Virus record (IMG/VR): IMGVR_UViG_2778261639_000018 | Source of the DNA: a virus | Lineage: Duplodnaviria; Heunggongvirae; Uroviricota; Caudoviricetes | Direction: 5' to 3' (one strand) | DNA: 4,432 bases | Shown here: piece after piece, positions 1 to 4,432 of the stretch | How positions within the stretch are numbered: position 1 is the first letter of the stretch | Layout of the letters: the number at the start of each line of letters is the position of its first letter | Made by a program: the position numbers and the translations under genes | The notes under the pieces: model-generated | Database searches by the model: none | Seen by the model: only the letters and a program-made list of their open reading frames with translations | Told to the model about the DNA's origin: nothing

Positions 1-23
1 GAAAAACGAGTATTTTTAGTCAT
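1..23 (-). CDS. 5' end of a further minus-strand gene running off the left edge (partial, product unknown)
   Basis: ATG at complement 21-23 with an AAGAGGT Shine-Dalgarno about 8 nt upstream (complement of 31-37). Only 7 codons (MTKNTRF) lie inside the window, so the product cannot be judged. Confidence 0.3.
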
Positions 24-74
24 TCTGTTTACCTCTTTCTCAGGGAGTTTAGTCTCCAGGATTCCCGGGGCGGT

Positions 75-1274
75 TCATAATGAGTTATTCCAGGTATTCT
101 TTAAGTTCCCTAACATTGTCTGCGTAGAGTCCTGAATAGCTTTCCAGCCACCTCTGGAATTAATCTGTGAACCAAGTTCTTTAGCAAATTTAGGAAGTGC
201 ATCAGAGGCTTTAACATCACCATTTTTCATCTTATCGAAAAGCTGTTTTTCAGTCAGACCTAAAGCCTTTGCAAATGCCTGAGTAGCACCCGGTAAAGCT
301 TCAGATAGTTGCCCCTTCAACTCCTCAGCCATCACCTGACCCTTAGAAGCCATCTGTGACACTGCGGTTAATGCTCTTTGAATCTGCTCATCTGAACGAC
401 CCATTAGACGGGCGTAACCTGTAAGGTTTTTAAATAACTCTTCTGACCCTTCAAGACCCATCGTAGTCGTTGCACTTGCACCAAATGAAGCAAATTGCGC
501 TTGTGTTTCGGTTGTGTCCATACCAGTAATTTGAGTTAAATCCTGAATGAACTTTTTAACCTGTGTACTTTGGTCACCGAATACGAAATCAATACTTCTT
601 TCCGATGATGCACGCTGTAAACCAACTTCCATTACTCGCTGATAAGCGGATAGTACAGCCTGAAAGCTGATAAATGCACCTGCTGTTTTAACTGCCGCTG
701 AACTTAAATTATCAAGACTATTAGCTGCTTTGTCACTATTAATGCTGGTGGATGTATGACCTCTGGCTTTAGCAATTGCTTCTCGTACACTTGAATTTAG
801 TTTAGCAAGGGCTTCATTAAACTTGGTGTTATCCATCTGACCAGCTTTACTAGCTAGCCCATAAAACTGACTCTTAATGTATTTCTCGACAATTGGGTTA
901 AGACCTTTTAGCTTAGACATATTCGCTGAATAAGCTGCTGTGATTGCTCTGTTGCCGCTAATTCGTGGCTGTCTTGGCTGTCTAAGTGGCTTTAAAGTAT
1001 CCTCAATTTCCGTTTTAATCTTAAACGCTCTAGTGTTTTTAAGACGCTGCTCAATCTTGTCAAAGGTCTTATTAAACTTCCTTTCAAGTTGCCCTAAAGA
1101 ACTTGTCAGATTGCTGTCAAGTTGCTTGGTATCGACCTTAAACGCTCTATTCAAATTACGTTCAATTCTTTGTGCTGACTGCAAAGCTGCCTTTTCAACT
1201 CTTTGCAAGCCCTTAATAACGTTCTCGCTGAAGCCTAGCTCAACGATAAAACTATCAACTGTGAATTTGCTCAT
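75..1274 (-). CDS. 399-aa protein with N-terminal coiled-coil region and C-terminal tape-measure-like domain (tentative phage tail tape-measure-related protein)
   Basis: Complete ORF with ATG start at complement 1272-1274 and GAGGTGA Shine-Dalgarno about 10 nt upstream; TGA stop at 75-77. The N-terminal ~120 residues are highly charged and heptad-like. Residues ~300-380 (GQVMAEELKGQLSEALPGATQAFAKALGLTEKQLFDKMKNGDVKASDALPKFAKELG) resemble, from memory, the conserved tape-measure domain of phage tail length proteins. At 399 aa it is short for a full tape-measure protein. Gene confidence is high; product confidence is moderate to low. Confidence 0.75.
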   Translation of the reverse strand: MSKFTVDSFIVELGFSENVIKGLQRVEKAALQSAQRIERNLNRAFKVDTKQLDSNLTSSLGQLERKFNKTFDKIEQRLKNTRAFKIKTEIEDTLKPLRQPRQPRISGNRAITAAYSANMSKLKGLNPIVEKYIKSQFYGLASKAGQMDNTKFNEALAKLNSSVREAIAKARGHTSTSINSDKAANSLDNLSSAAVKTAGAFISFQAVLSAYQRVMEVGLQRASSERSIDFVFGDQSTQVKKFIQDLTQITGMDTTETQAQFASFGASATTTMGLEGSEELFKNLTGYARLMGRSDEQIQRALTAVSQMASKGQVMAEELKGQLSEALPGATQAFAKALGLTEKQLFDKMKNGDVKASDALPKFAKELGSQINSRGGWKAIQDSTQTMLGNLKNTWNNSL

Positions 1275-1364
1275 TCATATTTTTCACCTCTTTAAGCGTG
1301 AGCTACGTAAATTCTATTTTTCAGTGTGGATATTAGCTTTACAGATTTCATGTAGCACACATAC

Positions 1365-1405
1365 AAAAAAAGGAGAAACTACCGATGTCACTCGATAATC
1401 TCTCC
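1365..1405 (-). terminator. Weak terminator-like hairpin plus T7 tract downstream of the 71-aa gene
   Basis: On the minus strand a GGAGA/TCTCC stem (plus 1372-1376 and 1401-1405; extendable with G-U pairs) is followed directly by seven T (complement of the A-run 1365-1371). The stem is short and the loop is 24 nt, so this is a weak call. Confidence 0.3.
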
Positions 1406-1455
1406 CCGTACTATAGATTCGATAGAACCTATCTCATACACCCAACCAATCTTTT

Positions 1456-1671
1456 TTAATGCCTGACAAGATAATGTAGTTCCGTTTCACCTATAATTTG
1501 AGCATCGGAAGGGATACGGTCGATACACCACTTTGGAATCTTGCGTGTTTTTGGTTTGCGTGAGGTGATAATTTGATGTTTGGTTTTAATTCTTAAGGCT
1601 GGCTTAGTTTGTAACTTTAAGTTTTCACAAACAGACTTAATAGTTTCATAGCGTTCTGTTAAATCAATCAT
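1456..1671 (-). CDS. 71-aa basic hypothetical protein
   Basis: ATG at complement 1669-1671 with GAGGTGA Shine-Dalgarno about 5 nt upstream; it starts 22 nt after the stop of the 234-aa gene. Lys/Arg-rich (about 15 K/R against about 8 D/E by my count). No recognisable family. Confidence 0.55.
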   Translation of the reverse strand: MIDLTERYETIKSVCENLKLQTKPALRIKTKHQIITSRKPKTRKIPKWCIDRIPSDAQIIGETELHYLVRH

Positions 1672-1693
1672 TCATCACCTCACATATGCATAA

Positions 1694-2398
1694 TTAAACA
1701 GCCTTGCTAAATTCTCGTGGAACACTCAGAAAATCATTGAAGCTGATAATCTGTGCCAACTCTTGACGGTACTCCTTAGCCAGCGCTTGATGGTCACTAA
1801 TCAGCTTAGCCAGTCTTGATTTCAGCAAATTAATCTCATTTTCTCTTGCTTTCATCAGTTTCTCTTTGGCAATTTCTTCAAGCTCAGCTTGTGATTTATC
1901 AGCAACAATTAGAGACAGTTGATGTGGCGCTCTGATGGCCCTTTCCGTACGAATAACCCTTTGACCTTCTGGTAAATCTGCAATCACTTTACCAATCTCT
2001 ACAGGGTCATACCCCCAACCGTCACGGTCTAGTCGAGAGAAATAAGCATAAGAATTGGTTTGAAGCTCCATCAAAATAGCCATTTCGTCGATTTCGTCTT
2101 CAAGCTTGGACTGAATTTTCTCGTAAACACTTCTCATTGCTTCTTGAGAGTCTTTAATAGCTTGGAAATATCGGCGTTGCAGCTTCAGTTTCAAATCAAG
2201 CTCACATTCCTCATTCATCGAAAAATCAATTTCAACTCTTGGAATCTCGAGTGGTTCTGGTGGAATATATGGACCTTTATTTACTTCGTGTGATTCCCGC
2301 CAAGCTCTATCAAAAGATTCACGCAAACTTAATTCGTGAATATCAAGTGCACTTGGTTTGTTTTCGATAATCATTTCATGTTCATCACGGATAGACAT
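1694..2398 (-). CDS. 234-aa acidic, coiled-coil-rich hypothetical protein
   Basis: ATG at complement 2396-2398 with AAGAGGA Shine-Dalgarno about 10 nt upstream; TAA stop at 1694-1696. Highly charged and net acidic (roughly 46 D/E against 34 K/R by my count), with a heptad-like C-terminal third (EINLLKSRLAKLISDHQALAKEYRQELAQI). No catalytic motif recognised. Confidence 0.75.
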   Translation of the reverse strand: MSIRDEHEMIIENKPSALDIHELSLRESFDRAWRESHEVNKGPYIPPEPLEIPRVEIDFSMNEECELDLKLKLQRRYFQAIKDSQEAMRSVYEKIQSKLEDEIDEMAILMELQTNSYAYFSRLDRDGWGYDPVEIGKVIADLPEGQRVIRTERAIRAPHQLSLIVADKSQAELEEIAKEKLMKARENEINLLKSRLAKLISDHQALAKEYRQELAQIISFNDFLSVPREFSKAV

Positions 2399-2507
2399 TA
2401 TTATTTTTCCTCTTCTAAGATAATTTATGTTTCAGTTTTTAAAAAGCACACCTGACAGCCTACGAACTTAGAAGAGACTTAAAAGGCGTTTGCCAAGTAT
2501 GCTTTTT

Positions 2508-2560
2508 AAAAGCTGAAAAAAGCCCTAAACATAGGTTCATCCTCATCTGTGAAGGGCTTT
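2508..2560 (-). terminator. Terminator-like hairpin A (8-bp stem AAAGCCCT/AGGGCTTT, 26-nt loop) followed by a T-tract on the minus strand
   Basis: Stem 2519-2526 pairs with 2553-2560. On the minus strand the stem is followed by TTTCAGCTTTT. The loop is long for a canonical intrinsic terminator, so a protein-binding dyad is an alternative reading. Confidence 0.4.
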
Positions 2561-2627
2561 GAAGGTTTGCTTTAACGTTAACGAAGTTTCAGGAAAAACT
2601 TTCTTTAAAAGCTCTGTTTAAAAACTC

Positions 2628-2659
2628 TTAAAGAAAACGCCCTAATCATGAGTTAGGGC
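2628..2659 (-). terminator. Rho-independent terminator B for the leftward three-gene operon
   Basis: Perfect 7-bp stem GCCCTAA (2639-2645) / TTAGGGC (2653-2659) with a 7-nt loop. On the minus strand it is followed immediately by GTTTTCTTT. There is no T-tract on the plus-strand side, so the orientation is minus. Confidence 0.55.
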
Positions 2660-2957
2660 AAAGCTGTAAGGGTTCAATAATGAATGATTAAGCACTTTTT
2701 GAGATGACCTCTCAGACTAAACTGAAAGGCCATGACGAAAAGCATTGCACCTTTCCAACTCAGAATATCCATCCATCGGATTATTGAAAATATGATTTTA
2801 GGAAAAATTGCTCTTCCTATATATACAATTATGTCATGCTTAAGATTATTTGTCAACAGCTTTTTAACAGATTGGTAACATCAATTTTTATTTACCGCGT
2901 TGCCCACCCAGCAACCAACAAATAAACCTAAAGCTGTCCAAGCAATTATCAATCCCA

Positions 2958-3281
2958 TTAGTGAACCCTCATAGAATCCGTCACCAGAATATTATCGCTG
3001 TGCAGGATTGTCACAGCACCTTTCAAAAATTGCTCTGGGGAAATACTGTATTTGTTCGTTTGCTCGATAATCAATCTTTTCATGTTCGAATCTGAAATTG
3101 GTAGCATCATTCGAGGCTCGTTAAACTCCACCGACTGAATAAAGTCAGAGATGTTTTCTGCATTATCAGCCATTAACTCTAACAACTTATCAAAGTCAAT
3201 GCTAACACCTACATCAGTGAAAGCCTGAATCATCATGGCGGTGTCGGTATCAATAAAAATCTGTAGTGGGAAATTATTCAT
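2958..3281 (-). CDS. 107-aa acidic hypothetical protein
   Basis: The ORF track extends this frame to 3404 via a TTG codon. I prefer the ATG at complement 3279-3281 (MNNFPLQ...), which has a TAGGAT Shine-Dalgarno about 8 nt upstream. An alternative ATG at 3305 lacks a Shine-Dalgarno. About 16 D/E against 7 K/R by my count; no transmembrane segment or known motif. Confidence 0.65.
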   Translation of the reverse strand: MNNFPLQIFIDTDTAMMIQAFTDVGVSIDFDKLLELMADNAENISDFIQSVEFNEPRMMLPISDSNMKRLIIEQTNKYSISPEQFLKGAVTILHSDNILVTDSMRVH

Positions 3282-3338
3282 TTTTAAAATCCTATAAAAA
3301 CACATCTTAAATCTGCCAAAATAGCCATTCTGAGGCCA

Positions 3339-3355
3339 GTAACCATGCGGGTTAC
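3339..3355. repeat. Perfect 6-bp palindrome GTAACC-N5-GGTTAC
   Basis: Read directly: GTAACC at 3339-3344 and GGTTAC at 3350-3355. It sits in the 161-bp spacer between the 141-aa and 107-aa genes. Confidence 0.5.
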
Positions 3356-3360
3356 AGAGG

Positions 3361-3407
3361 GAGTTGCACTGGCTGGTAATGTAATTTATCAAATTAAGGT
3401 GCAACTC
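3361..3407. repeat. 9-bp perfect inverted repeat GAGTTGCAC / GTGCAACTC enclosing a nested AT-rich 6-bp palindrome
   Basis: GAGTTGCAC at 3361-3369 pairs with GTGCAACTC at 3399-3407. The inner pair is TAATTT (3382-3387) / AAATTA (3391-3396). No T-tract follows on either strand, so this is not a canonical terminator; an operator or RNA processing structure is more likely. Confidence 0.5.
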
Positions 3408-3442
3408 TGCCTGTAAAGTGCATTCTACCGTTACTTAGATGG

Positions 3443-3868
3443 TTATTTTGAATTGTCTTTATTAATCAATGATTTAACGTAGAAATACTGTCTCCGTGAA
3501 ATACCATATTTTTCTGTAATGTATCGCTGAGATTGACCAGCATTTATGGCCTGAGTGATATCATCACGGTTATAGCGGTTACCACGGGATTTATATTTGT
3601 CACCATCCACATCTTCTGAGGTATTGAAGTCTTCAATCAGCTTAATTGCATCGTGAAGGTCATCTTCTGAGGCATAATCGAAGGTATGGATAATCTCAAA
3701 ATCACCAGTATCTGCTGGTGCATTCTTCCATCTGGAGAAGCGGGATTTTAATTGCTGGTGTGTGAAGGGTTCAGCATTACGAGTTAAATCTTTCCATGTT
3801 CCGTTATTCTCACGGACAAGATGACCTCTATGGCGATAAAACGCATGATAATCAAATGTGCATAGCAT
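3443..3868 (-). CDS. 141-aa DNA-binding protein with C-terminal helix-turn-helix, tentatively Mor/C-family (Mu middle/late activator-like)
   Basis: ATG at complement 3866-3868 overlaps the stop of the upstream gene (TAATG), and a GGAGG Shine-Dalgarno lies in the last codons of that gene. The C-terminal segment RDDITQAINAGQSQRYITEKYGISRRQYFYV aligns without gaps to my recollection of the phage Mu Mor C-terminal HTH (RDLRIWNDFNGRNVSELTTRYGVTFNTVYKA) at R, D, G, T, K/R, YG, I/V, S/T and an aromatic pair. This is recall, not a search result. Confidence 0.7.
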   Translation of the reverse strand: MLCTFDYHAFYRHRGHLVRENNGTWKDLTRNAEPFTHQQLKSRFSRWKNAPADTGDFEIIHTFDYASEDDLHDAIKLIEDFNTSEDVDGDKYKSRGNRYNRDDITQAINAGQSQRYITEKYGISRRQYFYVKSLINKDNSK

Positions 3869-4158
3869 TAAACCTCCAATTTATCAGCAAGCTTGCAAAC
3901 CTTATCGCTCAAGACCTGAATCATTGAGCAGCCTGTACCTTTAGTTTGTGTTCTCAGTTCATCCAATTGCTCTACTGTGATACGGATAGCCTTAGAACCC
4001 TCTGCAACGTCCTTGATAGCGTCAAACGGTGTAAGGGCTGTGTGTTCCTTCAGAATCTCACCAACAAGTGCTGTGTGGCTCATGGCTGGGTATTTGTCTT
4101 TGATTGCTGCCAGTCTGGAATATGCCTCTGGCAAAAGGCGCGTAACTGTGTGTCTCAT
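3868..4158 (-). CDS. 96-aa ribbon-helix-helix-type DNA-binding protein, apparently two tandem RHH-like repeats
   Basis: ATG at complement 4156-4158 with AAGGA Shine-Dalgarno about 7 nt upstream; it is the first gene downstream of the divergent promoter. Residues ~2-40 (RHTVTRLLPEAYSRLAAIKDKYPAMSHTALVGEILKEH) and ~58-90 (IRITVEQLDELRTQTKGTGCSMIQVLSDKV) both fit the beta-strand / helix / G-x-S-T turn / helix pattern of Arc, CopG and TraY-type proteins. Confidence 0.7.
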   Translation of the reverse strand: MRHTVTRLLPEAYSRLAAIKDKYPAMSHTALVGEILKEHTALTPFDAIKDVAEGSKAIRITVEQLDELRTQTKGTGCSMIQVLSDKVCKLADKLEV

Positions 4159-4194
4159 TAAATTTTCCTTCTTAAAATCTTTGACTTATAACTA

Positions 4195-4223
4195 ACTTTA
4201 ACATATTTATAACATATTGTCAA
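4195..4223 (-). promoter_or_regulatory. Sigma70-like promoter for the leftward RHH operon
   Basis: On the minus strand: perfect -35 TTGACA (complement of 4218-4223), 17-nt spacer, -10 TAAAGT (complement of 4195-4200; 4 of 6). The predicted start is about 30 nt upstream of the ATG at 4158. Confidence 0.45.
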
Positions 4224-4241
4224 CATCTCATTTACATGATA
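4198..4241. promoter_or_regulatory. Four AACAT/TACAT iterons at exact 11-bp spacing (candidate operator)
   Basis: ACAT cores at 4201-4204, 4212-4215, 4223-4226 and 4234-4237. The first two units share TAACATATT. The array overlaps the -35 elements of both divergent promoters. TTATAAC also recurs at 4186-4192 and 4207-4213. Confidence 0.45.
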
Positions 4242-4245
4242 TTAT
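4217..4245 (+). promoter_or_regulatory. Rightward sigma70-like promoter with extended -10
   Basis: -35 TTGTCA at 4217-4222, 17-nt spacer, TG at 4237-4238 and -10 TATTAT at 4240-4245. A second weaker candidate upstream is TTGACT (4181-4186) with TATTTA (4204-4209) after 17 nt. Confidence 0.5.
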
Positions 4246-4295
4246 GGTTATAGGGGCTGATACAGGTCATTCCCTTTGATAAATAAGGGGAATTA

Positions 4296-4432
4296 ATGGG
4301 CTTTCTTGAAACAATTGCTGAATCTCACAGATTCGCAAGCTTAGGTTGCTTTGTGCTGATGAATCCCCTAATGATTTTGGTAAAAATCATTAAGTTAAGG
4401 TGGATACACATCTTGTCATATGATCAAATGGT
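4296..4432 (+). CDS. Possible 5' end of a rightward gene running off the right edge (partial, product unknown)
   Basis: ATG at 4296-4298 with AAGGGG Shine-Dalgarno 5 nt upstream, about 43 nt downstream of the rightward promoter. The frame stays open for 45 codons to the window edge (MGFLETIAESHRFASLGCFVLMNPLMILVK...). It is hydrophobic, has no recognisable motif, and could be non-coding leader. Confidence 0.3.
   Translation, partial: MGFLETIAESHRFASLGCFVLMNPLMILVKIIKLRWIHILSYDQM

Follow-up and report, generated by a model that had tools for sequence, protein, structure and literature searches.

A candidate terminated-leader module, resembling lambda PR'/tR', ahead of the tail genes of a serine-recombinase element in Escherichia coli

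In phage lambda, the promoter PR' gives rise to the 194-nt 6S RNA, which ends at the terminator tR' unless Q acts. Its counterpart in Stx phages, the short RNA StxS, binds Hfq and functions as a small RNA. Here we analysed a 4,432-nucleotide stretch of DNA (the window) from a mobile element of E. coli and Shigella, a serine-recombinase element of ~11 kb that carries tape-measure and Dit genes. Within the window, a ~560-bp gap separates the stop codon of a 107-aa open reading frame (ORF) at 2958 from the start of a 234-aa ORF at 2398, both on the minus strand. We found that the layout of the gap matches that of lambda PR'/tR', with a strong promoter, terminators 160-300 nt downstream of it, and tape-measure and Dit genes beyond; an adjacent gene of the Q antiterminator family was not found. 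We put the probability at roughly 0.5 that the gap is a lambda PR'/tR'-like terminated-leader module, controlling both transcription and translation of the tail genes.

The gap is present, without annotation, in ~480 of 5,426 complete E. coli genomes (~9%), where it measures 500-620 bp despite differing sets of flanking genes. A preliminary description of this DNA had correctly placed the gap boundaries and had counted on the region being kept in related elements, as it is. The related gap sequences all came from Escherichia or Shigella and are mosaic recombinants. Most loci were gathered with an 18-nt pattern from the invariant block described below together with a filter on the -35 element, so the invariance of the block and of the -35 is partly by construction. 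A scan of the genome collection with the 234-aa protein revealed, besides E. coli, only E. albertii, and neither this protein nor the gap had a match in the phage and plasmid collections (50,697 phage genomes). A literature search by sequence strings and features of the element found nothing relevant. When Rfam 15 was scanned with permissive E-values, no family reached its gathering score anywhere in the gap. The sub-threshold matches there (a miRNA precursor, SSRC34 and Phe_leader, E = 2.6) were at chance level, and the sole meaningful match, to RNA-OUT of IS10, was at the window edge. The weak Phe_leader match corresponds to a U-rich mini-ORF, MFRAFFSF, overlapping terminator A; we rejected it, as it is not conserved and its ATG is missing in variants. 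A plus-strand ORF of 48 aa (2732-2878), which spans an indel-rich stretch, was discarded as not conserved.

The gap had been described as non-coding, with no convincing coding sequence, and this was not confirmed. A conserved, unannotated ORF at 2881..2958 (minus strand) encodes a hydrophobic, putative membrane peptide of 25 aa with a single helix, MGLIIAWTALGLFVGCWVGNAVNKN. In 98 of 102 loci the TAA that ends the 107-aa gene and the ATG of this ORF overlap in the sequence TAATG, and the 25-aa peptide or an alternative hydrophobic peptide of 21 aa is retained in ~97 of 103 related loci. We counted 38 peptide variants among these loci, the commonest being encoded by up to 8 different DNA versions. 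The overlap points to translational coupling of the peptide gene with the 107-aa gene within the operon.

A sigma-70 promoter was found at 2828..2856 on the minus strand. It consists of the -35 element TTGACA (2856..2851), a 17-nt spacer and the extended -10 element TGaCATAAT (-10 at 2833..2828), which together give 11 of 12 consensus matches plus the TG, and transcription is predicted to start near 2821. TTGACA and the 17-nt spacing are present in all 72 distinct upstream versions, from loci that were collected by requiring this -35. In the gaps of L001, L012 and L003, and in all three leader types, this site was the only promoter-like match on the sense strand. By its near-consensus elements the promoter does not look activator-dependent, and we infer that it fires in the cell.

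A structured non-coding RNA of ~190 nt (2628..2821, minus strand; 185-261 nt in relatives) would begin at the predicted start and reach as far as the U-tract of terminator B. Its folding z-score was -3.4, and the sense fold was better than the antisense fold in 63 of 65 versions. These 65 distinct versions were aligned (alignment A1), and the RNAalifold consensus comprised four helices with 98.9% of cells paired, compared with 43-63% in slid controls. There were 54 double-change cells versus 17 in shuffles, a value reached by 0 of 500 shuffles, although such shuffle-based statistics overstate independence because the relatives are mosaic recombinants confined to Escherichia and Shigella. Covariation, the check for conserved RNA structure that the preliminary description had proposed for homologous regions, was found in two hairpins of this RNA, HP1 and HP2, and in the leader hairpin described below.

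HP1 (2800..2818, minus strand; AGGAAGAG-CAA-UUUUUCCU), the first consensus helix, has a purine-rich 5' arm and a pyrimidine-rich 3' arm. It is paired in 94.9% of cells, and both sides have changed at 3 of its 6 pairs. It is followed by a (GAUG)n run (2767..2779), present in 2 to 6 copies among relatives, and by the invariant block GAAAGGUGCAAUGCUUUUCG (2736..2755), which forms the second helix, the hairpin GAAAGGU-GCAAU-GCUUUUC. The block was the most conserved stretch in a BLAST-derived set of 17 gaps; its invariance in metagenome and viral loci is by construction, the block having been the search pattern. Since this helix, which includes two G·U pairs, never varies, it is without covariation evidence, and its 3' arm has an alternative partner, AAAAGU, downstream of HP2. 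The third helix, HP2 (2704..2733; AUGGCCUUUCAG-UUUAGU-CUGAGAGGUCAU), is paired in 99.8% of cells, with changes on both sides at 3 pairs and at least 6 stem haplotypes that keep the pairing. A (CAUU)n or AU-rich stretch (2673..2689), in 1 to 4 copies among relatives, precedes terminator B. Long-range helices of (GAUG)n with (CAUU)n, or of UUCAAUAAU with AUUAUUGAA, were considered and rejected, as a scan of column pairs revealed no covariation beyond HP1 and HP2.

The RNA contains no conserved ORF: the longest ORFs of its versions are of 59 different kinds and range from 5 to 46 aa, and a 32-aa ORF (MDILSW…) was dropped, its frame and length not being retained among relatives. With its own predicted promoter, a U-tailed intrinsic terminator and no conserved ORF, the ~190-nt RNA has the features of a small-RNA gene. 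It is a candidate RNA family, backed by covariation and missing from Rfam, and the invariant block is a candidate seed for target pairing. The preliminary description had suggested that the ~280 nt ahead of hairpin B might contain a small RNA or a small hydrophobic peptide, and was essentially right about both; its view of the RNA as derived from a 3' untranslated region is too narrow, given the invariant promoter at 2856..2828.

A small hydrophobic peptide that adjoins an RNA gene with a near-consensus promoter could also be read as a type I toxin-antitoxin pair, in which the 25-aa peptide would be the toxin and the RNA the antitoxin. An 8-nt complementarity (inverted repeat I9) that links the loop of HP1 to the 3' end of the peptide ORF would fit such a pair, but by reading it is lost in relatives such as L005 and L009. 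The RNA lies downstream of the peptide gene in the same direction, rather than antisense or extensively complementary to it, and the peptide is apparently coupled to the 107-aa gene inside an operon. We give this explanation hardly any credence.

Two related hairpins lie at and beyond the 3' end of this RNA. The pattern GCCCTAAWCATRRG matched only at 2522 and 2639, the two positions where related 14-mers had been reported, and had 0 matches in 200 shuffles. Both 14-mers lie within a 21-nt direct repeat (D2, 2517-2537 and 2634-2654; 81% identity), and the shared CTGT(G)AAGGG that had been pointed out is indeed there. In some homologues terminator A directly follows the sequence that otherwise lies upstream of B, indicating that the hairpins are true sister copies, in line with the earlier suggestion that they are diverged copies of one element. 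Tandem GCCCT…AGGGC hairpins are present in 68 of 95 distinct versions. Most of the other 27 have one hairpin by the patterns used; 7 matched no pattern, and one of these, when read, has one.

Both hairpins have the anatomy of intrinsic terminators, a G+C-rich stem-loop followed by a U-tract on the transcribed strand. Terminator B (2628..2660, minus strand) was called by the terminator scan and reads (U)GCCCUAA-CUCAUGA-UUAGGGC(G), then UUUUCUUU. Its hairpin (2660..2638) has an 8-bp stem with 4 G-C pairs, a 7-nt loop and a stem energy of -9.2 kcal/mol, and is followed by TTTTCTTT. The stem is invariant except for a change from A-U to G·U in 7 versions, and the loop is found in either orientation, as TCATGAG in 41 versions and as CUCAUGA in 23. 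The U-tract of terminator B also serves as the 5' arm of an AU-rich hairpin (2600..2636, minus strand; inverted repeat I8), UUUCUUUAAGAG ... CUUUUAAAGAAA, then GUUUUU, which appears in the MFE fold and as a consensus helix; its variants retain the pairing (G·U to G-C) or shorten the loop.

Terminator A (2513..2560, minus strand; inverted repeat I7) reads AAAGCCCU-UC-ACAGA ... UAUGU-UU-AGGGCUUU, then UUUUUU. Its arms lie at 2519-2531 and 2548-2560, with six T following on the minus strand, and the AAAGCCCU/AGGGCUUU stem and an inner stem give a fold energy of -13.5 kcal/mol. It misses the scanner's limits only in its loop, which is too large. We found 21 variants with a common basal stem and apex inserts of 0, 11 or 30 nt, and in one locus (L083) the whole interior is inverted. 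In its apex, terminator A contains a decayed copy of a repeated hairpin module. Separately, we observed that repeated GA-flanked hairpin modules (UGA-GG…CC-GAA) are scattered over the non-coding regions of the element.

The same dyads had been proposed to be bound, as DNA, by a dimeric regulator (the 141-aa 'Mor-like' protein or the 96-aa protein), which would activate a promoter of the 234-aa gene that lacks a -35. Their dyad symmetry is real, the stems are invariant, and the 234-aa gene is without a recognisable promoter. On the other hand, the 141-aa and 96-aa proteins match no Mor or other family, and in most related elements both genes are missing, swapped for genes of 184-, 92- and 71-aa proteins and an HNH protein, while the hairpins there are unchanged. 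Both the spacing between hairpin A and the ATG and the length of the A apex vary by tens of nucleotides, and the loops flip orientation. The U-tracts fit RNA hairpins, and the G·U pairs and the asymmetry between sense and antisense folding favour RNA hairpins over DNA dyads. The proposal of binding by a Mor-like dimer is not supported by these results, and we consider a regulator site of this kind very improbable.

Next, we considered how the genes beyond the terminators might be expressed. The 234-aa gene (1694..2398, minus strand), presumably the target of the control region, is the first of a downstream block that continues with a 71-aa gene, the tape-measure gene and a Dit-like gene; Pfam matches (TMP_3, Dit_like) identify tail genes in this block. 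A consensus promoter scan from the terminators to the 234-aa gene found no promoter-like site in any of the three leader types, in agreement with the earlier remark that this gene has no recognisable -35, although a promoter in the spacer or around terminator A that needs an activator, or a sigma factor other than sigma-70, could escape such a scan. Sequence reading found no sigma-54 or Ogr/C-type promoter motifs in the leader.

Directly after terminator A begins a long leader hairpin (2430..2518, minus strand; inverted repeat I1), with 28-nt arms that are 86% complementary; the version in the window has ~25 bp and that of leader type III ~20 bp. The folding z-score of 2640..2396 was -6.8. The leaders fall into three sequence types with compensating arms and G·U pairs, and the sense fold was more stable than the antisense fold in 36 of 42 versions (means of -32.9 and -24.5 kcal/mol, respectively). 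Because this covarying hairpin starts directly after terminator A, the leader is probably transcribed as sense RNA from upstream, and because it begins only a few nucleotides past the U-tract of terminator A there is no room for a separate promoter. The lack of a promoter-like site and the covarying sense structure together suggest that the downstream genes are most simply expressed by read-through. Tandem terminators had been proposed to insulate the regulatory operon from the downstream block. Both hairpins do look like minus-strand (coding-strand) terminators, each with a T-tract on that strand, as described, and they are situated between the upstream small-gene operon and the downstream block, but insulation would be incomplete if read-through supplies the downstream genes.

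These results bear on the view that the gap has no function beyond that of a lengthy 3' spacer, in which two redundant terminators insulate the regulatory operon. Two good minus-strand terminators at the end of the upstream operon are what this view calls for. It leaves unexplained the conserved peptide ORF, the invariant near-consensus promoter, the covarying hairpins between that promoter and terminator B, the covarying leader hairpin with Shine-Dalgarno (SD) complementarity after terminator A, and a length held at 500-620 bp though the flanking genes differ. The simple-spacer reading thus seems already contradicted by the conservation and covariation data, and is quite unlikely.

The leader hairpin carries at its apex an anti-SD stretch, CUCUUCUAAG (2467..2476, minus strand; inverted repeat I10), whose 10 nt are 100% complementary to 2410-2419, in the ribosome-binding region of the 234-aa gene (2399..2419, with CUUAGAAGAGGAAAAAUAAUA before the AUG at 2398). 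The three leader types keep the pairing through different sequences: CUCUUCUAAG with CUUAGAAGAG in type I, UUCACCUCU with AGAGGUGAA in type II, and UCUAAGUGU with ACACUUAGA in type III. Perfect complementarity between apex and SD extends over 8-12 nt in most versions of each type and over 6-7 nt in four versions, and shuffled controls matched the observed length in 0.4-1.3% of trials. Because the SD/anti-SD sequences of types I and III are partly the same, these amount to about two, not three, independent compensations. The three types offer a clean natural experiment on translational masking. In addition, a second copy of the HP1 3'-arm motif, UUUUUCCUGAAA (2587..2598, minus strand; direct repeat D5), has its complement, AGGAAAAA, at the 234-aa ribosome-binding site, and both the MFE fold and the centroid fold pair it with the SD region.

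A further explanation is that the ~190-nt RNA is a stand-alone, trans-acting small RNA gene placed ahead of terminators at the operon end, pairing with host or helper-phage mRNAs or with the 234-aa leader, while the 234-aa operon has its own unrecognised promoter (for example, activator-dependent and without a -35). The strong promoter, the U-tailed hairpin, and the AU-rich stretch and A-rich single strand before it are typical small RNA anatomy, the invariant 20-nt block points to sequence-specific recognition, and StxS provides a prophage precedent. By reading, the block's AUGCUUUU finds its complement, AAAAGCAU, on the 5' arm of the leader hairpin in type I, with a match of 7 nt in types II and III; the predicted duplex of RNA and leader, however, was no better than with shuffled leaders. 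The absence of a promoter-like site downstream of terminator B in any leader type also speaks against a separate operon promoter, as does the covarying leader hairpin right after terminator A, which implies transcription from upstream. We regard a stand-alone small RNA as possible, if doubtful; it and the terminated-leader explanation are not mutually exclusive.

In the terminated-leader module that we favour, the promoter at 2856..2828 would give rise to the ~190-nt structured RNA, ending at terminator B with its sister terminator A as a back-up, and transcripts of the upstream small-gene operon would also end at B and A. Termination at these sites is presumed to be efficient; the transcription start, 3' ends and read-through are predictions. 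The 234-aa, 71-aa, tape-measure and Dit genes, without a promoter of their own, would be expressed only by read-through of B, A and a third hairpin. This last one, at 1407..1370 between the genes for the 71-aa and tape-measure proteins, is likewise conserved and terminator-like, and its presence fits a need for processive read-through. We infer that this read-through is regulated, some factor allowing passage of B, A and the pre-tape-measure hairpin. In the resulting transcript the apex of the 20-25-bp leader hairpin would still occupy the SD of the 234-aa gene, with which the upstream UUUUUCCU may pair as well, and translation would need a second step: RNase III might cut the long stem, for example, or a factor might act in trans. 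The terminated RNA itself may have a trans-acting role besides, as StxS has in Stx phages.

The 96-, 141-, 107-, 234- and 71-aa proteins had no match above threshold in Pfam, PHROG, NCBIfam, PADLOC or PDB sequences. No antiterminator gene was found near the gap among the 107-, 141- and 96-aa proteins (Pfam, PHROG and NCBIfam), the 107-aa protein matching neither Q, N nor any other family. A homologue search with the 107-aa protein gave 2,942 matches; the 120 listed were all unnamed 'hypothetical' proteins from Escherichia or Shigella. Its predicted model, of low confidence (pLDDT 65), resembles tandem ribbon-helix-helix DNA binders (TraY, AvtR and single-chain Arc), which suggests a repressor rather than a Q-type factor.

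The 'empty' gap in ~9% of complete E. coli genomes thus appears to hold genes for a peptide and for an RNA, together with a two-layer switch made of termination and ribosome-binding-site masking. It offers a testable entry point to how genes are switched on in an uncharacterised element with serine recombinases and tape-measure and Dit genes. A bolder idea is that the ~190-nt RNA and the GA-flanked hairpin modules form a previously undescribed RNA-based control system which, by processive antitermination or helper-phage sensing, switches on a minimal tail-initiation cassette (tape-measure and Dit) in a new family of E. coli serine-recombinase satellites or defence islands; we consider this unlikely.

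Among known systems, lambda PR'/6S/tR' and StxS are alike in having a constitutive-looking promoter that yields a short RNA (194 nt in lambda, a predicted ~190 nt here), and StxS is alike in that the terminated RNA can itself be a functional small RNA, as we propose here. Lambda also shares an intrinsic terminator ahead of late or structural genes, which need read-through (proposed for our element), and more terminators inside the late block. In contrast to lambda, there is no Q-family gene here, the upstream 107-aa protein being modelled as a tandem ribbon-helix-helix protein, and no recognisable Q-binding or pause element, for which no consensus can be scanned across Q families. There are two paralogous terminators rather than one, the first late gene has its SD hidden by a long structured leader, and the element, an ~11-kb serine-recombinase island rather than a lambdoid phage, shows no sequence similarity. 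The HK022 put RNA also has two adjacent stem-loops on the nascent RNA from a strong promoter to terminators (here the invariant hairpin and HP2), a likeness of layout only; with a put-type RNA, read-through would be constitutive, which fits badly with two strong terminators being kept.

The P4 immunity leader (CI RNA) and the P1/P7 c4 RNA resemble the proposed module in that a satellite or prophage keeps its downstream genes off through a constitutive, structured leader RNA together with premature termination. Unlike them, the gap has no repeated complementarity of the seqA/seqB/seqC type and no sequence or Rfam similarity, and P4 controls replication genes, not tail genes. For the leader, the closest parallels are the RNase III-cut leader hairpin of lambda N and the translation-inhibition stem of Mu com-mom, where a long hairpin before the start codon likewise sequesters the ribosome-binding site and a processing or opening factor is needed. 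No Com-like zinc-finger gene was seen here, and in our element the SD pairs with the apex of the hairpin, in a pseudoknot-like manner, rather than with a stem arm.

We collected related loci in two ways, by BLAST against E. coli genomes, sampled over the full ranking (L001-L016), and by an 18-nt pattern scan of viral and metagenome contigs. Removal of chance unrelated matches left 108 loci, with 95 distinct versions of the stretch from the promoter -35 to the ATG of the 234-aa gene. Since loci were gathered with the 18-nt pattern and a -35 filter, the invariance of both is by construction beyond the BLAST-derived set, although they are the best-conserved stretches in that set too (17 gaps).

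The window's ORFs are all on the minus strand and comprise, ordered by transcription, the 96-aa (4158..3868), 141-aa (3868..3443) and 107-aa (3281..2958) ORFs, the last directly before the gap, then the 234-aa (2398..1694) and 71-aa (1671..1456) ORFs and finally the tape-measure gene (1274..75). The window is bounded by an IS10 end (4352-4432, with a partial RNA-OUT match) and an IS629 end (1-83, 96% identical to copies in Stx phages). The latter truncates the tape-measure gene, whose product is 399 aa compared with 690-710 aa in intact elements, so that the window holds a damaged copy of the element. We observed opposed, overlapping promoter-like sites at 4195-4245, upstream of the 96-aa gene: TTGACA-17-TAAAGT on the minus strand (4223..4195) and TTGTCA-17-TATTAT on the plus strand (4217..4245), probably the early-operon promoter and operator region.

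Of 5,426 complete E. coli genomes, about 480 (~9%) carry related DNA (75-95% identity), chromosomal in every case; the plasmid collection has none. A search of 50,697 phage genomes gave no match to the gap or to the 234-aa protein. When intact, the element forms an island of about 11 kb, and copies occupy no fewer than three chromosomal sites, tonB-yciI among them. An intact island holds a small resolvase-type recombinase at one end and a large serine recombinase at the other, and between them a variable small-gene set, a gene of 102-109 aa, the gap, the genes for 234 aa and ~70 aa, a tape-measure gene of 690-710 aa and a Dit-like tail protein (whole-element loci L017:14375-24907 and L151-L153). 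The tape-measure protein, ~32% identical to FelixO1-like phage counterparts, and the Dit-like protein are the sole recognisable structural genes, and the island could be a satellite or a defence island. We found no published description of the family in the literature, and no RefSeq copy inspected carried an annotated feature in the gap (500-620 bp). Some 234-aa homologues (L005, L006, L007, L010 and L014) are labelled 'transposase' in RefSeq; no transposase or other family scored above threshold, the top match being DUF7384 at 21 bits, under its cut-off.

The preliminary description had called 2399-2957 non-coding. This holds for a stretch of ~190 nt without a conserved ORF, but not for the upstream end, where a small ORF (2958..2881, minus strand) encodes MGLIIAWTALGLFVGCWVGNAVNKN. 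Such a 25-aa peptide, or in its place a hydrophobic one of 21 aa, MELVIICFVLIGMIAGASIKV, occurs in about 97 of 103 loci. Conservation of the peptide, the up to 8 DNA versions that encode its commonest form, and the TAATG overlap of its ATG with the preceding stop codon (98 of 102 loci) together give the 25-aa ORF the signature of a small gene that is translated and translationally coupled. A promoter follows at 2856..2828 on the minus strand (TTGACA, 17 nt, TGaCATAAT; 11/12 plus an extended -10), the sole sense-strand promoter-like site in the gap in representatives of the three leader types, that is, the three sequence versions of the leader hairpin preceding the 234-aa gene. Its -35 (the collection filter), spacing and TG are constant across all versions.

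From about 2821 to the U-tract of terminator B, the minus strand is predicted to encode a structured RNA of ~190 nt (185-261 nt in relatives). RNAalifold on 65 distinct versions gave four helices: HP1 (2818..2800), a hairpin within the invariant block GAAAGGUGCAAUGCUUUUCG (2755..2736), HP2 (2733..2704) and terminator B. Across the four helices 98.9% of cells were paired, compared with 43-63% when the partner was slid by 1-3 columns as a control. There were 54 double-change cells against 17 ± 3 in shuffles, a value reached by none of 500; six pairs changed on both sides, which 320 of the 500 shuffles also reached, so that this count gives no support alone. For sequences from within one genus, the covariation is unusually clean. 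All of it is in HP1 and HP2; terminator B and the invariant hairpin are without variation and hence uninformative on pairing. Furthermore, the sense strand folded better than the antisense (-60.3 versus -51.2 kcal/mol; 63 of 65 versions) and G·U pairs were common, indicating that the minus strand is the functional one. The RNA contains no conserved ORF (59 different longest ORFs, 5-46 aa) and matches no Rfam family. It is modular, with optional hairpin inserts of 20-28 nt among relatives. Two minus-strand runs, (GAUG)n at 2767-2779 and (CAUU)n at 2673-2689, vary between 2-6 and 1-4 copies, respectively; they are mutually complementary with G·U pairs, but a helix joining them found no support in the covariation scan.

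The tandem 14-mers reported earlier at 2522 and 2639 were found at those positions, with no match to the joint pattern in window shuffles, and both lie inside a 21-nt direct repeat of 81% identity. On the minus strand, hairpin B (2660..2638), called by the terminator scan, is followed by UUUUCUUU, and hairpin A (2560..2519; -13.5 kcal/mol) consists of a AAAGCCCU/AGGGCUUU stem and an inner stem, then six U. Before B stands CCCUUACAG, which is similar to GCCCUUCACAG, the 5' arm of A, and in some relatives recombination across the repeats has joined the RNA body directly to terminator A. In both hairpins the segment between the stem arms is found inverted among relatives: the B loop reads TCATGAG in 41 versions and the reverse complement CTCATGA in 23, and the interior of A is wholly inverted in L083. 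These inversions look like template-switch or stem-mediated flipping. The flank likeness, the fusions and the shared inversion polymorphism together show that A and B are true sister copies. A tandem GCCCT…AGGGC pair is present in 68 of 95 distinct versions; the other 27 mostly have one such hairpin by the patterns used, and 7 matched no pattern, including an E. albertii version that on direct reading has a single such hairpin, then U's. At the sequence level, these hairpins class as intrinsic terminators and the RNA as an independent sRNA transcription unit. It had also been proposed that the dyads could bind, as DNA, a dimeric regulator, the Mor-like 141-aa or the 96-aa protein. That proposal fails: family searches found no Mor signature, most relatives differ in their early genes while the hairpins are identical, the hairpin-to-ATG spacing varies, and the evidence favours hairpins acting as RNA.

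A third terminator-like hairpin, of 16 bp then TTTTT, lies between the 71-aa and tape-measure genes (1407..1370, minus strand; region also given as 1360-1407) and is conserved in L003 (529..494). We also observed a family of hairpin modules whose flanks are fixed and whose stems covary, TGA-GG(stem)-loop(often TTC/CTT)-(stem)CC-GAA, for example TGAGGATAGTCTTCTATCCGAA, TGAGGTATGTTCTATACCGAA and TGAGGTAGATTCTACCGAA. The 1.2 Mb of fetched loci contain 118 instances, against 4-10 in shuffles. Within the RNA and leader, three fixed sites either carry a module or lack it, and every such module is on the sense strand; non-coding DNA close to the small recombinase gene and ahead of the tape-measure gene has further ones on both strands, and none was found in the flanking chromosomal genes of the whole-element loci checked. 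Intact copies include L017:20167(-), L017:24263(-), L151:7533(+), L152:3952(+) and L153:5473(-), and a decayed one lies in the terminator A loop (2533-2546). The flanks could form tandem G·A pairs; candidate readings are a miniature mobile palindrome or a hairpin, as RNA or ssDNA, that binds a protein.

Beyond terminator B, the segment 2640..2396 folds far below shuffles (z-score -6.8). An AU-rich hairpin (2636..2600, minus strand), whose 5' arm is the U-tract of B, is kept in relatives via G·U to G-C changes and loop deletions. Directly after the A U-tract lies the leader hairpin (2518..2430, minus strand), of about 25 bp in the window (type I) and about 20 bp in type III. Its arms compensate across the three types, CAGCUUUUAAAAAGCAUACUUGGCA with UGUCAGGUGUGCUUUUUAAAAACUG in type I, CAAUUCAUAAAAGCACACUUGGCAG with UUGCUGAGUGUGCUUCUAUGAAUUG in type II and CUUAAUAGAGCAUCUUUAAU with GUUGAAGGUGCUCUAUUAAG in type III, with about three G·U pairs per type in the sense orientation, and the sense fold beats the antisense in 36 of 42 versions. 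In all three types the apical part is perfectly complementary to a stretch within the 25 nt that precede the AUG, one that overlaps the Shine-Dalgarno (SD): CUCUUCUAAG with CUUAGAAGAG in type I (2476-2467 with 2419-2410), UUCACCUCU with AGAGGUGAA in type II and UCUAAGUGU with ACACUUAGA in type III. Most versions have 8-12 complementary nt and four have 6-7, and shuffled SD regions matched the observed length in 0.4-1.3% of trials. Because types I and III have UCUAAG/CUUAGA in common, the three types count as about two independent compensations. A further pyrimidine stretch, UUUUUCCUGAAA (2598..2587, minus strand), is a copy of the HP1 3' arm and pairs in the MFE fold with AGGAAAAA of the 234-aa ribosome-binding site. 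Separately, the invariant block, read as GGUGCAAUGCUUUU (2736-2755), resembles the leader hairpin 3' arm GGUGUGCUUUUU (compared with 2430-2457 / 2491-2518), and its AUGCUUUU is complementary to AAAAGCAU of the leader 5' arm (8 nt in type I, 7 nt in each of the other two). These matches could allow an alternative pairing in cis or trans, or simply be the trace of an old duplication.

No sigma-70-like promoter was found between terminator B and the 234-aa ATG in any leader type. Since the sense-strand leader hairpin starts no more than a few nucleotides from terminator A, in a stretch with no such promoter, transcription of the 234-aa and tail genes from upstream is the simplest reading. A strong promoter would then yield a short terminated RNA, with the late genes beyond; the 234-aa gene and the tail genes that follow would be transcribed by polymerases that pass B and A, with either the 2856 promoter or that of the early operon (near 4223..4195) as the possible start. 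The third terminator-like hairpin fits a block requiring processive read-through. Translation of the 234-aa gene, the first downstream, would be masked on top of termination. A perfect stem of 20-25 bp is the type of substrate that RNase III cuts, and cleavage of the leader stem might detach the anti-SD apex from the mRNA. We give this whole model, read-through of the terminators plus SD masking, about an even chance (0.5); we are far more confident of the promoter, RNA structure, terminators and SD masking than of the regulatory logic. The weak predicted model of the 107-aa protein, tandem ribbon-helix-helix-like, points to a regulator that binds DNA, perhaps at the adjacent promoter, rather than to a Q- or N-type antiterminator.

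Collectively, the gap is best classed as a prophage-type terminated leader or sRNA joined to a translational-masking leader. Its parts are individually ordinary, and the region is nonetheless unannotated in hundreds of genomes. Its layout of promoter, short terminated RNA and late genes is that of the PR'-tR' module of lambda and Stx phages. In lambda, PR', 6S RNA and tR' provide a strong promoter and a short terminated RNA, then the late genes; the corresponding RNA of Stx phages, StxS, has its own trans function. The gap falls outside the Q system, as the defining Q gene was not found. Translation-masking leaders, those of lambda N and Mu mom, are also among the closest known systems, and in the lambda N leader an RNase III cut detaches the masking structure from the mRNA. 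The P4 and P1 immunity leaders and HK022 put show a looser likeness.

Follow-up and report, generated by a model that had tools for sequence, protein, structure and literature searches.

The window analyzed here is a 4,432-nt stretch of viral DNA (IMG/VR record IMGVR_UViG_2778261639_000018). Its interval 2958-4253 had been described in the initial annotation as a self-contained, insulated cassette of three genes with a possible regulatory or anti-defence function. In this study, we found that the three ORFs are present on the minus strand, and that a fourth gene, the 25-aa ORF at 2881-2958, had been overlooked. The genes are as follows:

3868-4158, minus strand: 96-aa ORF (ORF call; Shine-Dalgarno sequence present)
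3443-3868, minus strand: 141-aa ORF (ORF call; Shine-Dalgarno sequence present)
2958-3281, minus strand: 107-aa ORF (ORF call; Shine-Dalgarno sequence present)
2881-2958, minus strand: 25-aa hydrophobic micro-ORF, MGLIIAWTALGLFVGCWVGNAVNKN (conserved length, dN/dS)

The 96- and 141-aa genes meet in a TAATG stop/start overlap. The micro-ORF overlaps the stop codon of the 107-aa gene in the same way, which points to translational coupling. It is exactly 25 codons long in 74 of 75 loci, and its product is a predicted membrane peptide. All four genes are under purifying selection among relatives, with dN/dS values of 0.21 (96 aa), 0.05 (141 aa), 0.22 (107 aa), and 0.16 (25 aa).

The 96-, 141-, and 107-aa proteins had no family match in Pfam, PHROG, NCBIfam, or PADLOC scans, and PDB sequence and profile searches with them gave chance-level matches only. 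The absence of a known defence hallmark was confirmed at the level of PADLOC-DB, in which no family matched the three proteins at E<=1. A search of Rfam returned nothing within the interval; the sole credible match was the RNA-OUT of IS10 at the edge of the window.

The 96-aa Protein Is Modelled as a Double Ribbon-Helix-Helix Protein

The AF2 model of the 96-aa protein contains a beta-alpha-alpha unit twice in one polypeptide (E3-7, H10-22, H28-36, a linker, then E57-61, H62-72, H79-93). Confidence was moderate, with a pLDDT of about 63 (62.7-64) and a pTM of 0.53. The model superposes on solved ribbon-helix-helix (RHH) proteins, and the residues of the beta-ribbon are kept between divergent alleles. 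At the sequence level, no RHH or TraY family of Pfam was matched at E<=1, and a profile search against PDB sequences returned only MazE7 (E 0.97). Comparison of the two halves with each other by hhalign detected no similarity.

TraY is a monomeric double RHH protein that binds directly repeated subsites as a train of monomers (PMC12117103). Such train binding on repeats matches the 11-bp phased arrays described below. However, TraY of the F plasmid is 14% identical to the 96-aa protein, which amounts to no sequence similarity, and no Pfam match connects the two. TraY is also a relaxosome accessory factor at oriT, whereas no relaxase or oriT context is present here. Because the arrays overlap promoters, the role that we propose for the 96-aa protein is transcriptional. 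The model suggests a TraY-like single-chain double RHH protein, and we propose it as an operator-binding regulator that would contact the arrays through its beta-ribbon.

Two Promoters Carry Operator Arrays with an 11-bp Phase

The regulatory features were located as follows:

4194-4237, minus strand: operator array O1, four head-to-tail 11-bp units (pattern search, TRF)
4195-4223, minus strand: predicted cassette promoter P96 (promoter scan, 10/12 matches)
4217-4245, plus strand: divergent promoter-like site TTGTCA-17-TATTAT (promoter scan, 10/12 matches)
4296-4355, plus strand: first 20 codons of a 61-aa membrane-protein ORF (tblastn to the intact gene of relatives)
2854-2880, minus strand: operator array O2, TGTTACCAATC / TGTTAAAAAGC / TGTTG (pattern search)
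2828-2856, minus strand: predicted second promoter P2, TTGACA-17-CATAAT with an upstream TG (promoter scan, 11/12)
2512-2660, minus strand: two intrinsic-terminator-like hairpins in the P2 leader (terminator scan, folds)

P96 is sigma-70-like, with a TTGACA -35 (4223-4218), a 17-nt spacer, and a TG-extended -10 TAAAGT (4200-4195). Its hexamers are kept across type I islands, the promoter being conserved in 26 loci, and judging from these elements it probably functions as the promoter of the cassette. O1 spans both its -35 and its -10. The units are ATGTAAATGAG / ATGTTGACAAT / ATGTTATAAAT / ATGTTAAAGTT, each repeat starts with ATGTW, and a degenerate fifth unit lies at 4193-4183. TRF gave a period of 11, a search with the O1 pattern gave one match in the window and none in 200 shuffles, and the array is conserved in 26 loci. 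The earlier description of a regulatory region with repeats inside the promoter is supported.

We also searched for three TGTTR cores in phase, a pattern that matches O1 at 4199-4225. The whole window contained two matches, O1 and O2, compared with none in 200 shuffles; since the pattern was derived from O1 after inspection, only O2 is an independent match. Over 99 loci, the pattern occurred 77 times at O2, 29 times at O1, and nowhere else. Part of this signal is promoter consensus, because, of the three cores in each array, one is contributed by the TTGACA -35. O2 keeps to the 11-bp phase of O1 and extends into the -35 of P2, and P2 itself is nearly invariant in all islands (alignment of 28 loci). 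In type II islands, ATGTTA occurs twice together with TGCTTGACA upstream of the first gene.

The repeats had initially been called iterons. Iterons of replication systems are sets of direct repeats about 17-22 bp long that lie at an origin, adjacent to or within the initiator gene. This reading was rejected; the units found here are 11 bp long with a 5-bp core, are of operator type, and overlap promoter hexamers. The arrays are confined to the two promoters, and the O-like initiator gene in relatives has none. Small RHH repressors of phages and plasmids such as Arc, Mnt, and CopG autoregulate through repeated operators that overlap their own promoter, as proposed here. These proteins are homodimers of about 45-55 aa, whereas the 96-aa protein would be a natural tandem fusion, and the operator here consists of three to five direct repeats in an 11-bp phase, with another copy of it at a second promoter.

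On the plus strand, the -35 of the divergent promoter-like site shares the same 7 bp with the -35 of P96, so that the two promoters would be mutually exclusive. The divergent site faces the 61-aa ORF, which is cut by the end of IS10. A hairpin at 4269-4293 covers the Shine-Dalgarno sequence of this ORF (fold of 4262-4300, -10.3 kcal/mol), and a second allele has a hairpin of different sequence at the same place before the ORF.

The initial annotation had counted strong terminators as part of the unit, but no intrinsic terminator was found at the 3' end of the interval. Terminator hairpins lie 220-440 bp past the interval, downstream of the strong promoter at 2856-2828. They form at 2660-2638 (-10.7 kcal/mol) and 2560-2519 (-14.1 kcal/mol), each is followed by a T-run, and they precede the genes for a 234-aa protein, a 71-aa protein, and a tape-measure protein. 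The second hairpin is kept in all loci of the 28-locus alignment. The 71- and 234-aa proteins had no homology to the tail chaperones of Felix O1. A 32-codon hydrophobic ORF in the same leader was considered as a type I toxin and rejected, because it is broken in relatives by indels that are not multiples of three.

The 141-aa Gene Occupies a Variable Slot

The 141-aa protein had been described as Mor-like. It matched no Mor family of Pfam at E<=1, the best match being HTH_28 at E 0.11, and Foldseek of the model against the PDB gave no solved structure below E=1; the top entries were HTH domains of resolvase, TrpR, and ArdK. In the AF2 model, an N-terminal beta/alpha domain of low confidence is followed by a confident C-terminal three-helix HTH at residues 101-140 (helices 101-109, 114-121, and 125-140; block-mean pLDDT 79-87). 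The protein resembles Mor and C of phage Mu in size (about 130-140 aa) and in its C-terminal HTH, but differs in its N-terminal domain, which is predicted with low confidence as a beta-sheet, and in the dispensability of its gene in a third of islands. These results did not uphold the Mor-like assignment.

In 77 related loci, the slot held a full-length 141 gene in 44, a truncated one in 7, and unrelated small genes instead in 26, while the 96-aa gene accompanied the 107-aa gene in every one of the 77. The allele of this window was found in 60 of 5426 E. coli genomes. The 141-aa gene is thus an optional, exchangeable accessory in a variable slot of the island.

This exchangeability bears on two alternative readings. 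In a type II toxin-antitoxin system, the 96-aa RHH protein would be the autoregulating antitoxin and the overlapping 141-aa protein the toxin. Such a reading would account for the RHH gene coming first, the TAATG overlap to the next gene, and the operator repeats in the promoter. However, the 96-aa protein is made up of two RHH repeats and has no free tail that could bind a toxin, and its partner has an HTH and no toxin domain or family that we could find. Moreover, the 96-aa gene persists in loci where unrelated genes have taken the partner's place or the partner is missing, and the same operator array recurs at a second promoter. We therefore regard a toxin-antitoxin pair as extremely unlikely.

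Alternatively, the 141-aa HTH protein could be the recombination directionality factor of the island's large serine integrase, with its expression gated by the RHH protein. In favour of this reading are the large serine recombinase encoded by the island and the character of serine-integrase directionality factors, which are small and diverse and often bind DNA. However, neither the presence nor the allele of the 141 gene was associated with integrase type (full-length 141 with type A in 11 loci and type B in 13; loci lacking it, 6 with A and 9 with B), and about one third of islands lack the gene. Control of excision by this protein is thus improbable.

The 107-aa and 25-aa Genes Follow a Structured Leader

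One further feature lies between the 141- and 107-aa genes:

3318-3430, minus strand: structured non-coding leader (folding, covariation)

The leader forms a 9-bp stem (3407-3399 / 3369-3361) with a 29-nt loop, and the fold of 3335-3430 has an energy of -29.6 kcal/mol (z -3.47). Two allele types of the leader differ by three fully compensatory pair changes and have the 29-nt loop length in common. The stem-loop is followed by a block of 45 nt (3362-3318) that hardly varies among the loci in which this leader version occurs. The leader does not qualify as a canonical terminator.

As initially described, the third protein of the cassette is acidic, with a pI of 4.3; its N-terminal half has 11 acidic residues and one basic residue. 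Its gene, which as the query defines the region and serves as its reference gene, was present in 434 of 5426 complete E. coli genomes. The protein belongs to an orphan family with about four full-length representatives at 50% clustering. An exhaustive search of representatives gave 18 matches, which were the same orphan family or its fragments except for two spurious long repeat proteins. The C-terminal half has a putative RHH-like sequence pattern; by hhalign, the halves of the 96-aa protein showed no similarity to it. Hypervariability of the 107-aa protein (2942 clusters at 90% identity) was considered and rejected. The variation is scattered along the protein, with a dS of 0.72 and a dN/dS of 0.22, which indicates an old mosaic polymorphism and not diversifying selection.

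The Interval Is Part of an 11-kb Mobile Island

Comparison with relatives showed that the interval belongs to a longer, collinear string of genes within an island of about 11 kb. The string starts with a small serine recombinase or a Dam methylase, a replication initiator, the 96-aa RHH protein, and the variable slot. The 107- and 25-aa genes, P2 with its terminated leader, and the 234- and 71-aa genes follow, and the string ends with the tape-measure gene, a baseplate gene like Felix O1 ORF68, and the large serine integrase. The same gene order was seen in 99 loci, and loci recovered by independent searches agreed with it. The islands are integrated at several chromosomal sites and occur in about 8% of complete E. 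coli genomes (434/5426). In E. coli C311 (NZ_CP062204), an intact island lies in yecE. One metagenome contig of 11,233 bp was circular (55-nt terminal overlap), the sole circular example seen.

The relatives' islands have the gene content of phage satellites, with an integrase and an initiator (a large serine recombinase and an O-like protein), a length within 7-20 kb, and an incomplete virion set. Their structural genes are limited to those for the tape-measure and Dit-like proteins. The Dit-like baseplate protein shares 75% identity with ORF68 of Felix O1, an ORF that immediately follows the tape-measure gene in that phage. The tape-measure protein of the island is 30-32% identical to those of Felix O1-like phages, and the 5' end of its gene has 82% nucleotide identity to the Felix O1-like phage garuso. 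No description of the island, of its accession numbers, or of satellites of Felix O1-like phages was found in the searchable literature, and the island family is apparently undescribed.

We then considered whether the interval could serve defence or anti-defence as an autonomous cassette that spreads horizontally and does not depend on its surroundings. Its proteins are orphans with no known family, and small genes of varying identity occupy its middle slot. In phages and satellites, variable slots often house counter-defence or interference genes. However, whichever of the three genes served as the query, every locus recovered belonged to a single island family; the proteins had no match in 50,697 phage records, and the window had no nucleotide match in plasmids. 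The gene content between the 96- and 107-aa genes also varies; in 33 of 77 loci, the middle gene is exchanged, truncated, or absent. There was no PADLOC match and no enzymatic domain, and the proteins offer one DNA-binding fold, one confident HTH, and a third with only an RHH-like sequence pattern. It had been suggested that finding the three genes only individually would speak against a cassette. The 96- and 107-aa genes were in fact always linked, but this linkage reflects the shared island backbone, and a mobile cassette was not borne out. There is no supporting evidence for a defence or anti-defence role, and we consider such a cassette highly improbable. These results indicate that the interval is the control region of a mobile island of about 11 kb and not an insulated, free-standing defence cassette.

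In this window, the island is truncated by IS10 upstream at about 4356, which cuts the divergent 61-aa gene, and by IS629 at 83, which cuts the tape-measure gene at codon 399. The window lacks an integrase, a replication gene, a baseplate gene, and an intact tape-measure gene. As the island remnant is cut by two IS elements, the module here may have lost its targets. A stronger version of this argument holds that the module is an inert leftover of a decayed island, regardless of its function in intact ones. However, the four ORFs are intact, as are the two promoters and the two arrays, and all are 100% identical to those of E. coli MRE162. We consider inactivity rather unlikely; it would in any case be compatible with the explanation that we prefer and is not opposed to it.

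Proposed Mechanism and Comparison with Known Systems

Our preferred explanation, to which we assign a probability of roughly 55%, is that the interval is the RHH-controlled early or regulatory part of a mosaic, integrative island, about 11 kb in length, that is satellite- or parasite-like toward virulent phages of the Felix O1 type. Copies of the 96-aa protein would bind side by side on TGTTR cores that are phased every 11 bp, one helical turn apart. As O1 overlaps the hexamers of P96 and the shared -35 of the divergent site, binding there would autoregulate the operon. O2 spans positions -35 to -57 relative to the strong promoter P2, which would head a leader of about 190-310 nt that ends in two terminators before the tail-gene block is reached. 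The predicted RNA start sites are at about 4188 and 2821, and the predicted 3' ends at about 2630 and 2512. Through O2 and this terminated leader, the 96-aa protein would couple the early operon to the late block. Regulation could take the form of repression or of activation, and expression of the late block would then involve read-through of the terminators and probably depend on a helper phage. The 107-aa acidic protein and the coupled 25-aa membrane peptide would be the constant part of the operon, and the 141-aa HTH protein its optional, exchangeable accessory. The circular 11.2-kb contig and the two genes homologous to those of Felix O1-type phages hint at helper-induced satellite behaviour.

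A more ambitious version of this explanation, which we offer only tentatively and consider somewhat doubtful, is that the interval is the master switch of a new family of chromosomal Felix O1-type satellites in Escherichia. Here, the double RHH protein on the TGTTR arrays would restrain both the early operon and the tail-gene leader until helper infection, and the slot genes between the 96- and 107-aa genes would be helper-specific sensors or interference factors. The islands would supply their own tape-measure and baseplate proteins, unlike known satellites.

An RHH-autoregulated operon is ordinary, but the setting is unusual, namely a compact island under purifying selection that carries a serine integrase, a replication initiator, and near-copies of two tail genes of Felix O1. 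Felix O1-like phages are commonly used for therapy and typing. If the island were a true satellite or a tail-assembly parasite of these virulent phages, it would be an E. coli counterpart of the Vibrio PLE-ICP1 system. Several features are shared with the PLE (phage-inducible chromosomal island-like element) of V. cholerae, namely a size in the range of about 10-20 kb, a large serine recombinase, a replication initiator of its own, and a relationship to a virulent myovirus and not to a temperate phage. No shared protein family was detected between the two, and the present island, in contrast to PLE, carries the tape-measure and baseplate genes of its presumed helper. PLEs have been reported to be specific to V. 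cholerae (PMC10085698).

The arrangement at P2 also resembles late control in lambda, in that a strong, near-consensus promoter and a short leader ending in intrinsic terminators precede structural genes. In lambda, the corresponding elements are the PR' promoter, the 6S leader RNA, the tR' terminator, and the antiterminator Q. No Q-like protein was found here, and the likeness is architectural only. The phased operator arrays and the leader-terminator layout may nevertheless serve as handles on how such islands sense infection.

Layout and coding capacity

All long ORFs in the window are on the minus strand.

Features of the window in the sense order of the minus strand
4159-4295, promoter region
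4158-3868, minus strand, 96-aa ORF
3868-3443, minus strand, 141-aa ORF
Between the 141-aa and 107-aa ORFs, minus strand, non-coding stretch of 160 nt
3281-2958, minus strand, 107-aa ORF
2958-2881, minus strand, 25-codon ORF, overlooked in the initial annotation
Downstream of the 25-codon ORF, minus strand, about 480 nt without conserved ORFs
Beyond the 480-nt stretch, minus strand, 234-aa and 71-aa ORFs
75-1274, minus strand, first 399 codons of a tape-measure gene (Pfam TMP_3, PHROG 4036)

The three ORFs proposed as a cassette at 2958-4253 are real genes, as each has a Shine-Dalgarno sequence and a low dN/dS among relatives (0.21 for the 96-aa gene, 0.22 for the 107-aa gene, and 0.05 and 0.18 for the two alleles of the 141-aa gene). 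TAATG stop/start overlaps were found at the 96/141 and 107/25 junctions. The fourth ORF (2881-2958, minus strand) encodes a conserved, single-helix membrane peptide and is translationally coupled to the 107-aa gene. Its dN/dS was 0.16, and 74 of 75 loci preserve a length of exactly 25 codons for it. RefSeq annotation of this micro-ORF was absent in the relatives inspected, and some island variants carry a 74-aa gene in its place.

Bases 1-83 match IS629, with 96% identity to copies carried by Stx phages. On the other side, 4356-4432 (start approximate) form an IS10 end with a match to RNA-OUT. The tape-measure gene is truncated at codon 399 by the IS629 end, and the gene of a divergent 61-aa membrane protein at codon 20 by the IS10 end. 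Since insertion sequences were found at both ends, the segment is a 4.3-kb fragment cut on both sides. The laboratory strain E. coli MRE162 (NZ_CP119404.1 2595883-2596870) was 100% identical to the 107/25 and 141 segments and less similar to the remainder of the window. The window probably comes from a close relative of MRE162 that has gained additional IS insertions.

The encoded proteins

No family match was obtained for the 96-, 141-, or 107-aa protein in Pfam, PHROG, NCBIfam, or PADLOC, and the earlier statement that no known defence hallmark is present holds. A toxin-antitoxin pair was considered as another reading of these genes.

RHH (ribbon-helix-helix) proteins read DNA with their strands. 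The AF2 model of the 96-aa protein consisted of strand-helix-helix, a linker, and a second strand-helix-helix (pLDDT 62.7). Alleles of this family with just 31-38% identity retained both strand motifs, HTxTR and IRI. The relaxosome chains matched by the model were the three TraY molecules. TraY is a monomer whose single chain comprises an entire RHH dimer, and it binds repeated sites as a train (PMC12117103).

The predicted structure of the 141-aa protein is confident for a C-terminal three-helix HTH (helix-turn-helix, residues 101-140) and poor for the N-terminal beta/alpha domain. Its description as Mor-like was unsupported: the Pfam Mor profile gave no match, and Foldseek returned no solved structure with an E value below 1.

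The 107-aa protein was acidic as described (pI 4.3), with 11 acidic versus 1 basic residues in its N-terminal half, and its C-terminal half has a putative RHH-like residue pattern. An exhaustive search of 1.84 billion representatives returned only its own small family, making it an orphan. At 90% identity this family formed 2942 clusters, whereas the two proteins next to it formed 10 and 33. The many clusters stem from deep polymorphism with recombination (dS 0.72), kept under purifying selection; hypermutation as their source was rejected.

Phased repeats at two promoters

The cassette promoter was a good sigma-70 match and was kept in 26 loci. It is overlaid by the repeat array O1. The other strong promoter of the window is P2.

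Promoters and repeat array
4223-4218 and 4200-4195, minus strand, cassette promoter: TTGACA, 17-nt spacer, TG-extended TAAAGT
4237-4194, minus strand, O1: four head-to-tail 11-bp units starting ATGTW, overlaying the promoter, plus a degenerate fifth at 4193-4183
2856-2828, minus strand, P2: TTGACA-17-CATAAT with an upstream TG, 11/12 matches

The four-unit pattern matched once in the window and never in 200 shuffles, and TRF reported a period of 11. Three TGTTR cores at 11-bp spacing occurred exactly twice in the window, compared to none in 200 shuffles: at the cassette promoter and at 2854-2880 (O2), an array that extends into the -35 element of P2. Across 99 related loci this pattern, which was defined on O1 and for which the TTGACA -35 itself supplies one core per array, was found at only two positions, O1 (29 times) and O2 (77 times), and every match lay on the sense strand. 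Where the upstream gene set differs, islands have ATGTTA, ATGTTA, and TGCTTGACA in the same 11-bp phase before their first gene. The shuffle, TRF, and 99-locus results indicate that the repeats are real and specific. The repeats, previously called iterons, are sites of the operator type located on promoters and not iterons for replication.

The double-RHH protein would bind these phased TGTTR arrays. At O1 it would autoregulate the operon that encodes it, together with the divergent promoter that overlaps there, and at O2 it would control P2 and so the tail-gene block. The module is read as a variant of the RHH-controlled regulatory operon, itself a known kind.

The strong terminators assigned to the cassette are present (2660-2638 and 2560-2519) but lie outside its interval. 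The leader that they close is about 190-310 nt long, would be transcribed from P2, and precedes the genes of the 234-aa, 71-aa, and tape-measure proteins; expression of the tail-gene block may further depend on read-through of both. This arrangement resembles, in architecture, the lambda PR'-6S-tR' late control; no antiterminator for the P2 leader was identified. The near-consensus P2 was almost invariant in all islands and was followed by the non-coding leader with its two intrinsic terminators (2512-2856, minus strand).

The divergent 61-aa ORF has its Shine-Dalgarno sequence covered by a plus-strand hairpin (4269-4293), and a second allele has a hairpin of different sequence in the equivalent place. 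Their occurrence in both alleles suggests translational control.

The leader of the 107-aa gene

Between the 141- and 107-aa genes, a structured element was found at 3335-3430 (-29.6 kcal/mol, z -3.47). When loci with the two alleles of the upstream gene were compared, its 9-bp stem differed by three changes, all fully compensatory, and its 29-nt loop was equal in length and unrelated in sequence. A 45-nt block (3318-3362) then follows, nearly invariant among loci with this leader version. Islands with other genes in the slot between 96 and 107 had a non-homologous long-hairpin leader upstream of 107 (9852-10000 in one such locus, L007, and equivalents; -49.4 kcal/mol, z -4.9). Since the different leaders are all strongly folded, a large RNA or DNA structure seems to be required there, whatever its sequence. 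The nearly invariant block includes TGGCCTCAGAATGGCT at 3323-3338 (minus strand), by its GG/GC spacing a candidate sigma-54 -24/-12 element; no enhancer-binding protein gene was encoded nearby.

Linkage and the variable slot

Of 5426 complete E. coli genomes, 480 contained DNA related to the window, in every case in the chromosome, and plasmids lacked it. In phage records nothing matched except the IS ends and the initial 100 nt of the tape-measure gene, and no relatives of the three proteins were found among 50,697 phage records.

Loci were collected with the 107-aa protein (80 metagenome, 11 viral-collection, and 3 genome loci), and linkage was counted in the 77 with at least 1250 bp upstream, a sampling biased towards the 107-aa gene. 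A 96-aa family member was present in 77/77, and 96-141-107 were contiguous in 39. An HNH-like gene lay between 96 and 141 in 5 loci, a short 141 lacking the HTH was accompanied by another small gene in 7, and unrelated small genes replaced 141 in 26. Searches with the 96- and 141-aa proteins retrieved the same island every time. The exact window allele of 141 occurred in only 60 genomes, compared to 434 for the 107/25 segment.

The initial annotation had proposed a self-contained regulatory or anti-defence cassette that might move as a unit. Comparative genomics showed instead that the genes are linked because they share a common island backbone, the middle of which is a variable slot, and that they do not move together as a cassette. 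The observations of that annotation were confirmed in part and its interpretation was supported in part; an autonomous defence or anti-defence cassette was considered as an unlikely rival. Excision control was also considered, but the presence of 141 does not track the integrase type. Within the RHH-controlled operon, the 141-aa protein would be an exchangeable accessory DNA-binding protein, and the 107-aa and 25-aa proteins would be the constant part.

In related loci, proteins of 90-96 aa whose C terminus carries an HNH_3-like motif (Pfam E 5.8e-5 in one case) recurred in the slot and adjacent to the replication gene, for example at 3851-4123 in locus L045 and 19083-19373 in locus L002. They may be degenerate homing-endonuclease relatives marking recombination boundaries.

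The island and its relation to Felix O1

The annotated island is about 11 kb and is inserted in yecE, between tonB and yciI, and elsewhere. In the window orientation it encodes a large serine recombinase, a Dit-like protein labelled 'baseplate', the tape-measure protein, the 71-aa and 234-aa proteins, and the studied region. One version of the next segment codes for an O-like replication initiator together with a small HNH-like product and a divergent 61-aa membrane protein; the other codes for a 184-aa protein instead. Further along there is often a Dam methylase gene, accompanied by one for a small serine recombinase. The regulatory reading is compatible with the module being an inert leftover in this genome, because IS629 and IS10 have removed the remainder of the island.

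The Dit-like protein was 75% identical to Felix O1 ORF68, whose gene directly follows the Felix O1 tape-measure gene. The island tape-measure protein showed 30-32% identity to those of Felix O1-like myoviruses, and the 5' end of its gene 82% nucleotide identity to the Felix O1-like phage garuso. The tape-measure and Dit-like genes (L002 13000-15969) were syntenic with Felix O1 ORF67 and ORF68 (L114 3382-6407). The synteny and identity values implicate Felix O1-like phages as the island's partner. The island has an integrase and a replication initiator and lacks capsid, sheath, and tube genes. A satellite or tail-assembly parasite of virulent Felix O1-type phages would be expected to have such a gene set. 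The island is comparable in logic to the Vibrio PLEs, which are reported to be specific to V. cholerae (PMC10085698); no protein families common to both were detected. No description of the island was found in the literature, of which coverage was incomplete, and the main interest of the module is the apparently undescribed island to which it belongs.

One metagenome contig of 11,233 bp (L059) was circular, with a 55-nt terminal direct overlap that joins the integrase end to the other end, and was the only one of 29 contigs tested with such an overlap. Its island gene order was circularly permuted. These results are consistent with an excised or replicating circular form of the island.

Follow-up and report, generated by a model that had tools for sequence, protein, structure and literature searches.

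What is the role of the short direct repeats that lie across two divergent promoters in this stretch of DNA, and which protein, if any, reads them? A sequence-only reading of the window (the whole 4,432-nt stretch that was analysed) had proposed that the promoters have overlapping -35 elements, that four AACAT/TACAT units at exact 11-bp spacing span this -35 region and the rightward extended -10, and that these units are an operator bound cooperatively by the product of the first leftward gene, taken to be an RHH protein. At the overlapping elements, a consensus scan returned exactly the two promoters that had been described, with -35 hexamers that overlap by 5 bp.

4195..4223, minus strand: P_left, with -35 TTGACA at 4223..4218, a 17-bp spacer, TG at 4203..4202 and -10 TAAAGT at 4200..4195; start predicted at about 4188.
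4217..4245, plus strand: P_right, with -35 TTGTCA at 4217-4222, a 17-bp spacer, TG at 4237-4238 and -10 TATTAT at 4240-4245; start predicted at about 4252.

Both promoters show 10 of 12 consensus matches together with the TG, and the region common to their -35 hexamers is 4217-4223. The rightward extended -10 was confirmed by the scan (TG at 4237-4238), and the leftward -10 proved to be extended too. The starts are consensus predictions only. Since promoter-like matches are not enriched in the window (9 found versus 11.9 expected), the promoter calls rest on position and conservation rather than on the scan. Across alleles, T1, A2, A3 and T6 are listed as kept in the -10 of P_left, with variation at positions 4 and 5 (TAAAGT, TAAGAT, and TATGAT), while in the -10 of P_right T1, A2 and T6 are invariant and position 3 varies. 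Judged by these alleles, variation in both hexamers spares T1, A2 and T6 and falls on the least important positions, as it does in real promoters.

The repeats themselves are arranged as follows.

4199..4237, plus strand: O1, a putative operator array of four direct units at 11-bp spacing.
4199-4204, 4210-4215, 4221-4226 and 4232-4237, plus strand: the O1 units TAACAT, TAACAT, CAACAT and TTACAT, respectively.

The AACAT cores start at 4200, 4211 and 4222 and the TACAT core at 4233, so that the intervals are 11, 11 and 11 bp and the claimed phasing stands. The units occupy positions -16..-12, -27..-23, -38..-34 and -49..-45 of P_left, and -52..-48, -41..-37, -30..-26 and -19..-15 of P_right, and so span both promoters. 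Such an arrangement rarely arises by chance. In dinucleotide-preserving shuffles of the 137-bp intergenic region, runs in which any 4-mer recurred four times at a fixed interval between 6 and 22 bp were seen in 11 of 5000, and a four-copy run at a spacing of 10-11 bp only once in the same set. The pattern WACAT-N6-WACAT occurs three times in the 13-kb island locus (0.2 expected), all three at O1. The longer pattern AACA-N7-AACA-N7-AACA occurs twice in the window, at O1 and at a further array that we call O2, versus 0 in 200 shuffles, and these are also its only two sites in 39 kb of the Escherichia coli MRE162 chromosome.

A possible fifth unit (TAACTA at 4189-4194, 10 bp from unit 1) is present in one allele group only and out of phase in the other, and was left uncounted. 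We also considered the near-palindrome CATGATATTATG over the rightward -10 as a second, dyad operator. Its symmetry is preserved by alleles ATAT and TTAA; because alleles GGTATTAT and GATACTAT break it, we rejected this candidate and read it as ordinary -10 variation.

Conservation offers a further view of O1. We collected 15 annotated E. coli loci, 41 metagenome loci and one from a further genome, and aligned the 45 distinct intergenic sequences among them. These loci all come from closely related Enterobacteriaceae and were gathered via the RHH gene, so that the co-occurrence of protein and operator is partly built in. The mean minor-allele counts in the 45 distinct sequences were as follows.

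The 24 unit columns: 0.38.
The 11 inter-unit columns outside the -35: 5.0.
The left flank, 4159-4194: 7.6.
The right flank, 4267-4295: 10.5.

The left flank exists as two unrelated alleles and the right flank as three. Even the spacer between units 1 and 2 varies (ATTTAT, TTATTT, and CTATTT), with the spacing fixed at 11 bp. In this alignment, near-invariant units beside a drifting spacer and drifting flanks form what looks like a footprint, part of which may reflect promoter function, since the units resemble -35 hexamers (TTAACA and TTTACA).

O1 is not unique. O2 is a three-unit array in the identical register at another leftward promoter.

2855..2881, plus strand: O2, a putative operator array, with AACAG at 2855-2859, AACAG at 2866-2870 and AACAT at 2877-2881, at 11-bp spacing.
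2828..2856, minus strand: P_left2, with -35 TTGACA at 2856..2851, a 17-bp spacer, a TG and -10 CATAAT at 2833..2828; start predicted at about 2821.

Of the promoter-like sites in the window, P_left2 scores highest in the consensus scan (11 of 12 matches), and its -35 overlaps the first O2 unit. The array begins in TTGTCAACAG, in which TGTCAA is the P_left2 -35, and its register relative to TGTCAA equals that of O1 at 4218 (+4 and +15). The O2 units lie at -38..-34, -49..-45 and -60..-56 of P_left2. O2 is kept in nearly all related loci of both subfamilies that carry these arrays, with fixed AACA cores and spacing and with variable spacers (GATTGG, ACCCGA, ATCTGA, and ATCTGG). We found no array near recombinase genes or island ends in the 39 kb scanned, where O1 and O2 are the only ones.

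We also observed that P_left2 and an intrinsic-terminator-like hairpin at 2660..2638 bound a transcript of ~190 nt (2630-2821, minus strand), with a predicted fold of -52.6 kcal/mol versus -39.7 ± 3.7 for shuffles (z = -3.45). A hairpin formed by its first 25 nt stays paired although the stem sequence varies by locus (GAGAGAATTGCTCTC, GGATAGAAGACTATCC, and GGAAGAGTTGCTCTTCC), and a second terminator-like hairpin was seen by eye near 2556..2515. This transcript, which lies in a 560-bp non-coding gap (2399-2957), may be an sRNA or a regulated leader.

More distant relatives were compared as well. In the P0038 subfamily, the protein is 29-36% identical (about 33%) and retains H3, T4 and R7 in its first predicted strand and I58, R59 and I60 in its second, and the overall gene order is unchanged. 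The P0038 promoters are also back to back, with -35 hexamers that are adjacent, not overlapping. Two TAACA[TA] units 11 bp apart lie over the rightward -35 and spacer, and two inverted TGTTA[AT] units, again 11 bp apart, lie in the transcribed leftward leader, downstream of the -10; these islands also carry the O2 array. The P0038 spacers differ and the spacing is constant (eight distinct sequences), and TAACA-N6-TAACA occurs three times in one such locus, L061, versus 0.01 expected. Overall, the exact 11-bp spacing is retained in five separate arrays. In the third subfamily, P0034 (locus L058), the intergenic region is 58 bp long and contains no clear array, and a search of this locus for a replacement motif revealed no more than a weak [AC]ACA periodicity on the upstream side and, downstream of the gene, an AGAGC repeat that is unrelated. 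The latter has three copies of AGAGC(G/A)T, spaced by 10 bp (TAGAGAGCGTTACAGAGCGTTATAGAGCATG; L058 3300-3690), and lies just 3' of the divergent RHH homologue. Present in a locus without clear TAACA arrays, it may correspond to a different operator specificity.

What kind of element carries these arrays? Positions 3400-4355 of the window are 100% identical to E. coli MRE162, in which they belong to an 11.7-kb insert between tonB and yciI (L063 24697-35669). This island starts with a large serine recombinase, a baseplate-annotated protein of 256 aa that also matches endolysin and tail-fibre PHROGs, and a tape-measure-like protein of 710 aa (Pfam TMP_3). These are followed on the minus strand by genes for 71-, 234-, 108- and 141-aa proteins and by the gene for the 96-aa RHH protein, and then by a plus-strand gene of 61 aa, another gene of 96 aa, and genes for a 319-aa Rep-like protein, a Dam methylase and a small serine recombinase. 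The island has no capsid or terminase genes, and no partition NTPase gene (ParM or ParA/ParF) was annotated or detected in its 11.7 kb. The 234-aa protein is a "transposase" in RefSeq, an annotation that found no support in Pfam, NCBIfam or PHROGs. Of 5426 complete E. coli genomes, 127 contain the 488 bp around O1, with identities of 74-100%. Since phage and plasmid collections contained nothing similar to the O1 region, the island could not be assigned to a known phage, and a literature search on a tonB-yciI island returned nothing relevant. It looks like an undescribed satellite-like or degenerate element.

Two further observations concern its gene content. First, the 319-aa Rep-like gene contains four 22-bp direct repeats in tandem (GTMAAAGATTTTGACTSAGTGR-like; L001 7894-7981), a lambda-O-like origin arrangement that, from its sequence, would imply autonomous replication of the island. 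Second, the position 3' of the RHH gene (3443-3868 and its equivalent in L002-L015) is a cassette that holds a gene for 141 aa, 128 aa or 71 aa, or none, between constant flanks. The 141-aa gene, which meets the RHH gene in overlapping start and stop codons, encodes a C-terminal HTH-like segment.

On the rightward side, P_right faces a small gene that is cut short in the window.

4269..4293, plus strand: leader hairpin that pairs with the Shine-Dalgarno of the small gene (ViennaRNA folds of 13 distinct leaders).
4296..4355, plus strand: first 20 codons of a small membrane-protein gene, 61 aa in intact islands and truncated here.
4356..4432, plus strand: outside end of an IS10-type element (annotated ISVsa5), which interrupts the small gene after codon 20 and runs off the window.

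The intact gene (L001 6897-7082) encodes MGFLETIAESHRFASLGCFVFLVLLVYQLL..., a protein with one hydrophobic segment that belongs to a narrow uncharacterised family with no known relatives outside the island family. A small gene of this type stands opposite the RHH operon in all three subfamilies. The leader hairpin is kept by three alleles with different stems (ATTCCCTT/AAGGGGAAT, TTTCCTTT/AAAGGAAA, and CCCCT/AGGGG), i.e., by compensatory change. The rightward leader as a whole is no more stable than shuffles (z = -0.63), and support is confined to the local Shine-Dalgarno hairpin. This hairpin suggests translational gating, as for small toxic proteins, and one might speculate that a gated and tightly repressed small membrane protein is a toxic product. 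Intact related islands continue uninterrupted, and differently, after 4355. The last 77 bases of the window occur at 6329 places in E. coli genomes, beside an IS4-like ISVsa5 transposase gene, and an insertion at the 4355 junction was absent among the best-ranked matches in the 5426 complete E. coli genomes. Because a partial Rfam RNA-OUT match (4401-4432) is on the minus strand, the outward promoter of the element would read leftward, towards the operator. Speculatively, the insertion would inactivate the 61-aa gene here.

On the leftward side, the first gene after P_left encodes the candidate regulator.

3868..4158, minus strand: gene for a 96-aa protein, predicted to be a single-chain tandem RHH protein.
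About 4165-4170, minus strand: its Shine-Dalgarno, AAGGAA (complement of these positions).

A first AlphaFold2 model was weak (pLDDT 64.5), and with the distant subfamily added to the alignment pLDDT rose to 82.3, with a pTM of 0.75. The model consists of a strand (3-8), a helix (10-22), a helix (28-37), a linker, a strand (56-61), a helix (62-72) and a helix (79-93). It contains two strand-helix-helix units with strands paired as an antiparallel ribbon over a four-helix core, and both halves of this pseudo-dimer are in one polypeptide, joined by the linker. The sequence-only reading was right that an RHH fold is predicted for this gene product. It needs refining as to the kind of RHH protein, which would be a single-chain pseudo-dimer like TraY or AvtR, not one of the ordinary dimer-forming type. 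A single-chain pseudo-dimer is intrinsically asymmetric and would fit direct-repeat rather than palindromic sites. The O1 sites are direct and non-palindromic, and the P0038 islands have inverted pairs, which is consistent with a monomer that binds asymmetric subsites. The strand residues H3, T4, R7, I58, R59 and I60 are invariant across the subfamilies that have the TAACA motif.

Sequence searches place this protein apart from known families. In Pfam, searches with the whole protein, its halves and its distant homologues returned no RHH family up to E = 10, the sole RHH-related match being a weak one to DndE (E about 0.05-0.09). NCBIfam and PHROGs gave no match to the 96-aa protein, a profile search of the PDB gave only MazE7 (E = 0.99), and a profile search of 1.8 billion representatives returned only eight clusters, all of this island family. 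The family is narrow, with 33 clusters in Escherichia, Shigella and Citrobacter. When its N-terminal and C-terminal halves were compared using BLASTP, there was no internal repeat and no detectable similarity. At the start of the gene in L039, L054 and L055 (equivalent of 4146-4155), we observed in-frame duplications of a TGTGTGAGT-type unit of 6-9 bp, which extend the N-terminal arm just ahead of strand 1; the tblastn matches of L054 and L055 begin at residue 7.

Our answer to the opening question is that the array is probably the operator of the 96-aa product of the first leftward gene, and we give the whole chain, binding and repression included, a probability of roughly 60%. O1 would be a composite operator on back-to-back sigma-70 promoters with a common -35 region. 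Each asymmetric pseudo-dimer monomer would read one asymmetric TAACA(T) unit, and monomers 11 bp apart would line up head to tail on one helix face, possibly cooperatively. Given the positions of the units relative to P_left and P_right, a filled O1 should exclude RNA polymerase from both promoters; the leftward operon would then be autorepressed and the rightward small membrane-protein gene repressed. O2 would place the downstream leftward transcript under the same regulator, and at -38..-60 of P_left2 either repression or activation might result. In this scheme, we infer from sequence the binding by the 96-aa protein, the cooperativity and the sign of regulation at each promoter.

Three other explanations were weighed. 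The operator could be real and have another binder, either a different island product or a host factor, for example a winged-helix regulator of the Apl/Cox/Xis type; we consider this unlikely. One-turn direct repeats are the signature of RDF-type (recombination directionality factor) regulators, 186 Apl among them, and the island does encode other putative DNA binders, namely the 141-aa product with its HTH-like C-terminus and the 319-aa protein with its replication-initiator and winged-helix matches; the conserved 234-, 108- and 71-aa proteins have no assigned fold. However, the operator stays constant where the gene after the RHH gene changes (141 aa, 128 aa, 71 aa, or none), and many islands with an unchanged operator have another gene in place of the 141-aa one, or lack it. 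As for the Rep-like protein, no gene of its size was called in the P0038 islands, which nevertheless have TAACA arrays, and it has 22-bp iterons of its own. The strand residues of the RHH protein are, by contrast, invariant wherever subfamilies share the TAACA motif. RDF-type regulators combine a winged-helix or HTH fold with att sites, whereas the 96-aa protein has a predicted RHH fold and neither array lies next to the recombinase genes or the island ends.

It is also conceivable, if improbable, that there is no dedicated repressor and that the units are promoter architecture, i.e., -35-like hexamers, the TG of extended -10 elements, AT-rich DNA of the UP kind, or a phased bend that would help RNA polymerase at two competing promoters. 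The overlaps are real: unit 3 shares bases with both -35 hexamers, the C-A/T-G of each extended -10 comes from unit 1 or unit 4, TTAACA and TTTACA both agree with the -35 consensus at five of six positions, and the upstream unit in the P0038 islands is the predicted -35 itself. Sigma-70 sequence reading does not, however, extend to unit 2 or to the O2 units at -49 and -60, which are yet conserved beside varying spacers, and the inverted pair of the P0038 islands is in the transcribed leader, 3' of the -10. The exact spacing in all five arrays also speaks against this explanation.

That the units are a replication origin element, with strict iterons bound by the Rep-like initiator of the island, is highly improbable: this protein does match phage replication-initiator families (PHROG E-values down to 2e-11), but the canonical 4 x 22-bp direct repeats sit inside its own gene (L001 7894-7981) in a lambda-type-origin-like arrangement, whereas the AACAT units are 5-6 bp long, spaced by 11 bp, placed exactly on promoters ~1 kb from the Rep-like gene, and present in islands without a called gene of Rep-like size. 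The label "iteron" that had been given to them is a misnomer, since replication iterons are repeated in tandem, measure about 17-22 bp and lie at or within the initiator gene, and the true ones (4 x 22 bp) are inside the Rep-like gene, outside the window.

Operator function for the 96-aa protein, our preferred reading, would provide an uncharacterised E. coli island, almost all of whose proteins are without a family assignment, with a regulator-operator pair that can be tested. It would bring a transcription factor from bacteria into the very small set of natural single-chain RHH proteins (TraY, VirC2, AvtR, and DndE) and would tie pseudo-dimer asymmetry to a direct-repeat operator. With two strong promoters, one -35 and a four-unit array, the locus would be a compact natural switch that could serve promoter-competition studies or synthetic circuits. 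A bolder version is possible but rather unlikely: a new bacterial family of single-chain RHH regulators would behave like Apl/Cox, form directional head-to-tail filaments on one-turn direct repeats, and act as the master switch of an undescribed 11.7-kb integrative island. In this version, since all four units point one way across the common -35, the competing promoters might be silenced at different levels of occupancy, and the switch would choose between a long leftward operon and a small, translationally gated, possibly toxic membrane protein. Most likely, this is an ordinary kind of gene switch and a new family of it, which leaves current understanding in place.

How does this arrangement compare with known systems? 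[quoted passage not shown] Arc is, however, a 53-aa homodimer that binds as a tetramer to a 21-bp palindromic operator, whereas here there would be one chain per pseudo-dimer and there are four direct repeats; no sequence similarity was found between the two.

The closest parallels to a single-chain protein are AvtR and TraY. AvtR of Acidianus filamentous virus 6 (PDB 4hv0), a monomer of the tandem-RHH type, acts as an autorepressor and covers about 100 nt of the DNA that separates two promoters (PMC5569661). It differs in being archaeal, with TATA/BRE promoters instead of sigma-70 ones, and in its proposed site, an imperfect inverted repeat instead of 11-bp direct repeats; no sequence similarity to the 96-aa protein was detected. 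Monomers of F TraY occupy neighbouring direct and inverted subsites and make extensive contacts with one another (bioRxiv 10.1101/2024.12.19.629322). TraY (PDB 9f0x chain E) is a relaxosome accessory protein at oriT, whereas here the sites are on promoters and there is no relaxase or transfer gene. Structural alignment of the 96-aa model with TraY gave 14% identity, and the protein has no TraY Pfam match.

For the layout of the sites, 186 Apl and P2 Cox are close parallels. Both are first-gene products that bind cooperatively and head to tail on one-turn direct repeats, which overlap two opposed promoters, and repress both of these (PMC7498355), and their binding geometry, with direct repeats one turn apart, is shared by O1. 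They are HTH or winged-helix proteins, whereas an RHH fold is predicted for the 96-aa protein. Their promoters face each other at a distance of 40-60 bp, unlike the back-to-back pair with a common -35 described here, and Apl also binds att, whereas here no array lies near recombinase genes. Partition systems offer a further likeness: the RHH proteins of ParR-parC and ParG-OF/parH cover sets of short repeats that surround their own promoter. For R1 ParR, two 11-bp direct repeats are the minimum (PMC9426499), and TP228 ParG places one dimer per 4-bp box, with AT-rich spacers and flexible box orientation (PMC3130281). Unlike the protein predicted here, these RHH proteins are dimers, the ParG boxes recur every 8 bp, and a ParM or ParA/ParF ATPase gene accompanies them in the same operon, whereas the island has no such gene. 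Taken together, these comparisons suggest that AvtR, TraY, Apl/Cox and ParR/ParG provide, by analogy, a precedent for every step of the proposed switch.
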